DNA of 10,019 nucleotides from a virus (lineage: Duplodnaviria; Heunggongvirae; Uroviricota; Caudoviricetes). Below the pieces are notes generated by a model. That model searched no databases. It had not been told where the DNA came from and worked only from the letters and a program-made list of their open reading frames with translations. Below are positions 1-10,019 of the stretch, piece by piece; positions within the stretch are counted from its first letter, which is position 1, and the number at the start of each line of letters is the position of its first letter. The position numbers were made by a program, and so were the translations under genes. The stretch lies in IMG/VR virus record IMGVR_UViG_2579778989_000006; one strand, 5' to 3'.

Positions 1-191
1 CCCTCCATCACCGCCCCCGGTATCCCGCTCATGCTGGCGAACCCAGACACGCAGAGTCTCCGGCGTACAGCCAATCTTTGGAGCAATGGAACAAATTGTC
101 GCCCATTGTGAGTCATATTCGCCCTGACTTTCCAGAACCATACGGACTGCCCGTTGACGGACTTCAGGGGAAAAACGAGTATTTTTAGTCA
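1..191 (-). CDS. IS3-family transposase OrfA, N-terminal part (partial, runs off window)
   Basis: Minus-strand translation from ATG at 191: [64 protein letters not shown]..., no stop before the window edge. This is a helix-turn-helix OrfA N-terminus typical of IS3-family elements. Absent from the ORF track because it is truncated by the window edge. Confidence 0.75.
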
Positions 192-246
192 TCCTGTTTA
201 CCTCTTTCTCAGGAAGTTTAGTCTCCAGGATTCCCGGGGCGGTTCA
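1..246 (-). mobile_element. Terminal part of an IS3-family insertion sequence (IS629/IS1203-like); element continues beyond the window start
   Basis: Reverse complement of 233-246 reads TGAACCGCCCCGGG, a 5'-TG terminal inverted repeat of the IS3-family type; about 55 bp inside it a minus-strand ATG (revcomp of 189-191) with a GAGG Shine-Dalgarno opens an OrfA-like reading frame. Element boundary placed at 246. Identity as IS629/IS1203 is from memory of the OrfA N-terminus and end sequence, not a search. Confidence 0.7.
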
Positions 247-753
247 GAAGCGGTATTACGTCGTTCGCTGGGGTTGCGTGCGGAAAAAATCCGCTCAATG
301 TACCGTGAAAGCGACATCGTACCGGGAGAGCAGACCGCCACCAGCATACTGAAGCAGCGCACAAAAAATCTTGCGCCGCTGCCTCACGCCCACCAGCAAA
401 ACCCGCCACAGGAAGAGACGGTGGTCAGCATTGCCGTTGATCCTGAGTCTCCGGAATCTTTCATGAAACGACCTAAACGTCGCCGCTGGGTTAACGAGAA
501 ATACACACGCTGGGTGAAGACACAGCCGTGTGCGTGTTGTGGTAAGCCAGCCGACGATCCCCATCACCTGATTGGTCATGGTCAGGGCGGAATGGGGACA
601 AAATCTCACGATATTTTCACGCTACCGCTGTGTCGGGAGCATCACAACGAGCTTCATGCGGATCCTCTGGCGTTCGAAGAAAAGCATGGTTCTCAGGTTG
701 ATTTAATTTTTCGTTTTCTTGATCACGCCTTTGCAACTGGCGTGCTTGGGTAA
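247..753 (+). pseudogene. 3' portion of a DUF968-type prophage gene with HNH-like Cys/His motif, apparently interrupted or N-terminally displaced by the IS insertion
   Basis: The track ORF 154-753 starts at a TTG inside the IS terminal sequence; the non-IS reading frame begins at 247 (EAVLRRSLGL...). The C-terminal region carries CACCGKPADDPHHL...CREHHNELH, an HNH/zinc-finger-like signature as in DUF968 proteins found upstream of rusA in lambdoid prophages. An intact shorter protein starting at ATG 298 or 463 cannot be excluded. Confidence 0.5.
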
Positions 754-765
754 AAGAGGTGACTG

Positions 766-1125
766 ATGCTCATAGATTTGGTTTTACCTTACCCGCCGAC
801 GGTGAACACTTACTGGCGACGCCGTGGCAGCACATATTTTATCTCGGAGGAGGGAAAGCGTTATCGCCGGGCTGTGGCGCTTATTGTTCGCCAGCAGCGG
901 CTGAAATTAAGCCTGTCCGGAAGGCTGGCGATAAAGGTGATTGCAGAGCCACCGGATAAGCGTCGTCGCGACCTGGACAATATCCTGAAAGCACCGCTGG
1001 ATGCGCTGACGCATGCGGGAGTGTTAATGGACGATGAGCAGTTTGATGAAATCAATATTGTACGTGGCCAGCCAGTATCAGGTGGACGGCTGGAGATAAA
1101 AATTACAGAGGTGGGGTGTGCATGA
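766..1125 (+). CDS. rusA: RusA-family crossover junction endodeoxyribonuclease (Holliday junction resolvase)
   Basis: 119-aa ORF; AAGAGGTGA Shine-Dalgarno 5-6 nt upstream of ATG 766. Sequence pattern LPYPPTVNTYW...RRRDLDNILKAPLDALTHAGVLMDDEQF...RGQPVSGGRLEIKITE matches the RusA fold signature (acidic DxD catalytic region, C-terminal GGRLEI). Position in the nin region upstream of Q is as expected. Confidence 0.85.
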   Translation: MLIDLVLPYPPTVNTYWRRRGSTYFISEEGKRYRRAVALIVRQQRLKLSLSGRLAIKVIAEPPDKRRRDLDNILKAPLDALTHAGVLMDDEQFDEINIVRGQPVSGGRLEIKITEVGCA

Positions 1126-1805
1126 ATAACCAGTATTTACAGTTTGTTCGTGAGCAACTCATGATTGCCACAGCGGATCTCAGTGGGTCGACAAAAGGCC
1201 AGCTGGAAGCCTGGCAGGAAAATGCCCTGTACGATACAGGGCGTTACAGACGCAAAAAAATTCGTTACCGCGATGAGGTAACCGGAAAAATGATCACGCG
1301 GGATAACCCACCGATCCCGGGTAAACAATCACTGGCGAAAGGCTCATCAATTGCGCTGGTCAGTCCGGTTGAGTTTGCAACATCATCGTGGCGGCGTGCC
1401 GTTCTGGAACTGGAAGAGCATCAGAAGGCGTGGTTACTGTGGTGCTACAGTGGAAATGTTTGCTGGGAAGATCAGGTCACCATAACACAGTGGGTATGGA
1501 GTGAGTTTAAGGCTCAATCCGGTACCAGAAAAATAGCGGGGAAAACGCAGGAACGCCTGAAGAGGTTGATCTGGCTGGCTGTACAGGATGTGAAGAGCGA
1601 GCTGGTCGGGCGTGAGACTTATGAACATCAGGCGTTGGCGGTGTTGATGGGAGTTGCTAAATCTACATGGACAACAACACACAGGCCTCACTGGTTGGCT
1701 ATGCGGGGTAGTGCAGAGGGGCTGGACAGGGATGCGCTTATTTCAGTAATGCGGGTACGATCACGGCAACAGTCGCTTAATTTAGAACCATATCTTGCAA
1801 AATAG
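1122..1805 (+). CDS. Late-gene antitermination protein candidate (Q position); family not verified
   Basis: 227-aa ORF from ATG 1122 (track gives GTG 1116); GAGGTGG Shine-Dalgarno upstream; ATG overlaps the rusA stop (ATGA), implying translational coupling. Sits in the canonical Q slot: immediately after rusA and immediately before a promoter-like element and a strong intrinsic terminator. I do not see the lambda-Q zinc-finger motif, so the assignment is positional. Confidence 0.55.
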   Translation: MNNQYLQFVREQLMIATADLSGSTKGQLEAWQENALYDTGRYRRKKIRYRDEVTGKMITRDNPPIPGKQSLAKGSSIALVSPVEFATSSWRRAVLELEEHQKAWLLWCYSGNVCWEDQVTITQWVWSEFKAQSGTRKIAGKTQERLKRLIWLAVQDVKSELVGRETYEHQALAVLMGVAKSTWTTTHRPHWLAMRGSAEGLDRDALISVMRVRSRQQSLNLEPYLAK

Positions 1806-1823
1806 AACTGAAGAGCATATATT
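1795..1823 (+). promoter_or_regulatory. Candidate late promoter (pR'-like): -35 TTGCAA, 17-bp spacer, -10 TATATT
   Basis: TTGCAA at 1795-1800, TATATT at 1818-1823, 17-nt spacer; located at the 3' end of the Q-position gene and ~50 bp upstream of a strong terminator, as for lambdoid pR'/tR'. Confidence 0.35.
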
Positions 1824-1872
1824 TCGTGTAAATCTGATATTTCGCCGATTTTATACGCGATGGCAAAGTAAG

Positions 1873-1900
1873 AAAAAACCGCCGCCAGGCGGTTTTTTTA
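1873..1900 (+). terminator. Rho-independent terminator (tR'-like), potentially bidirectional
   Basis: AACCGCC (1877-1883), loop GCCA, GGCGGTT (1888-1894): a perfect 7-bp GC-rich stem followed by a run of seven T; preceded by an A-tract. Confidence 0.7.
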
Positions 1901-2019
1901 TGCCCAAAATCGCGTCAGTACAGTAAACGCGCTGGTGGTTGCGAATACGGGTCTTTCAGCTTGCTGGCTTTTTCGACAAGAGTTATTGGTATGTCATGTT
2001 AACCAGAAGGGAAAAAGAC

Positions 2020-2223
2020 ATGCTAAAACAGCAAGATATGACAGAAACCGCCGCCGCAGTCCTTCATTTCTTACCTGCTGACAAGTGGGTAACGCCACGT
2101 ATGATGACGAGAACTACCGGAGTAAGCGAAGCCCGGTGCCAGTTAATACTGACTCAGTTAGTTCTGGCGGGTCTGGCGAAGGATAACGGCGGGTACGGGA
2201 ATAAATTCAGACGCTGCCAGTAA
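2020..2223 (+). CDS. Hypothetical small protein (67 aa) downstream of tR'
   Basis: Track ORF 1939-2223 would run through the terminator, so the start is more plausibly ATG 2020 (AGAAGGGA Shine-Dalgarno 8-10 nt upstream) or ATG 1996. Product MLKQQDMTETAAAVLHFLPADKWVTPRMMTRTTGVSEARCQLILTQLVLAGLAKDNGGYGNKFRRCQ; possible winged-helix-like small protein, not recognised. Confidence 0.4.
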   Translation: MLKQQDMTETAAAVLHFLPADKWVTPRMMTRTTGVSEARCQLILTQLVLAGLAKDNGGYGNKFRRCQ

Positions 2224-2342
2224 TGGCGGTTTCCTGCTGTGAAAATGGGCGGCTGGTGGGTGTTGGTAGCACCTGCCAGCCATTCGCTCATGCTTACTGG
2301 TCACAAGCGAACCACGGCCCACTGCTTTAGCGCAAAAGCAGA

Positions 2343-2780
2343 GTGAGCCTACCAGAGTTACGCTTACTGATCCATGAAAATACTGTAAAAATAAACAGTG
2401 TTGATTTAATCAACGCTGATTGCCTGCATTTTATTCAGTCCCTGCCTGATGATTCCATTGACCTGATTGTTACCGATCCGCCGTATTTCAAAGTGAAACC
2501 CGAGGGCTGGGACAATCAGTGGAAGGGCGACGATGATTACCTGAAGTGGCTGGACCAGTGTCTGGCTCAGTTCTGGCGGGAGCTGAAACCTGCTGGAAGT
2601 CTTTACCTGTTCTGTGGACATCGCCTGGCATCTGATATTGAAATCGTGATGCGTAAACGTTTTAATGTGCTGAACCATATCATATGGGCGAAGCCGTTCA
2701 GACCTTGGAGCGCATGCTGTTGTTGCTCACTGGTATTACGAACGGTTTGCTCACGGGGATGTACACATATTAATTGTTGA
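2343..2780 (+). pseudogene. N6-adenine DNA methyltransferase, 5' remnant (truncated)
   Basis: N-terminal part has the catalytic motif IV DPPY (IDLIVTDPPYF) and conserved flanks (SVDLINADCLHFIQSLPDDS, LKPAGSLYLFCG), but the ORF ends after 145 codons in a Cys-rich tail (SACCCCSLVLRTVCSRGCTHINC) with no FxGxG AdoMet-binding motif. Base composition switches to strongly AT-rich at ~2765. Functional methylases of this class are roughly twice this length. Confidence 0.7.
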
Positions 2781-2788
2781 TGTTAATA

Positions 2789-3130
2789 TTACGTCATGTT
2801 ATTAATACAAAATTGCAACGCATCATTCAAAGTATTATAATTATCATTTGTTGCATTTATTATGCCAACATTCCTTGTTGGTCTTCCTTCCGTTGAATAT
2901 TCTATCCAGAATGAGCCGGTGTATTTTGACATTCTATATGTTGCGAATTCTTTTGCATTAATTGGTGGTTTGGTGCCGTTGAGATCCAATATATAACCAC
3001 TTTCTTGAATTGTCTTAGAAAGGCAATTGATTATTTCATTTGTCGATATTTCACTGTCGATTTGAGGATGATTCACAATTAGCCCCATGCAGAGGATGCT
3101 TGAAATTATTATAAAAATATTTTTTATCAT
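2789..3130 (-). CDS. Hypothetical 113-aa protein with N-terminal signal peptide or membrane anchor, on an AT-rich island
   Basis: Minus-strand ORF in a markedly AT-rich segment. N-terminus MIKNIFIIISSILCMGLIVNHP is a hydrophobic signal or anchor sequence; mature part is Asn/Thr/Ile-rich with two Cys (possible disulfide). Opposite orientation to the surrounding phage late genes; no strong Shine-Dalgarno. Not recognised as any known family. Confidence 0.55.
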   Translation of the reverse strand: MIKNIFIIISSILCMGLIVNHPQIDSEISTNEIINCLSKTIQESGYILDLNGTKPPINAKEFATYRMSKYTGSFWIEYSTEGRPTRNVGIINATNDNYNTLNDALQFCINNMT

Positions 3131-3402
3131 GATGTCTGTTTTTGTGAACTTTTAGATAGAATGTCTGCTGTGGAGATATGTATACCTCTTGTGCTCATTT
3201 ATTTCAATAGATAGTTGAGCACTCATTGTGCTAATGGAAGAAGTTTTTTAATATGGAGTATCATCAAAATCACACAATAGTGATTAATATTGCTATTAGA
3301 TAAAGAAGTATCGCTAACTTTGATTTTGTTGAATTTGTTTTTAATAAAAGTTAGTGTGGTTTATATAGCAGGCATATGCATGCTGTTTTTAAAGAAACTT
3401 AT

Positions 3403-3477
3403 TGCCCCTTTAGCCCTAATGGTCAGAGCGAGAGGTTAATAACCGCCAGGTCGCCGGTTCAAACATGGCAGGGGCAC
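3403..3477 (+). tRNA. tRNA-like element, probably a degenerate tRNA pseudogene (tRNA-Ile2/LAU-like body)
   Basis: Perfect 7-bp acceptor stem (TGCCCCT 3403-3409 with AGGGGCA 3470-3476) and a TTCAAAC T-loop, but the D stem and anticodon stem have multiple mismatches, the anticodon loop is TTAATAA, and no CCA is encoded (CGAA follows). Overall resembles the E. coli tRNA-Ile(LAU) gene as I recall it. Confidence 0.35.
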
Positions 3478-3480
3478 GAA

Positions 3481-3557
3481 GCGCTGTTAGCTCAGTTGGA
3501 CAGAGCAATTGCCTTCTAAGCAATCGGTCACTGGTTCGAATCCAGTATGGCGCACCA
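3481..3557 (+). tRNA. tRNA-Arg (anticodon UCU)
   Basis: Manual cloverleaf: acceptor GCGCTGT/ATGGCGC (two G-U pairs), D arm GCTC-AGTTGGACA-GAGC, anticodon arm ATTGC-CTTCTAA-GCAAT (anticodon TCT), variable loop CGGTC, T arm ACTGG-TTCGAAT-CCAGT, discriminator A and encoded CCA. 77 nt. Confidence 0.85.
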
Positions 3558-3558
3558 T

Positions 3559-3633
<75 letters not shown>

Positions 3634-4110
3634 TAGAGGATTATGGGACAGTATAGTGAGCATTTTTCTGCGTTACTTTTCATCGGTAAAAATAAGCATA
3701 CAACAACTATTTATGCTGGCATTAGCTATGATAGTTATTGGTTTTCTCGGAATGTGTTTATTTGTTTACTATATTCTTATCGATAACTGATATTTTTGAT
3801 ATGAATACGGAGTGGTACAAACAAAAATATGAATTCGCTATGGAATCAGGATGTGTAATAAAAATAATAGTCACTAAGTTATAGTTTTTTTTAAAATGTT
3901 AAAAACATCACATTTCATTATGTTGGGCACTGGAGAATACCCAGTCGTTTTGTTAAAAATAATTACGCATGGTGAATCCCCCTAAGCGGAGGGGCAATCA
4001 GCAACTGGTGTTTTGTCACCGACCCTTATCCTTTCTGTGCGGGTTCAGGTGCTGATACTGAACTCACCGGGAGGCACCCGGCACCATGCAAAATTGTCTA
4101 CACTACCACT

Positions 4111-4140
4111 GTAAAAAGCCCCTCTCCGGAGGGGCTTTTC
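4111..4140. terminator. Bidirectional rho-independent terminator hairpin
   Basis: GCCCCTC (4118-4124), loop TCCG, GAGGGGC (4129-4135); A-tract upstream (4113-4117) and T-tract downstream (4136-4139). Confidence 0.6.
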
Positions 4141-4239
4141 TATGGGCAAAAAAAAGCCCGCAGTGAGTGGCGGGCGGGTCGCATGAATATACATCAGGTA
4201 TTTTTATTATCGTGTTCTGATTTTTACCATCTGTGATAA

Positions 4240-4265
4240 GGCTGCGCAACTGCGCGGCCTTTTTC
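4240..4265 (+). terminator. Rho-independent terminator ~95 bp upstream of the esterase gene
   Basis: GGCTGCGC (4240-4247), loop AACT, GCGCGGCC (4252-4259): 8-bp stem with one G-U pair, followed by TTTTT (4260-4264). Confidence 0.6.
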
Positions 4266-4358
4266 GTTTTGCGGGCTGCGGTTCTCCTCTTTTGATTCTC
4301 CGTGTAGCCGGACCGTGGCCCGCAACTGTTGAGGAAAATCCCGGAAAGGGGAGGAATA

Positions 4359-6293
4359 ATGGCATTTAAACACTATGACGTGGTCAGGGCGGCGTCGCCG
4401 TCAGACCTTGCGGAGCGACTGACACAAAAACTGAAGGAAGGCTGGCAGCCGTTTGGCAGTCCTGTGGCTATCACGCCTTATACACTGATGCAGGCCATTG
4501 CCGCAGAGGGTGATGTGACCACGCCTGTGGTTGTGCCCGACACAGGGGCTGGTGGCTCTCCGGGAGTGGCTACCACTGAACCGGAGTATTACTACGTTAT
4601 TCCCCTGGCCGGGCAGTCGAACGGTATGGCCTATGGTGAGGGGCTTCCTCTGCCGGAGACCTATGATCGCCCTGACTCCCGTATTAAGCAGCTGGCCCGT
4701 CGCAGCACTGTGACGCCGGGTGGTGATACCTGTGCATACAATGACGTTATTCCGGCAGACCACTGTCTGCATGATGTTCAGGACATGAGCGCACTTAACC
4801 ATCCTCATGCAGACCTGAGTAAGGGCCAGTACGGGACTGTCGGTCAGGGGCTGCATATTGCCAAAAAACTGCTGCCTTATATCCCGCAGAATGCCGGGAT
4901 TCTTCTGGTGCCCTGTTGCCGTGGCGGGTCTGGTTTAACCGTGGGTAATGACGGCACGTTCAGCGAAACGTCTGGCGCATCGGCAAATTCAGCCCGCTGG
5001 GGAGTGGGTAAACCGCTGTATCAGGATTTTCTCTTCCGTACAAAAGCGGCGCTGTCGAAGAACCCGAAAAACAGGCTTCTGGCCGTGGTATGGATGCAGG
5101 GGGAAAATGATCTTGCGGACGGCAGTCAGCAGCACAGCGGCCTGTTTACCACTATGGTGCAGCAGTTCAGGGCTGATATGGCTGCATATTCTGCACAGTG
5201 TGTTGGCGGAAGTGCTGGCTCGGTGCCGTGGATTTGTGGTGACACCACGTATTACTGGAAGAATCTTAACGCCGATAAATATGAGGCGGTATATGGCGGT
5301 TACAAGGGCAGGGAAGCACAGAATATTTTCTTTGTTCCTTTTATGACGGACAGCAGTGGTGCAAACACACCCACCAACAATCCGTCAGAAGACCCGGATA
5401 TTCCGGCATCAGGATATTACGGTGCAGCTTCCCGGACGTCGGCAAACTGGACGTCAGCAGACCGTGCGAGCCATTTCAGCTCATGGGCACGCAGGGGGAT
5501 TATCTCTGACCGTCTGGCCTCAGCGATTCTTCTCCATGCAGGACGAACGGCTGAACTGGTGGGGGGACAGGTTGTGACGCCGCCGGATGAGAAGCCGTCA
5601 CCGGACACACCACCAACACCGTCAACGGACGGGAAATCAGTGACAACGCTGCTTTCTTACCGTGCAGCAGAGTCAGATGGTTTACTGACTCCGCAGGGAT
5701 GGGGAGCTGAAGGAGGGAGTGCAGCGGTAGTTGATGATGCAGGTGCTGCGGGAGGTAAGGCGCTGAGGCTGACCAAACAGGCAGGAAGGTCTTCGTGGTT
5801 TATGCAGCATGATGCCGGTAATGGCGCAGACCTTCTGGAGAAAGGCGGGCTTATCAGCTGTCGTTTTAAAGTTGATGGTGTGCTGTCTGCTAACCGTTAT
5901 GCACTGGCGCTGTACTGGCCGGTTTCTTCATTGCCTCAGGGTGTCACACTGGAAGGTAATGCCGGTAACAATCTGCTGGCGTCGTTTTACGTACAGAGCG
6001 ATGCCACAGACCTCAACGTGATGTACCACAAGGGTAACGCTGACCAGAACACGAAGCTGGGGTCATTCGGCGCATTTGACAACGAATGGCATACGCTGGG
6101 CTTCCGTTTTGCCGGTAATAACAGCATTCAGGTGACGCCGGTGATTGATGGTCAGGATGGTGCACCGTTCATGCTGTCGCAGTCTCCGGTAGGTTCTTTT
6201 GCGGCAGACAAATTACGTGTAACGGATATCACAAAAGCGGCGACGTATACGGTGCTGATTGAAAGTATAACAGTGGAAGTGAATAACCCGTAA
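4359..6293 (+). CDS. nanS-p: Prophage-encoded sialate O-acetylesterase (NanS-p type): DUF1737-like N-terminus, SGNH/SASA esterase domain, C-terminal beta-rich domain
   Basis: Track ORF 4329-6293; preferred start ATG 4359 (GGGGAGGA Shine-Dalgarno 5-8 nt upstream). N-terminus MAFKHYDVVRAASPSDLAERL...GWQPFGSPV is the DUF1737-type module; YYVIPLAGQSNGMAYGEG holds the GQSN catalytic-serine block of SGNH esterases; a Pro/Thr-rich linker (PPDEKPSPDTPPTPSTDGK) precedes a C-terminal ~200-aa domain. Location downstream of the phage tRNA array matches nanS-p genes of EHEC Stx prophages. Confidence 0.85.
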   Translation: MAFKHYDVVRAASPSDLAERLTQKLKEGWQPFGSPVAITPYTLMQAIAAEGDVTTPVVVPDTGAGGSPGVATTEPEYYYVIPLAGQSNGMAYGEGLPLPETYDRPDSRIKQLARRSTVTPGGDTCAYNDVIPADHCLHDVQDMSALNHPHADLSKGQYGTVGQGLHIAKKLLPYIPQNAGILLVPCCRGGSGLTVGNDGTFSETSGASANSARWGVGKPLYQDFLFRTKAALSKNPKNRLLAVVWMQGENDLADGSQQHSGLFTTMVQQFRADMAAYSAQCVGGSAGSVPWICGDTTYYWKNLNADKYEAVYGGYKGREAQNIFFVPFMTDSSGANTPTNNPSEDPDIPASGYYGAASRTSANWTSADRASHFSSWARRGIISDRLASAILLHAGRTAELVGGQVVTPPDEKPSPDTPPTPSTDGKSVTTLLSYRAAESDGLLTPQGWGAEGGSAAVVDDAGAAGGKALRLTKQAGRSSWFMQHDAGNGADLLEKGGLISCRFKVDGVLSANRYALALYWPVSSLPQGVTLEGNAGNNLLASFYVQSDATDLNVMYHKGNADQNTKLGSFGAFDNEWHTLGFRFAGNNSIQVTPVIDGQDGAPFMLSQSPVGSFAADKLRVTDITKAATYTVLIESITVEVNNP

Positions 6294-6442
6294 GCAGGAA
6301 AAAAAAGACCGCCGTGGCAGGGAAAACAAGGAGCCAGAACCGGCGGCAGAAGTCGCTACATCCTTAGCAAAAATATGCTGAGCAAAAAATGCAGGAGTTT
6401 TTTACTGGCAGGCATTGACCATGTCAATAATGGAGATGAATA

Positions 6443-6625
6443 ATGACATTTTTACAGCTGATTATGTTGTATTTCTGTACAGCAGTTTGTGTGCTGTATC
6501 TTCTTTCTGGTGGGTACAGAGTCGTGAGAGATTTCTGGCGCAGACAGATTGACAAAAGGGCCGCTGAGAAAATCAGTGCCAGTCAGTCAGCCGGAACAAA
6601 ACCCGAAGAGCCTCTCATTCCGTAG
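6443..6625 (+). CDS. Hypothetical small membrane protein (60 aa)
   Basis: GGAG Shine-Dalgarno ~8 nt upstream of ATG 6443; N-terminal hydrophobic helix (LQLIMLYFCTAVCVLYLLSGG) followed by a basic then acidic tail. Confidence 0.5.
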   Translation: MTFLQLIMLYFCTAVCVLYLLSGGYRVVRDFWRRQIDKRAAEKISASQSAGTKPEEPLIP

Positions 6626-6661
6626 CAACTTTCTTAACAACACCTTTCAACGAGAAAATAC

Positions 6662-6932
6662 CATGTCAGAAATAAAATCGCTGGTCACTGCTGAAGCAGT
6701 GAAGGAAGTCCTGCGCTCTGAAGAAGTCAGAAGCGCACTGAAACAGCAACTTCGGCAGAACCTTGAGGCGCGTCTTGATGCAGAAGTGGATGCCATTCTG
6801 GATGAACTGCTGGGCGCACCGACTGTTCCGGAGCCGGAAGGCATTGCGGATGACAGTGCTGTTTCAGATGGCGTCGGGTCTCAGCCTGATGGTAGCAGTG
6901 AGCCTCAGCCTGACGGCGAAATGATGATGTAA
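6662..6932 (+). CDS. Hypothetical acidic protein (~90 aa)
   Basis: Track ORF 6549-6932 overlaps the preceding ORF; the first ATG clear of the overlap is 6662 (MSEIKSLVTAEAVKEVLRSEE...). Strongly acidic C-terminus (SEPQPDGEMMM). Weak Shine-Dalgarno; start uncertain. Confidence 0.4.
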
Positions 6933-7007
6933 CCATGCGCAGGGGCTGTCGGTGTGAGCTGATGCCCCTCTTGTTGTTGTGAGCTTCCGGATTGCGGGAG
7001 ACGGGGT

Positions 7008-7223
7008 ATGTACCAGATGGAAAAAATCACAACAGGTGTGTCATACACCACGTCAGCGGTGGGAACGGGCTACTGGTTCCTGCAGTTGCTGGACAGGGTT
7101 TCCCCGTCTCAGTGGGCGGCAATAGGCGTGCTGGGGAGTCTGCTGTTTGGGCTGCTGACATATCTGACTAACCTGTATTTCAAAATCAGAGAGGACCGGC
7201 GTAAGGCCGCCCGGGGAGAGTGA
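7008..7223 (+). CDS. S: Class II holin, S21-type pinholin, with dual-start motif
   Basis: 71-aa ORF; GGAGACGGGG Shine-Dalgarno. Two in-frame starts (Met1 and Met4: [10 protein letters not shown]) as in holin/antiholin pairs. Sequence ...[51 protein letters not shown] closely matches phage 21 S21 as I recall it (two TM segments, charged C-terminus). Confidence 0.85.
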
Positions 7224-7226
7224 ATA

Positions 7227-7784
7227 ATGAACCATGAAGAAATGAATCAGCGCTTCAGTCGCCTGGAAAATGAAATTGCTGAACTGAATAAAAAACTGTC
7301 GACGCTGATGCCTTCTGAAGATGAAAAAAAACGCCGCGATGAGCAGTTTGCTGCGTTTGACGATTATTGTCGGAAAGTGATGAGCAGAAATCTCGCAGAG
7401 TGTTTCAGTATTCATAATGATAATTTCAGTGACCTGGAATGGGAGTGTAACCGGCCATCCTTTGTTGTATCCGGTGATGCCGGGAAAATAACCATCACAG
7501 AAAATGGGAAACTAACACCTCCATCGCACCAGCACAGTGAGGAGCTCATTGAATTTGCCATTGATTACCTGAAGAACAATAAAAAGCAGGGGCTGATGAA
7601 GCGCGTTGGCCGTTGCATGGGATATCTGCAGATAGCTGCTGAGATTGAAGCGCTGGCCAGTGGTGCGGACAAGGATGCAGTTGTGCGGGAGGCTCTTCTT
7701 CGTGATTTTGATAATCCGCCCTTTAAAAAAGTGCCGGCTTACTGGTTTCATCCAGGACTGACTTATCTTAAAGGACGTATATAA
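7227..7784 (+). CDS. Hypothetical 185-aa soluble protein located between holin and endolysin
   Basis: ATG 7227 lies 3 nt after the holin stop (TGA 7221-7223) with GGGGAGAG Shine-Dalgarno inside the holin 3' end, implying translational coupling. N-terminal predicted coiled coil (NQRFSRLENEIAELNKKLSTL), no hydrophobic segment, four Cys. No family recognised. Confidence 0.6.
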   Translation: MNHEEMNQRFSRLENEIAELNKKLSTLMPSEDEKKRRDEQFAAFDDYCRKVMSRNLAECFSIHNDNFSDLEWECNRPSFVVSGDAGKITITENGKLTPPSHQHSEELIEFAIDYLKNNKKQGLMKRVGRCMGYLQIAAEIEALASGADKDAVVREALLRDFDNPPFKKVPAYWFHPGLTYLKGRI

Positions 7785-7826
7785 GCTGGCTCGTTATCTG
7801 TTGCCGATAAATCCTGATAAATATCC

Positions 7827-8360
7827 ATGAACACCAAAATCAAATACGGCCTGTCGGCTGCCGTTCTGGCGCTGATTGCCGCTGGTGCGCCTGCGCCTGA
7901 CATTCTCGACCAGTTTCTGGATGAAAAGGAAGGCAATCACACCACGGCATACCGTGATGGTGCAGGTATCTGGACCATCTGCCGTGGTGCCATCATGGTG
8001 GATGGCAAACCTGTCGTTCCGGGCATGAAGTTGTCGAAGGAAAAATGCGACCAGGTTAACGCCATTGAGCGTGATAAAGCGCTGGCGTGGGTGGAGAAAA
8101 ACATCAGAGTGCCACTGACCGAACCCCAGAAAGCGGGGATCGCGTCATTCTGTCCGTACAACATTGGTCCCGGTAAGTGTTTCCCGTCGACGTTTTATAA
8201 ACGAATTAATGCAGGCGATCGCAGGGGGGCGTGTGAGGCGATTCGCTGGTGGATTAAGGACGGTGGCAGAGACTGCCGTATTCGCTCAAACAACTGTTAC
8301 GGTCAGGTATCCCGTCGCGACCAGGAGAGTGCGCTGGCGTGCTGGGGAATTGACAGATAA
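7827..8360 (+). CDS. R: SAR endolysin (T4-lysozyme-like muramidase, GH24) with signal-anchor-release N-terminus
   Basis: 177-aa ORF. N-terminal Gly/Ala-rich weakly hydrophobic segment (LSAAVLALIAAGAPAP) typical of SAR domains, followed by the lysozyme catalytic triad spacing E-x8-D-x5-T (EGNHTTAYRDGAGIWT). Pairs with the pinholin upstream. Confidence 0.85.
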   Translation: MNTKIKYGLSAAVLALIAAGAPAPDILDQFLDEKEGNHTTAYRDGAGIWTICRGAIMVDGKPVVPGMKLSKEKCDQVNAIERDKALAWVEKNIRVPLTEPQKAGIASFCPYNIGPGKCFPSTFYKRINAGDRRGACEAIRWWIKDGGRDCRIRSNNCYGQVSRRDQESALACWGIDR

Positions 8361-8450
8361 GCAGAATATTTTGCTGAAAAATGCGGTTTGCTCACACGGA
8401 CGGATAACACGAAATCCTGCGAACTGACAAAAACTAAGTGAATAAAAGTA

Positions 8451-8484
8451 AAAACCCCGTTTGTTGGCTGCAAGCGGGGTTTTG
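8451..8484 (+). terminator. Rho-independent terminator-like hairpin between endolysin and spanin genes
   Basis: CCCCGTTTG (8455-8463), 7-nt loop, CAAGCGGGG (8471-8479): 9-bp stem with one G-U pair, followed by TTTTGTGTTT; A-rich tract upstream. Confidence 0.55.
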
Positions 8485-8558
8485 TGTTTCCTGACTCTGG
8501 AAAAGTCAAAGGAGAAAGTGTGTTTGATTTTAGCAAACTGATTCGGGAGATTCGAGTG

Positions 8559-8657
8559 ATGGCTGAAAAATTATCCACCTGGAAGTTCATTCTTATCTGG
8601 CTGGTGTTTGTGATTATGGCCTCCGGTTATTTCATCGGTCAGATACGCTGGTGGTGA
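8559..8657 (+). CDS. Candidate 32-aa membrane micro-protein, translationally coupled to Rz
   Basis: ATG 8559 with GGGAG Shine-Dalgarno 9 nt upstream; product MAEKLSTWKFILIWLVFVIMASGYFIGQIRWW (single hydrophobic helix); stop TGA 8655-8657 is 1 nt before the Rz ATG (TGAaATG). Below the size cutoff of the supplied ORF track. Confidence 0.35.
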   Translation: MAEKLSTWKFILIWLVFVIMASGYFIGQIRWW

Positions 8658-8658
8658 A

Positions 8659-9126
8659 ATGAACCGCGTACTGTGCGTGGTCATCATTGCCCTGCTGGTG
8701 GCCTGTGGTGCGCTTAGTCTGGGGCTGAATCATTACCGTGATAACGCCATAACCTACAAAGAGCAGCGCGATAAAAAAGTCAGTGAGCTGGAGCTGGCAA
8801 ATGCAACCATTACTGATATGCAGCAGCGCCAGCGTGATGTTGCTGCACTTGATGCCAGATACTCGAGGGAATTAGCCGATGCGAGAGCTGAAAATGAAAC
8901 TCTTCGCGCTGACGTTGCCGCTGGTCACCGCAGCCTGCGGATCAACGCCACCTGTCCAGGTCCCGTGCGTGAAGCCACCGGCACCGCCCGCGTGGATAAT
9001 GCAACCGGCCCCCAACTGGCAGACACCGTTACACGGGATTATTTCACCCTCAGAGAGCGGCTGATGACGATGCAGAAGCAACTGGAAGGGGCACAGGACT
9101 ATATCCGCACTCAGTGCCTGAAATAA
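8659..9126 (+). CDS. Rz: Rz i-spanin (inner-membrane spanin subunit)
   Basis: 155-aa ORF with N-terminal TM anchor (VLCVVIIALLVACGALSLGL), coiled-coil middle, and an embedded +1-frame lipoprotein gene, the defining Rz/Rz1 architecture. Confidence 0.85.
   Translation: MNRVLCVVIIALLVACGALSLGLNHYRDNAITYKEQRDKKVSELELANATITDMQQRQRDVAALDARYSRELADARAENETLRADVAAGHRSLRINATCPGPVREATGTARVDNATGPQLADTVTRDYFTLRERLMTMQKQLEGAQDYIRTQCLK
8879..9064 (+). CDS. Rz1: Rz1 o-spanin (outer-membrane lipoprotein), embedded in Rz in the +1 frame
   Basis: ORF wholly inside Rz in another frame; signal peptide with lipobox-like LVTAAC followed by a Pro-rich mature region (CVKPPAPPAWIMQPAPNWQTPLHGIISPSESG) nearly matching lambda Rz1 as I recall it. 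Start may be ATG 8879 (GAGGGA Shine-Dalgarno) or ATG 8894. Confidence 0.8.
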   Translation: MRELKMKLFALTLPLVTAACGSTPPVQVPCVKPPAPPAWIMQPAPNWQTPLHGIISPSESG

Positions 9127-9154
9127 GTTTTGCTGATGCGCGGTATTGTCGCCG

Positions 9155-9219
9155 TATCCCCGCATTAACAGAGACCGCAGCCCGACAGGGAGACTCCTCT
9201 GCGCGAGTGTGCGGGGATA
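9155..9219. repeat. Perfect 10-bp inverted repeat (TATCCCCGCA / TGCGGGGATA) with 45-bp spacer downstream of Rz
   Basis: TATCCCCGCA at 9155-9164 and its exact reverse complement at 9210-9219, in a GC-rich noncoding stretch between the lysis cassette and the AT-rich distal region. Confidence 0.5.
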
Positions 9220-9476
9220 ATCAAAAACGATACACACCGGGGTTTACCGCGTTAACGGAGCGCGGCGTTGTCCCCTCATAGTCGCCTGTCCGGTGCGATG
9301 GTGGAAGAAGCCGGATGTTTATCACTATTAATTGATGACACAGAAATGGATTCATTGAATTTCAGCACGTTTTTGTATTCGTGTTATTGAACATCTGTTT
9401 ATTTTACTTTTAACATATTGATAATAAAAAGAGCTGTAAATCTTTAGATGAGTCGATTTTGTCCGGGGAAGTTCAA

Positions 9477-9620
9477 ATGGATTTTATGCTGACGGTTTCT
9501 GGTGTGGTTATCCTGTCCATTGCTTATACTGCAGATAAATATGGCTGCCATTTGTTATCACGTATTGGCGCTTATTGTTCGTTGATGCTGATTTTCTCGT
9601 CGCTTTTTTTTGAGTAAGTT
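9477..9620 (+). CDS. Candidate 47-aa membrane micro-protein
   Basis: ATG 9477 with GGGGAAG Shine-Dalgarno ~7 nt upstream; product MDFMLTVSGVVILSIAYTADKYGCHLLSRIGAYCSLMLIFSSLFFE has two hydrophobic stretches. Below track size cutoff; AT-rich context. Confidence 0.3.
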
Positions 9621-9749
9621 ATATTAATTATAACAAATAATTTTCTGTGTTATTTTTTCAGGCTATCCCGTCAGAGGGGAAGCCTGTACTGCCAGGGAGC
9701 GAATGGAAAACTGATGTGTCCGGTAACTGCGTGTTCTGTGAACACCATG

Positions 9750-9935
9750 TTACTTAATTATGTAATTCATACCCGAACTCTCTGTTGACAGCCTTCTTCT
9801 GCAGGCTTCAATAACCCACGCTGAAAAGTTTCCTGAACCTTTCAGATCAAGAGCGATGTTAATTTGTTCAATCATCTGGTTTGGAAATCGGATGTTGCGG
9901 GTTGTTGTTCTGCGCGTTCTGTTTTTTGATGACAT
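9750..9935 (-). CDS. Small YlcI/DUF3950-like protein, probable ribbon-helix-helix-type DNA-binding protein
   Basis: 61-aa minus-strand ORF with GGGGAAA Shine-Dalgarno ~8 nt upstream of the start. Product MSSKNRTRRTTTRNIRFPNQMIEQINIALDLKGSGNFSAWVIEACRRRL... has a basic N-terminus then a beta-strand/helix pattern like Arc/CopG folds. Resembles the ylcI-type small proteins found distal to lysis genes in E. coli cryptic prophages (from memory). Confidence 0.5.
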   Translation of the reverse strand: MSSKNRTRRTTTRNIRFPNQMIEQINIALDLKGSGNFSAWVIEACRRRLSTESSGMNYIIK

Positions 9936-10019
9936 AATGTTTCCCCATATTCAGTGTTGCTGATTTGTATTATCAGAAGTTGCTTTTACGTTAATTTGAC
10001 GCAGATCAATTAATACGAT

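Follow-up and report, generated by a model that had tools for sequence, protein, structure and literature searches.

The window, a 10,019-nucleotide stretch of DNA, almost certainly preserves one side of an IS629 transposition into a ydfU-like DUF968 gene, which cut that gene in two within a lambdoid prophage of Escherichia coli 2-011-08_S3_C3. The window is the whole of draft contig JMGV01000091.1 (assembly GCA_000687065.1, locus tag prefix AC41_), and the other side of the insertion was found in that assembly on another contig, JMGV01000090.1. Such an insertion of IS629 into a dispensable gene of a prophage is ordinary and of an already known kind. The features of the window that bear on it are as follows.

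1–246, minus strand: IS629 left end (IS nt 246 to 1 on the plus strand), 100% identical to the copy in L005 and to many others; the contig stops inside the IS
1–192, minus strand: 5' part of orfA, first 64 codons with the helix-turn-helix, cut by the contig end (called gene; Pfam HTH_Tnp_1)
222–246, minus strand: left terminal inverted repeat IRL, TGAACCGCCCCGGGAATCCTGGAGA on the IS strand, terminal dinucleotide 5'-TG/CA-3'
154–753, plus strand: chimeric ORF of 199 aa, deposited as hypothetical protein AC41_4877 (KDA82095.1) (gene call, protein record)
247–753, plus strand: 3' fragment of the DUF968 (ydfU-like) gene, codons 181–348 and stop, pseudogene remnant (Pfam DUF968)
247–250, no strand: GAAG, right-hand copy of the 4-bp target-site duplication (three-way alignment)
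514–660, plus strand: HNH-like Cys/His motif region, CACCGK...DDPHHL...CREHHNELH (translation; sub-threshold HNHc_6 match)
766–1125, plus strand: rusA, same early-right operon (Pfam RusA, E=3.2e-18)
1116–1805, plus strand: late antiterminator Q, downstream of the IS (Pfam Phage_antiter_Q, E=2e-87)

The IS629 end and its junction with the phage gene

When reverse-complemented, window positions 1–246 match nt 1–246 of the 1310-bp IS3-family element IS629 at 246 of 246 bases. The perfect match is part of a complete 1310-bp element in E. coli 4/2-1 (L005 1601–2910; matching part 1601–1846), labelled by PGAP as an IS3-family transposase with programmed frameshift; in this copy, the –1 frameshift site of orfA/orfB is annotated, and the flanks are a 3-bp CTG duplication. 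The frameshift site, at about IS nt 340–450, belongs to the central part of the element that neither the window nor JMGV01000090.1 covers. Further copies with 100% identity occur in Stx-phage records (e.g. LC567824.1), where the depositors' label is 'IS3 family IS629 / IS629 transposase OrfA'. Given complete identity to an element present in 3622 of 5426 complete E. coli genomes, a chance match is excluded. IS629 is a multi-copy element, with a median of 3 and a maximum of 50 places per genome. The minus-strand ORF at 1–192 is the OrfA N-terminus (HTH_Tnp_1, E=3.6e-8), and the IS end on JMGV01000090.1 carries rve_2/rve_3, the DDE part encoded by orfB, so that the domains by which an IS3/IS629 element is recognized were found on the two contigs. 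In the IS3 family, the OrfAB transposase results from a –1 frameshift, and transposition proceeds by a copy-out/paste-in route via a circular intermediate.

Similarity to the DUF968 gene begins at exactly 247 in all comparisons, which places the IS/phage break at 246/247. ORF 154–753 starts at a TTG within the IS and joins 31 IS codons (154–246) to DUF968 codons 181–348; positions 154–192 are antisense to orfA codons 1–13, and 193–246 are antisense to the IS leader and IRL. The base at 247 is equivalent to nt 541 of the intact gene, the first base of codon 181, and is in frame with the ORF. A preliminary description of this DNA had proposed an IS3-family end at the start of the window, phage sequence from 247 onwards and an artefactual fusion beginning at the TTG; all of this was borne out, the coordinates included. 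The 247–753 fragment differs from L001 at 1 of 507 nt, and from the IS-free prophage of E. coli JKHS016 (L006) also at 1 nt, position 666. It is regarded as a pseudogene remnant because it is without a start codon of its own.

The second junction and the target-site duplication

The other IS end is located on JMGV01000090.1 (L017), where the DUF968 5' half is followed by GAAG and the IS629 right end. The junction reads ...CTACCGGAAG|TGAACCGCCCCGGGTTTCC... (in longer form, ...GCGCTACCGGAAG|TGAACCGCCCCGGGTTTCCTGGAGA...), after which IS nt 1310–985 run to the contig end with 325 of 326 bases identical. The right-end repeat, TGAACCGCCCCGGGTTTCCTGGAGA (L017 10545–10569), agrees with IRL at 23 of 25 positions, and both begin TGAACC; the element thus has the imperfect terminal inverted repeats with 5'-TG...CA-3' ends of IS3/IS629. 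In a three-way alignment of the left junction, the empty site and the right junction, the empty site has a single GAAG and each flank of the IS has a copy of its own, which makes GAAG a 4-bp target-site duplication. The matching repeat, the duplication and the 5' half of the gene (codons 1–181), all of which had been named as things to seek beyond the IS, were accordingly recovered from a single contig. Target duplications in the IS3 family are usually 3–5 bp long; the one described here is 4 bp, compared with 3 bp in the two reference copies examined (CTG in L005 and TTC in L002).

The deposited proteins are consistent with this duplication. Modelling of 4 bp predicted a 234-aa read-through product for the left fragment, and the homologue search returned a protein of exactly 234 aa without a Pfam domain, KDA82112.1 (AC41_4857, P0024), encoded on JMGV01000090.1. 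It consists of DUF968 residues 1–181 followed by 53 IS-encoded residues, VNRPGFPGECFICELRL..., which come from the right end of IS629 read antisense. A 3-bp GAA duplication, which would have ended the left fragment at ...CCG GAA TGA after 181 aa, was rejected, the duplication being 4 bp. Exact look-ups of the predicted 181-aa N-terminal fragment, in three alleles and with two start codons, gave no match, since with 4 bp duplicated the ORF reads on into the IS. Pattern scans of genome_contigs and metagenome_contigs for the left junction, as predicted for duplications of 3 bp and of 4 bp, likewise gave no match.

On this evidence, IS629 (1310 bp) transposed into the DUF968 gene in the nin-equivalent region, where it separates codon 180 from codon 182 and its transposase genes run antisense to the interrupted gene; the 4-bp target GAAG was duplicated in the process. 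The comparisons show that the gene of 348 codons is cut in two. The left piece is the source of AC41_4857, in which codons 1–181 run on into the 53 IS residues, and the right piece, codons 181–348, was extended back by the gene caller to the TTG in the IS, giving the 199-aa AC41_4877. Both chimeric ORFs, of 199 and 234 aa, are in all probability gene-caller artefacts of one disrupted gene. Both contigs end inside IS629, and the central 738 bp (IS nt 247–984) lie on neither contig. The window presumably starts inside the IS because draft assemblers stop at multi-copy repeats. From the matched duplication, we infer that the two gene halves are at present adjacent across the element, its central 738 bp included.

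Relative to IS629 as known from O157:H7, other STEC and Shigella (IS1203 being an isoform), the 246-bp sequence is the same at 100% and the right end, nt 985–1310, at 325/326. The TG...CA ends, the 25-bp imperfect inverted repeats, the OrfA helix-turn-helix, the short duplication and the prophage site are also alike; the differences are the 4-bp rather than 3-bp duplication and the rare site, and otherwise there is nothing of substance. The prophage setting is typical for IS629, as its copies are mostly prophage-borne (62% in four O157 genomes; PMC3271280).

The insertion site itself is rare, being found in two draft assemblies and in 0 of 5426 complete genomes. An exact-pattern scan for the right junction in genome_contigs and metagenome_contigs found none, and BLAST with the junction against complete E. 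coli genomes and phage records returned no record carrying it. An exact look-up of the product of ORF 154–753 returned two contigs, the one that makes up the window and one from the second draft assembly. This is GCA_000713235.1, in which the same right junction was assembled independently (JORO01000023.1; L004 1–1081 versus window 1–1072). This contig is 100% identical to the window through 983 and then diverges inside rusA into a module with a different RusA (124 aa) and an Antiterm-type Q (273 aa). The divergence points either to a chimeric contig or to recombination beyond an insertion that both share; one insertion followed by lambdoid mosaic recombination is the likely explanation.

This independent assembly also bears on whether the IS/DUF968 junction could be a chimera made in assembly where the contig ends. 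In favour of a chimera, the window, an entire draft contig, ends in a multi-copy repeat, and the junction is absent from all complete E. coli genomes, phage records, GTDB representatives and metagenome contigs searched. Yet the break coincides exactly with the CA that terminates the IS, the reciprocal junction with its 4-bp target duplication is present in the same assembly, and the right junction recurs in GCA_000713235.1, which leaves a chimera with a negligible probability. A real insertion whose halves have since been separated by an inversion or deletion, through recombination between IS629 copies, is improbable, though less so. It would be favoured by the number of IS629 copies that a genome can hold, by the linkage of the halves not being directly seen where both contigs stop inside the IS, and by the unequal likeness to JKHS016 of the left flank (96% over only 923 nt) and the right flank (99.97%). 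Against it, matching GAAG on both sides is the signature of a simple, unrearranged insertion, and a left/right difference in similarity is ordinary lambdoid mosaicism that makes a rearrangement unnecessary. A simple insertion of one IS629 copy therefore remains the preferred reading.

The intact gene and its interrupted relatives

The closest complete-genome relative, E. coli JKHS016 (NZ_CP147059.1), has the same prophage segment without the IS: L006 9501–19273 aligns to window 247–10019 with 3 mismatches (window positions 666, 3763 and 9924) and no gaps over 9773 bases. Its DUF968 gene is uninterrupted and 1047 bp long (L006 8961–10007). Full-length homologues of 1047–1050 bp (348–349 aa), K-12-type ydfU included, were found at ≥80% coverage in 3529 of the 5426 complete E. 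coli genomes. In its uninterrupted form the gene is a homologue of ydfU of the Qin prophage of E. coli K-12 (PF06147), K-12-type ydfU matching at about 86% nt identity over the full 1047 bp, and rusA and Q lie directly downstream; in the window, by contrast, the gene is disrupted and only codons 181–348 are present. Aligning 247–753 to intact homologues, as the preliminary description had suggested, showed the fragment to be codons 181–348 of 348, and the first of its two alternatives, that the IS splits a longer DUF968 gene, was borne out by the intact counterpart in JKHS016 and by the 5' half on JMGV01000090.1.

The Pfam DUF968 domain covers residues 160–345 of the intact protein, and the IS, which follows codon 180 of 348, therefore interrupts the domain itself and takes away the N-terminal half, rich in Cys and His. 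The full-length architecture (~348 aa, with the Cys/His-rich N-terminal half and the complete domain) is accordingly lacking from the window, codons 1–180 lying outside it. The window fragment still matches Pfam DUF968 (PF06147) at profile positions 23–171 of 171 (E=1.7e-66, 223.9 bits). A match to HNHc_6 (PF16784) stayed below threshold (E=4.8e-5, 23.5–24.0 bits versus a cut-off of 26.6 bits), and a CxxC...HH...HHNxxH pattern is visible in the translation.

The preliminary description had also allowed for a naturally short DUF968 gene, with its start at ATG 298 and the IS immediately before it. A 151-aa product from the equivalent of this ATG appears as a gene call in 118 protein-collection blocks, and it keeps Pfam DUF968 positions 39–171. 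In 10 of 10 such loci examined (L007–L016), however, the 5' part of the gene sits directly upstream, and in nine of them a gene-splitting indel or rearrangement is present, L009 being without an indel. Five of the ten have a 1-nt indel (four deletions in the A6 run at window 283–288 and one insertion near gene nt 548), two have a deletion of 20–25 nt and two a partial duplication. The ATG-298 calls in other genomes are split genes and not naturally short ones. As the gene is a single intact ORF of 1047 bp in the empty-site prophage of JKHS016, and as its 5' half in the interrupted copy sits beyond the IS on JMGV01000090.1, we give this alternative practically no weight, and the claim of a short gene is set aside in favour of an insertion within a full-length one.

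The breaks in the split loci lie near the IS site described here (A6 run, window 283–288; gene nt 548–592), so that IS insertion in this prophage and 1-nt frameshifts, 20–25 nt deletions and duplications in other genomes fall in one short stretch. It is nonetheless very doubtful that gene nt 540–600, the part that links the N-terminal half of DUF968 proteins to their HNH-bearing C-terminal half and includes the A6 run, is a recurrent break point whose 151-aa C-terminal piece works or is selected separately. The 151-aa ORF used as query selects for breaks near itself, which biases the recurrence, and we make no claim of a hot spot. Some of the 151-aa calls may reflect query bias or homopolymer error; they also appear in short-read assemblies.

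IS3-family elements in or beside the DUF968 gene were detected in only two other genomes (H11 and H12), too few to treat the gene as an IS629 hot spot, and this candidate was rejected. In E. coli 2000-3039 (NZ_CP101302.1, L002 1788–3097), a 1310-bp IS629-like element interrupts a DUF968 gene upstream of rusA, also with its transposase antisense, and PGAP labels the two gene halves as pseudogene fragments. This insertion is independent, since its position in the gene, behind about nt 151, is another one and it is flanked by a 3-bp TTC duplication; the element is a different IS629 subtype, and its joined match to window 150–400 has 93.9% identity. The BLAST match of this type (H11) was accordingly rejected as an instance of the same junction. 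The other genome, strain KL53 (H12), may hold a third IS insertion at the DUF968 gene.

Expression, annotation and prophage context

Loss of DUF968 function would be the expected outcome of the insertion, as far as the sequence can indicate. A scan of 1–753 for sigma-70-like promoters found none on either strand, and an outward promoter at the IS end driving the fusion was rejected on this result. The junction promoter of the IS3 family has its –35 in IRR and its –10 in IRL and points inward, not out of IRL. Continued expression of the 3' fragment with a working HNH-type domain, either within the 199-aa fusion or starting from ATG 298, is very unlikely. The fragment does retain profile positions 23–171 and the whole Cys/His motif, and genes split so as to leave the same 151-aa ORF are found repeatedly in other genomes. 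These points are countered by the lack of any promoter-like site in 1–753, by a TTG start without a visible Shine-Dalgarno and only a weak GGAAAA ahead of ATG 298, by the loss of the native start, which overlapped the stop of the upstream ORF, and by the choice of query, which biases the 151-aa recurrence.

With 1.3 kb inserted in antisense orientation, read-through to rusA and Q, 0.5–0.9 kb downstream, may be lowered. In this way rusA is potentially subject to polarity from the IS, and Q expression could be affected by the insertion, which might cripple the prophage; the inactivation of prophages by IS elements, mentioned in the preliminary description, is plausible as background.

The value of these results lies mainly in curation, and they add nothing new on IS3 transposition or on DUF968. 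KDA82095.1 (AC41_4877) and KDA82112.1 (AC41_4857) are IS-gene chimeras that should be replaced by a single pseudogene interrupted by IS629, and a single IS629 copy allows JMGV01000090.1 to be joined to JMGV01000091.1. As a rare, strain-specific marker, the insertion could serve for typing, like the IS629 sites in O157.

From 247 on, the window is colinear with JKHS016 (DUF968, rusA, Q, truncated methylase, tRNA-Arg/Gly, SASA esterase, holin, lysozyme and Rz), and identity to the right of the IS is 99.97%. To the left of it, the resemblance is confined to 923 nt at 96% (L017 9622–10544 and L006 8583–9504), the rest of the early region being different. This places a mosaic boundary at the DUF968 gene or just to its left.

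The N6/N4 DNA methylase gene at window 2343–2780 is truncated (145 aa, Pfam positions 1–85 of 221) and is followed by an AT-rich segment at 2780–4000 with 30–40% GC. Within this segment, a minus-strand ORF at 2789–3130 has a signal-peptide-like N-terminus and no Pfam match; JKHS016 is arranged in the same way. Stx phages carry stx at this position, and stx is absent from it in the window. Two phage-borne tRNA genes, tRNA-Arg(TCT) at 3481–3557 and tRNA-Gly(TCC) at 3559–3633, were found by both ARAGORN and Rfam. The sRNA STnc100 (RF02076) has a full-length Rfam match on the plus strand at window 3937–4147 (140.8 bits, E=8e-32), a short way ahead of the gene for the SASA esterase (4329/4359–6293). 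In the lysis cassette, a 185-aa ORF on the plus strand (7227–7784) lies between the class II holin (7008–7223) and the lysozyme (7827–8360); it is without a Pfam match and is conserved in JKHS016 as a hypothetical protein.

Follow-up and report, generated by a model that had tools for sequence, protein, structure and literature searches.

The minus-strand open reading frame (ORF) at positions 2789-3130 of the stretch of DNA analysed here (10,019 nucleotides, below called the window) was shown, by comparison of its homologous sequences, to be a genuine gene under purifying selection. The gene and a neighbouring tRNA array form a recurrent "small exported protein plus tRNA array" unit which, on sequence comparison, is shuffled among lambdoid prophages of Escherichia. 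Taken as a whole, the account that we favour, with some reserve, is that this unit was joined to a phage methylase gene and provides the lysogen with a selected, exported binding protein.

The window covers the late regulatory and lysis genes of an E. coli lambdoid prophage, and its sequence matches the chromosome of strain JKHS016 at 99.97% identity. On the plus strand, a DUF968/NinG-like gene, rusA and Q (1116-1805) are followed by a pR'-like promoter with a short terminator, a small ORF, the stump of a methylase gene, an AT-rich island, the genes for tRNA-Arg(TCT) and tRNA-Gly(TCC), a second AT-rich stretch and an STnc100 homologue; the right end is made up of an SASA/NanS-p-type esterase gene and then, in this order, the holin, lysozyme and Rz genes. 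The features referred to in the text are the following:

1116-1805, plus strand: Q gene (annotation in the identical record, JKHS016)
1795-1823, plus strand: candidate late pR'-like promoter, TTGCAA-17-TATATT (consensus scan only)
1873-1898, plus strand: candidate terminator, stem-loop with T-run, directly after Q (consensus scan only)
2343-2711, plus strand: 5'-terminal stump of a phage gene for an N6/N4 DNA methylase, keeping approximately 118-122 of 352 codons (Pfam, homology)
2712-3396, no strand: AT-rich island (composition, junction alignment)
2789-3130, minus strand: gene for the 113-aa precursor of a predicted exported protein (ORF list, homologues, dN/dS, AlphaFold)
3179-3207, minus strand: promoter-like block, TTGAAA (3207-3202), 17-nt spacer, TATACA (3184-3179) (conservation)
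3397-3470, plus strand: decayed ileZ-like tRNA gene of the tRNA-Ile2 type (alignment to intact copies in contexts L003, L005 and L015)
3481-3557, plus strand: tRNA-Arg(TCT) gene (ARAGORN; Rfam tRNA, 68.7 bits)
3559-3633, plus strand: tRNA-Gly(TCC) gene (ARAGORN; Rfam tRNA, 62.7 bits)
3634-3936, plus strand: second AT-rich stretch, 30% G+C (within the block common to context L002)
3656-3790, plus strand: 44-aa hydrophobic ORF (kept in L002)
3937-4147, plus strand: STnc100 sRNA homologue (Rfam RF02076, 140.8 bits)

The abrupt drop into AT-rich DNA that had been noticed between the methylase stump and the tRNA array was reproduced: the G+C content is 0.32 in the island (2712-3396) versus 0.51 to its left (1-2711) and 0.50 further to the right (4329-10019), and the lowest 200-nt windows within the island go down to 0.275. 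Its extent, given originally as 2700-3402, was amended at the right edge to approximately 3396, where the decayed tRNA gene starts. The 113-aa minus-strand ORF, claimed to be the only gene of the island, is present as described, and no other island ORF is conserved elsewhere.

The methylase gene ends at the island, as had been stated, and more of it is missing than the half assumed at that time: about two thirds are gone. The frame 2343-2780 matches the Pfam model N6_N4_Mtase (E 3.4e-14) over profile positions 1-85 of 221, and residues 3-120 of an intact methylase (352 aa) in L003 show 82% identity to the stump; in the PGAP annotation the gene is a pseudogene ("incomplete, missing C-terminus"). 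DNA homology between the stump and intact methylase genes of E. coli genomes and phages ends at 2709-2711, the point at which the comparison with intact genes places the beginning of the island DNA. The open frame runs on through island DNA to 2780, so that, with the stop codon of the convergent ORF at 2789-2791, the predicted distance of 8 bp between the two stops was found. Illegitimate recombination thus fused the 3' flank of the unit to approximately codon 120 of the methylase gene and inactivated it. Because homologues of the ORF are found beside an intact methylase gene (L003) or in a context with no methylase whatever (L015, O166:H15), the truncation is, as far as these comparisons tell, an incidental by-product of joining the ORF-tRNA unit to this phage.

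At the junction itself, bases 2711-2721 (GCGCATGCTGT) appear in the alignment as filler. The island is flanked by 13-nt direct repeats, GCATGCTGTTGTT (2712-2724) and GCATGCTGTTTTT (3378-3390), identical at 12 of 13 positions; such repeats occur here at chance level (~1 expected in the region searched), their position alone being suggestive, and one possibility is that the repeat served as microhomology when the joining took place. Convincing transposon-like terminal inverted repeats were not found around the module. The shared module ends near the same base in two unrelated junctions, at 2711 in the window (methylase stump) and at 2721 in L002 (integrase stump).

Homologues of the ORF product were sought among 5.8 billion clusters and, exhaustively with HMMER, among 1.84 billion representatives. 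The searches yielded one small closed family (~95-135 aa) from Escherichia and Salmonella (including S. bongori), consisting of 10 close Escherichia clusters with 55-98% identity to the ORF product and about 25 Salmonella clusters with 30-37% identity; for the full-length alleles in other Escherichia prophages and remnants the identity is 60-98%. A third profile search brought no further taxa, and a scan of 185,579 species-representative genomes gave matches only in E. ruysiae and two S. enterica subspecies. P0011 (E 1e-25) and P0016 (E 1e-14), both giant repeat proteins, were rejected as relatives; their HMMER scores are sums over identical repeats, each of which reaches only ~25 bits in pairwise comparison. 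The gene is rare: of 5426 complete E. coli genomes, 9 contain island DNA at 86-100% identity, and 27 have the ORF once alleles of 72% identity are counted. It was not found among sequenced phage isolates, and in IMG/VR it occurs in five prophage contigs.

All nine close copies from complete genomes have an intact ORF, as do the diverged alleles; none of the alleles examined has an interruption in the full-length frame, hydrophobic N-terminus included, and pairwise dN/dS values for the mature part (Nei-Gojobori) lie between 0.135 and 0.59, well below 1. These results have to be set against the view that the island is a decaying remnant and the ORF a leftover that is no longer expressed. Signs of decay are indeed present in the vicinity: the adjoining ileZ-like tRNA gene and the methylase gene are pseudogenes, neither a Shine-Dalgarno sequence nor a terminator was detected for the ORF, and in the window allele TAA replaces a lysine codon of the 98%-identical allele P0001, by which the last two residues (KY) are lost. 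These two residues, however, fall beyond the last helix of the confidently folded domain, and with the frame kept open and constrained as described, a functionless remnant is very improbable.

The precursor is read as a signal peptide of approximately residues 1-16/19 followed by a mature alpha/beta domain of approximately residues 22-112. Signal-peptide features were scored with a heuristic script for 21 family members. Sec-type features, in line with the N-terminal signal or anchor sequence originally claimed, were found in every full-length member, namely an n-region with a charge of +1 to +5 (+1 to +3 barring one over-extended gene call), a hydrophobic core of 11-16 residues and small residues at -3/-1. 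No lipobox of the pattern [LVI][ASTVI][GAS]C is present in the signal region of any member scanned (Cys14 is not conserved), and no full-length member has a second hydrophobic segment. In the window allele, the N-terminus MIKN (+1) is followed by IFIIISSILCMGLIV.

This allele raises the question of whether the N-terminus is cleaved at all. An uncleaved N-terminus would give a bitopic inner-membrane protein with a periplasmic domain, possibly blocking DNA entry in the manner of superinfection-exclusion proteins; the hydrophobic run of 15 residues and the weak site CMG/LIV (the slash marking the cut), which is the only -3/-1 cleavage candidate of the window allele, would suit such an anchor, and the prophage cargo position and antisense orientation would suit a gene of the lysogen. 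Most relatives, however, have textbook AXA-type sites (SLA/A, AAA/R, TGA/V), and at 11-16 residues their cores are on the short side for spanning a membrane. The chromosomal copy outside any prophage in Salmonella further speaks against a purely anti-phage role, and neither PADLOC nor the exclusion families of PHROG gave a match. We therefore consider the anchored exclusion protein unlikely and cleavage of the signal peptide likely for the family, if less certain for the window allele.

The claim of two cysteines applies to the mature part of the protein; the precursor has three, the first of which (C14) lies in the signal peptide. C36 and C108 do not vary among the 21 aligned sequences (mean column identity 45%), which include two gene calls that are truncated at the N-terminus. 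In the AlphaFold2 model, C36 is located on the first helix and C108 on the last. Since the protein combines a Sec-type signal with invariant cysteines on both helices, export to the periplasm and stabilisation of the product by a C36-C108 disulfide are most likely, on both sequence and model.

A shorter product has also been proposed. In the identical record, PGAP annotates a 95-aa cytoplasmic protein that starts from Met15 (ATG 3088-3086), which would turn the hydrophobic N-terminus into an untranslated leader. Several database entries have a comparable length (97-99 aa), and transcription from a weak promoter-like match at 3148-3119 would be initiated downstream of ATG 3130. Against this start, the N-terminal extension is open, with its pattern of charge and then hydrophobicity kept down to 30% identity and into Salmonella, whereas Met15 itself is replaced by Thr, Ala, Ser or Leu in the relatives; moreover, the two invariant cysteines fit an oxidising compartment, and a conserved block lies 5' of ATG 3130. 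A cytoplasmic product from Met15 is, on these grounds, scarcely to be expected.

The conserved block in question is the promoter-like element at 3207-3179, approximately 50 nt upstream of ATG 3130. It is kept in the window, L002, L003 and L005, the flanks of which have diverged, with the four-allele consensus TTGAAA, 17 nt, TATA(C/G/T)(A/C); the -10 element is imperfect, the final T being absent. A strict promoter consensus scan did not pick up the block and returned no more sites than in shuffled sequence. The conservation of the block suggests that transcription starts upstream of ATG 3130, in agreement with the 113-aa product, and we infer from it that the ORF probably has a promoter of its own. 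No Shine-Dalgarno sequence precedes ATG 3130 in any allele examined, and no intrinsic terminator was found on the minus strand after 2789, the fold of 2800-2660 being no better than that of shuffled sequence (z 0.20). Control of the ORF by H-NS is only suggested, by the 30% G+C.

The position of the ORF relative to the late operon was confirmed to be antisense: a Q-modified late transcript from the pR'-like promoter (1795-1823) would read through the island, with the ORF on the minus strand. Because of this orientation and of the conserved promoter-like block, the ORF would be transcribed alone in the lysogen, from its own promoter, and its expression would be dampened by convergent late transcription after induction.

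A confident AlphaFold2 model (mean pLDDT 85.7, pTM 0.76) was obtained when Salmonella homologues were included in the alignment; an alignment of close Escherichia sequences only gave a pLDDT of 48. Nearly all 10-residue blocks of the mature domain average at least 90. The model consists of a strand (23-25), a helix (30-42), three further strands (59-66, 69-77 and 85-91) and a helix (95-112), described as a compact beta-alpha-beta4-alpha fold, that is, a two-layer alpha/beta sandwich. This predicted fold is common to many binding modules and as such assigns no function. No hit with E below 0.003 or TM above ~0.5 came from Foldseek searches of BFVD and PDB; the resemblance to KA1-type, BamC N-terminal and Flpp3-like domains (2-13% identity, Foldseek E 0.03 or worse) is, in the modelled structure, at the level of a common fold, with no sign of homology or shared function.

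The original remark that the protein could be placed in no familiar family has stood up. The best E values against Pfam, PHROG and NCBIfam were 0.23, 0.057 and 0.02, all far below the curated cut-offs, no PADLOC defence protein matched the ORF product, and a profile search of all PDB sequences was empty at E up to 10. Homology searching and structure prediction of the 113-aa product, the steps proposed for placing it, delivered family members, none of them characterised, and the fold described above.

A widespread relative is a single chromosomal Salmonella gene between yedF and fliE, in an islet of lower G+C. It is a true homologue, resembling the ORF in its profile match (E 1e-30 to 1e-50), equal length, signal peptide, the two invariant cysteines and a G[ST]FWI motif, and differs in sequence (30-37% identity), in its chromosomal location outside a prophage and in having no adjoining tRNA array. 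The gene, with the tentative locus tag STM1967 (for which the literature gave no match), goes under the names "putative exported protein" and "hypothetical protein" and, by a mistake in some records, "50S ribosomal protein L1"; it is likewise uncharacterised. A literature search with five RefSeq protein accessions found no paper, and the literature on the late-region cargo of Stx phages contained no description of ORF 2789-3130. In E. coli K-12, the yedF-fliE interval holds yedK, yedL, yedN and intG, with no candidate homologue in the annotation.

Morons of lambdoid phages are independently transcribed cargo genes, for example bor and lom of lambda, and stx occupies the slot between Q and the lysis genes. 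The ORF is moron-like in several respects. Its island has a foreign base composition (32% versus 50-51% G+C) and lies between genes that are adjacent in relatives: in PhiR40_1, mEp460 and related phages an intact methylase gene is followed at once by the lysis genes (in PhiR40_1 directly by holin), whereas in the window the island, the tRNA genes, STnc100 and the esterase gene separate the methylase stump from the holin gene. The slot downstream of Q and beside phage tRNA genes is that of stx in Stx phages, and the ORF has a candidate promoter element of its own and a small product that is predicted to be targeted to the envelope. It differs from stx, which is co-directional with the late operon, in its antisense orientation, and from a typical moron in having no detected terminator; its product shows no sequence relation to Bor or Lom, and expression in the lysogen is in this case something that we infer. 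The ORF is thus an orphan exported-protein moron, an ordinary kind of prophage cargo from an uncharacterised family. Nothing found contradicts current understanding, and orphan exported proteins are common in prophage cargo slots.

The ORF had been regarded as cargo acquired independently at a phage hotspot. Its foreign composition speaks for cargo; it is not a stand-alone insertion, however, but one half of the ORF-plus-tRNA unit. Window positions 2721-4150 are 84% identical to 7001-8414 of L002, a prophage remnant, and strain MFDS1022581 shares this block (84% identity); window positions 2783-3521 are 70% identical to L003. In all Escherichia contexts with enough flanking sequence (the window, L002, L003, L005, L006, L008, L009, L015, L016, L018 and L022), the ORF is antisense to the late operon and divergent from a phage tRNA array, with 190-350 nt between its 5' end and the first tRNA gene of the array. 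The tRNA-Arg/tRNA-Gly pair of the window also accompanies the ORF in L002, L016 and L022; the array of L003 is of the ileZ-argN-argO type, an ileZ-type tRNA gene is found in L005, L006, L008, L009 and L018, and in L015 a tRNA-Gly gene faces the ORF. The array of the window begins, next to the ORF, with the decayed ileZ-like copy (3397-3470).

The other neighbours vary and include the methylase stump, DUF3927 and PmrD-like genes, Q, HNH_2, ompT, icd and yedF/fliE. In L006 and L007 the unit lies beside ompT and a gene for an AraC-type regulator. In L002 it survives at yccA/serT, flanked by the stumps of an integrase gene and of lom, and in L018 (E. ruysiae) it adjoins icd; persistence in such gutted prophage remnants is expected of cargo that benefits the host. 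No constant partner gene was found beside the ORF over the contexts compared, only the tRNA array recurring, and this in Escherichia only. It follows that neither a toxin-immunity pair nor a defence system of several genes is likely. The earlier hint at toxins, immunity proteins and defence genes finds no support from a partner gene in the contexts compared, and PADLOC lends none to a defence role.

Related to this is the possibility of an orphan immunity or inhibitor protein, which would neutralise a periplasm-acting colicin, T6SS effector or lysozyme in the manner of small periplasmic inhibitors that stand alone. A cognate toxin gene, however, adjoins the ORF in none of the contexts; Pfam, which includes models for known lysozyme-inhibitor and immunity families, gave no match at E up to 1; and the structural scores stay at the level of generic fold resemblance. 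Such a protein is accordingly judged quite unlikely.

The mechanism that we propose instead for the preferred account is the following. In lambdoid prophages of Escherichia, the variable slot that separates the Q antiterminator from the lysis genes is where the unit is carried. The product would be a stand-alone, non-enzymatic periplasmic protein that binds or shields and thereby alters a property of the envelope of the lysogen; its target might, by conjecture, be an incoming phage or an enzyme or toxin acting in the periplasm. A role as a binding protein is proposed because no catalytic motif and no constant partner gene were found and because the fold is of a type seen in binding modules; from the model, periplasmic binding or shielding in the envelope is a conjecture. 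A bolder version, itself rather doubtful, would make the family an unrecognised class of periplasmic lysogenic-conversion factor, carried together with the rare-codon tRNAs that it needs and fixed in the Salmonella chromosome; through a novel mode of binding, it would shield the envelope from a specific external attack (phage, colicin/T6SS effector or host lysozyme).

The slot between Q and the lysis genes hosts Shiga toxin and other conversion genes, which makes the ORF a reasonable candidate for a modifier of fitness or virulence. The family is also tractable, with a confident predicted fold, purifying selection, retention in prophage remnants and a widespread Salmonella counterpart, and a function assigned to it would extend to a gene in thousands of Salmonella genomes.

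The codon usage of the ORF connects it with its tRNA neighbours. ATA is used for 9 of its 18 isoleucines (7.9 per 100 codons, versus 0.66 in the neighbouring phage genes), and all three arginines are encoded by AGA or AGG. The ileZ-type tRNA-Ile2 decodes ATA, and tRNA-Arg(UCU) decodes AGA. The ATA/AGA-rich ORF would thus travel with the tRNA types that read these codons, and the adjacency may mean that an AT-rich gene is transferred jointly with what is needed to decode it. For the window allele this idea is weaker, because the adjoining ileZ-like copy (3397-3470) is dead: its anticodon reads AAT in place of CAT, the T stem is disrupted, CCA is absent, and neither ARAGORN nor Rfam makes a call. 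The pairing of the ORF with tRNA genes for the over-used codons ATA and AGA provides a testable case of cargo and decoding capacity travelling together.

The edges of the AT-rich island and the contents of the slot between the Q antiterminator and the lysis genes involve the following features:

Window 2712-2724 (GCATGCTGTTGTT) and 3378-3390 (GCATGCTGTTTTT): direct repeats of 13 nt
L003 6849-7172 and L015 (O166:H15) 3026-3451: further cargo genes that related prophages carry in this slot

The two repeats coincide exactly with both edges of the island and could represent either recombination microhomology or mere chance. The ORF-plus-tRNA module shared with L002 (a prophage remnant of strain MFDS1022581) ends no more than 10 bases apart at two unrelated junctions (window 2711-2721; L002 6996-7001), where it abuts a methylase stump in one case (the window) and an integrase stump in the other (MFDS1022581). 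The slot cargo of L003 and L015 includes a gene resembling PmrD/IraM, oriented antisense to the late operon, as well as TerB-family and DUF3927 genes, which shows that the slot is highly variable among related prophages.

The features flanking the island were located as follows:

1795-1898, plus strand: pR'-like promoter, then a terminator, directly after Q
3397-3470, plus strand: decayed ileZ-like tRNA
3559-3633, plus strand: phage-borne tRNA-Gly(TCC)
3656-3790, plus strand: unannotated 44-aa hydrophobic ORF, immediately 3' of the tRNAs
3937-4147, plus strand: STnc100 sRNA homologue (Rfam match)

The promoter-like elements (TTGCAA-17-TATATT) are followed 3' by a strong hairpin with a T-run, and weak isrK-like and STnc370-like Rfam matches overlap this region.

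The ileZ-like sequence carries the anticodon AAT in place of CAT, its D loop is longer by one base, its T stem is disrupted and it lacks a CCA end. It was called by neither ARAGORN nor Rfam; an intact ileZ-type tRNA is found at the matching position in L003, L005, L015 and L018, four other Escherichia loci with a homologue of the island ORF. The tRNA-Gly(TCC) is 96% identical to a chromosomal tRNA-Gly present in nearly all E. coli genomes, which suggests that the phage acquired it from a host. In most related prophages, its place is taken by an Ile-Arg-Arg array.

The product of the 44-aa ORF, the sequence of which includes …QQLFMLALAMIVIGFLGMCLFVYYILIDN, gave no match in Pfam. The ORF is kept in L002 with an identical stop codon (84% DNA identity), and DUF3927 small membrane proteins of other prophages occupy the same position. 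The STnc100 match is strong and full-length (140.8 bits), and is placed after the tRNAs and before the esterase gene; a portion of it (4039-4143) is shared by many Stx-type prophages.

The island ORF also has a chromosomal homologue in Salmonella:

L010-L013 (Salmonella loci) 8001-8375: homologue of the small exported protein

The label propagated for it in databases, "50S ribosomal protein L1", is evidently a mis-annotation.

What the first reader, a model, noticed from the sequence alone, without database searches (positions are those of the whole stretch)
2343..2780. Methyltransferase remnant retaining the DPPY catalytic motif but lacking the AdoMet-binding half
The ORF keeps the N-terminal target-recognition and motif IV region of an N6-adenine methyltransferase and then runs into a Cys-rich nonsense tail and stops exactly where the AT-rich island begins. 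This marks the left junction of the island insertion or replacement and implies loss of the phage-encoded methylase that normally accompanies this module.
Basis: partly seen in the sequence, partly recalled or inferred. Interest (0 to 1): 0.4.

Follow-up and report, generated by a model that had tools for sequence, protein, structure and literature searches.

The report
Dead prophage adenine methyltransferase gene stub
This is the broken front third of a common prophage DNA adenine methyltransferase gene (the M.EcoGII family) whose rear two thirds were replaced by unrelated AT-rich DNA; it is an ordinary pseudogene that NCBI's annotation already flags.

Summary
ORF 2343-2780 carries codons 2-115 of a beta-class N6-adenine DNA methyltransferase, with DPPY at 2475-2486. 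It is 84% identical to residues 3-115 of M.EcoGII and 87-89% identical to full-length 349-352 aa prophage copies. Homology stops between 2698 and 2720. The rest of the ORF is read-through into unrelated DNA. No other piece of the enzyme (central target-recognition domain, C-terminal FxGxG AdoMet motif) exists in any frame of the window. This is therefore a replacement or deletion, not a frameshift.

The A5 run after the native ATG (2374) is A4 here, so the native start is out of frame and GTG 2343 is a fortuitous start in the former 5' leader.

The window is E. coli JKHS016 (100% identity). PGAP already annotates 2370-2717 as "DNA-methyltransferase, incomplete, missing C-terminus".

The family is in 2651 of 5426 complete E. 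coli genomes, nearly always full length. This junction occurs in only about 9 genomes.

The AT-rich island (about 2718-3403, 31.5% GC) carries a reverse-strand 113-aa secreted-type orphan gene, next to a decayed tRNA-Ile.

The parts
1116..1805 (+). Antiterminator Q gene (context: the methyltransferase lies in the Q-dependent late transcript)
   Evidence: Pfam PF06323 E=2e-87; PGAP 'bacteriophage antitermination protein Q'
1795..1900 (+). pR'-like promoter (1795-1823) and tR'-like hairpin plus T-run (1881-1893 and following); consensus matches only
   Evidence: SfV has an annotated terminator at the equivalent place between Q and orf47
2020..2223 (+). Small conserved ORF that precedes the methyltransferase in this module (67 aa, intact here)
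   Evidence: PGAP CDS WP_000917724.1; phrog_331 E=4.7e-28; same position as SfV orf47
2343..2375 (+). Eleven codons of former 5' leader, in frame with the remnant only because of the 1-nt deletion; GTG 2343 is a fortuitous start
   Evidence: Alignments with full-length genes and with the Res13 remnant, which have ATG-AAA-AAT
2374..2380 (+). Native ATG (2374-2376), now out of frame, followed by an A4 run (2377-2380) where intact genes have A5; from this ATG the reading frame stops after 4 codons
   Evidence: The identical 145-aa product is present in three other NCBI assemblies, so this is a real mutation and not an assembly error
2376..2717 (+). Methyltransferase-homologous codons (aa 2-115 of the 349-aa enzyme): the first part of the Rossmann catalytic domain, including motif IV DPPY at 2475-2486
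   Evidence: tblastn E=2e-70; 84% identity to M.EcoGII residues 3-115; PGAP pseudogene 2370-2717
2698..2720 (.). Junction zone. Methyltransferase homology degrades from 2698 and ends by 2717. Homology to the island as found in other loci begins at 2721
   Evidence: codons 109-115 are only 62-71% identical at nucleotide level, against 81-100% among full-length alleles
2718..2780 (+). Cys-rich tail: read-through of the remnant's frame into island DNA, ending at TGA 2778-2780
2718..3403 (.). AT-rich replacement segment (31.5% GC for 2721-3403, against 49.9% for the rest of the window), unrelated to the methyltransferase 3' part and spacer that it replaces
   Evidence: Best local alignment with the replaced segment of L003 scores 16, against a shuffled mean of 13.6 and maximum of 19
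2789..3130 (-). Island cargo gene: 113-aa protein with a hydrophobic N-terminus and two invariant Cys; Escherichia-only orphan family
   Evidence: No Pfam, NCBIfam or PHROG hit. PGAP CDS
3404..3476 (+). Decayed tRNA-Ile(CAT) gene. Homology with methyltransferase-intact prophages resumes here
   Evidence: About 85% identical to the intact tRNA of LZHX12, with the anticodon changed and arm mismatches. Not called by ARAGORN or by Rfam at E<=0.1
3481..3633 (+). tRNA-Arg(TCT) 3481-3557 and tRNA-Gly(TCC) 3559-3633, the conserved right-hand anchor of the variable region

Best explanation
The ORF is a non-functional pseudogene. It descends from the late-operon DNA adenine methyltransferase that many lambdoid E. 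coli prophages carry between Q/pR' and the tRNA/lysis genes. That enzyme belongs to the M.EcoGII family: beta class, 349 aa, with the order DPPY, central TRD, C-terminal FxGxG.

Two lesions inactivate it.

1. Everything after codon ~115, plus the spacer up to the tRNA cluster (about 1 kb in an intact relative), has been replaced. In its place is ~690 bp of unrelated AT-rich DNA carrying a reverse-oriented small gene. The frame therefore reads 21 codons into foreign DNA and stops.
2. One A has been lost from the A5 run just after the native ATG, so the native start is out of frame.

What remains is only part of the first half of the Rossmann catalytic domain. It has no SAM-binding motif and no DNA-recognition domain, so it cannot methylate DNA.

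These points are shown: homology, breakpoint, absence of the rest of the gene, the second lesion, the rarity of the junction, and the same junction in independent genomes.

These points are inferred. The junction most likely arose by one illegitimate deletion or recombination in an ancestor that had a full methyltransferase followed by a tRNA set and the cargo gene, an architecture that exists in locus L009. It then spread between prophages by homologous recombination through the conserved flanks. The remnant is probably still transcribed as a passive part of the late transcript, without a function of its own.
For: - **Identity of the gene.** Pfam, PHROG and NCBIfam hits cover only the N-terminal part of the profiles. 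Residues 3-115 of M.EcoGII are 84% identical to the remnant. Full-length relatives are 349-352 aa with FFMGSGST near residue 306-313. PDB relatives (RsrI, MboIIA, CcrM and others) match the full-length protein in two separate blocks, N-terminal and C-terminal.
- **Missing part.** Only aa 2-115 are found in the window, in any of the six frames. A three-frame translation past 2717 shows no continuation. The island is unrelated to the replaced segment.
- **Second lesion.** The window has A4 where all intact genes and the Res13 remnant have A5. The exact 145-aa product recurs in three other assemblies.
- **Relaxed constraint.** There are 7-8 remnant-specific amino-acid replacements at sites invariant in five diverse full-length alleles. 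dN/dS is 0.135 against full-length genes, versus 0.022 between two full-length genes.
- **Population.** The family is in 2651 of 5426 complete E. coli genomes, and 2591 have a copy covering at least 80% of the gene. The island junction region is in 9 of 5426.
- **Same junction elsewhere.** It occurs behind three different Q modules (JKHS016 and Res13, ST866, OkiPb01678). ST866 and OkiPb01678 have lost the gene's 5' part as well.
- **Existing annotation.** PGAP already calls 2370-2717 'incomplete, missing C-terminus'.
- **Ancestor-like architecture.** L009 has the order Q, small ORF, intact 352-aa methyltransferase, tRNA set, DUF3927, cargo homolog (reverse), second tRNA set.
Against: - Nothing here contradicts pseudogene status. 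Expression and activity were not and cannot be tested with these tools.
- dN/dS is still well below 1 and rests on few substitutions (about 12 non-synonymous). Part of the divergence may come from an unsampled divergent functional allele rather than from decay.
- The single-deletion scenario is only a plausible model. The L009 cargo allele is just 70% identical at the nucleotide level, and the 2721-2760 stretch of the island is not alignable there.
- Codons 109-115 are unusually diverged, so the exact breakpoint is uncertain within about 20 nt.
Confidence: 0.9

Rival explanations
1. The gene is intact but split by a frameshift or sequencing error, so the AdoMet-binding half lies downstream in another frame.
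For: A 1-nt homopolymer difference does exist at the 5' end. PHROGs holds separate families for the N-half (phrog_6025) and the C-half (phrog_6952) of this enzyme, so split gene calls do occur in phage genomes.
Against: tblastn with word size 2 and E<=10 finds no C-terminal piece in any frame of the 10-kb window. The three forward frames after 2717 show no continuation. DNA homology to full-length genes ends at 2698-2717 and resumes only at the tRNA-Ile relic at 3404. The same junction is present in at least four other complete genomes.
Confidence: 0.01
2. The short DPPY-only protein is a functional product in its own right. For example, it could be a dominant-negative or regulatory partner of full-length M.EcoGII-type enzymes from co-resident prophages; AlphaFold2 multimer modelling in PMC11551740 represents those enzymes as homodimers.
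For: The open frame is kept in JKHS016, in Res13 and in three draft assemblies. It lies in the late transcript downstream of a pR'-like promoter. dN/dS remains below 1.
Against: - It is found in very few genomes; the junction is in 9 of 5426, and only two of the complete genomes examined keep the N-terminal part.
- The native start is destroyed in one lineage and the whole 5' part is deleted in another.
- Replacements have accumulated at otherwise invariant positions.
- The fragment is about half of a Rossmann sheet plus a tail translated from non-coding DNA.
- The 857-member 90% cluster around the 135-aa form consists of contig-end 'partial' fragments of the full gene, not a short family.
Confidence: 0.03
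3. A discrete mobile element inserted into the methyltransferase gene (a simple insertion), and the AT-rich island has a defined left terminus.
For: In MFDS1022581-type loci, the same island at 86% identity starts at window position ~2721 directly against an unrelated integrase remnant. That is a second, independent left junction within 10 nt of the methyltransferase junction. The composition is foreign.
Against: - The distal part of the methyltransferase is not on the other side of the island, so this is not a simple insertion.
- No transposase, recombinase, terminal inverted repeat or target duplication was seen. Repeats were not searched for exhaustively.
- More diverged copies of the island lose homology at 2760 or 2783 rather than at a fixed end.
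- With two independent left-hand deletions observed (ST866 type ending at ~2590, MFDS type at ~2720), one falling within 10 nt of the junction has a chance probability of roughly 5%.
Confidence: 0.06

Closest known systems
[quoted passage not shown]
   Same: The remnant is 84% identical to M.EcoGII residues 3-115, including DPPY. The full-length relatives used here have the same length (349-352 aa), the same beta-class order (DPPY, central TRD, C-terminal FxGxG), and the same prophage setting.
   Different: Only residues 2-115 remain. The TRD (160-237) and the second half of the catalytic domain (260-349, with FxGxG) are gone, and the start codon is out of frame. Non-specific activity has been shown only for M.EcoGII itself, not for the alleles compared here.
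Intact orthologs in phage SfV (orf48), phage 1720a-02, cdtI, mEp460, phiP27, Stx2c and Stx2a phages, and the E. coli LZHX12 prophage
   Same: Same module order in the loci inspected (SfV, 1720a-02, LZHX12): Q, terminator, small ORF, methyltransferase, then tRNAs, toxin or lysis genes. Identity over the retained part is 84-89.5% at the protein level.
   Different: Those inspected (SfV, 1720a-02, LZHX12, one Stx2c phage) are full length. The window copy is truncated and followed by an AT-rich cargo segment.
NCBI PGAP pseudogene WAZ83_RS11320 in E. coli JKHS016 (NZ_CP147059.1), and the equivalent pseudogenes in Res13-Lact-PEA12-26, ST866 and OkiPb01678
   Same: This is the same sequence. It is annotated 'DNA-methyltransferase; incomplete; partial in the middle of a contig; missing C-terminus', corresponding to window 2370-2717.
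   Different: The annotation does not mention the start-codon frameshift, the family (M.EcoGII type) or the nature of the replacing DNA.
Morons (independently acquired cargo genes) in the variable region between Q and the lysis genes of lambdoid prophages; a general concept taken from my own knowledge of the lambdoid phage literature
   Same: An AT-rich segment with a single gene on the opposite strand to late transcription. It is variably present among otherwise related prophages, at a spot where other prophages carry TerB, DUF3927, TrmB-type or PmrD-like genes.
   Different: Here acquisition or rearrangement of the cargo came at the cost of the neighbouring methyltransferase gene. The cargo's own promoter and terminator are not established; the consensus scan is no better than chance.

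Membership tests
Beta-class N6/N4 amino DNA methyltransferase, M.EcoGII family (PF01555) | Catalytic motif IV (DPPY) near the N-terminus | tested here: met
   DPPY at 2475-2486, ORF residues 45-48
Beta-class N6/N4 amino DNA methyltransferase, M.EcoGII family (PF01555) | Sequence homology to characterised members | tested here: met
   84% identity to M.EcoGII residues 3-115; Pfam E=3.4e-14; tblastn E=2e-70 against a full-length homolog
Beta-class N6/N4 amino DNA methyltransferase, M.EcoGII family (PF01555) | AdoMet-binding motif I (FxGxG; FFMGSGST at about residue 306-313 of full-length copies) | tested here: not met
   Absent from the ORF and from all six frames of the window. The Pfam match covers only profile positions 1-85 of 221
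Beta-class N6/N4 amino DNA methyltransferase, M.EcoGII family (PF01555) | Central target-recognition domain (M.EcoGII residues 160-237, PMC11551740) | tested here: not met
   Homology ends at residue ~115
Beta-class N6/N4 amino DNA methyltransferase, M.EcoGII family (PF01555) | Complete reading frame of about 349 aa from the native ATG | tested here: not met
   114 homologous codons only. The native ATG at 2374 is out of frame because of the A5-to-A4 change
Beta-class N6/N4 amino DNA methyltransferase, M.EcoGII family (PF01555) | Genomic position: late operon downstream of Q/pR' and a small conserved ORF, upstream of tRNA and lysis genes | tested here: met
   Same order as in SfV, 1720a-02, LZHX12 and L009
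Beta-class N6/N4 amino DNA methyltransferase, M.EcoGII family (PF01555) | DNA adenine methylation activity | not testable with these tools
   Requires biochemistry or methylome sequencing. Predicted to be absent because motif I and the TRD are missing
   The junction is in 9 of 5426 genomes, and 98% of carrier genomes have a near full-length copy. The exact 145-aa product is on 3 contigs. The 857-member cluster around the 135-aa form is made of 'partial' contig-end fragments. phrog_6025 (the N-half family) spans 192 positions and the remnant covers only 2-123
Prophage moron / horizontally acquired cargo island (for 2718-3403) | Composition unlike the flanks, and variable presence among related prophages | tested here: met
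   31.5% against 49.9% GC. Absent from LZHX12, SfV and 1720a-02; present in 9 of 5426 genomes
Prophage moron / horizontally acquired cargo island (for 2718-3403) | Own gene with its own transcription signals | tested here: inconclusive
   The gene is real: a family of 10 clusters at 60-98% identity, with 46 invariant columns. Promoter-like and terminator-like hits are not above shuffled expectation

The most novel reading that the evidence does not exclude
The AT-rich segment (cargo gene plus tRNA relic) may be a discrete cassette with a fixed left terminus at about 2718-2721 that joins to unrelated DNA. It joins the methyltransferase interior here and an integrase interior in MFDS1022581-type loci. 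That would point to an unrecognised end-specific recombination mechanism moving tRNA-linked cargo between prophages, with the methyltransferase stub as its scar.
Probability: 0.05. Interest if true: 0.35.

Novelty: already known. Interest (0 to 1): 0.08.

Why it matters
It matters little beyond correct annotation. It records that this prophage has lost its late-expressed M.EcoGII-type adenine methyltransferase. That enzyme is thought to be switched on at induction, and its non-specific methylation would blunt restriction in new hosts (PMC5778455), so progeny phage from this element would lack that protection. The locus also illustrates that the interval between Q and the tRNA genes of lambdoid prophages is a hot spot where cargo turnover can destroy neighbouring phage genes. 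Finally, gene callers will happily report a 145-aa 'DNA methylase family protein' that is in fact leader, gene stub and junk tail fused together.

Tried and rejected
- **Frameshift or hidden C-terminus.** tblastn at E<=10 and three-frame translation found nothing.
- **Similarity between the island and the segment it replaced.** None was found above shuffled controls.
- **The Stx2c-phage copies, the closest protein matches to the remnant, as possible bearers of the same truncation.** Rejected: the copy inspected is full length.
- **Assembly error as the cause of the A4 run.** Rejected: the identical 145-aa product occurs in three other assemblies.
- **RNA elements inside 2343-2780.** Rfam found none at E<=0.1.
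- **Literature on this methyltransferase as a described feature of the region downstream of Q.** The search returned nothing specific beyond the M.EcoGII papers.
- **The MFDS-type left junction as evidence of a defined island end.** It was left as an unexplained near-coincidence with a chance probability of about 5%.

Full report
**Where the window comes from.** The window is 100% identical to the chromosome of E. coli JKHS016 (NZ_CP147059.1). It covers the late-regulatory and lysis region of a lambdoid prophage:

- DUF968/HNH protein, 154-753
- RusA, 766-1125
- Antiterminator Q, 1116-1805
- A pR'-like promoter and tR'-like terminator, about 1795-1900
- A small conserved ORF, 2020-2223
- The ORF in question, 2343-2780
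- An AT-rich stretch
- tRNA-Arg and tRNA-Gly, 3481-3633
- A SASA/DUF6645 esterase, 4329-6293
- Holin, lysozyme and Rz

The 145-aa ORF matches Pfam PF01555 (N6_N4_Mtase) at E=3.4e-14, but only over profile positions 1-85 of 221. It matches the PHROG methyltransferase families at E=9e-60. DPPY is encoded at 2475-2486.

Full-length relatives are 349-352 aa. They sit at the same place in phage SfV (orf48), phage 1720a-02, an Stx2c phage and the E. coli LZHX12 prophage. They carry DPPY at residues 35-38 and FFMGSGST at about 306-313.

The full-length protein matches solved beta-class enzymes (RsrI, MboIIA, CcrM, DpnA and others) in two blocks, one N-terminal and one C-terminal.

**Which family it belongs to.** This is the M.EcoGII family. 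Murray et al. (PMC5778455) describe M.EcoGII as a 349-aa prophage enzyme of the beta class, with an N-terminal DPPY, a central TRD and a C-terminal FxGxG. They name the 1720a-02 enzyme as very similar.

The M.EcoGII sequence is printed in a supplementary file of PMC11551740 (the text is machine-read and has at least one obvious reading error). It is 84% identical (95/113) to the remnant over residues 3-115.

The same paper places the catalytic Rossmann domain at residues 1-134 plus 260-349 and the TRD at 160-237. The remnant therefore keeps only part of the first catalytic segment.

**The rest of the gene is absent, not frameshifted.** tblastn of a full-length homolog against the whole window, with permissive settings, returns only aa 2-115 at 2376-2717 (E=2e-70). 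Every other hit has E>=0.4.

None of the three forward frames beyond 2717 resembles the expected continuation NKESLRAYFPATER....

At the DNA level, identity to full-length genes is 90-96% up to about 2697 and falls to 62-71% in codons 109-115. It is lost by 2717. Homology to methyltransferase-intact prophages resumes only at 3404, the start of a decayed tRNA-Ile(CAT) gene.

The intervening ~690 bp is 31.5% GC, against 49.9% for the rest of the window. It has no similarity to the ~1 kb it replaces in LZHX12 beyond shuffled controls.

The 22-residue Cys-rich tail is therefore read-through into foreign, non-coding DNA. That DNA is the 3' flank of a convergent gene whose stop lies 8 nt beyond the ORF's own stop.

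Intact genes and the otherwise equivalent remnant in E. coli O157:H16 Res13 read ATG-AAA-AAT. The window has one A fewer (A4 at 2377-2380). From the native ATG at 2374 the frame therefore stops after four codons.

The mechanical ORF begins at an upstream GTG (2343), which happens to be in frame with the shifted body. Its first 11 codons are former leader.

The identical 145-aa product is recorded from three other E. coli assemblies (KDA82090.1, KDT06633.1, KEM83743.1). The deletion is therefore a real mutation and not an assembly error.

**Population picture.**

- The methyltransferase gene is found in 2651 of 5426 complete E. coli genomes. In 2591 of them a copy spans at least 80% of the gene.
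- The methyltransferase/island junction region occurs in only 9 of 5426 genomes.
- The same junction, at 98% identity, lies behind three different Q modules. JKHS016 and Res13 keep codons 1-115. ST866 and OkiPb01678 keep only about 45 codons, because a further deletion fused the small upstream ORF to codon ~75.
- In MFDS1022581-type loci a diverged copy of the island (86% identity) abuts an integrase remnant next to yccA, with no methyltransferase sequence at all.

The region is thus decaying in several lineages. PGAP already annotates all these copies as incomplete methyltransferase pseudogenes.

The large 90%-identity cluster around the 135-aa form consists of "partial" proteins cut by contig ends. 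It is not a family of short proteins.

**Signs of relaxed constraint.**

- The remnant lineage carries V70E (window only), M92V, E95K, S109F, G110R, R111P, N113S and G114A. These positions are invariant in five full-length alleles that differ by up to 22% at the DNA level.
- dN/dS against full-length genes is 0.135, versus 0.022 between two full-length genes.
- The numbers are small. Part of the divergence (dS about 0.5 in codons 46-115) must predate inactivation or come from a divergent allele. This supports the pseudogene reading but does not prove it.

**How it probably arose (inference).** Locus L009 is an E. coli prophage with the order Q, small ORF, intact 352-aa methyltransferase, tRNA-Met/Ile(CAT) plus tRNA-Arg, DUF3927 gene, a 60%-identical homolog of the island's cargo gene on the opposite strand, and a second tRNA set.

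In such an architecture, a single ~2-kb deletion would reproduce the window's layout. It would run from methyltransferase codon ~116 to just past the stop of the cargo gene. An illegitimate recombination that swapped in the cargo segment is equally compatible.

A simple insertion is excluded, because the distal part of the gene is not on the far side of the island. The junction then evidently spread by homologous recombination through the conserved flanks, since it sits behind unrelated Q genes.

**What the island carries.**

- The gene is a 113-aa protein on the reverse strand, with a hydrophobic N-terminus and two invariant cysteines.
- It belongs to an Escherichia-only family of ten 90% clusters at 60-98% identity, with 46 invariant columns.
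- It has no hits in Pfam, NCBIfam or PHROGs.
- In all contexts seen, the gene lies just upstream of the prophage tRNA cluster and points against late transcription.
- Its function is unknown.

**Verdict.** This is a methyltransferase stub that marks the left edge of a replacement and signifies loss of the phage methylase. Three corrections apply:

1. No TRD is retained.
2. The breakpoint is about 60-80 nt before the stop.
3. There is an additional start-codon frameshift.

The feature is an ordinary, already annotated pseudogene of a well-characterised family, so interest is low. The only loose end is that two independent left junctions of the island lie within 10 nt of each other. That is about a 5% coincidence and gives at most weak support for a defined cassette end.

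Noticed in passing
window 2789-3130 (-): The island cargo gene encodes a 113-aa protein with a hydrophobic N-terminus and two invariant Cys. It belongs to an Escherichia-only orphan family (10 clusters, 60-98% identity) and always sits next to the prophage tRNA cluster, opposite to late transcription. There is no family hit, and the AlphaFold2 model (pLDDT 67) gives no informative fold match.
   Followed up: partly
window 3404-3476 (+): A decayed tRNA-Ile(CAT) gene. It is about 85% identical to the intact tRNA of LZHX12 but has an altered anticodon (CAT to AAT) and broken arms. It is not called by ARAGORN or Rfam. L009 has intact CAT-anticodon tRNAs at the equivalent spots.
   Followed up: partly
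window 2718-2721; L004 about 3997-4001: In MFDS1022581-type loci the island (86% identity) begins at window position ~2721 directly against a 171-nt integrase remnant beside yccA. This second, independent left junction lies within 10 nt of the methyltransferase/island junction. It may be coincidence (about 5%) or a hint of a defined cassette end.
   Followed up: partly
window 3937-4147 (+): A strong Rfam match to the sRNA family STnc100 (140.8 bits, gathering score 47). It lies between the tRNAs and the esterase gene and overlaps a PGAP 'hypothetical protein, internal stop' pseudogene on the other strand (about 3966-4094).
   Followed up: no
window 2020-2223 (+): The small ORF (67 aa, phrog_331) that always precedes this methyltransferase is intact here even though the methyltransferase is dead. 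In other prophages a 'TrmB family transcriptional regulator' is annotated in the same Q-to-tRNA interval (not checked to be the same ORF). The small ORF might therefore be a DNA-binding controller of the toxic methyltransferase.
   Followed up: no
L001 1447-3457 (JKHS016, about 0.7-2.8 kb upstream of the window start): The same prophage region carries a DNA cytosine methyltransferase plus an NgoMIV-family type II restriction endonuclease, flanked by QueH and an IS5 transposase. It therefore has a different methylation-based cargo even though it lost the M.EcoGII-type enzyme.
   Followed up: no
L005 and L006 2829-3118 (OkiPb01678, ST866): A further decay step of the same junction. A divergent allele of the small upstream ORF is fused to methyltransferase codon ~75, leaving only about 45 methyltransferase codons before the same island.
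   Followed up: partly
PHROG library: PHROGs holds separate families for the N-terminal half (phrog_6025, 192 positions) and the C-terminal half (phrog_6952, 181 positions) of this methyltransferase. Split or truncated gene calls of this enzyme therefore recur among deposited phage genomes.
   Followed up: no
window 1867-1940 (-): A sub-threshold Rfam hit to the sRNA family STnc370 (41.3 bits, gathering score 54) overlaps the bidirectional hairpin of the tR'-like terminator.
   Followed up: no

Follow-up and report, generated by a model that had tools for sequence, protein, structure and literature searches.

The window, by which we mean the whole stretch of 10,019 nucleotides of viral DNA analysed here, is very probably the late region of a stx-negative E. 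coli lambdoid prophage, in which a slot holding a rare cassette is followed by a conserved small RNA (sRNA) module; we see it as an alternative-cassette relative of the Stx phages and not as the product of a recent stx deletion. The interval between the last tRNA and nanS-p (3634-4358) consists of two unrelated parts, i.e., a moron slot (3634-3948) and a regulatory-RNA module (around 3937-4271). Most phages of this type share this conserved module; in the Stx1 and Stx2 phages among them, it comes after stxB. The hairpins found between the tRNAs and nanS-p are best read as a convergent sRNA pair and one presumably insulating terminator, and not as the debris of an empty toxin slot. The convergent sRNA pair at this site is already described in Stx phages (Tree et al. 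2014). The features are collected in Table 1.

Table 1. Features of the late region, with the evidence for each assignment.
Feature	Positions	Strand	Evidence
Antiterminator Q gene	1122-1805	+	PF06323, E 2e-87
Candidate late promoter pR', TTGCAA-17-TATATT	1795-1823	+	pattern scan only
tR' hairpin, terminator-like on both strands	1873-1898	+	pattern scan only
Decayed tRNA-Ile2(CAU) copy, phage pseudo-tRNA	3403-3478	+	alignment to intact tRNA
tRNA-Arg(TCT)	3481-3557	+	ARAGORN; Rfam tRNA 68.7 bits
tRNA-Gly(TCC), left border of slot	3559-3633	+	ARAGORN; Rfam tRNA 62.7 bits
Actual variable (moron) slot with AT-rich 315-bp cassette	3634-3948	.	blastn homology breaks; GC ~0.29
Candidate small membrane-protein gene, MLALAMIVIGFLGMCLFVYYILIDN	3656-3790	+	conserved ORF
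STnc100-family sRNA gene (EcOnc27/sRNA103; PasD-related)	3937-4147	+	Rfam RF02076
AsxR/AgvB-type anti-sRNA gene, rare allele, ~65 nt	4148-4212	-	Rfam end-to-end alignment; custom covariance model
Candidate anti-sRNA promoter	4221-4249	-	read from sequence; below pattern-scan threshold
Third hairpin, intrinsic terminator: 10-bp stem 4238-4261, then TTTCGTTTTG	4238-4271	+	pattern scan, folding
nanS-p type sialate O-acetylesterase gene, right border (ATG 4359)	4359-6293	+	Pfam DUF1737 + SASA + DUF6645

The Stx-type organization of the late region recognized in the earlier note was confirmed, with Q, pR'/tR', methylase, tRNAs, nanS-p, P21-type holin, lysozyme, and Rz in this order. At the 99.9%-identical locus of E. 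coli JKHS016 (NZ_CP147059), RefSeq names the first gene 'bacteriophage antitermination protein Q', and the candidate pR' and tR' are assigned as such from their location after Q. The methylase gene and the tRNA array lie where they had been placed, but the methylase is not intact, being a truncated pseudogene, and the array amounts to two tRNAs and one decayed tRNA-Ile2 copy. This copy is called by neither ARAGORN nor Rfam, and its T arm and anticodon loop are altered compared with its intact counterparts in the Stx2a phage L002 and strain M3, to which it aligns. On the other side of the interval, nanS-p is preceded by a ribosome-binding site (GGAGGA at 4347-4352) and is annotated in RefSeq as 'SASA family carbohydrate esterase'. 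Between tRNA-Gly and nanS-p, no ORF exceeds 52 codons, and the interval is thus devoid of any ORF of toxin size, as had been noticed. The succession of an AT-rich and a GC-rich half was also recovered, with a GC content of 0.29-0.30 across 3650-3949 and of 0.47-0.57 across 3950-4399.

The same interval had been described as an empty slot of ~725 bp, which does not match the limits that we found by blastn. Indeed, homology with the TerB prophage L003 ends at 3633 and picks up again at 3949 at 99% identity, and homology with the Stx2a phage L002 ends at 3558 and picks up again at the same position. The real slot is therefore 3634-3948 and is filled by a cassette, while the right-hand ~410 bp of the supposed slot are the conserved convergent sRNA gene pair, located downstream of stxB in Stx phages. 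We sampled 80 STnc100 sites in IMG/VR, 54 of which have an upstream tRNA. At these 54 sites, STnc100 is separated from the last tRNA by 58-93 nt (16 sites), 248-850 nt, or ~1400-1425 nt (seven sites, with stx at four and TerB+DUF3927 at three); truly empty slots measure 58-93 nt. TerB+DUF3927 is the commonest recognized cargo at the IMG/VR sites. Depending on the locus, the slot contains nothing, the 315-bp cassette, TerB+DUF3927, a TolA-like gene, or stx. At other loci, an iraM-like gene is found just past the sRNA module. Among 5426 complete E. coli genomes, 24 contain the 315-bp cassette, which is absent from all phage records searched and from the 80 IMG/VR sites. The lineages that bear it are 82-99% identical and have diverged jointly with their flanks; in L006, the cassette and its flanks align co-linearly (78.6% identity over 3437-4456), which indicates that the arrangement is old.

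The plus-strand member of the module is a gene of the STnc100 family, predicted to encode an RNA of ~180-210 nt. Its match to RF02076 reaches 140.8 bits for a gathering score of 47 (E 8e-32) and covers model positions 1-206 of 206, with nearly all helices paired in the cmscan alignment. The closing helix is formed by GCAUGGUG (3967-3974) and CACCAUGC (4082-4089), and the terminator extends over 4113-4140; the minimum free energy (MFE) fold (z -3.6) recovers both independently of cmscan. A match was present at the equivalent position in all 13 comparison loci, which include the Stx2a phages L002 and L011, the Stx1 phage L012, and the stx-negative phages L013 and L014. The pattern scan found no strong sigma-70 promoter for STnc100 or for the anti-sRNA; for STnc100, the conserved TTTGTTAAAA (3949-3958) could serve as an extended -10. 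In Sakai and EDL933, homologues are discrete Hfq-associated RNAs (PMC4104026, PMC12711010). STnc100 has been placed downstream of stx2 (PMC12711010, PMC12370729) and PasD/STnc100 upstream of an esterase (bioRxiv 10.64898/2026.05.13.724894), and the established function of the family members is limited to overexpression effects on fimZ and espA (PMC12711010). RefSeq leaves the sRNAs at this locus unannotated. We rejected the idea of a tRNA derivative, as no tRNA-model match (ARAGORN, Rfam) overlaps STnc100. In L005/L006, the first 48 nt of STnc100 are joined to the 3' half of tRNA-Ile, a hybrid that we interpret as the scar of a recombination event at a short similar stretch.

The minus-strand member begins 1 nt after the STnc100 match, on the opposite strand, at the moron site. 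Rfam aligns 4149/4151-4212 (minus strand) end to end with AsxR (22.2 bits, threshold 63) and with AgvB (13.9 bits, threshold 56); since 4212-4148 misses the gathering scores of both AsxR (RF02703) and AgvB (RF02702), we do not file it as either of them proper. The equivalent position in L004 and L012 gives AgvB at 56.6 bits, at the threshold. Using a custom covariance model built from seven other variants, this allele being left out, the anti-sRNA was the best match in the window, over the full model length (25.1 bits, with a rough E of ~1e-4). Its terminator is made of a stem (4175-4170/4161-4156) and a T8 run (4155-4148); the stem displays compensatory changes among variants, which keep the start, the body, and the -10 region. 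The RNA, of a predicted ~65 nt, ends with a Rho-independent terminator, and its 3' region is partly conserved (CAUGC and a hairpin, with a different stem). This 3' region departs from the conserved ~42-nt block that EcOnc01-03 are said to share. The anti-sRNAs of Tree et al. 2014 are 51-60 nt long with variable 5' ends (PMC4104026). Of the 5426 complete E. coli genomes, 18 carry the present allele, and none of them has it annotated. Its candidate promoter combines a -35 TTGCGC (4249-4244), a 17-nt spacer, and a -10 TAAAAA (4226-4221) after TGG, and the other variants present a similar geometry with TAAAAT or TATTAT as the -10. The 5' end presumably resembles the ompF ribosome-binding region, which prompted us to try MicF, and only MicF, as a sponge target; this candidate was discarded, the duplex (-14.1 kcal/mol) lying outside the seed and being equalled by 11% of shuffles.

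The scan for terminators, i.e., for a GC-rich stem-loop followed by a T-run on the transcribed strand, retrieved plus-strand sites at 4121-4134 and 4238-4261 and a minus-strand site at 4175-4156 followed by T8; its count of four sites, compared with 1.9 +/- 1.4 in shuffles, is weak evidence alone. The fourth one (3929-3945) was dropped, its fold being no more stable than those of shuffled sequences (z -0.65). The first hairpin folds at -23.1 kcal/mol (z -5.4) and the third at -19.2 kcal/mol (z -4.4), so that both plus-strand terminators claimed earlier (4111-4140 and 4240-4265) proved to be stable hairpins with a T-run. The 65-nt minus-strand RNA has an MFE of -13.3 kcal/mol (z -2.2) and a centroid, containing the terminator hairpin alone, of -12.5. 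The minus-strand terminator that had been proposed at 4156-4175 also holds, with its hairpin and T8, its conserved position, and its compensatory stem changes. All three hairpins keep their position in loci whose identity is otherwise 70-99%, and in L002 all three lie between stx2B and nanS-p. On the other hand, they cannot be considered as stacked terminators occupying a slot, since two of the three are the 3' ends of the STnc100 and anti-sRNA genes. The third hairpin is nearly invariant in these loci, Stx1 and Stx2a phages included, and its shape and conservation suggest an insulator role. It shares positions with the likely -35 element of the anti-sRNA promoter, and this overlap could explain part of its conservation. 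Considered as the end of a known sRNA, it gave in a lax Rfam search only weak matches of terminator type (Leu_leader, SorY, MicC, and OmrA-B), all far below threshold, and this candidate was rejected.

The earlier suggestion that nanS-p relies on Q read-through agrees with two observations: the sigma-70 pattern scan gave no good match in 4262-4358, and nanS-p is induced 1-2.4 log by mitomycin C in Stx2a lysogens (PMC10462455). Stx2a phages carry the same three hairpins, and it is plausible that the terminators keep nanS-p and the lysis genes isolated up to the moment when Q acts. From homology, we infer the following mechanism. In the lysogen, both sRNAs would be made from their own promoters and would act in trans via Hfq, the variable 5' end of the anti-sRNA sequestering a host sRNA. 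The three terminators and tR' would halt unmodified RNA polymerase and keep nanS-p and the lysis genes off; after induction, the Q-modified polymerase coming from pR' would pass all the terminators.

One could argue that the hairpins have no role other than that of stacked terminators protecting the late genes and that the sRNA-like sequences are unexpressed relics. All three do have terminator geometry, neither sRNA has a detected strong promoter, and this late region does harbor decayed genes (the methylase pseudogene and the pseudo-tRNA), which means that the sRNA genes might be silent as well. We nevertheless consider this explanation improbable. Indeed, STnc100 is full length, with internal helices that are needless for a terminator; a minus-strand terminator cannot insulate plus-strand late genes; the minus-strand element retains its start, body, and -10 region across variants; and in EHEC, uninduced cultures express the homologues, which are bound by Hfq (PMC4104026). 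Concerning the origin of the locus, the earlier note hesitated between a never-converted relative and a toxin-deleted derivative. In the second case, stxAB would have been recently lost from a Stx-converting ancestor, leaving 3634-4358 as a scar. A backbone 84-93% identical in pieces to Stx1, Stx2a, and Stx2c phages, and the presence of the sRNA module that normally follows stxB, speak for such a loss. However, stx is absent from the window: tblastn of Stx1A/B and Stx2A/B against the whole window returned chance matches only (E at least 0.4), and no ORF of the interval is longer than 52 codons. When the stx genes and their flanking sequences were used as blastn-short queries, matches stayed at chance level, without any gene or flank remnant or deletion scar, and the 90 nt upstream and 86 nt downstream of stx2AB in L002 have no counterpart in the window. 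The tRNA set also differs (Arg+Gly vs Ile/Met-Arg-Arg), and the cassette exists in 24 genomes in versions that are 82-99% identical. Moreover, stx occupies only four of the 80 sampled IMG/VR STnc100 sites, the stx-less condition being thus the common state. A cassette that is rare, diverged, and without stx gene or flank remnant makes a recent deletion unlikely; the toxin-deleted derivative is already largely refuted, and we give it very little credit. An alternative-cassette relative is the favored origin.

As for the cassette itself, its sole conserved feature is a hydrophobic ORF (3656-3790) of 44 codons from a GTG, or of 25 codons from the ATG at 3713. The cassette could be a working moron (3634-3948) producing a membrane peptide of 25-44 aa, e.g., of a toxic or exclusion type, co-transcribed with the tRNAs, a possibility that we regard as doubtful. 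In its favor, the ORF and its stop codon (TGA/TAA) are retained in seven of eight lineages at 82-99% nucleotide identity, conservation falls away directly after the stop, and strains M1 and M3 keep only the ORF-bearing 170 bp of the cassette. The matching protein clusters are only six, from E. coli, and in a few genome annotations they are labelled 'putative membrane protein'. The start codon differs between lineages (GTG/ATG/TTG). Against this possibility, the substitutions display no third-position bias, so that coding is not proven; neither start has a convincing Shine-Dalgarno at a good distance; a frameshift breaks the M3 copy; and we found no domain in a Pfam search and no homologue outside E. 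coli. The observed conservation could also stem from an RNA or regulatory element located after the tRNAs. We rejected a DUF3927 remnant, having seen no evident similarity by inspection and nothing with Pfam; the DUF3927 gene fills this slot in other prophages. Two other ORFs were dropped, one (3643-3786, 47 codons) because a 1-nt indel breaks its reading frame in ST866 and O158, the other (3738-3884) because it is not conserved. Bringing both RNA and ORF together, we tentatively suggest, with somewhat less than even confidence, that 4212-4148 may be a functional, uncatalogued anti-sRNA allele. Through its distinct 5' end (CGAUAAUAAAAAUACCUGAUGUAUAUUC), this RNA would act as a sponge for some host sRNA that is neither GcvB nor FnrS. 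As the anti-sRNA promoter would be interlocked with the conserved terminator at 4238-4261, Q-driven late transcription would switch the anti-sRNA off, and the 44-codon ORF would perhaps be an unannotated small membrane-protein moron.

The main value of this analysis is a correction for a widespread class of E. coli prophages. The borders of the toxin/moron slot are the last tRNA and the start of the STnc100 module (3949 here), and the sRNA module acts as a fixed right-hand anchor beside which the cargo is swapped. For studies of sRNA sponges and small proteins, two modest leads emerge, i.e., the rare anti-sRNA allele and the small ORF. The understanding of Stx phages is unchanged. The locus is an ordinary one whose architecture was already known, the anti-sRNA allele being a rare one.

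Tree et al. 2014 described the convergent EcOnc27 and AsxR sRNAs 3' of stx2B, at the moron site, and equivalent convergent pairs in Sp3, 4, 9, 10, 11, 15, and 17 (PMC4104026). As in the window, the EcOnc27/AsxR (EcOnc02) pair of Sp5 in O157:H7 Sakai is located downstream of Q/pR', after the slot and before nanS-p. Both pairs are convergent, with back-to-back terminators split by an A/T run, and associate a plus-strand member of the STnc100 family with a short minus-strand RNA having a variable 5' end and a Rho-independent terminator. Unlike Sp5, the window has no upstream stx, and its minus-strand allele is longer (~65 nt vs 51-60 nt), with a different stem sequence. The internal variable hairpin of its STnc100 (around 3996-4035) is also unlike that of the Stx2a phage copy. 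STnc100 and the related PasD of EPEC have been described immediately upstream of a sialate esterase gene, which is also the location found here (bioRxiv 10.64898/2026.05.13.724894). With AgvB (RF02702) and AsxR (RF02703), the window RNA shares a 5' CGAUAA, an internal CAUGC, a GC hairpin with its U-tail, the position, and an A-rich ARN-like 5' stretch (AAU AAA AAU, 4208-4200), but it is devoid of the GcvB-target mimic of AgvB. At a larger scale, phages of the 933W, Sp5, and H-19B type and stx-negative relatives such as vB_EcoP_phi296 display the same order as the window, i.e., Q, tR', methylase, tRNAs, slot, sRNA module, nanS-p, pinholin, endolysin, and Rz. The window differs from the Stx-converting phages by the absence of stxAB, another tRNA complement, a truncated methylase, and a cassette foreign to phage records.

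The late region is laid out as in Stx-converting phages, as the earlier note had claimed. Indeed, phage records, many of them of Stx1a, Stx2a and Stx2c phages, match the window piecewise at 84-93% identity, and the gene order (see the table) agrees with this layout; it was drawn from Pfam scans and from the RefSeq annotation of the E. coli JKHS016 prophage, which is 99.9% identical to the 10-kb window over the stretch tested. We also confirmed that the interval between tRNA-Gly and the esterase gene holds no ORF of toxin size (52 codons at most) and that it is AT-rich, then GC-rich (GC around 0.29 over 3650-3949, and 0.47-0.57 beyond). The three hairpins noticed there were all recovered by a terminator pattern scan (4 sites versus 1.9 +/- 1.4 expected). 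The first and third fold at -23.1 kcal/mol (z -5.4) and -19.2 kcal/mol (z -4.4), and the minus-strand RNA has a centroid that consists of nothing but the terminator hairpin (-12.5 kcal/mol). A fourth match (3929-3945) was discarded, its fold being no better than those of shuffled sequences.

Coordinates of the features (window numbering, except for the tandem copies)
Feature	Coordinates	Strand	Place or remark	Source
DUF968, RusA, Q (PF06323)			first genes in order	RefSeq/Pfam
Promoter-like site	1795-1823		overlaps Q end; fits pR'	
Hairpin	1873-1898	both	terminator-like; fits tR'	
Small ORF, then DNA methylase (truncated pseudogene)	2343-3400 (methylase with the AT-rich block)		after Q	RefSeq/Pfam
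AT-rich block with minus-strand ORF	ORF 2789-3130	-	between methylase pseudogene and tRNAs	RefSeq/Pfam
tRNA-Arg(TCT), tRNA-Gly(TCC)	tRNA-Gly end 3633		after AT-rich block	
Variable slot (cassette)	3634-3948			
Cassette small ORF	3656-3790		44 codons	
STnc100	3937-4147	+		Rfam scan
Anti-sRNA element	4212-4149	-		
Candidate anti-sRNA promoter	-10 TAAAAA 4226-4221; TTGCGC 4249-4244	-	-10 preceded by TGG; 17-nt spacing	
Third hairpin	4238-4261	+		
SASA/DUF6645 esterase (nanS-p type), then DUF1378, DUF826	esterase ATG 4359			RefSeq/Pfam
P21-type holin, 185-aa ORF, lysozyme, Rz	185-aa ORF 7227-7784		last genes in order	RefSeq/Pfam
Tandem STnc100 copies	3784-3988 and 4039-4247 of L007 (strain M3)		also at loci L023, L030, L037, L050, L078, L093	

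The Stx-type architecture stands; the reading of these hairpins as stacked terminators in an empty slot is not supported: Rfam and a covariance model identify them mainly as the ends of sRNA genes. STnc100 (RF02076) is present at full length, scoring 140.8 bits (gathering score 47), and the first plus-strand hairpin is the terminator of this gene. The closing helix GCAUGGUG/CACCAUGC is recovered in its minimum free energy fold (z -3.6). STnc100 occupies the equivalent place in 13 of 13 comparison loci, and the loci that bear it are Stx2a phages (where it starts around 75 nt past the stx2B stop codon), a Shigella Stx1 phage, stx-negative phages and E. coli prophages with other cargo. Upstream of it (3905-3960), the blocks TCACA(A/T)TTCA and TTTGTTAAAA are conserved in all contexts. 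Since the -35-like hexamer varies with the adjoining cassette (TTGACA after stx2, TTGACT after TerB, TTGGGC in the window), the cargo may determine how strong the sRNA promoter is.

On the minus strand, the stretch right after STnc100 reaches the Rfam threshold for AgvB (56.6 bits) in strain ST866 (L004) and in the Shigella Stx1 phage (L012), with an AsxR score of 46.8 bits in the former. The window stretch aligns end to end with AsxR at 22.2 bits and with AgvB at 13.9 bits, both below threshold, and it is the top match in the window (25.1 bits, rough E 1e-4) of a covariance model built from seven other variants, the window allele being left out. Because of this homology and of the compensatory changes among variants in the stem (GCCCGC/GCGGGC, GCCCGCG/CGCGGGC, GCCCGAA/TTCGGGC, GCCCGG/CCGGGC), we infer that the minus-strand hairpin terminates a short sRNA gene convergent with STnc100. 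Judging from its sequence, the TTGCGC/TAAAAA site is probably the promoter of this anti-sRNA; its geometry is similar in other variants, with TAAAAT or TATTAT as -10. The third hairpin, which contains the candidate -35, is nearly invariant in all module-carrying loci and has a T-run on the plus strand only; its Rfam matches go no further than a generic likeness to terminators. Of 5426 complete E. coli genomes, 18 have the window allele of the anti-sRNA, where it is unannotated. MicF was tried as its sponge target without success. In strain STEC299 (L009 2058-2375), a minus-strand iraM-like anti-adapter gene lies between STnc100 and nanS-p, replacing the anti-sRNA and the third hairpin.

The toxin slot had been thought empty; it is small, yet not empty. 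With blastn, homology to a TerB+DUF3927 prophage (L003) is lost at 3633 and regained at 3949 (99%), and homology to a Stx2a phage (L002) ends with tRNA-Arg at 3558 and is back at 3949; these breakpoints therefore define the variable slot. The last tRNA lies 304 nt from STnc100, versus 58-93 nt at truly empty sites (at least 16 of the IMG/VR sites listed). Neither a coding remnant of stx (tblastn of the four Stx subunits, E >= 0.4) nor a remnant of its flanks was found in the window, where stx genes and immediate flanks give chance matches only. The 315-bp cassette is rare: out of 5426 complete E. coli genomes, 24 carry it, with 81-99% identity between versions; it is absent from phage records and was found at 0 of 80 IMG/VR STnc100 sites among the matches listed. 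The arrangement is old, because in a related prophage (L006) cassette and flanks align co-linearly at 78.6% identity. The IMG/VR survey covered at least 80 sites and is biased by the exact 24-mer required; in this sample, being stx-less is the common state. A tRNA lies upstream at 54 of 80 sites among the matches listed. There, the spacing of last tRNA and STnc100 forms three groups: besides the truly empty sites, a group at 248-850 nt, where TerB+DUF3927 is the commonest recognised cargo, and at least 7 sites around 1400-1425 nt (4 with stx, 3 with TerB+DUF3927).

The first 160 nt or so of the cassette are far better conserved than the remainder and hold the small ORF. Its start codon is GTG, ATG or TTG among variants, its stop remains TGA or TAA, conservation collapses directly past it, and there is almost no variation in the hydrophobic core MLALAMIVIGFLG.CLF.YYI..DN. 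Against coding stand a frameshifted copy in strain M3, substitutions without third-position bias, the lack of a good Shine-Dalgarno or of any domain found in the protein, and protein matches confined to six clusters, all from E. coli, of which a few bear the name 'putative membrane protein'. A small-protein gene is a tentative, rather doubtful candidate here.

Tandem STnc100 pairs, around 250 or 484 nt apart, occur in several prophages and viral contigs; strain M3 carries a TolA-like gene in the slot. In two related prophages (L005 2455-2545, and L006 at the same coordinates), the first 48 nt or so of a STnc100 copy (TTTGTTA..GCATGGTGAATCCCCCTCAGCGG) are joined to the 3' half of the tRNA-Ile gene, which suggests that the tRNA/cargo block formerly had STnc100 modules at either end and that these recombined where there was a short similarity. 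This hints that the module anchors the recombination by which cassettes are exchanged. Elsewhere in the window, only Pfam N6_N4_Mtase positions 1-85 of 221 are left of the methylase, its 3' part being replaced by the AT-rich block (GC 0.25-0.34), also found in ST866. The ORF of this block (113 aa; 2789-3076 in RefSeq) looks like a second, antisense moron; its N-terminus resembles a signal peptide, and no Pfam domain was found. Directly upstream of tRNA-Arg, a decayed phage tRNA-Ile2(CAU) copy (3403-3478; anticodon loop CTCATAA changed to TTAATAA, T arm disrupted) went undetected by ARAGORN and Rfam. The 185-aa ORF between the pinholin and lysozyme genes is hypothetical in RefSeq, with no Pfam domain. 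The tR' region (1821-1940) gives sub-threshold Rfam matches to STnc370 (-, 41.3 bits versus 54) and isrK (+, 20.4 bits); a StxS-like or 6S-like small RNA might be what the short transcript from pR' to tR' represents.

In the lysogen, STnc100 and the anti-sRNA would most likely each have a promoter of their own, and their transcripts would stop at back-to-back terminators and work through Hfq. The tR', STnc100 and 4238-4261 terminators would halt unmodified polymerase ahead of nanS-p and the lysis genes; upon induction, Q-modified polymerase would read through them. The proposed dependence of nanS-p on Q gains support from its induction by 1-2.4 log with mitomycin C in Stx2a lysogens (PMC10462455), because Stx2a phages carry the same three hairpins, and from a pattern scan giving no sigma-70 match of at least 9/12 between 4262 and 4358. 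Late read-through would cross the anti-sRNA promoter antisense and, speculatively, may silence the anti-sRNA in lytic growth.

In conclusion, what the earlier note observed is confirmed, and its interpretation is supported in part. The interval belongs to an architecture that is known and published, to which it adds a rare anti-sRNA allele and an orphan small ORF, and nothing else. Tree et al. 2014 (PMC4104026) report that morons are tolerated past the Q-antiterminated pR' and that sRNA genes lie there in convergent orientation. EcOnc27 and EcOnc02 (AsxR) lie 3' of stx2B in Sp5, and seven other Sakai prophages are organised likewise; the anti-sRNAs, 51-60 nt long and variable at the 5' end, antagonise host sRNAs, AgvB acting on GcvB and AsxR on FnrS (PMC4104026). 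STnc100 has been equated with EcOnc27/sRNA103, downstream of stx2 (PMC12711010), and placed 75 nt past the stx2 operon (PMC12370729); PasD, directly upstream of an esterase gene, is related to STnc100 (2026 preprint, bioRxiv 10.64898/2026.05.13.724894).

Follow-up and report, generated by a model that had tools for sequence, protein, structure and literature searches.

The window analyzed here, a 10,019-nucleotide stretch of DNA from a member of the Caudoviricetes (IMG/VR record IMGVR_UViG_2579778989_000006), carries in order Q, a pR'-like promoter, a tR'-like terminator, tRNAs, STnc100, a further terminator, nanS-p, holin, endolysin, and Rz/Rz1. The late antiterminator gene Q lies at 1116 to 1805 on the plus strand (Pfam PF06323, E=2e-87; RefSeq annotation). 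The pR'-like promoter (TTGCAA-17-TATATT, 1795 to 1823) and the tR'-like terminator (stem at 1873 to 1898 plus a T run; ΔG -19.5, z = -5.6) together span 1795 to 1900 (plus strand) and were assigned by position and by analogy with lambda and 933W. An STnc100-family small RNA (sRNA) gene at 3937 to 4147 (plus strand; Rfam RF02076, 140.8 bits against a gathering score of 47, E=8e-32) has its own terminator, with a stem at 4114 to 4139 (ΔG -20.1, z = -3.9). The only other Rfam matches are two tRNAs and a sub-threshold STnc370 at the tR'-like hairpin. In Stx phages, STnc100 sits between stx and the esterase gene (PMC12370729; bioRxiv 10.64898/2026.05.13.724894). The lysis cassette (7008 to 9126, plus strand) comprises a P21-type holin (7008 to 7223), an endolysin (7827 to 8360), and Rz (8659 to 9126) with an embedded Rz1 (8879 to 9064), as identified by Pfam, PHROGs, and RefSeq annotation.

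Between these blocks, an open reading frame (ORF) of 644 codons runs on the plus strand from ATG 4359 to TAA 6291 to 6293; the coordinates given for it in a preliminary description of this DNA, 4359 to 6293, were confirmed. The product has 644 amino acids, 68.3 kDa, and a pI of 5.4. A Shine-Dalgarno sequence, AAGGGGAGGA, precedes the ATG at 4346 to 4355. Homologues begin at the same initiator Met (MAFKHYD or MTFKHYD), and we therefore placed the start at ATG 4359, in preference to TTG 4329. The protein is 100% identical to WP_032179375.1, a "SASA family carbohydrate esterase" of Escherichia coli JKHS016, and is matched along its entire length by phrog_143. Its domain order is DUF1737 - SASA - DUF6645 (Pfam PF08410, PF03629, and PF20350), with Pro/Thr-rich linkers between the domains. 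The preliminary description had proposed a three-module nanS-p-type prophage esterase, to be checked by a search for DUF1737 and SASA and by alignment with characterized NanS-p proteins; Pfam found both domains, direct matches to two solved structures settle the folds of the core and the C-terminal domain, and vb_24B_21 of phage phi24B aligns end to end at 69% identity. No signal peptide or transmembrane segment was found in the protein, whose Kyte-Doolittle(19) values peak at 0.95. NCBIfam has no family for the protein and PADLOC gave no match, and thus NanS-p is not a recognized defense component.

The gene is part of a lambdoid late region, with Q before it and the holin gene S after it, all three on the same strand. 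Judged by its sequence, the ORF is an intact nanS-p allele, a member of the prophage-borne sialate O-acetylesterase family of lambdoid E. coli phages. Both gene and family are already known, the copy described here is an ordinary one, and its exact protein is already in RefSeq; of the 5426 complete E. coli genomes searched by megablast, 1131 carry nanS-p, frequently in multiple copies. The activity, specificity, and regulation of the window allele are predicted from relatives that are 69 to 83% identical.

The esterase core is of the NanS-type SGNH (type II)/SASA class and occupies amino acids 71 to 391 (4569 to 5531, plus strand), as delimited by a phmmer match to PDB 3pt5, E. coli NanS (E=9.6e-117); Pfam places SASA at amino acids 149 to 278 (E=6.9e-12). 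This core is 73 to 77% identical to every other sampled nanS-p core. An SGNH/SASA core with a GQSN serine block had been claimed from the letters, and GQSN is indeed present as block I at amino acids 85 to 88 (4611 to 4622, plus strand), where Gln86 (oxyanion hole) and Ser87 (nucleophile) align with Gln18 and Ser19 of NanS. QGEND at amino acids 247 to 251 and RASH at 369 to 372 (5463 to 5474, plus strand) complete the NanS-specific set of SGNH blocks; the catalytic His372 of the latter aligns with His301 of NanS. RSSH/RASH is this family's block IV, replacing DxxH (Pascal et al., PMC10462455). Homology to 3pt5, together with the alignment of S87, H372, and Q86 with their NanS counterparts, places the protein in the NanS subfamily of SGNH enzymes. 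The preliminary description would have given up its assignment if a Ser/Asp/His triad were not conserved. Ser87 and His372 are present, along with Gln86, but the Asp part of that test was misplaced: NanS-type enzymes use Ser19 and His301 for catalysis and Gln18 for the oxyanion hole, without a catalytic Asp (PMC9063846). For the EDL933 and O104:H4 alleles, the review PMC8065619 describes esterase activity as well as growth on Neu5,9Ac2, and the measured NanS-p substrates that it describes are all sialic acids and mucin O-glycans. By analogy with these characterized alleles, the predicted substrates of the window allele are Neu5,9Ac2 and O-acetylated mucin glycans. The suggestion that such esterases de-O-acetylate sialic acids in the gut agrees with the literature on characterized alleles (PMC8065619, PMC10462455).

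Downstream of the core, a Pro/Thr-rich interdomain linker, VVTPPDEKPSPDTPPTPSTDGKSV, spans amino acids 405 to 428 (5571 to 5642, plus strand; 7 Pro and 4 Thr) and covers the 5581 to 5637 interval in which such a linker had been noticed. It is just 26 to 35% identical to that of phi24B, compared with 70 to 74% in the adjoining domains. The beta-rich C-terminal domain of the preliminary description corresponds to a lectin-like jelly-roll (DUF6645) of the 6yp6 type at amino acids 428 to 643 (5640 to 6287, plus strand), which matches PDB 6yp6, the NanS-p C-terminal domain, with E=1.1e-98; Pfam PF20350 matches amino acids 493 to 610 (E=1.3e-68). Four aromatic residues have been proposed as the sugar site of the phi24B C-terminal domain (PMC10462455), and all four are kept: Y514, Y519, Y544, and F614 correspond to phi24B Y510, Y515, Y540, and F611. 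Homology to 6yp6 and these aromatics point to a putative carbohydrate-binding module.

Upstream of the gene lies a predicted intrinsic terminator at 4238 to 4271 (plus strand), with a stem of 10 bp, 7 of them G-C, at 4238 to 4261, an AACT loop, and then TTTTTCGTTTT. The G-C-rich hairpin and its adjoining T tract, UUUUUCGUUUU, are on the transcribed strand. The end of the stem lies 97 nt upstream of the nanS-p ATG; a terminator had been noted at ~95 bp. Its folding energy is -20.7 kcal/mol (z = -3.4), a value equaled by 1 of 200 shuffles. A scan of the whole window gave 19 terminator-like sites, compared with 10.0 +/- 2.9 in shuffles, and ranked this hairpin at the top. Of 14 sampled nanS-p loci, whose flanks diverge, 12 have the same hairpin core 84 to 109 nt 5' of the start; among 112 usable hairpin-pattern hits in IMG/VR, 106 have a DUF1737 start 85 to 108 nt downstream. 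It persists even at the 2B8 and O157 loci, where both flanks have been replaced. The hairpin is thus a constant element of the nanS-p cassette that accompanies at least four N-terminal variants, and we found no description of it in the literature searched. In the phi24B lineage the stem is mismatched (ΔG -14.3, z = -2.0). When covariation was sought in the terminator stem, one-sided changes from G-C to G-U were observed and no compensatory pairs; because there are no double changes, selection on the structure of the stem cannot be told apart from conservation of its sequence. After the terminator and ahead of the ribosome-binding site, RNAalifold predicts a conserved 5'-UTR helix (4271 to 4323, plus strand) in which 4271 to 4284 pair with 4310 to 4323; over 10 loci, pairing holds in 92.5% of cells and 3 pairs have changed in both partners, and the covariation score was reached by 14 of 500 shuffles.

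Three plus-strand terminators thus separate pR' from the nanS-p ATG, and a scan restricted to the sigma-70 consensus, which leaves weak and activator-dependent types outside its reach, detected no sigma-70-like promoter between the last terminator and the ATG. Given the position of nanS-p in a lambdoid late operon behind Q, pR', and tR', Q-dependent expression is the expected mode, by analogy with alleles of Stx phages, in which experiments have demonstrated it. A Q/pR'/tR' scheme that includes nanS-p1 has been published (PMC12078605); in Stx2a phages, nanS-p rises 1 to 2.4 log with mitomycin C and is co-expressed with stx2a, and basal expression has been reported in uninduced cultures (PMC10462455). 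The preliminary description held that the terminator just upstream gates nanS-p through Q antitermination. Q dependence fits the context (Q, pR', tR', and a leader in which no promoter was found), but the gating belongs to the whole late operon from pR' and not to the local hairpin. The hairpin is better read as an insulator that stops transcription of the tRNA and sRNA genes from entering nanS-p and the lysis genes but is overridden by Q-modified polymerase. As such, it offers a concrete handle for testing how "moron" transcription of tRNA and sRNA genes in the lysogen is excluded from nanS-p and the lysis genes.

Taken as one reading, an intact nanS-p allele in a Q-driven late operon, silent in the lysogen and released upon induction, is in our view very probable. 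In the lysogen, transcripts from pR' would halt at tR', and those of the tRNA and STnc100 genes would halt at the tandem terminators at 4114 to 4140 and 4238 to 4271, so that nanS-p and the lethal lysis genes would stay silent. Upon induction, Q-modified RNA polymerase would pass all three terminators and transcribe nanS-p together with S-R-Rz. Cytoplasmic NanS-p would then be freed by lysis and, given a compatible capsid, may also leave on virions via DUF1737. Outside the cell, the enzyme, with its C-terminal carbohydrate-binding module as a guide, would remove the 9-O-acetyl groups of sialic acids, both free and mucin-bound, and the resulting Neu5Ac would be usable by surviving kin.

The N-terminal domain bears on whether feeding the lysogen is the main role of the protein. 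The DUF1737-like N terminus of the preliminary description is borne out by a PF08410 match at amino acids 3 to 50 (4365 to 4508, plus strand; E=1e-15), but the label "metabolic accessory enzyme" that went with it is incomplete, since the phi24B orthologue, gp84, is a capsid-decoration protein bound via DUF1737. [quoted passage not shown] The window protein could likewise be primarily a virion structural protein, whose DUF1737 hexamers plug the centers of capsid hexons and display esterase and lectin for mucus adherence or penetration, lysogen feeding being a by-product. We regard this role as possible, if on balance doubtful. It is favored by the 69% identity to gp84, by near-identity to gp84 over amino acids 1 to 34, by Y41 in the equivalent loop, and by a late-operon position and lack of a signal peptide that suit a structural protein. 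On the other hand, the Tyr-bearing anchor loop is 3 residues shorter here (ITPYTLM versus STAGYGAEF in phi24B), the prophage of JKHS016 has lost all its capsid genes, and the virion-protein evidence comes from a single preprint on a single phage. Moreover, the window-type DUF1737 is found beside head modules unrelated in sequence to the phi24B capsid, in BP-4795, Stx2a_1447, and JKHS016. The SSP motif, which the phi24B preprint proposes as an autoproteolysis site, is absent from the window protein, linkers included.

The head genes in question are a PF13252 major capsid gene in phi24B, a fusion of S78 protease and PF05065 in BP-4795 and Stx2a_1447, and lambda-type gpA and portal genes in JKHS016. 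In this small sample, the phi24B-type loop is paired with the PF13252 capsid, and the BP-4795/Stx2a_1447 head occurs with the window-type loop; among IMG/VR hits, the phi24B-type N terminus co-occurs with its own hairpin variant. The short ITPYTLM-loop variant is the commonest; its carriers are long-tailed lambdoid phages whose heads are of the HK97/S78-fusion or lambda type. To judge whether a single DUF1737 type could fit both the phi24B and the BP-4795 capsids, we compared their major capsid proteins: BLASTP showed no similarity, and the Pfam families differ. DUF1737 may anchor here to a capsid class other than that of phi24B, with loop variants co-evolving with head modules despite the recombination-prone Q-S region, a proposal that we make tentatively and consider rather unlikely. 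If it were true, lambdoid siphoviruses of E. coli would as a rule carry the esterase on their virions. The occurrence of the same DUF1737 variant beside unrelated head modules thus poses a testable question for the newly proposed capsid-decoration role.

A different view of the leader is that the hairpin is not a gate for nanS-p at all but marks where an unannotated small RNA ends, or is a remnant of an upstream sRNA or moron cassette. Prophage sRNAs do flank the esterase gene, with PasD/STnc100 upstream and PasA/PasC downstream, and the STnc100 gene ends merely ~100 nt 5' of the hairpin. However, neither a promoter-like site nor an Rfam family at E<=0.1 was found in 4147 to 4238, and the Rfam E-value search returned no AsxR, AgvB, or other family either at the hairpin or between nanS-p and holin. 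The hairpin also keeps a fixed distance from the nanS-p start, not from the sRNA, and survives replacement of both flanks. We therefore consider this view quite improbable; even so, an sRNA 3' end and a gate are compatible readings, and a terminator of any upstream transcript would still need to be overridden by Q-modified polymerase.

A further rival to the silent-then-induced allele is that the gene is a silent relic in a defective prophage, contributing nothing. JKHS016 is the sole genome with an identical locus, and its prophage has lost head and tail genes, with a truncated portal gene that continues as a fusion with a tail-tip remnant. In the source of the window itself, the neighboring DUF968 gene is interrupted by an IS3-family element. 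A DNA methylase gene is truncated as well. Yet the frame of 644 codons is uninterrupted and encodes every catalytic and sugar-site residue, Q, holin, endolysin, and Rz/Rz1 are intact, and the multiple nanS-p copies in cryptic EDL933 prophages have all been shown to be functional (PMC8065619), which leaves the relic very doubtful. A role in infection, in which the esterase uncovers a receptor by de-O-acetylating bacterial surface glycans such as O-antigen or capsule, or prevents progeny from re-adsorbing to debris, has been raised as a hypothesis (review PMC8065619) and would gain from virion display as in phi24B, which would put the enzyme within reach of the cell surface, and from the predicted carbohydrate-binding C-terminal module, but it is highly improbable, as all measured NanS-p substrates are sialic acids and mucin O-glycans and the core is closely homologous to chromosomal NanS, a sialate esterase.

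Among known systems, Z1466/L0105 of 933W and vb_24B_21/gp84 of phi24B resemble the window allele in domain order, in the GQSN/QGE.D/RASH blocks, and in the four C-terminal aromatics. Their genes likewise lie between Q/tRNAs/STnc100 and DUF1378-DUF826-holin, behind the same upstream hairpin, but the window has no stx operon upstream. Identity to phi24B is 69% overall, with 66% in DUF1737, 74% in the core, 70% in the C-terminal domain, and 22 to 35% in the linkers. In addition to the DUF1737 loop, which is 3 residues shorter here, the two differ in the hairpin, perfect here and mismatched in phi24B, and in the associated head module, which is lambda-type for the window and of the T=9 podovirus type for phi24B. 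Chromosomal NanS (YjhS, PDB 3pt5) shares the SGNH type II core (321 residues aligned), and a catalytic Asp is absent from both proteins; unlike the window protein, which adds DUF1737 and the lectin-like domain and lacks a signal peptide, NanS is the core alone, to judge by the 337 residues of the 3pt5 chain and by how far the match extends. NanS is encoded in the NanR-controlled nanCMS sialic-acid operon, whereas the window gene is part of a phage late operon. The closest sampled allele, WP_000023170.1 of O157:H7 (Rafaela_II), is 83% identical overall, with 94% in linker 2 and 90% in the C-terminal domain, and has the same DUF1378-DUF826-holin neighbors. Its core, however, is just 77% identical, and its 5' flank is related to that of the window in the hairpin alone, where the loop measures 3 nt and the T tract is T8; from this uneven identity, we conclude that the window allele is a mosaic. 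Finally, DUF1737 also occurs as a single-domain protein: that of phage vB_EcoS-640R1 is 94% identical over amino acids 1 to 53 and is also encoded just 5' of the holin gene, but it is only 67 amino acids long, lacks the esterase and lectin domains, and is not preceded by the hairpin.

The nanS-p open reading frame (ORF) runs on the plus strand from an ATG at 4359 to a TAA at 6293 (644 codons). Its ribosome-binding site, AAGGGGAGGA, ends 4 nt ahead of the ATG, and the start methionine is common to the window allele and its homologues. Pfam searches placed DUF1737 at amino acids (aa) 3-50 (E=1e-15), SASA at aa 149-278 (E=6.9e-12), and DUF6645 at aa 493-610 (E=1.3e-68); among PDB entries, E. coli NanS (3pt5) matched aa 71-391 (E=9.6e-117) and the NanS-p C-terminal domain (6yp6) aa 428-643 (E=1.1e-98). 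A GQSN block lies at aa 85-88. The three modules are where the preliminary description put them, as is the Pro/Thr-rich linker, VVTPPDEKPSPDTPPTPSTDGKSV (aa 405-428; nt 5571-5642), which spans the 5581-5637 proposed there. The identification as a nanS-p-type esterase is correct; the family was known before, and the protein had been annotated, being present in RefSeq as WP_032179375.1 ("SASA family carbohydrate esterase").

In E. coli NanS, Ser19 and His301 are catalytic, Gln18 is in the oxyanion hole, and the classical SGNH Asp is missing (PMC9063846). After correction for the crystallised chain's 11-residue offset, Ser19, His301, and Gln18 align with Ser87, His372, and Gln86 of the window protein, and aa 369-372 read RASH; the fourth block of the NanS-p family is RSSH/RASH according to Pascal et al. 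(PMC10462455). Of the Ser/Asp/His positions that had been expected to be conserved, Ser87 and His372 are present, but the demand for Asp was misplaced: NanS itself lacks it, so its family would fail such a test, and the correct test is Ser/His, both of which the window protein has. The putative sugar-site aromatics of the phi24B C-terminal domain (Y510, Y515, Y540, and F611) are all conserved, as Y514, Y519, Y544, and F614; carbohydrate binding by this jelly-roll is a proposal only (PMC10462455, PMC8065619). NanS-p proteins of EDL933 and O104:H4 remove O-acetyl groups from Neu5,9Ac2 and mucin O-glycans and permit growth on Neu5,9Ac2 (PMC8065619), and, by homology, the window allele is predicted to perform the same sialate O-deacetylation. 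The window protein has no signal peptide or hydrophobic segment (Kyte-Doolittle maximum over 19 residues, 0.95); thus, its exit from the cell must depend on lysis or on a particle that carries it.

A terminator about 95 bp upstream of nanS-p had also been proposed, and both scanning and folding bear it out. The top-ranked hairpin of the terminator consensus scan in the window (stem 4238-4261; AAGGCTGCGC-AACT-GCGCGGCCTT, then TTTTTCGTTTT) ends 97 nt ahead of the ATG and folds at -20.7 kcal/mol (z = -3.4 versus shuffles). Beyond that first reading, the hairpin is a conserved element of the cassette. We compared the window with the 5' flanks of 13 other nanS-p/DUF1737 loci from phages and E. coli genomes. 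Among these 14 loci, 12 have a terminator-like hairpin 5' of the start, with a core of CTGCGC-loop-GCGCGGCC and a T-tract; three carry G-U or single-mismatch variants of the core. The start lies 84-109 nt away where the scan scored the hairpin, and elsewhere the position in the alignment is equal. At the 2B8 and O157 Rafaela_II loci, the hairpin is kept while the sequence on both its sides is unrelated. A pattern scan of IMG/VR returned at least 120 stretches, 112 of them with enough downstream sequence; among these listed matches, 106 of 112 have an ORF beginning M..KHYD that starts 85-108 nt downstream of the hairpin. The six exceptions among the 112 listed comprise one with the variant MAFKYYD and five sharing unrelated sequence from ~28 nt past the hairpin. 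From this fixed pairing in both sets of loci, we conclude that the hairpin is part of the nanS-p cassette. We found no description of it in the searchable literature.

The hairpin varies in its loop and by G-C to G-U replacements, and a covariation check found no compensatory pairs in the stem. In the phi24B lineage, the stem has a C·A mismatch (dG -14.3). A G-to-A stem-mismatch variant occurs in 14 of the 112 listed matches (IMG/VR loci L018-L137; also locus L002, 23176-23221), and the exact phi24B-type DUF1737 N-terminus in 14 of the same 112, the two being compared as totals; leader and N-terminal domain may be inherited as one block. Directly 3' of the terminator T-tract, the nanS-p 5' untranslated region contains a conserved plus-strand helix (4271-4284/4310-4323) with 92.5% pairing over 10 diverged loci and three pairs changed on both sides.

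The surrounding sequence is 100% identical, from base 247 to the window's end, to the chromosome of E. coli JKHS016 (hospital wastewater, Japan), where RefSeq annotates late-regulatory and lysis genes of a lambdoid prophage; our domain searches concur. The genes, all on the plus strand, are a DUF968 gene cut by an insertion sequence (IS) in the window's source strain, RusA (766-1125), antiterminator Q (1116-1805; PF06323, E=2e-87), a type II DNA methylase truncated at about 2780 (2343-2780), tRNA-Arg(UCU) and tRNA-Gly(UCC) (3481-3633), nanS-p, DUF1378 (6443-6625), DUF826 (6663-6932), a P21-type holin (7008-7223), a 185-aa ORF (7227-7784), an endolysin (7827-8360), and Rz (8659-9126) with embedded Rz1 (8879-9064). 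The stx operon is absent from the window. The sole match of the 185-aa ORF is to the C-terminal two-thirds of phrog_1085 (unknown function); other phages have a YdfR-family gene at this spot. Bases 1-246, without a JKHS016 match, instead match the terminal part of an IS3-family element that recurs at thousands of sites across E. coli genomes; this is the IS that cuts DUF968. Within 2343-3460, the truncated methylase is followed by an AT-rich island (GC 0.30-0.38) holding a minus-strand 113-aa ORF (2789-3130) with a hydrophobic N-terminus, for which Pfam, PHROGs, and PADLOC gave no match; island and ORF look like an inserted moron. Other sampled nanS-p loci have tRNAs Ile and Arg or Ile, Arg, and Arg, and the phi24B record Ile, Arg, and Ser; mouse strain A8 has the same Arg and Gly pair as the window. 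In the JKHS016 prophage (locus L001, 1-6000 and 16000-21773), an IS5 transposase gene, QueH, and a cytosine-methyltransferase/NgoMIV-type restriction pair lie 5' of DUF968. Its terminase and portal genes are of lambda type; the portal gene is truncated and joined to what is left of a tail-tip gene, the head and tail genes are deleted, and the prophage lacks its own capsid.

A promoter-like site (TTGCAA-17-TATATT, 1795-1823, plus strand) overlaps the end and stop codon of Q, and ~50 nt past its -10 hexamer lies a strong, bidirectional-looking hairpin with a T-run (1873-1900; dG -19.5, z = -5.6). This layout is that of pR'/tR' in lambda and 933W, and the pair would yield a ~70-nt leader RNA like lambda 6S. 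Stx phages have a similar pR'-tR' small RNA (sRNA), StxS. The opposite strand at the tR'-like hairpin gives a below-threshold Rfam match to STnc370. Two further plus-strand terminators precede the nanS-p ATG: the nanS-p hairpin and the 3' end of an STnc100-family sRNA gene (3937-4147, plus strand; own terminator 4114-4140, dG -20.1). This gene, a full-length Rfam match (140.8 bits versus a gathering score of 47), lies between the tRNAs and nanS-p, where RefSeq has only a minus-strand pseudogene; in recent papers, STnc100 and its relative PasD map immediately 5' of the prophage esterase gene (PMC12370729; bioRxiv 10.64898/2026.05.13.724894). The 300 nt from the tRNAs to STnc100, elsewhere the stx site, are AT-rich and empty.

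Consensus scans found no sigma-70-like promoter between the last terminator and the nanS-p ATG and only weak terminator-like matches from the nanS-p stop codon to the holin gene, from which we infer that nanS-p and the lysis genes are cotranscribed. Q antitermination of nanS-p, as the preliminary description had it, is therefore expected from this arrangement: Q-modified polymerase would transcribe nanS-p together with the lysis genes, and the tandem terminators would stop the lysogen's tRNA and sRNA transcription before it reaches nanS-p and the lethal holin gene. A published pR'/tR' scheme draws nanS-p1 within the Q-dependent unit (PMC12078605). Stx-phage alleles are induced by 1-2.4 log with mitomycin C, parallel to stx2a (PMC10462455), and norfloxacin up-regulates Stx-phage alleles as well (PMC8065619). 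A promoter-like site (TTGACC-18-AATAAT, 6415-6444, plus strand; 10/12 consensus matches) extends to the start codon of DUF1378, within the interval given to the PasA/PasC sRNAs in the literature, and the second-ranked terminator-like hairpin of the window (14 bp; 8451-8483, plus strand) lies between the endolysin gene and a small ORF plus Rz.

Megablast detected nanS-p-like DNA in 1,131 of 5,426 complete E. coli genomes, at a median of six places per positive genome, and the window allele at ≥99% identity in nine records. In the phage collection, 351 records, mostly Stx-converting phages, encode a relative. The closest sampled allele, from an O157:H7 prophage, is 83% identical overall, with 90-94% in the C-terminal half but only 77% in the esterase core; thus, the window allele is a mosaic, as is typical of nanS-p (PMC10462455). 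The window protein and its phi24B orthologue, vb_24B_21 (gp84), are 69% identical overall; the esterase cores share 74%, the C-terminal domains 70%, the DUF1737 domains 66%, and the two linkers 22-35%.

According to a 2026 preprint on phi24B, gp84 is among the most intense virion protein bands, and its copy number is inferred by the authors to be high; residues 2-57 (DUF1737) form hexamers that sit as plugs in the central hexons of the T=9 capsid, with Tyr42 as their anchor, and both linkers are processed on storage (bioRxiv 10.64898/2026.04.10.717836). The earlier view of a metabolic accessory enzyme is therefore incomplete: in phi24B, if not elsewhere, gp84 is a structural late protein. At the nanS-p position, phage vB_EcoS-640R1 (1486-1689 of its locus) encodes just a DUF1737 protein of 67 aa that shares 94% identity with aa 1-53 of the window protein; the esterase and the upstream hairpin are both absent. 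Over aa 1-34, the DUF1737 domain of the window protein is almost identical to that of phi24B; its loop contains a Tyr (Y41) but is shorter than the phi24B loop by three residues and has a different sequence. The window's variant also occurs in the long-tailed phages BP-4795 and Stx2a_1447, whose capsid protein is unrelated to that of phi24B in sequence and Pfam family. This comparison raises the question of how a capsid-anchoring domain can travel with unrelated head modules.

Follow-up and report, generated by a model that had tools for sequence, protein, structure and literature searches.

The soluble antiholins RIII of phage T4 and LydB of phage P1 are encoded beside holin genes; both are small, cytoplasmic and non-essential, and both are co-expressed with the holin. 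Classic morons such as bor bring a promoter and a terminator of their own and show expression in the lysogen, and the record of phage 933W annotates bor as expressed in the lysogenic state. Cargo genes in the late operons of lambdoid and Shiga toxin (Stx) phages stand between conserved late and lysis genes and are transcribed along with them in a Q-dependent manner (PMC8136144). Reviews of the Stx phage late region pass over the gene that lies at the junction between holin and endolysin (PMC8136144, PMC10462455), and a search of the literature yielded no study of this junction gene except for work on YdfR of Escherichia coli K-12. This protein interacts with RNase E through the N-terminal catalytic half of that enzyme, and RNA co-purifies with it (PMC13232886).

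Here we analyse a gene of this kind, ORF185, which lies between the holin and endolysin genes of a stretch of 10,019 nucleotides, referred to as the window. ORF185 is an ordinary short-form member of a catalogued, uncharacterised gene family, and the value of the analysis is mainly corrective, in that an occupied holin-endolysin junction is usual in this phage group.

Genomic Setting of ORF185

The window represents the late region of a lambdoid prophage of E. coli and is 100% identical to the chromosome of strain JKHS016 across 98% of its length. Its gene order runs from a DUF968/NinG-like gene through RusA, the Q antiterminator, a truncated DNA methyltransferase and two tRNAs to a NanS-p-type SASA esterase, DUF1378, DUF826, the holin, ORF185, the lysozyme and Rz/Rz1 (Table 1); no stx gene was found in the window. 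The holin, which RefSeq names 'class II holin family protein', displays a dual start (Met1/Met4, MYQM). The N-terminus of the endolysin is G/A-rich, weakly hydrophobic and SAR-like, and together with the catalytic spacing E35-x8-D44-x5-T50 this fits a SAR endolysin.

Table 1. Features of the lysis cassette and of ORF185 in window coordinates
Feature	Position	Strand	Basis or remark
Class II (P21 S-type) pinholin, 71 aa	7008..7223	+	PF04971 'Bacteriophage P21 holin S', E 9e-33; PHROG holin families
Shine-Dalgarno sequence GGGGAGAG	7213..7220	+	Within the holin coding sequence; serves whichever gene comes after the holin
ORF185, 185 aa; late accessory gene of the mosaic YdfR family / PHROG 1085, in the short form that lacks DUF1327	7227..7784	+	ATG start
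Predicted N-module of ORF185: helical hairpin / coiled coil (aa 3-64)	7233..7418	+	AlphaFold2 helices
Predicted C-domain of ORF185 (aa 76-185): three-strand beta-meander and four helices	7452..7781	+	Invariant columns; AlphaFold2
Endolysin leader, AU-rich, without Shine-Dalgarno sequence	7785..7826	+	Anti-Shine-Dalgarno duplex +0.3 kcal/mol
SAR endolysin R, 177 aa, T4-lysozyme family	7827..8360	+	PF00959, E 3e-24; PHROG 7 endolysin
Rz i-spanin	8659..9126	+	PF03245, E 6e-48
Rz1 o-spanin ORF, embedded in Rz	8879-9064	+	ORF list

A sequence-only reading of this locus had described a 558-bp ORF beginning 3 nt past the holin stop, with its Shine-Dalgarno sequence inside the holin gene. Coordinates and junction letters agree with this: GGGGAGAG, which lies within the last holin codons, is followed by TGA (7221-7223), the spacer ATA and the ATG at 7227, and the anti-Shine-Dalgarno duplex energy at this start is -8.5 kcal/mol. 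The same reading had portrayed the product as soluble, with an N-terminal coiled coil and without a recognised motif, and had called the ribosome-binding site of the endolysin weak; all of these points held. The hydropathy profile is that of a soluble protein (19-residue Kyte-Doolittle maximum 0.76, GRAVY -0.67, pI 6.0), no transmembrane segment or signal peptide was found in ORF185, and the predicted N-terminal helices carry a heptad a/d pattern (L13/I17/L20/L24/L27). Pfam, NCBIfam and PADLOC gave no match for ORF185, and the ribosome-binding site of the endolysin is essentially absent.

Between the holin and the endolysin (7008 to 8360 scanned) no promoter-like or terminator-like site was found, so that the late transcript, shared with S, R and Rz, is the only source from which ORF185 can be expressed. 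The promoter and terminator of its own that would flank a moron, one of the identities proposed earlier, are missing. The GC content of ORF185 is slightly below that of the flanking lysis genes, and RefSeq lists the product as 'hypothetical protein' (WP_001759956.1). ORF185 is a real, late-expressed and soluble prophage protein that is still uncharacterised.

A Mosaic Family of Late Genes

Residues 1-185 of ORF185 match PHROG 1085, a family of unknown function, with an E value of 1.6e-112. The match is confined to positions 117-296 of the 296 profile positions because many relatives are longer. In these long relatives of 268-329 aa, PF07041 (DUF1327) is placed ahead of the same coiled coil and C-domain, and in the long forms of Stx2 phages (Stx2_95, phage 86) the C-terminal region is 84-95% identical to ORF185. 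DUF1327, the domain that gives the family its name, is absent from ORF185 (no Pfam match), and in the alignment to long forms ORF185 begins at the coiled coil that comes after it. On sequence grounds ORF185 is a member of PHROG 1085 and of the NCBI 'YdfR family protein' group through its C-terminal modules only, and is not a DUF1327 protein. It also shares the location of the family, in a late operon beside a class II holin/lysozyme cassette.

The N-module is common to junction genes that otherwise differ, as it is joined to other C-termini in loci L005 and L017 and to DUF1327 in L006 and L085. The C-domain carries the motif H103...G128-R129-C-M-G-x-L134-Q135...P164-P165-F-K167...W173..P176-G177..Y180-L181 (ORF185 numbering); conserved across the relatives from E. 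coli, Salmonella and metagenomes are H103, G128-R129, L134-Q135-x-A137-x-E139, P164-P165-x-K167, W173, P176-G177 and Y180-L181, and the motif is kept down to about 30% identity. These comparisons show the family as a mosaic of three exchangeable modules, namely the DUF1327/YdfR domain, the coiled coil and the C-domain of about 110 aa. A database of 5.8 billion protein clusters returned 170 matches, and those listed include short forms of 185-222 aa as well as long forms of 259-296 aa; amongst the 120 listed of these 170, all entries that name a source come from E. coli.

An AlphaFold2 model of ORF185, built on an alignment that included the Salmonella and metagenome relatives, reached a pLDDT of 81 and a pTM of 0.56; an earlier run on an alignment of E. 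coli sequences only (pLDDT 58) was too poor for use. The model predicts a helical hairpin (residues 3-27 and 31-64, pLDDT 83-94), a disordered linker (62-75), a three-strand beta-meander (79-97) and helices at 101-117, 123-144, 151-161 and 178-184, with a pLDDT of 76-95 over residues 80-160. With this model as query, Foldseek retrieved no structure from PDB or BFVD at E below 0.1, and a profile search of PDB sequences returned coiled-coil noise only (E 0.09 or worse). Pfam and NCBIfam held nothing meaningful for ORF185, and a permissive Pfam scan of 15 diverse family members was also empty. For the C-domain, Pfam offers no family, and PDB and BFVD offer no matching fold.

Evidence that ORF185 is a real gene and not a chance ORF comes from the identical ORF in 13 genomes, from the Salmonella relatives at 30-40% identity and from a median pairwise dN/dS of 0.30 over the last 110 codons, which cover the C-domain. 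The possibility that it might be a frameshifted fragment of a longer known gene was considered and rejected. No remnant of DUF1327 is present between the holin stop and the ATG, where the spacer has room for just 3 nt; alleles of three different lengths, 185, 213 and 161 aa, all begin with MNHEEMNQ; and the short architecture recurs in distant relatives of about 30-38% identity, such as P0134 with 184 aa. ORF185 represents a natural short architecture of the family. Window-type alleles are frameshifted in five surveyed loci (L016, L021 and L084, which belong to one genome, L069 and L045), where some of the frameshifts sit in an A6 run and may be sequencing errors. The frameshifted alleles and the phages without the gene argue that it is dispensable.

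Occupancy of the Holin-Endolysin Junction

Holin and endolysin were located in a sample of 80 IMG/VR loci, each chosen because its holin shares 97-100% identity with that of the window. Both genes were present in 77 loci, a count that takes in six reference loci and the window itself. In 11 of the 77 loci R directly follows S, at a distance of 1-4 nt, whereas 358-1316 bp lie between the two genes in the other 66; as the IMG/VR loci were picked by the holins closest to that of the window, these counts are skewed towards its relatives. The most frequent occupant is DUF1327 only (86-176 aa; 34 loci), followed by the window type, coiled coil plus C-domain, in 15 loci, and by DUF1327 with coiled coil and C-domain in seven. 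A convergent gene of 104 aa accompanies DUF1327 plus C-domain in four loci and coiled coil plus C-domain in two, and in a further two loci the coiled coil is fused to an unrelated C-terminus.

GenBank gives a similar picture at lower frequency. Amongst 369 phage records that match this S-R region, 101 contain a DUF1327 gene of the YdfR family and 20 contain some part of ORF185, such that an occupant is present in at least about 30% of the records with the cassette. In this collection, which is dominated by 933W-like Stx2a phages, adjacent S and R are more frequent; in phage 933W itself S and R are adjacent and the junction gene is absent. The Qin prophage of E. coli K-12 carries ydfR at the same position, in the order essQ-ydfR-rrrQ.

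The occupied junction is frequent, with a share that ranges from about 30% to 85% among the collections, and constitutes no anomaly. The idea that ORF185 forms an unusual wedge inside the lysis cassette does not survive the 66 occupied loci among 77, the share of the GenBank records and the Qin arrangement. Had the ORF proved to be a common and already characterised component of lysis cassettes in this phage group, the earlier case for its novelty would have fallen altogether; common it is, characterised it is not.

ORF185 is also widespread in its host species. Its DNA was matched, at least partly, in 885 of 5426 complete E. coli genomes, with a match over at least 80% of its length in 250 of these, and it was found at 100% identity in at least 13 complete genomes among those listed. 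In a scan of one genome per species, the loci found were from Escherichia and Shigella only.

Distant Relatives and a Convergent Partner

When 1.84 billion representative proteins were searched with a profile, only 42 matches were obtained, of which the informative ones come from Salmonella enterica and from metagenome assemblies; in most of these a coiled coil links a DUF1327-like N-domain to the C-domain. Those very long proteins among the 42 that were inspected (P0142, P0144) are repeat artefacts and offer no informative domain fusions. Five distant contexts could be read. The gene is located between Q and the holin in all five, the called holin and endolysin genes overlap in four, and the neighbouring holins belong to PF04971 in some cases and to PF16080 in others. 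As these relatives lie upstream of the holin, a position between holin and endolysin is not required. Gene order across these relatives indicates that the family is a late-operon gene kept near the lysis cassette and not tied to the holin-endolysin junction. In E. coli and Salmonella the gene always occurs within about 1 kb of the holin and on the same transcript, an arrangement that also fits a role in lysis.

The convergent partner of 104-105 aa corresponds to PHROG 1853 and is retained in two Salmonella loci (L091, L098), where the 105-aa protein is 51% identical to its E. coli counterpart; searches with the partner protein matched only hypothetical relatives.

Translation of the Cassette

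In all surveyed loci the holin ends with GGGGAGAG and the stop codon, after which 3-4 nt lead to an ATG, irrespective of the gene that follows. In loci without an occupant, the identical Shine-Dalgarno element precedes R itself. Where the junction is occupied, the endolysin begins with MN(T/A)KI(K/R)YG instead of MSRK(L/F)RYG, and its leader, which ends in GATAAATCCTGATAAATATCC-ATG, recurs with the same AU-rich, Shine-Dalgarno-free character behind every kind of junction gene.

It had been suggested that translation of the endolysin might depend on ORF185. The same leader and the same endolysin N-terminus in every occupied class speak against this, and so do the loci of the phage 86 type, in which R keeps this leader although it lies about 450 nt, and a convergent gene, away from the junction gene. 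A leader that persists across such a distance indicates that R does not depend on termination and reinitiation at ORF185, and this route to endolysin translation was discarded.

The arrangement shows a different relationship. In E. coli phages with a P21-type pinholin/SAR-endolysin cassette, the junction gene takes over the holin-embedded Shine-Dalgarno sequence by which the endolysin is otherwise driven, and the endolysin is left with the conserved AU-rich leader. The insertion uncouples the endolysin from the ribosome-binding site of the holin, and this is the sole effect on the cassette to which the sequence itself points. The one foreseeable influence on lysis is indirect, in that translation of the endolysin would be uncoupled from that of the holin and probably lowered. 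The switch from a holin-coupled Shine-Dalgarno sequence to a leader without one is a concrete and testable consequence of occupancy.

Possible Functions of ORF185

We consider it probable, at roughly 60%, that ORF185 is an intact short-form allele of the YdfR/PHROG 1085 family and a dispensable late accessory of the cytoplasm, probably an oligomeric binder. As modelled, it would act in the cytoplasm during the late phase and bind, as a coiled-coil oligomer, a macromolecule of the host or of the phage. Its function would be that of dispensable cargo and not of a part of the lysis machinery. Of the roles first suggested, lysis timing, anti-defence and moron, none is specifically favoured by the observations made here.

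A regulator of lysis timing had been among the first suggestions for this ORF. A cytoplasmic protein, antiholin-like or acting in favour of the holin in the manner of T4 RIII or P1 LydB, could be made in step with the pinholin, bind its charged cytoplasmic C-terminal tail and tune the time of triggering. The translational link through the holin-embedded Shine-Dalgarno sequence, the solubility and coiled coil of the product, and the fact that every examined relative belongs to a late operon and has a class II holin gene within about 1 kb would all suit such a role, and phage N4 provides a precedent in the form of a non-essential regulator gene between pinholin and SAR endolysin (PMC12642591). 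We nevertheless regard it as unlikely. In many phages with a holin 97-100% identical to that of the window, the junction is either empty or occupied solely by the unrelated DUF1327 module, and the last four holin codons (A-R-G-E) are constant across occupants and therefore show no covariation. Relatives also accompany a second holin family, PF16080, no match to an antiholin or other lysis-regulator family was found for ORF185 among the lysis-category PHROGs, Pfam or NCBIfam, and the N4 regulator is a membrane protein, which ORF185 is not.

A bolder proposal starts from the C-domain. It could constitute a new fold that serves either as a cytoplasmic regulator of pinholin/SAR-endolysin lysis, through binding of the holin tail or through tethering by rare read-through of the in-frame holin stop (GAG TGA ATA ATG), or as a late host-takeover factor with a new target. 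We hold this to be rather improbable.

Similarly doubtful is a role in defence, anti-defence or superinfection exclusion, in which ORF185 would belong to a module of two genes and this prophage would have lost the second, that of the convergent partner (PHROG 1853). The hypervariable, mosaic locus with its swapped domains and the slightly lower GC content would be in line with such cargo, as would the co-occurrence of C-domain gene and partner in E. coli (L002, L003) and in Salmonella (L091, L098), which persists despite 35-51% identity and different genomic positions. Against this, PADLOC returned no family at E up to 1 for ORF185, the 329-aa long form (L001), the L005 variant or the convergent partner. 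Most C-domain alleles, that of the window included, are without the partner. Moreover, a gene without its own promoter is not expected to be expressed in the lysogen, and late expression suits neither exclusion nor early anti-defence.

A late modulator of host RNA turnover, as has been suggested for the DUF1327 domain, is very unlikely. YdfR interacts with RNase E(1-598) in bacterial two-hybrid and co-purification experiments, and RNA is present in YdfR eluates (PMC13232886); long family members fuse DUF1327 to the same coiled coil and C-domain that make up ORF185. The interaction surface, however, has been mapped to YdfR residues 1-72, in the domain that ORF185 does not possess, and overproduction of YdfR altered few transcripts (PMC13232886). 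The C-domain, with a pI of 9.1, is only mildly basic, and no nucleic-acid-binding motif was identified in it.

That ORF185 is merely a decaying, functionless remnant of a long YdfR-family gene minus its first domain is hardly credible, for although some window-type alleles are frameshifted, many related phages miss the gene and a dN/dS of 0.3 reflects only moderate constraint, this value is clearly below 1, the 3-nt spacer leaves nothing of DUF1327, MNHEEMNQ and a strong Shine-Dalgarno sequence head several alleles, distant relatives such as P0134 are also short, and the intact ORF is carried in identical form by at least 13 complete genomes.

Either version of the bolder proposal, the lysis regulator or the host-takeover factor, would assign a function to a gene that occurs, at least partly, in roughly one of every six complete E. 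coli genomes and also in some Shiga-toxin phages, where the timing of lysis sets toxin release. Should ORF185 tune lysis or late expression, it would influence burst size and the time of lysis and, in Stx phages with related alleles, the moment at which toxin is released.

Comparison with Known Systems

The closest likeness is to the YdfR family itself. YdfR (b1555, K-12 Qin) and the YdfR-family proteins of Stx phages, such as gp05 of Stx2-converting phage 86, are encoded at the same locus, the junction between class II holin and lysozyme. They share PHROG 1085 with ORF185, and in the long members the coiled coil and C-domain are 84-95% identical to it. K-12 YdfR consists of DUF1327 only, which is the sole part of the family with experimental data (RNase E binding), whereas ORF185 is without this domain. 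The spacing differs as well, as the ydfR stop overlaps the rrrQ start in Qin while ORF185 and R are 42 nt apart in the window.

The resemblance to T4 RIII and P1 LydB is one of analogy: ORF185 may be like them in being small, cytoplasmic, non-essential and expressed with the holin. No relation to these antiholins by sequence or family was found in Pfam or the PHROG lysis families, and unlike them the relatives of ORF185 are not tied to one holin family. The gene for the N4 lysis regulator gp62 occupies a position like that of ORF185, between pinholin and SAR endolysin genes, and is non-essential, but gp62 is a transmembrane protein with holin-like toxicity (PMC12642591), whereas ORF185 contains no hydrophobic segment.

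Unlike bor-type morons, ORF185 has neither promoter nor terminator of its own. The late-operon cargo of lambdoid and Stx phages, to which stx, nanS-p, bor and, in 933W, the ant gene between R and Rz belong, consists of genes that, like ORF185, are variable and dispensable.

A convergent partner of the C-domain gene

ORF185 is the 185-aa junction gene between the holin and SAR endolysin genes. At some E. coli and two Salmonella loci, the gene encoding the C-domain found in ORF185 is followed by a convergent gene of 104-105 aa that belongs to PHROG 1853, a family of unknown function. The E. coli and Salmonella copies of this partner, which the window lacks, are 51% identical and lie at different genomic positions. 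This suggests that the C-domain gene and its partner form a module of two genes.

Locations of the partner gene and of further features of the window
Feature	Location	Strand	Remarks
Convergent PHROG 1853 gene	L002 3974-4288	-	E. coli
Convergent PHROG 1853 gene	L003 4074-4388	-	E. coli
Convergent PHROG 1853 gene	L091 4599-4916	-	Salmonella
Convergent PHROG 1853 gene	L098 4807-5124	-	Salmonella
113-aa ORF, signal-peptide-like N-terminus	window 2789-3130	-	in AT-rich stretch
tRNA-Arg(TCT) and tRNA-Gly(TCC)	window 3481-3633	+	late region
Rfam STnc100 (gammaproteobacterial sRNA)	window 3937-4147	+	full-length match, 140.8 bits, E 8e-32
Strong terminator-like hairpin, 14 pairs then T run	window 8451-8483	+	between endolysin and Rz genes
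Annotated 45-aa ORF	window ~8520-8657		3' of terminator-like hairpin

Reading frame and allelic variation

The holin gene and ORF185 share one reading frame (window 7008-7784) and are separated by TGA ATA alone; readthrough of the holin stop codon would yield a holin-ORF185 fusion of approximately 258 aa. Among the surveyed loci, further short-form alleles, which likewise lack the DUF1327 domain, are also in frame with the holin gene, with TAG rather than TGA as the stop codon, and in most DUF1327 alleles a 4-nt spacer after the holin gene places the junction gene out of frame.

Frameshifts shorten alleles of the window type to 26, 27 or 122 aa at five loci (L016, L021, L084, L069, and L045), three of which come from a single genome. 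In the 26- and 27-aa alleles, divergence starts at the codons spanning the AATAAAAAACTG run (an A6 run, window 7285-7295). These alleles could reflect genuine decay or homopolymer sequencing errors. A further allele of 161 aa (L005 2001-2486; L017) joins the N-module of the window (93.5% identity over aa 1-62) to an unrelated C-terminus, and approximately 510 bp of unannotated DNA separate it from the endolysin gene.

The upstream late region

The DNA methyltransferase gene of the window is truncated and is annotated in RefSeq as a pseudogene without its C-terminus; in the intact relative the gene measures 1050 bp. An AT-rich stretch lies 3' of the truncated gene, both within window 2343-3300. 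The STnc100 match is located 3' of the tRNAs and 5' of an esterase gene. The closely related prophage of strain GON1437 differs from the window in that tRNA-Ile, two tRNA-Arg and an iraM gene take the place of the two tRNAs.

Comparison with known systems

In the Qin prophage of K-12, the end of ydfR and the beginning of rrrQ share 4 nt (L095 4055-4058), with the stop codon of the first gene overlapping the start codon of the second. Translation of the endolysin may be coupled there to that of the junction gene, unlike in the window. In a Salmonella enterica prophage (L091 2157-3469), the distant relative of ORF185 is found directly 3' of a gene whose product faintly matches pertussis toxin S1 / Scabin-like families, a putative likeness to ADP-ribosyltransferases. 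This gene occupies the same cargo position as stx in E. coli phages.

Follow-up and report, generated by a model that had tools for sequence, protein, structure and literature searches.

Between the endolysin gene R and the i-spanin gene Rz of a Shiga-toxin-type prophage (Caudoviricetes; IMG/VR record IMGVR_UViG_2579778989_000006; the 10,019 nucleotides analysed are called the window), a hairpin and a 45-codon membrane-protein gene form a portable unit, which recurs at this junction in many enterobacterial phages. The hairpin, the gene, the purifying selection on it and the geometry of its coupling to the following gene are established, as are its unvarying position and the fact that the cassette is exchangeable. 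We infer in addition read-through under the control of the antiterminator Q, low translation, the topology of the product in the membrane and a role in lysis. Our preferred guess is a late, tightly gated protein of the membrane with a modulating effect on lysis: with a probability of about one half, this is a three-part cassette whose small membrane protein is expressed late via Q read-through, is coupled to the spanin and serves as an accessory lysis factor.

Layout of the junction between endolysin and spanin genes

An earlier note on this DNA had described a gap of about 300 bp between the two lysis genes. R, a lysozyme, ends at 8360 and Rz begins at 8659, which leaves 298 nt. The features of the junction, given as positions in the window, are:

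7827 to 8360, plus strand: endolysin gene R from the ORF list (PF00959, E = 3e-24), the left flank of the cassette
8361 to 8450, plus strand: non-coding stretch 3' of R, with 84-96% identity to many Stx and other prophages
8451 to 8483, no strand assigned: G+C-rich hairpin with a 5' A-run and a 3' T-run (TTTTGTGTTT, to about 8489), intrinsic-terminator-like
8488 to 8514, plus strand: second stem-loop predicted by folding, with TGACT (8492-8496) pairing to AGTCA (8504-8508), extended by UUCC:GGAG
8520 to 8657, plus strand: 45-codon gene with GTG start and TGA stop, MFDFSKLIREIRVMAEKLSTWKFILIWLVFVIMASGYFIGQIRWW (phrog_6632; PGAP)
8545 to 8561, plus strand: internal GGGAG (8545-8549) and ATG (8559-8561, Met14), the start given in the earlier note
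8650 to 8657, plus strand: GGTGGTGA, which covers the Trp-Trp-stop codons and is read directly from the sequence as a Shine-Dalgarno-like element and coupling junction for Rz
8659 to 9126, plus strand: i-spanin gene Rz from the ORF list (PF03245, E = 6e-48), the right flank
8879 to 9064: o-spanin gene Rz1, embedded in Rz

The hydrophobic N-terminal segment of R suggests an endolysin of the signal-anchor-release (SAR) type. The window also holds a class II holin gene of the usual type at 7008-7223 (S21-type) and, upstream, the gene of the antiterminator Q at 1116-1805 (PF06323). As the earlier note had supposed, endolysin and spanin genes usually adjoin each other: in the K-12 reference prophages Qin and DLP12, R and Rz are contiguous or overlapping, and for this reason the gap is an insertion. 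The small ORF is absent there, and the overlap of the R stop with the Rz start codon couples the two genes directly.

The prophages that share the non-coding stretch vary downstream of it, where they carry ant or other small ORFs, and the Min27 sequence agrees with this. Partial BLAST matches to the gap end at differing points (query 1-86, 1-95, 1-129 and 1-156). The statement of the earlier note on an antirepressor gene between R and Rz in related Stx phages proved accurate, with ant found at this place in phage Min27 and in Sakai Sp10, and so did the suggestion of a different insertion at the same junction, which is a hot spot with alternative contents. A tool scan of the window called no plus-strand promoter-like site between R and Rz, and no promoter-like site within the non-coding stretch 8361-8450. 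A 95-aa minus-strand ORF (8303-8590), annotated in phage CP-1639, was rejected because it crosses the hairpin and overlaps the conserved plus-strand gene.

The strong hairpin with T-run that had been proposed at 8451-8484 is found at 8451-8483, with a stem of 14 pairs (6 of them G-C), a loop of 5 nt and GTGTTTCCTG directly after it in a tool scan. Folded alone it reaches -21.6 kcal/mol as against -10.5 +/- 2.5 for shuffled sequences, none of 200 shuffles being as good, and the resulting z of -4.37 means that it is not a chance structure. Three upper-stem pairs show compensatory changes that keep the pairing among 13 diverged relatives. A G+C-rich stem-loop followed by a U-rich tract is the structural definition of an intrinsic (Rho-independent) terminator, and the hairpin, which has this form, could terminate transcription in both directions. 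Since a terminator-like hairpin is combined with a Q gene upstream in the window, passage of Q-modified polymerase through it is plausible.

Only 36 nt separate the hairpin from the GTG start codon, and the predicted second stem joins the tail of the terminator T-tract to the Shine-Dalgarno sequence of the small ORF. In other cassettes an equivalent stem is built from different sequences (CCTTG/CAAGG, GGCAG/CTGCC). The strand preference of both stems was judged by G-U asymmetry in 44 distinct cassettes; the hairpin is more stable on the plus strand in 36 and the Shine-Dalgarno stem in 32 of them, which speaks against a role of the hairpins on the minus strand only.

The 45-codon gene and its product

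Family A is our label covering the 45-codon ORF of the window, and B, C, D, E and F denote other small-ORF families. The earlier note had described a 32-codon ORF with a good Shine-Dalgarno sequence, starting at ATG 8559. The reading frame stands, and GGGAG does lie 9 nt before that ATG; the start does not, as the ATG is the internal Met14 of a conserved 45-codon ORF that begins with GTG at 8520, preceded by the Shine-Dalgarno sequence AAGGAG (8509-8514) at a spacing of 5 nt. The longer form is favoured by three observations: PGAP calls it in some genomes as a 45-aa protein (WP_000459345.1), it matches the profile of PHROG 6632, a phage protein family annotated without function, from end to end (residues 1-45 against positions 1-45 of 45, E = 1.2e-29), and its N-terminus is conserved. 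Salmonella and Citrobacter homologues with 67% identity retain the 13 N-terminal residues, a GTG or TTG start and a strong Shine-Dalgarno sequence, and start codon and strong Shine-Dalgarno sequence are preserved in all lineages. Homologues number 35 in Escherichia, Shigella and Salmonella, to which tblastn adds a copy in Citrobacter braakii. Judged by sequence, the conserved unit is 45 codons from GTG 8520, not 32.

The Met14 codon is a possible second translation start, which would give a 32-aa form. Among 22 distinct sequences Met14 is invariant, Arg9 is encoded only by CGG or AGG and Glu10 only by GAG, so that GGGAG is preserved in all of them. In the homologue of phage SEN34 the methionine stands at position 9 and only GGAG is retained; an internal ATG with GAGG before it is found in families B and D as well. 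Two in-frame starts, each with a Shine-Dalgarno sequence, recall the dual-start holins (lambda S107/S105, phage 21 S71/S68) if the second start is used. Unlike in these, the starts are 13 codons apart instead of 1-3, the topology is reversed with a charged N-terminus, and the protein occurs alongside a normal S21-type holin. A holin match in Pfam or PHROG was not found for the 45-aa protein, nor is its layout holin-like: its charged segment lies at the N-terminus, as against the charged C-terminal tail of holins, and it ends in RWW. Sequence searches of Pfam, NCBIfam, PADLOC and PDB gave no match for the small proteins, and the literature yielded nothing on the peptide sequence, the accession or the PHROG number.

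The 45-codon gene is a real protein-coding gene under purifying selection. Between lineages dN/dS is 0.04-0.19, and the replacements are conservative over the 45 codons. One transmembrane helix is predicted, and a hydrophobic stretch can be read at residues 22-42 or thereabouts, in line with the membrane micro-protein of the earlier note. With 45 aa and a single hydrophobic stretch, the product also has the form of the small hydrophobic membrane peptides among type I toxins. The charged, amphipathic N-terminus is predicted to be cytoplasmic.

The ORF ends with TGA at 8655-8657, one nucleotide before the Rz ATG at 8659, as had been stated before. Its last five codons (IRWW-stop) are common to the otherwise unrelated family D ORF before Rz. 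This arrangement could be read to mean that the ORF is a mere leader with a functionless peptide, which delivers ribosomes to Rz after an insertion had split R from Rz; the 1-nt gap and the GGTGGTGA element would fit, as would the direct coupling of Rz to R in the K-12 prophages. The earlier note had offered such a translational-coupling leader as one option, which we consider very improbable: dN/dS of about 0.1 and conservative replacements are not those of a functionless peptide, and the peptide is kept in SEN34-like baseplate operons, where a gene other than Rz follows and brings its own Shine-Dalgarno sequence, as well as before an unrelated spanin of the DUF2514 type.

The two halves of the gene differ in their synonymous changes. 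Codons 1-22 are poor in them compared with codons 23-45 (1/13 against 12/15, and 5/12.7 against 15/15.7), and in the half encoding the membrane helix synonymous sites are saturated. The unrelated family B has a like pattern (0-2/11 against 18-21/34), and early synonymous constraint is missing in family C, whose ORFs never come first after the hairpin. Conserved mRNA structure within the ORF was rejected as the cause; RNAalifold finds nothing beyond the terminator and two tiny hairpins that lack covariation. Late gating by itself leaves the constraint in codons 1-22 unexplained.

Recurrence and exchange of the cassette

Of 5,426 complete E. coli genomes, 871 have a match that spans at least 80% of the gap, and E. 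coli UTI89 carries the cassette. The small gene is also present in the classic Stx1 phage H-19B, and most annotations leave it out. The order of the cassette is constant: a holin of any type, one of four endolysin types, the hairpin, the Shine-Dalgarno stem, the small ORF, TGAnATG and an i-spanin, which belongs either to the Rz family or to the unrelated DUF2514, with a stop-to-ATG gap of 1 nt in all such cases. The context of the window, S21-type holin, lysozyme and Rz, is shared by 80 IMG/VR loci. In Citrobacter the neighbours are a phrog_126 holin, a phrog_873-type endolysin and Rz, in E. fergusonii holin_8, a GH19 endolysin and a DUF2514 i-spanin, and in a P22-like Salmonella phage holin_2_3, lysozyme and Rz. 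Beside phrog_315-type endolysins there are other small ORFs, of families B and C, and in one such locus (L114) a D-like ORF is coupled to a 60-aa lipoprotein. The position inside the holin-endolysin-spanin cluster holds in five cassette types, with the SEN34-like phages as the exception.

Alternative small membrane-protein ORFs (PHROGs 1115, 4493, 3246 and 4906) also fill the slot. Between constant flanks, A is exchanged for E in SEN34-like phages, and A, B+C, B+D and D for one another in lysis cassettes. The ant insertion of the 933W/Min27-type Stx2 phages is similar in that it occupies the same R-Rz junction and has the first ~90 nt after R in common; its cargo is a 189-aa soluble protein, unlike the small membrane protein of the window. 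At this ant-bearing junction an unannotated small membrane ORF of family C lies directly before Rz.

In SEN34-like phages the cassette sits within a baseplate operon, away from the lysis genes and with no Rz beside it, and adjacency to a spanin is for this reason not obligatory. This placement speaks against a role in lysis, and the function may be unrelated to it. Efficient plus-strand termination is also hard to square with a terminator placed within a baseplate operon.

Lambdoid morons such as HK97 gp15, lambda bor and lom are variable, terminator-linked insertions among late genes, often encoding small membrane proteins, and the classical moron has a promoter upstream, a terminator downstream and is expressed from the prophage. 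The cassette is like them in being variable between late genes, terminator-associated and the source of a small membrane product. The small ORFs may be morons that help the lysogen, for example through superinfection exclusion or by altering the inner membrane in another way, and that play no part in lysis; the endolysin-spanin junction and the baseplate slot would then be permissive insertion points. Exchange between constant flanks would fit this, as would the occurrence outside lysis cassettes, the absence from Qin and DLP12, the replacement by other small ORFs or ant between the same flanks and the precedent of HK97 gp15, a small membrane moron with an exclusion function. We nevertheless regard it as improbable. 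Unlike in a classical moron, the terminator lies upstream, no plus-strand promoter-like site is found in the interval from R to the ORF, and coupling ties the ORF to the late gene that follows; with no such promoter and a terminator directly upstream, expression in the uninduced lysogen is unlikely. The occluded Shine-Dalgarno sequence and the GTG start, the tight i-spanin coupling that recurs with two unrelated spanin families and the lack of a PADLOC match also argue against it.

Proposed gating of the cassette and possible role in lysis

The late-gating reading, which we prefer, has three parts: the intrinsic-terminator hairpin, the stem that would pair the tail of the U-tract with the Shine-Dalgarno sequence, and the 45-codon gene. 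As the small gene is without a plus-strand promoter, it would be expressed solely from the late operon by Q-modified RNA polymerase passing the hairpin. The GTG start and the occluded Shine-Dalgarno sequence would throttle its translation, and ribosomes finishing the ORF would stop inside GGTGGTGA, 1 nt before the Rz ATG, whereby spanin translation would be coupled to the small ORF. The protein would be in the inner membrane late in infection and may act on lysis timing or on a holin, endolysin or spanin step; low amounts are probably enough and early expression is probably harmful.

A known counterpart is lysA of phage P2, which reportedly, in work attributed to Ziermann et al. 1994, is flanked by K, the endolysin gene, and lysB, the i-spanin gene, is dispensable for lysis and affects its timing. 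The gene of the window is likewise a membrane-protein gene between endolysin and i-spanin genes; unlike its product, P2 LysA has ~140 aa and several membrane helices, and there is no sequence similarity. To our knowledge, neither an upstream terminator hairpin nor an exchangeable cassette structure has been described for P2 lysA.

A further level of control is conceivable and might coexist with late gating. In this tentative proposal, to which we give clearly less than even odds, a cis-antisense RNA gates the cassette in the manner of a type I toxin-antitoxin system. A minus-strand promoter in the first ~13 codons of the ORF would give rise to an RNA of ~80 nt that begins at the start codon, crosses the Shine-Dalgarno sequence and the linker and stops at the shared hairpin, which would act as a bidirectional terminator. 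The RNA would block translation of the membrane protein, and via coupling that of Rz too, until late transcripts are in excess. The hypothetical features are:

8527 to 8555, minus strand: antisense promoter, with the extended -10 TGCTAAAAT (reverse complement of 8527-8535) and a weak -35, TCGAAT (reverse complement of 8550-8555; 3/6 match)
8441 to 8520, minus strand: antisense RNA of ~80 nt, whose 5' end is complementary to the start codon and Shine-Dalgarno sequence and is followed by a stem-loop, the terminator and a U-tail

An RNA of this size ending at the hairpin is suggested by several features of the DNA. The synonymous constraint in codons 1-22 is echoed in family B and absent in family C, and Ser5 (AGC), Arg12 (CGA) and Leu18 (TTA) are invariant despite their degeneracy. 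In family B the tool calls just one promoter-like site within 700 nt, which lies at this very place on the minus strand (TAGTCA-18-TATACT, 9/12), and one is called likewise in family D (TGGACA-18-TATACT, 10/12). A minus-strand -10-like hexamer lies at ORF nucleotides 8-13 in families A, E, B and D, with TAAAAT at equal offset in A and E and an upstream TG in A; a 5-of-6 match anywhere in the first 24 nt is seen in only 7.4% of control ORFs. The minus strand of 8440-8522 folds into two hairpins (z = -4.2), an architecture that recurs in five other cassettes, and the A-rich tract on the 5' side of the hairpin, the would-be U-tail of the minus strand, is retained across unrelated contexts. The geometry resembles SymR/symE and the sar RNA of phage P22, which likewise involve a small hydrophobic protein or a gene under tight repression: the predicted promoter points backward from inside the 5' end of the ORF and would fire across the Shine-Dalgarno sequence to a terminator some 75-80 nt off.

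Against this stand the 3-of-6 match of the -35 in the window itself, where the tool calls no promoter for it, and the lack of a called minus-strand promoter in two further loci (L012 and L207). Both stems are favoured on the plus strand in most cassettes, and the promoter matches were found after the antisense idea had arisen. Classical type I toxins have a dedicated promoter, which the small ORF lacks, and no Rfam family matches at the cassette; at permissive E-values, the window and six related loci gave nothing there except a sub-threshold match to the rimP leader on the minus strand (29.9 bits). The Hfq-CRAC list of O157 Sakai shows no peak between the endolysin and Rz genes for the prophages checked, and cis-antisense RNAs need not bind Hfq.

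Several candidates for such an element were set aside. The minus-strand promoter-like site at 8642-8613 was rejected as a conserved element because synonymous sites are saturated there and it is not kept in relatives. The sRNAs AgvB, AsxR and EcOnc03 differ in hairpin sequence, and the Pas sRNAs are located upstream of the holin. EcOnc10, EcOnc11 and EcOnc12 have strong Hfq peaks with promising spacing and strand, and EcOnc11, the one mapped, lies downstream of Rz; EcOnc32 (~112 nt) and EcOnc33 (~71 nt) map elsewhere.

Taken to its limit, the antisense proposal leads to a reading with three locks: the bidirectional terminator, the Shine-Dalgarno stem and a constitutive cis-antisense RNA of ~80 nt. 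That these make up an undescribed kind of self-gated cassette is doubtful. It is just as speculative that five or more families of interchangeable, membrane-active micro-proteins (A, B/D, C, E and F) would be kept silent until late transcription floods the locus, and we would likewise give long odds to the spanins being gated too through translational coupling.

The lysis cassette of a lambdoid or Shiga-toxin phage is commonly seen as holin, endolysin and spanin, and the junction adds a further conserved gene to this picture. Lysis timing governs phage yield and the release of Shiga toxin, which makes a small membrane protein encoded just ahead of the spanin a candidate regulator. The layout of the cassette also illustrates how phages exchange very small genes at fixed slots. 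The antisense RNA, if real, would be a new case of RNA-level gating of late lysis genes, and if the three-lock reading were true, Shiga-toxin phages, H-19B among them, would possess in the micro-proteins new effectors or regulators of lysis.

The late region and the gap between endolysin and spanin

In the window lies the late region of a Shiga-toxin-phage-type lambdoid prophage, with the following features:

1116-1805, antiterminator Q (PF06323)
3481-3554 and 3559-3630, + strand, two tRNA genes downstream of Q
3937-4147, + strand, full-length STnc100-family sRNA (140.8 bits) downstream of Q
4329-6293, sialate esterase
between sialate esterase and holin, DUF1378 and DUF826 genes
7008-7223, S21-type class II holin
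7227-7784, + strand, YdfR-like ORF (185 aa) between holin and endolysin
7827-8360, lysozyme R (endolysin)
between R and Rz, 298-nt gap
8659-9126, Rz (i-spanin), with Rz1 (o-spanin) embedded at 8879-9064
9750-9935, minus strand, DUF3950 gene (ylcI/ynfO-like)

R and Rz overlap in the Qin and DLP12 prophages of E. coli K-12, and compared with this simple cassette the gap is therefore an insertion. Among 5,426 complete E. coli genomes, 2,027 contain some match to it, and in 871 the match has at least 80% coverage. Most PGAP annotations leave the gap empty, and in phage H-19B, where it is 98% identical, nothing is annotated within it.

Several neighbouring features deserve mention in their own right. 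The YdfR-like ORF is longer than the YdfR-family proteins of related prophages (about 103-116 aa) and is without a match in a Pfam search; since one PHROG is matched at residues 1-122 and another at 124-185, it is apparently a fusion or an extended variant. Directly downstream of Q, near the expected late promoter and terminator, minus-strand positions 1867-1940 match the enterobacterial sRNA STnc370 below threshold (41.3 bits; gathering score 54). According to Zhu, Shabalina and Storz (2026 preprint), STnc100 is related to PasD, a prophage sRNA. Directly 3' of Rz, 9127-9315 is 94% identical to a region of the Sakai prophage Sp10 containing EcOnc11. In Table S2 of Tree et al. (2014), EcOnc11 ranks among the strongest Hfq-binding peaks of O157 that lack an annotation; EcOnc10 and EcOnc12 are homologous to it. 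The equivalent peak falls at about 9200-9248 on the minus strand and is probably an Hfq-bound RNA or a 3' UTR heading leftwards from the DUF3950 gene.

A 45-codon gene ahead of Rz

In genomes where PGAP does annotate the gap, it places there a protein of 45 aa with its start at GTG 8520, five nucleotides after the Shine-Dalgarno sequence AAGGAG (8509-8514). This gene model, the match to PHROG 6632 over positions 1-45 of 45 (E = 1e-29) and the homologues replace the 32-codon ORF of the earlier note with a longer conserved gene. Protein homologues were found only in Escherichia, Shigella and Salmonella, with an extra copy in Citrobacter braakii recovered by tblastn. Even copies of 67% identity begin with GTG or TTG behind a strong Shine-Dalgarno sequence and retain the 13 N-terminal residues (M-x-D-F/I-S-K-L-I-R-E-I/L-R-x). 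Between lineages dN/dS is 0.04-0.19 (Nei-Gojobori), with synonymous sites saturated in the membrane-helix half of the gene. Judged by these comparisons, the 45-codon ORF encodes a protein and is under purifying selection. Database entries already exist for it (WP_000459345.1, PHROG 6632, CP-1639 orf39), as a hypothetical protein, and a literature search for it found no paper mentioning it. From its sequence, the protein consists of a charged segment (net +2) at the N-terminus, one hydrophobic helix spanning roughly residues 22-42, and RWW at the C-terminus; the positive-inside rule predicts an N-in, C-out topology for it.

The ATG taken as the start in the earlier note encodes Met14, which is invariant in the 22 distinct sequences tabulated, as is a GGGAG 9 nt upstream of it, with Arg9 restricted to CGG or AGG. 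This conservation makes a second product of 32 aa from an internal start possible. In the phage SEN34 copy the Met is at position 9, and of the GGGAG only GGAG is retained.

The stop codon (8655-8657) lies 1 nt ahead of the Rz ATG, exactly as first noticed. The last codons, TGG TGG TGA, form GGTGGTGA, which has one mismatch to the extended Shine-Dalgarno sequence GGAGGTGA. Families A (the 45-codon gene) and D, two of the families of small membrane-protein ORFs (among them A to E) found after the hairpin described below, are unrelated except for their last five codons, pointing to the 3' end of the ORF as a functional part of the Rz initiation region. In the K-12 prophages R and Rz are coupled directly through overlapping stop and start codons; by coupling geometry, the small ORF replaces the role of R ahead of Rz. 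That it is simply a translational-coupling leader, one of the readings first offered, is contradicted by purifying selection and by its constant position with changing neighbours.

Hairpin, linker and the constrained start of the gene

The hairpin reported in the gap holds up: it spans 8451-8483 with a stem of 14 pairs, has TTTTGTGTTT after it and folds to -21.6 kcal/mol against -10.5 +/- 2.5 for shuffles, none of 200 equalling it. The comparison of the junction across relatives, proposed along with it, showed the small ORF to be conserved and the upper stem to vary in a compensatory manner (TTTG/CAAG, ATTG/CAGT, ACTG/CAGT and others in 13 diverged cassettes), three pairs being changed on both sides with pairing kept; the lower stem was fixed by the search pattern, so its invariance is uninformative. 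Directly after the hairpin, the tail of the T-tract pairs with the Shine-Dalgarno sequence in a second small stem (8488-8514, UUCC and UGACU with AGUCA and GGAG), whose equivalents in other cassettes are CCUUG/CAAGG or GGCAG/CUGCC. When both strands were folded, the + strand form of the terminator was the more stable one in 36 of 44 distinct cassettes (mean -19.1 against -15.9 kcal/mol) and that of the second stem in 32 of 44, from which the selected structures appear to be those of the + strand. A consensus scan found no + strand promoter-like site between R and the ORF. A terminator in the late transcript, an occluded ribosome-binding site and a GTG start would together keep expression deliberately low and late.

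The 5' codons of the gene are constrained beyond the protein. In family A, synonymous changes range from 1 in 13 to 7 in 12.7 sites in codons 1-22 and from 10 to 16 of about 16 in codons 23-45, with Ser5 AGC, Lys6 AAA, Glu10 GAG, Arg12 CGA and Leu18 TTA as invariant degenerate codons. The sequence-unrelated family B has the same skew (0-2 of 11 vs 18-21 of 34), which is absent in family C, never the first ORF after the hairpin. RNAalifold found no conserved mRNA structure in the constrained codons, and the internal start at Met14 may account for part of the effect. A further explanation, compatible with the working model given below and tentative at best, is a cis-antisense RNA of about 75-80 nt running from about the start codon across the Shine-Dalgarno sequence and linker to the hairpin, which has a U-rich tract on the minus strand too. 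It would fit a -10-like hexamer that families A, B, D and E all carry on the minus strand of ORF nucleotides 8-13 (7.4% of control ORFs have a 5-of-6 match anywhere in the first 24 nt), preceded in family A by an upstream TG (TGCTAAAAT). At the same place on the minus strand, the consensus scan finds the sole promoter-like site in 700 nt of a family B locus (TAGTCA-18-TATACT) and of a family D locus (TGGACA-18-TATACT). The predicted RNA would form two hairpins, a shape recurring in six cassettes, and its geometry is that of SymR/symE and the sar RNA of phage P22. However, the promoter matches were found only after the idea had formed, the -35 of the window is weak, the scan makes no call at this place in the window or in two further loci (L012, L207), and both stems favour the + strand. 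There is also no Rfam family match, and the Hfq-crosslinking catalogue of O157 Sakai has no peak at the R-Rz junction in the prophages checked. A separate minus-strand site within the 3' half of the ORF (8613-8642, CTGACC-18-CATAAT, 9/12) is not kept in relatives and is probably fortuitous.

A constant slot with exchangeable contents

The arrangement of hairpin, linker of about 30 nt, ORF and TGAnATG into the i-spanin recurs with non-homologous partners. The 80 IMG/VR loci that the family A protein retrieved all share the arrangement of the window; alternative contents were sought by scanning IMG/VR with the hairpin motif.

Neighbours and contents of the slot
Citrobacter: holin phrog_126; 138-aa endolysin of phrog_873 type; Rz downstream
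E. fergusonii: holin_8; GH19 endolysin; downstream DUF2514, not related to the Rz family
P22-like Salmonella phage: holin_2_3; lysozyme; Rz downstream
L106 and L114 (two retrieved loci): phrog_315-type endolysin; family B first, then more small ORFs
Contents: family A; family B (60 aa), then family C (43 aa) or a short form of D; family D (50 aa), ending IRWW-stop 1 nt ahead of Rz; a diverged form of A, then C

The antirepressor-type gene that the earlier note mentions between R and Rz in Stx phages is ant, at the junction of Stx2 phages of the Min27/933W type, where a family C ORF lies directly 5' of Rz, so that a micro-ORF immediately precedes the spanin even there. This ORF is unannotated in phage Min27 (L221, about 2850-2985) and is ECs_1966 in Sakai Sp10 (L223, 1625-1771). 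The hairpin and family A ORF also occur outside a lysis context, amid the baseplate genes of Salmonella phage SEN34 and related prophages, where family E can stand in for A between the same flanks. The unit thus acts as an exchangeable cassette with hairpin and linker as its constant left end.

Two variants extend this picture. In L106 (677-1263) the same hairpin is followed by families B and C, and in L114 (2501-3199) by family B, a 49-aa ORF and a D-like ORF coupled, with 1 nt between, to a predicted lipoprotein of 60 aa (phrog_7528); no recognisable i-spanin was found in either lysis cassette, and the outer-membrane step may be organised differently. In family D cassettes (L008, about 2660-2683; L139, L159, L186), the linker Shine-Dalgarno sequence starts an 8-codon mini-ORF (MGREVLSL) whose stop overlaps the family D GTG start (GTGA), giving a coupled chain of ORFs into Rz.

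The cassette is not a classical moron, which has a promoter, because it lacks one and has its terminator on the wrong side. Its protein is not recognisable as a holin, and the predicted antisense RNA alone does not assign it to type I toxin-antitoxin systems. The nearest functional precedent is lysA of phage P2, likewise a membrane-protein gene between endolysin and spanin, which tunes lysis timing. As a working model, given about even odds (roughly 0.5), the product is an accessory lysis protein that is membrane-active, made late and tightly gated. The original observation is confirmed and its interpretation supported in part. What is new is the corrected gene model with evidence of selection, the architecture and distribution of the cassette, and a specific, testable antisense hypothesis.

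What the first reader, a model, noticed from the sequence alone, without database searches (positions are those of the whole stretch)
9300..10019. AT-rich distal segment with a minus-strand YlcI/DUF3950-like RHH gene and a candidate 47-aa membrane peptide
After the spanins the sequence becomes AT-rich and carries a small basic RHH-like protein gene on the minus strand (9750-9935) and, upstream on the plus strand, a 47-codon ORF with two hydrophobic stretches and a reasonable Shine-Dalgarno (9477-9620). No bor gene is present. Small RHH regulators next to small membrane proteins can be minimal toxin-antitoxin or exclusion modules, although here the genes are convergent rather than in an operon.
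Basis: partly seen in the sequence, partly recalled or inferred. Interest (0 to 1): 0.35.

Follow-up and report, generated by a model that had tools for sequence, protein, structure and literature searches.

The report
Lambdoid prophage accessory genes before cos
The end of this window is the ordinary accessory-gene slot of a lambda-like E. coli prophage, holding a known but uncharacterised small DNA-binding-type gene (ylcI) and an independent, E. coli-only small membrane-protein gene, and the two are not a toxin-antitoxin pair.

Summary
Both ORFs exist as described. ylcI is 9750-9935 on the minus strand (61 aa). Both are identical to catalogued RefSeq proteins: WP_000347013.1 'hypothetical protein' and WP_001329960.1 'YlcI/YnfO family protein'. 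The region is the right-end accessory slot of a lambdoid prophage, between Rz/Rz1 and cos/terminase; cosN lies about 125 bp past the window end. YlcI passes the Pfam DUF3950 and NCBIfam cut-offs, is under purifying selection, and is predicted RHH-like. It is present in 77% of complete E. coli genomes and sits intact but unannotated in phage lambda itself. It always reads antisense to the late operon, and no function has been published for it. The 46-aa ORF is found only in E. coli, in 13.5% of genomes and beside about 8% of ylcI copies. It lies in a young, low-diversity AT-rich insert and shows modest coding constraint (dN/dS about 0.3; permutation P = 0.013). It also occurs without any ylcI. 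The two genes are convergent, independently distributed and match no toxin, antitoxin or defence family, so the TA/exclusion-module reading is not supported. This is an ordinary feature of low interest.

The parts
8659..9126 (+). Rz i-spanin gene, with Rz1 embedded at 8879-9064. This is the last gene of the lysis cassette and the left boundary of the accessory slot.
   Evidence: ORF list; annotated 'lysis protein' in the 99.9%-identical O104:H4 prophage.
9127..9299 (.). GC-rich post-Rz segment. It is a remnant of the ancestral lambda arrangement with bor lost.
   Evidence: 9154-9252 is 80-81% identical to lambda 46885-46981 (bor-lambdap78 intergenic DNA) and to DLP12. It is highly polymorphic, with 21% variable sites among 45 distinct copies.
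9300..9749 (.). AT-rich cargo insert that carries the small ORF.
   Evidence: GC 0.35-0.41. Present in 734 of 5,426 E. coli genomes and in only 1 of 209 matching phage records. Only about 5% of sites vary, against 17-21% in the flanks. The cassette, with homology over 9137-9725, also occurs without ylcI.
9395..9432 (.). Most conserved stretch of the insert, upstream of the small ORF. It contains the window's only IHF core consensus match (TATCAATATGTTA, 9411-9423, minus strand). Its role is unknown.
   Evidence: Identical between copies that are 81% identical overall, with 1 variable site in 38. IHF pattern: but 38% of shuffles also give at least one match. The consensus scan found no plus-strand sigma-70 promoter here.
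9465..9471 (+). Shine-Dalgarno sequence (GGGGAAG) of the small ORF.
   Evidence: Read from the sequence; conserved in the 81% copy.
9477..9617 (+). 46-aa ORF identical to WP_000347013.1 'hypothetical protein'. It is predicted to form a two-segment hydrophobic hairpin and reads in the sense of the late operon.
   Evidence: Only 13-16 protein clusters, all E. coli, among 5.8 billion proteins. Four allelic lineages (71-100% identity) all keep 45-46 codons, with dN/dS 0.25-0.31. Observed 16 synonymous, 15 non-synonymous and 0 stop changes against 9.8 +/- 2.5 synonymous expected, P = 0.013. No family match.
9618..9749 (.). Spacer between the two convergent genes. It holds no convincing intrinsic terminator on either strand.
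   Evidence: Only a weak 6-bp hairpin at 9731-9745. The fold z-score is -1.68, which is not significant. The spacer is poorly conserved in the 81% copy.
9750..9935 (-). ylcI-type gene (61 aa) identical to WP_001329960.1. It encodes a predicted RHH-like DNA-binding protein and reads antisense to the late operon.
   Evidence: Pfam DUF3950 and NCBIfam NF041551 above their cut-offs. dN/dS 0.14, with differences by codon position 5/8/26. AF2 model with pLDDT 73.9 and helices at 19-32 and 37-55. All 11 Foldseek PDB hits are RHH proteins, but E >= 3.
9940..9946 (-). Shine-Dalgarno sequence of ylcI (GGGGAAA on the minus strand).
   Evidence: Read from the sequence.
9969..9974 (-). Best -10 candidate for a ylcI promoter (GATAAT on the minus strand). 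This is inferred only.
   Evidence: My reading. The consensus scan did not report a full promoter here because the -35 is poor.
9997..10019 (.). First 23 bp of a 44-bp near-invariant block that continues past the window end. The block holds interleaved inverted repeats TGACGCAG/CTGCGTCA and ATCAATTA/TAATTGAT. It is a candidate operator or a cos-proximal element.
   Evidence: Invariant in lambda, DLP12, Qin, SHP24 and this prophage. Inverted repeats I4 and I9. 2.3% variable sites against 9-21% in the adjacent ylcI 5' region. Occurs once in the window. Absent from HNH-type phages that still keep ylcI.

Best explanation
The segment is the right-end accessory ('moron') slot of a lambda-like E. coli prophage, between the lysis cassette and cos. 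It holds two independent units.

(1) ylcI is a long-standing resident of this slot. It is present even in phage lambda, where the reference record leaves it unannotated. It encodes a ~60-aa protein with an Arc-like ribbon-helix-helix layout: a basic N-terminal arm, an N-I-R-F-P strand, helix A, a G-S-G-N-F-S turn and helix B. Because it reads antisense to the Q-dependent late transcript, I infer that it is expressed from its own promoter in the resident prophage and acts as a small dimeric DNA-binding regulator. It probably autoregulates through inverted repeats upstream of its start codon.

(2) The 46-aa ORF is a young, E. coli-restricted cargo gene for a small inner-membrane hairpin protein. 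It has a good SD but no recognisable sigma-70 promoter of its own, and it lies in the sense orientation just after Rz/Rz1. I therefore infer that it is translated mainly from the late transcript and acts at the cell envelope late in infection, for example in fine-tuning lysis or in exclusion.

Shown: identity, family membership, genomic position, independent distribution of the two genes, and coding constraint. Inferred: DNA binding, autoregulation, timing of expression, membrane location and physiological role.

The overall confidence of 0.7 applies to the structural claim: an ordinary accessory slot holding two independent genes that are not a TA pair. Sub-claims are lower: YlcI as a DNA-binding regulator about 0.6, autoregulation through the upstream repeats about 0.35, the 46-aa ORF as a real gene about 0.75, and its late-envelope role about 0.35.
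For: Context:
- The region is 99.9% identical to a prophage of O104:H4 in which Rz is followed by this ORF, ylcI, cos and terminase.
- The same slot in K-12 DLP12, K-12 Qin and lambda holds different cargo.

YlcI:
- Family matches above the curated cut-offs.
- 11 invariant or near-invariant positions across Enterobacterales homologues.
- dN/dS 0.14.
- An intact lambda copy at 48109-48303, identical to DLP12 YlcI.
- ylcI is found at 9,427 places in 77% of complete E. coli genomes.
- RHH-type secondary structure, and only RHH proteins among the Foldseek hits; a weak PHROG HicB-like RHH hit.
- Strong inverted repeats upstream in 33% of 39 diverged loci against 2% of shuffles, including paired TGT-N4-ACA palindromes, and a near-invariant inverted-repeat block upstream in lambda-type phages.
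- The same antisense-embedded placement in satellites, int-alpA-antA-[YlcI]-primase.
- K-12 ylcI is transcribed and overlaps ybcW convergently (PMC12288877).

Small ORF:
- The frame is kept in four allelic lineages.
- Synonymous excess with P = 0.013, while the other two frames acquire stops.
- SD and start codon are conserved.

Independence:
- About 8% co-occurrence.
- The cassette occurs without ylcI.
- ylcI occurs with other cargo or with none.
Against: - No experiment or published function exists for either gene.
- The RHH assignment is not statistically secure: Foldseek E >= 3, hhalign against Arc E = 0.02 with probability 2%, and no PDB sequence hit.
- No consensus promoter was found for ylcI.
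- The inverted-repeat block is missing in HNH-type phages that keep an intact, constrained ylcI only 41 bp from the HNH gene. The block may therefore serve cos or packaging and not YlcI.
- The coding signal for the small ORF rests on only ~31-39 substitutions, and within the insert the ORF is no more conserved than its non-coding flanks (5.0% against 5.3% variable sites).
- Frameshifted variants of the small ORF exist at low frequency.
Confidence: 0.7

Rival explanations
1. One reading: ylcI and the 46-aa ORF form a minimal toxin-antitoxin or exclusion module, with a membrane toxin controlled by the RHH protein or by the convergent ylcI transcript acting as antisense RNA (a type I-like or excludon arrangement).
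For: The peptide is small and hydrophobic, like type I toxins. There is no terminator between the convergent genes. The analogous K-12 pair ybcW-ylcI is listed as a convergent excludon. In 79 of 79 full-length main-allele copies, ylcI follows the ORF. A Salmonella/Citrobacter branch of the family has a conserved RHH -> small two-TM ORF operon.
Against: The genes are convergent and not in an operon. Only about 8% of ylcI copies have the ORF beside them. The ORF cassette exists without ylcI. ylcI is nearly universal in this slot, so its presence next to the ORF carries no information. Neither product matches any TA or defence family, and no Rfam family matches. The Salmonella small ORF is unrelated to this one.
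Confidence: 0.06
2. The 46-aa ORF is not a gene. The AT-rich insert is non-coding regulatory or structural DNA (for example H-NS- or IHF-bound, or a leftover of recombination), and the ORF is a chance open frame that annotation pipelines have propagated.
For: There are no homologues outside E. coli. The ORF is no better conserved than its flanks within the insert. The best-conserved element is the upstream 36-mer, not the ORF. Keeping the frame free of stops has a 42% probability by chance. There is no promoter consensus. Frameshift variants exist.
Against: There is a synonymous excess in the annotated frame only (P = 0.013). dN/dS is 0.25-0.31 across four lineages, with conservative hydrophobic replacements. 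The SD and ATG are conserved, and the one start-codon variant is ATG to GTG. The T-run length changes at the 3' end alter only the last residues.
Confidence: 0.2
3. YlcI is a packaging accessory factor. It binds the near-invariant cos-proximal block and modulates terminase action or the expression of Nu1/A, which would explain why it is always the last gene before the packaging module.
For: It is adjacent to three packaging module types: Nu1/cos and HNH-TerS, and cf-PICIs that list YlcI together with TerS/TerL (PMC13612085). About 95 bp between ylcI and cosQ are as conserved as cosQ-cosN. One distant homologue (P0206) carries a TerS-like HTH extension.
Against: It is transcribed antisense to the late operon, so it is poorly placed for late expression. 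Satellite and chromosomal homologues have no packaging genes nearby. The inverted-repeat block is absent from HNH-type phages that keep ylcI. From established lambda knowledge, not tested here, minimal cos fragments of about 200 bp that lack this region are packaged.
Confidence: 0.1

Closest known systems
YlcI (DLP12), YnfO (Qin) and the unannotated lambda ORF at 48109-48303; Pfam DUF3950 / NCBIfam NF041551
   Same: About 80-90% identical over residues 1-50. Same position (last gene before cos/Nu1), same orientation (antisense to the late operon) and the same conserved upstream block.
   Different: The C-terminal tail after RRRL differs (STESSGMNYIIK against TSEKRAYTSIKSDEE and a longer tail in YnfO), and so does the downstream cargo: ybcW/ybcV/bor in DLP12 and lambda, ydfO in Qin, and the 46-aa ORF here.
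Arc and Mnt repressors of phage P22 (ribbon-helix-helix / MetJ-Arc superfamily)
   Same: Similar size; an N-(I/L)-R-(F/W)-P strand motif followed by two helices joined by a Gly-containing turn; encoded by a phage. Arc is the top Foldseek hit and aligns over the strand and helix A.
   Different: No significant sequence or fold score. Dimerisation, operators and target genes are unknown. YlcI is not in an immunity region.
bor-type lysogenic-conversion genes (morons) in the Rz-cos interval of lambdoid phages
   Same: Same genomic slot, AT-rich composition and variable presence between otherwise similar phages.
   Different: bor is absent here. Bor is an outer-membrane lipoprotein encoded on the minus strand. 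The 46-aa ORF is on the plus strand, has no lipobox and is unrelated in sequence.
Type I toxins (Hok, Ldr, TisB, Ibs) and small phage exclusion proteins
   Same: Under 60 aa, strongly hydrophobic, with a narrow taxonomic range.
   Different: Two short hydrophobic segments instead of one TM helix. No cognate antisense RNA gene, no structured 5' UTR signal (z = -1.68), and no Rfam, Pfam or PADLOC match. Toxicity is untested.
ybcW-ylcI convergent 'excludon' of E. coli K-12 (ExcludonFinder, PMC12288877)
   Same: A small plus-strand ORF converging on ylcI with a short spacer and no strong terminator.
   Different: YbcW is a hydrophilic 68-aa protein unrelated to the 46-aa ORF. Transcript overlap has not been measured for this prophage.

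Membership tests
YlcI/YnfO family (Pfam PF13132 DUF3950; NCBIfam NF041551) | Score above the curated family cut-offs | tested here: met
   Pfam 67.5 bits against 25; NCBIfam 35.2 bits against 30; phrog_949 E = 9e-32.
YlcI/YnfO family (Pfam PF13132 DUF3950; NCBIfam NF041551) | Conserved core motif K/R-N-I-R-F-P ... N-F-S-A-W-V-I-E-A-C | tested here: met
   All 11 invariant or near-invariant columns are present in the window protein.
YlcI/YnfO family (Pfam PF13132 DUF3950; NCBIfam NF041551) | Lambdoid synteny: last gene before the packaging module, on the strand opposite the late operon | tested here: met
Ribbon-helix-helix (Arc/MetJ) superfamily | N-terminal strand followed by two helices joined by a short Gly-containing turn | tested here: inconclusive
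   AF2 gives helices at 19-32 and 37-55 with an extended segment at residues 14-18 (pLDDT 73.9). All 11 Foldseek hits are RHH proteins, but E = 3-10. hhalign against Arc gives E = 0.02 with probability 2%. There is no PDB sequence hit.
Ribbon-helix-helix (Arc/MetJ) superfamily | Obligate intertwined dimer that binds repeated DNA half-sites | not testable with these tools
   Only indirect evidence: inverted repeats are enriched upstream of family members.
Type II toxin-antitoxin system (RHH antitoxin plus toxin) | Antitoxin and toxin are adjacent, co-directional and co-transcribed | tested here: not met
   The genes are convergent, and there is no co-directional ORF downstream of ylcI.
Type II toxin-antitoxin system (RHH antitoxin plus toxin) | The partner gene is conserved with the antitoxin across loci | tested here: not met
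   About 8% co-occurrence. The ORF is found without ylcI. Neighbours are diverse and no toxin family recurs among them.
Type II toxin-antitoxin system (RHH antitoxin plus toxin) | The toxin belongs to a recognised toxin family | tested here: not met
   No Pfam, NCBIfam, PHROG or PADLOC hit for the 46-aa product.
Type I toxin-antitoxin system | Small hydrophobic toxin peptide of under 60 aa | tested here: met
   46 aa, mean hydropathy 1.21, two hydrophobic segments. Toxicity itself is not testable here.
Type I toxin-antitoxin system | A dedicated antisense RNA that overlaps the toxin mRNA | tested here: inconclusive
   No Rfam match in 9300-10019. One weak minus-strand promoter-like site lies at 9440-9412. 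A convergent ylcI transcript could overlap the ORF, but this has not been measured.
Bor lipoprotein | A Bor homologue encoded between Rz and cos | tested here: not met
   tblastn with lambda Bor gives a best E of 4.
Known anti-phage defence systems (PADLOC) | A match to any defence-system protein model | tested here: not met
   No hits at E <= 1 for either protein.

The most novel reading that the evidence does not exclude
The YlcI family is an overlooked class of RHH regulators that sit antisense inside the main inducible operon of Enterobacterales mobile elements. Examples are the late operon of lambda itself, where the gene is unannotated, and the alpA-primase operon of P4-like/PICI satellites. 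In this reading, YlcI binds paired palindromes and its convergent transcription gates read-through. In this prophage that would also silence a membrane-active 46-aa peptide until Q-dependent late transcription overrides it.
Probability: 0.08. Interest if true: 0.55.

Novelty: already known. Interest (0 to 1): 0.2.

Why it matters
As found, it matters little. Both genes are already catalogued, and the region is a typical variable accessory slot of lambdoid prophages.

Its modest value is as a pointer. YlcI is carried by three quarters of complete E. coli genomes and by phage lambda itself, yet no function has been published for it, and the lambda reference record does not annotate it. A simple lambda ylcI knockout together with a DNA-binding assay would settle whether the best-studied phage still hides a regulator next to cos.

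The 46-aa ORF adds one more candidate to the poorly explored set of prophage-encoded small membrane proteins in pathogenic E. coli, including O104:H4, O157:H7 and O145.

Tried and rejected
- **YbcW homology:** the 46-aa ORF occupies the same slot as K-12 ybcW, but YbcW is hydrophilic and unrelated.
- **Distant relatives of the 46-aa ORF:** the single-sequence search and the profile search of 5.8 billion proteins, plus the viral-contig scan, found only E. coli copies.
- **Pasteurella phage 'transcriptional repressor' hit:** the YlcI-like match lies on the strand opposite the annotated gene, so the name does not apply to it.
- **YlcI 'homologues' at ~90% identity in Streptomyces, Cohnella, Pseudomonas and similar genomes:** judged to be lambda control-DNA contamination, not real family members.
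- **Long antisense ORFs over satellite YlcI-like genes:** low-complexity and judged spurious.
- **Operator motif elsewhere in the window or in HNH-type phages:** not found.
- **Intrinsic terminator between the convergent genes:** none convincing.
- **Sigma-70 promoters for either gene:** no consensus hit on the correct strand.
- **IHF site in the invariant 36-mer:** it is the only consensus match in the window, but the count is not significant.
- **Lambda ribosome-profiling paper (Liu et al. 2013):** not held in the library.
- **Papers mentioning ylcI:** only incidental variant calls, with no functional data.
Full report
**Observation.**
- GC falls from 0.57 at 9001-9300 to 0.35-0.41 across 9301-9900.
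- A 61-aa ORF lies on the minus strand at 9750-9935.
- A hydrophobic ORF lies on the plus strand from ATG 9477 to the TAA at 9615-9617.
- A GGGGA Shine-Dalgarno sits seven bases before that ATG.
- The minus-strand product matches Pfam DUF3950 at 67.5 bits against a cut-off of 25, and NCBIfam YlcI_YnfO_N at 35.2 bits against 30.
- No bor is present. tblastn with lambda Bor, and with seven other cargo proteins known from this slot in lambda, DLP12 and Qin, gives nothing below E = 1.

**Where the region sits.**
- The 890 bases from 9130 to the window end are 99.9% identical to prophages in many E. coli genomes, among them O104:H4 strain 2009EL-2071.
- In that genome the gene order is Q antiterminator, tRNAs, SASA esterase, holin, lysozyme, Rz, a 46-aa 'hypothetical protein' (WP_000347013.1), 'YlcI/YnfO family protein' (WP_001329960.1), then terminase small and large subunits.
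- cosN (GGGCGGCGACCT) lies about 125 bp beyond the window end, preceded by cosQ (GGGTCCT).
- The window's own ORFs fit the same picture: DUF968, RusA, Q, a truncated methylase, two tRNAs, SASA/DUF6645, DUF826, lysozyme and Rz/Rz1.
- The finding therefore covers the interval between the lysis cassette and cos of a lambda-like prophage.
- Both exact protein sequences are already in public collections, each on about a thousand or more contigs.

**YlcI.**
- K-12 has two paralogues, ylcI in DLP12 and ynfO in Qin. Both are the last gene before the Nu1 homologue and both read away from it.
- Phage lambda's reference record NC_001416 holds an intact 64-aa ORF at 48109-48303 (minus strand). It is identical to DLP12 YlcI and carries no annotation.
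- ylcI DNA is found at 9,427 places in 4,159 of 5,426 complete E. coli genomes.
- The window copy and an 81%-identical copy give dN/dS 0.14, with 26 of 39 differences at third codon positions. The gene is real and constrained.
- Most protein change lies in the C-terminal tail after RRRL. That tail is also where different cargo segments are joined.
- An exhaustive search of 1.84 billion cluster representatives finds only 106 clusters. After the artefacts described under 'Side observations' are removed, the genuine diverged relatives are all Enterobacterales.
- These relatives share I-R-F-P-x-x-L-I-E-x-I and N-F-S-A-W-V-x-E/D-A-C, with 11 invariant or near-invariant positions.

**Is YlcI an RHH protein?**
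- The alignment-based AlphaFold model (pLDDT 73.9) has an extended segment followed by helices at 19-32 and 37-55.
- All eleven Foldseek matches in the PDB are RHH proteins: Arc, CdbA, NikR, omega, AtaR2, VapB and a Vibrio RHH factor. However, the E-values are 3-10.
- A profile comparison aligns N-I-R-F-P to Arc's N-L-R-W-P at E = 0.02 with probability 2%.
- PHROGs gives a weak HicB-like RHH hit, and there are no PDB sequence hits.
- I treat RHH as the best reading. It is supported qualitatively and is not proven.

**What YlcI may do.**
- No paper in the library reports a function.
- ExcludonFinder lists ybcW-ylcI as a convergent overlapping transcript pair seen in at least half of the K-12 RNA-seq samples analysed. 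This shows that ylcI is transcribed in a resident prophage.
- The gene lies antisense to the late operon. From established lambda biology, that orientation is typical of lysogen-expressed genes such as bor.
- Upstream, a 44-bp block starting at window 9997 is invariant in lambda, DLP12, Qin, SHP24 and this prophage. It holds the interleaved inverted repeats TGACGCAG/CTGCGTCA and ATCAATTA/TAATTGAT.
- Among 13 distinct lambda-type copies this block has 2.3% variable sites, against 8.8% in the ylcI 5' coding part, 21% in the 5' UTR and 12.6% in cosB.
- In 39 diverged family loci, strong upstream inverted repeats occur in 33% against 2% of shuffles. Satellite-type loci show two copies of a TGT-N4-ACA palindrome about 24 bp apart, 85-107 bp before the start codon. 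This pattern fits an autoregulated RHH repressor.
- There is a clear caveat. O157/O145-type phages keep an intact, constrained ylcI, but homology breaks just past its start codon, an HNH gene begins 41 bp away, and the inverted-repeat motifs are absent. The block could therefore belong to cos-proximal function and not to YlcI.
- In satellites the layout is int, alpA, antA, a gap, small ORFs, primase-helicase, and the YlcI-like gene lies in the gap on the opposite strand. This is again antisense within the main operon.

**The 46-aa ORF.**
- It matches no Pfam, NCBIfam, PHROG or PADLOC model.
- Single-sequence and profile searches of 5.8 billion proteins return only 13-16 clusters, all from E. 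coli.
- The segment 9380-9700 occurs in 734 of 5,426 genomes, nearly always above 95% identity, and in only one of 209 matching phage records.
- Among 45 distinct copies, the insert 9300-9749 has about 5% variable sites while the flanks have 17-21%. The insert is therefore young relative to its mosaic surroundings.
- Four allelic lineages (100, 89, 74 and 71% protein identity) all keep 45-46 codons, and pairwise dN/dS between the deep lineages is 0.25-0.31.
- Pooling 24 fixed differences with 7 population variants gives 16 synonymous, 15 non-synonymous and no stop changes. A permutation that preserves the mutation spectrum expects 9.8 +/- 2.5 synonymous changes (P = 0.013). The same changes read in the other frames give 7 and 9 synonymous changes plus stops.
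- Replacements are mostly conservative (V/I, S/A, F/L, M/I), and the SD and start codon are conserved.
- I conclude that it is probably a real gene for a small membrane hairpin protein, at a confidence of roughly 0.75.
- The consensus scan found no plus-strand promoter, so expression from the late transcript is the simplest inference.
- The best-conserved element is a 36-38-bp AT-rich stretch at 9395-9432. It contains the window's only IHF core consensus, but the count is not significant because 38% of shuffles give at least one match.

**Are the two genes a module?** The evidence says no.
- They are convergent, separated by a 132-bp spacer with no convincing terminator.
- Only about 8% of ylcI copies have the ORF beside them.
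- In loci L172 and L173 the ORF cassette (homology over window 9137-9725) is joined to a different packaging module, and no YlcI homologue is detectable in 1.5 kb of flank.
- ylcI is found with ybcW, with ydfO, with other cargo, or directly abutting the post-Rz segment.
- No toxin family recurs among 143 neighbours of diverged homologues.
- The residual case for a functional link rests on possible antisense overlap of the convergent transcripts. I give it about 6%.
- One related observation is worth recording. In Salmonella enterica arizonae and diarizonae (between sopB and pipD in SPI-5) and in Citrobacter amalonaticus, the YlcI-like gene is followed within 13-31 nt by a co-directional 61-62-aa two-TM ORF. 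That ORF is homologous between the genera (27% identity, E = 1e-5) and unrelated to the window's ORF.

**Side observations.**
- About thirty ~90%-identical YlcI 'homologues' lie in unrelated bacteria, on contigs of about 3.5 kb or 48.5 kb. The most likely explanation is lambda control DNA left in the assemblies.
- The same explanation fits the many noisy 3.4-3.5 kb 'ena' variants among the protein hits.

**Verdict.**
- The TA/exclusion-module interpretation is not supported.
- The region is an ordinary, already catalogued accessory slot of a lambdoid prophage.
- What remains open is the function of YlcI, a very widespread small protein that even lambda carries, and of one more small prophage membrane protein. 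Neither question is raised specifically by this window. My interest score is 0.2.

Noticed in passing
L008 2710-2904 (lambda NC_001416 48109-48303, minus strand): The phage lambda reference genome contains an intact 64-aa ylcI ORF, identical to K-12 DLP12 YlcI, about 200 bp from the right cos end. The RefSeq record has no feature there, while other lambda-like records call it a hypothetical protein.
   Followed up: yes
L012-L044, L065, L072; protein hits P0055-P0133: About thirty ~90%-identical YlcI matches lie in Streptomyces, Cohnella, Brevibacillus, Pedobacter, Pseudomonas, an Arcanobacterium 'plasmid' and MAGs. They sit on contigs of about 3.5 kb or 48.5 kb with the match ~200-390 bp from a contig end. 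This looks like lambda spike-in or control DNA contaminating the assemblies, and it inflates the apparent host range and diversity of the family.
   Followed up: partly
L060, L071, L076, L079, L085, L088: 85-107 bp upstream of the YlcI-like start codon: Satellite-type YlcI loci carry two copies of a 10-bp palindrome TGT-N4-ACA (TGTGCGCACA, TGTTTAAACA, TGTATATACA) about 24 bp apart. The arms are conserved and the core varies. These are candidate operators.
   Followed up: partly
L049/L050 3995-4387 (Salmonella enterica arizonae/diarizonae, between sopB and pipD); L073 3980-4393 (Citrobacter amalonaticus): In these loci a YlcI-family gene is followed within 13-31 nt by a co-directional 61-62-aa two-TM ORF. 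That ORF is homologous across the two genera (27% identity, E = 1e-5). This is a conserved RHH plus small membrane protein operon in a non-phage context (SPI-5).
   Followed up: partly
window 9997-10019, continuing to about 10040 (L001 9868-9911): A 44-bp block with interleaved inverted repeats is nearly invariant across lambda-type phages and is as conserved as cosQ-cosN. Together with the next ~50 bp it forms a ~95-bp constrained stretch between ylcI and cosQ whose function is unassigned.
   Followed up: partly
L001 9961-9977 (about window 10090-10106, outside the window): A perfect 8-1-8 palindrome, ATGATAAT-A-ATTATCAT, lies immediately upstream of cosQ. Two plus-strand promoter-like hexamer pairs overlap it and point towards cos/Nu1.
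   Followed up: no
window 9411-9423 (minus strand), inside 9395-9432: The only match to the IHF core consensus WATCAANNNNTTR in the 10-kb window falls in the most conserved stretch of the AT-rich insert. The count alone is not significant, because 38% of shuffles give at least one match.
   Followed up: partly
window 9604-9611 (T8 run at the 3' end of the 46-aa ORF): Length changes in the poly-T tract alter only the C-terminus: ...LFFE here, ...LFF in SHP24, and ...LFFFLSKLY in a 46-member cluster. It is a slippage-prone tract at the gene's end.
   Followed up: partly
L005/L006 2053-2095 (O157/O145-type prophages): In HNH-TerS-type phages, homology to the window ends a few bases past the ylcI start codon and the HNH gene starts 41 bp away. 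The recombination joint between accessory and packaging modules therefore sits exactly at the ylcI 5' end, and any ylcI promoter there must lie inside the HNH gene.
   Followed up: partly
window 2343-3450: A DNA methylase ORF (2343-2780) matches only the first 85 of 221 Pfam positions, so it looks truncated. It is followed by a very AT-rich stretch (GC 0.30-0.36) that holds a 113-aa minus-strand ORF (2789-3130) with no family match.
   Followed up: no
window 3481-3633 and 3937-4147: tRNA-Arg(UCU) and tRNA-Gly(UCC) genes lie downstream of Q, followed by a strong match to the Rfam sRNA family STnc100 (140.8 bits, E = 8e-32). This part of the window is not collinear with the O104:H4 locus used for the 3' end.
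   Followed up: no
P0206 (129 aa) and P0223 (175 aa): Two distant YlcI-family proteins carry C-terminal extensions that look like HTH domains. The one in P0206 resembles the N-terminal DNA-binding motif of small terminase subunits. I did not check whether these are true fusions or gene-calling artefacts.
   Followed up: no
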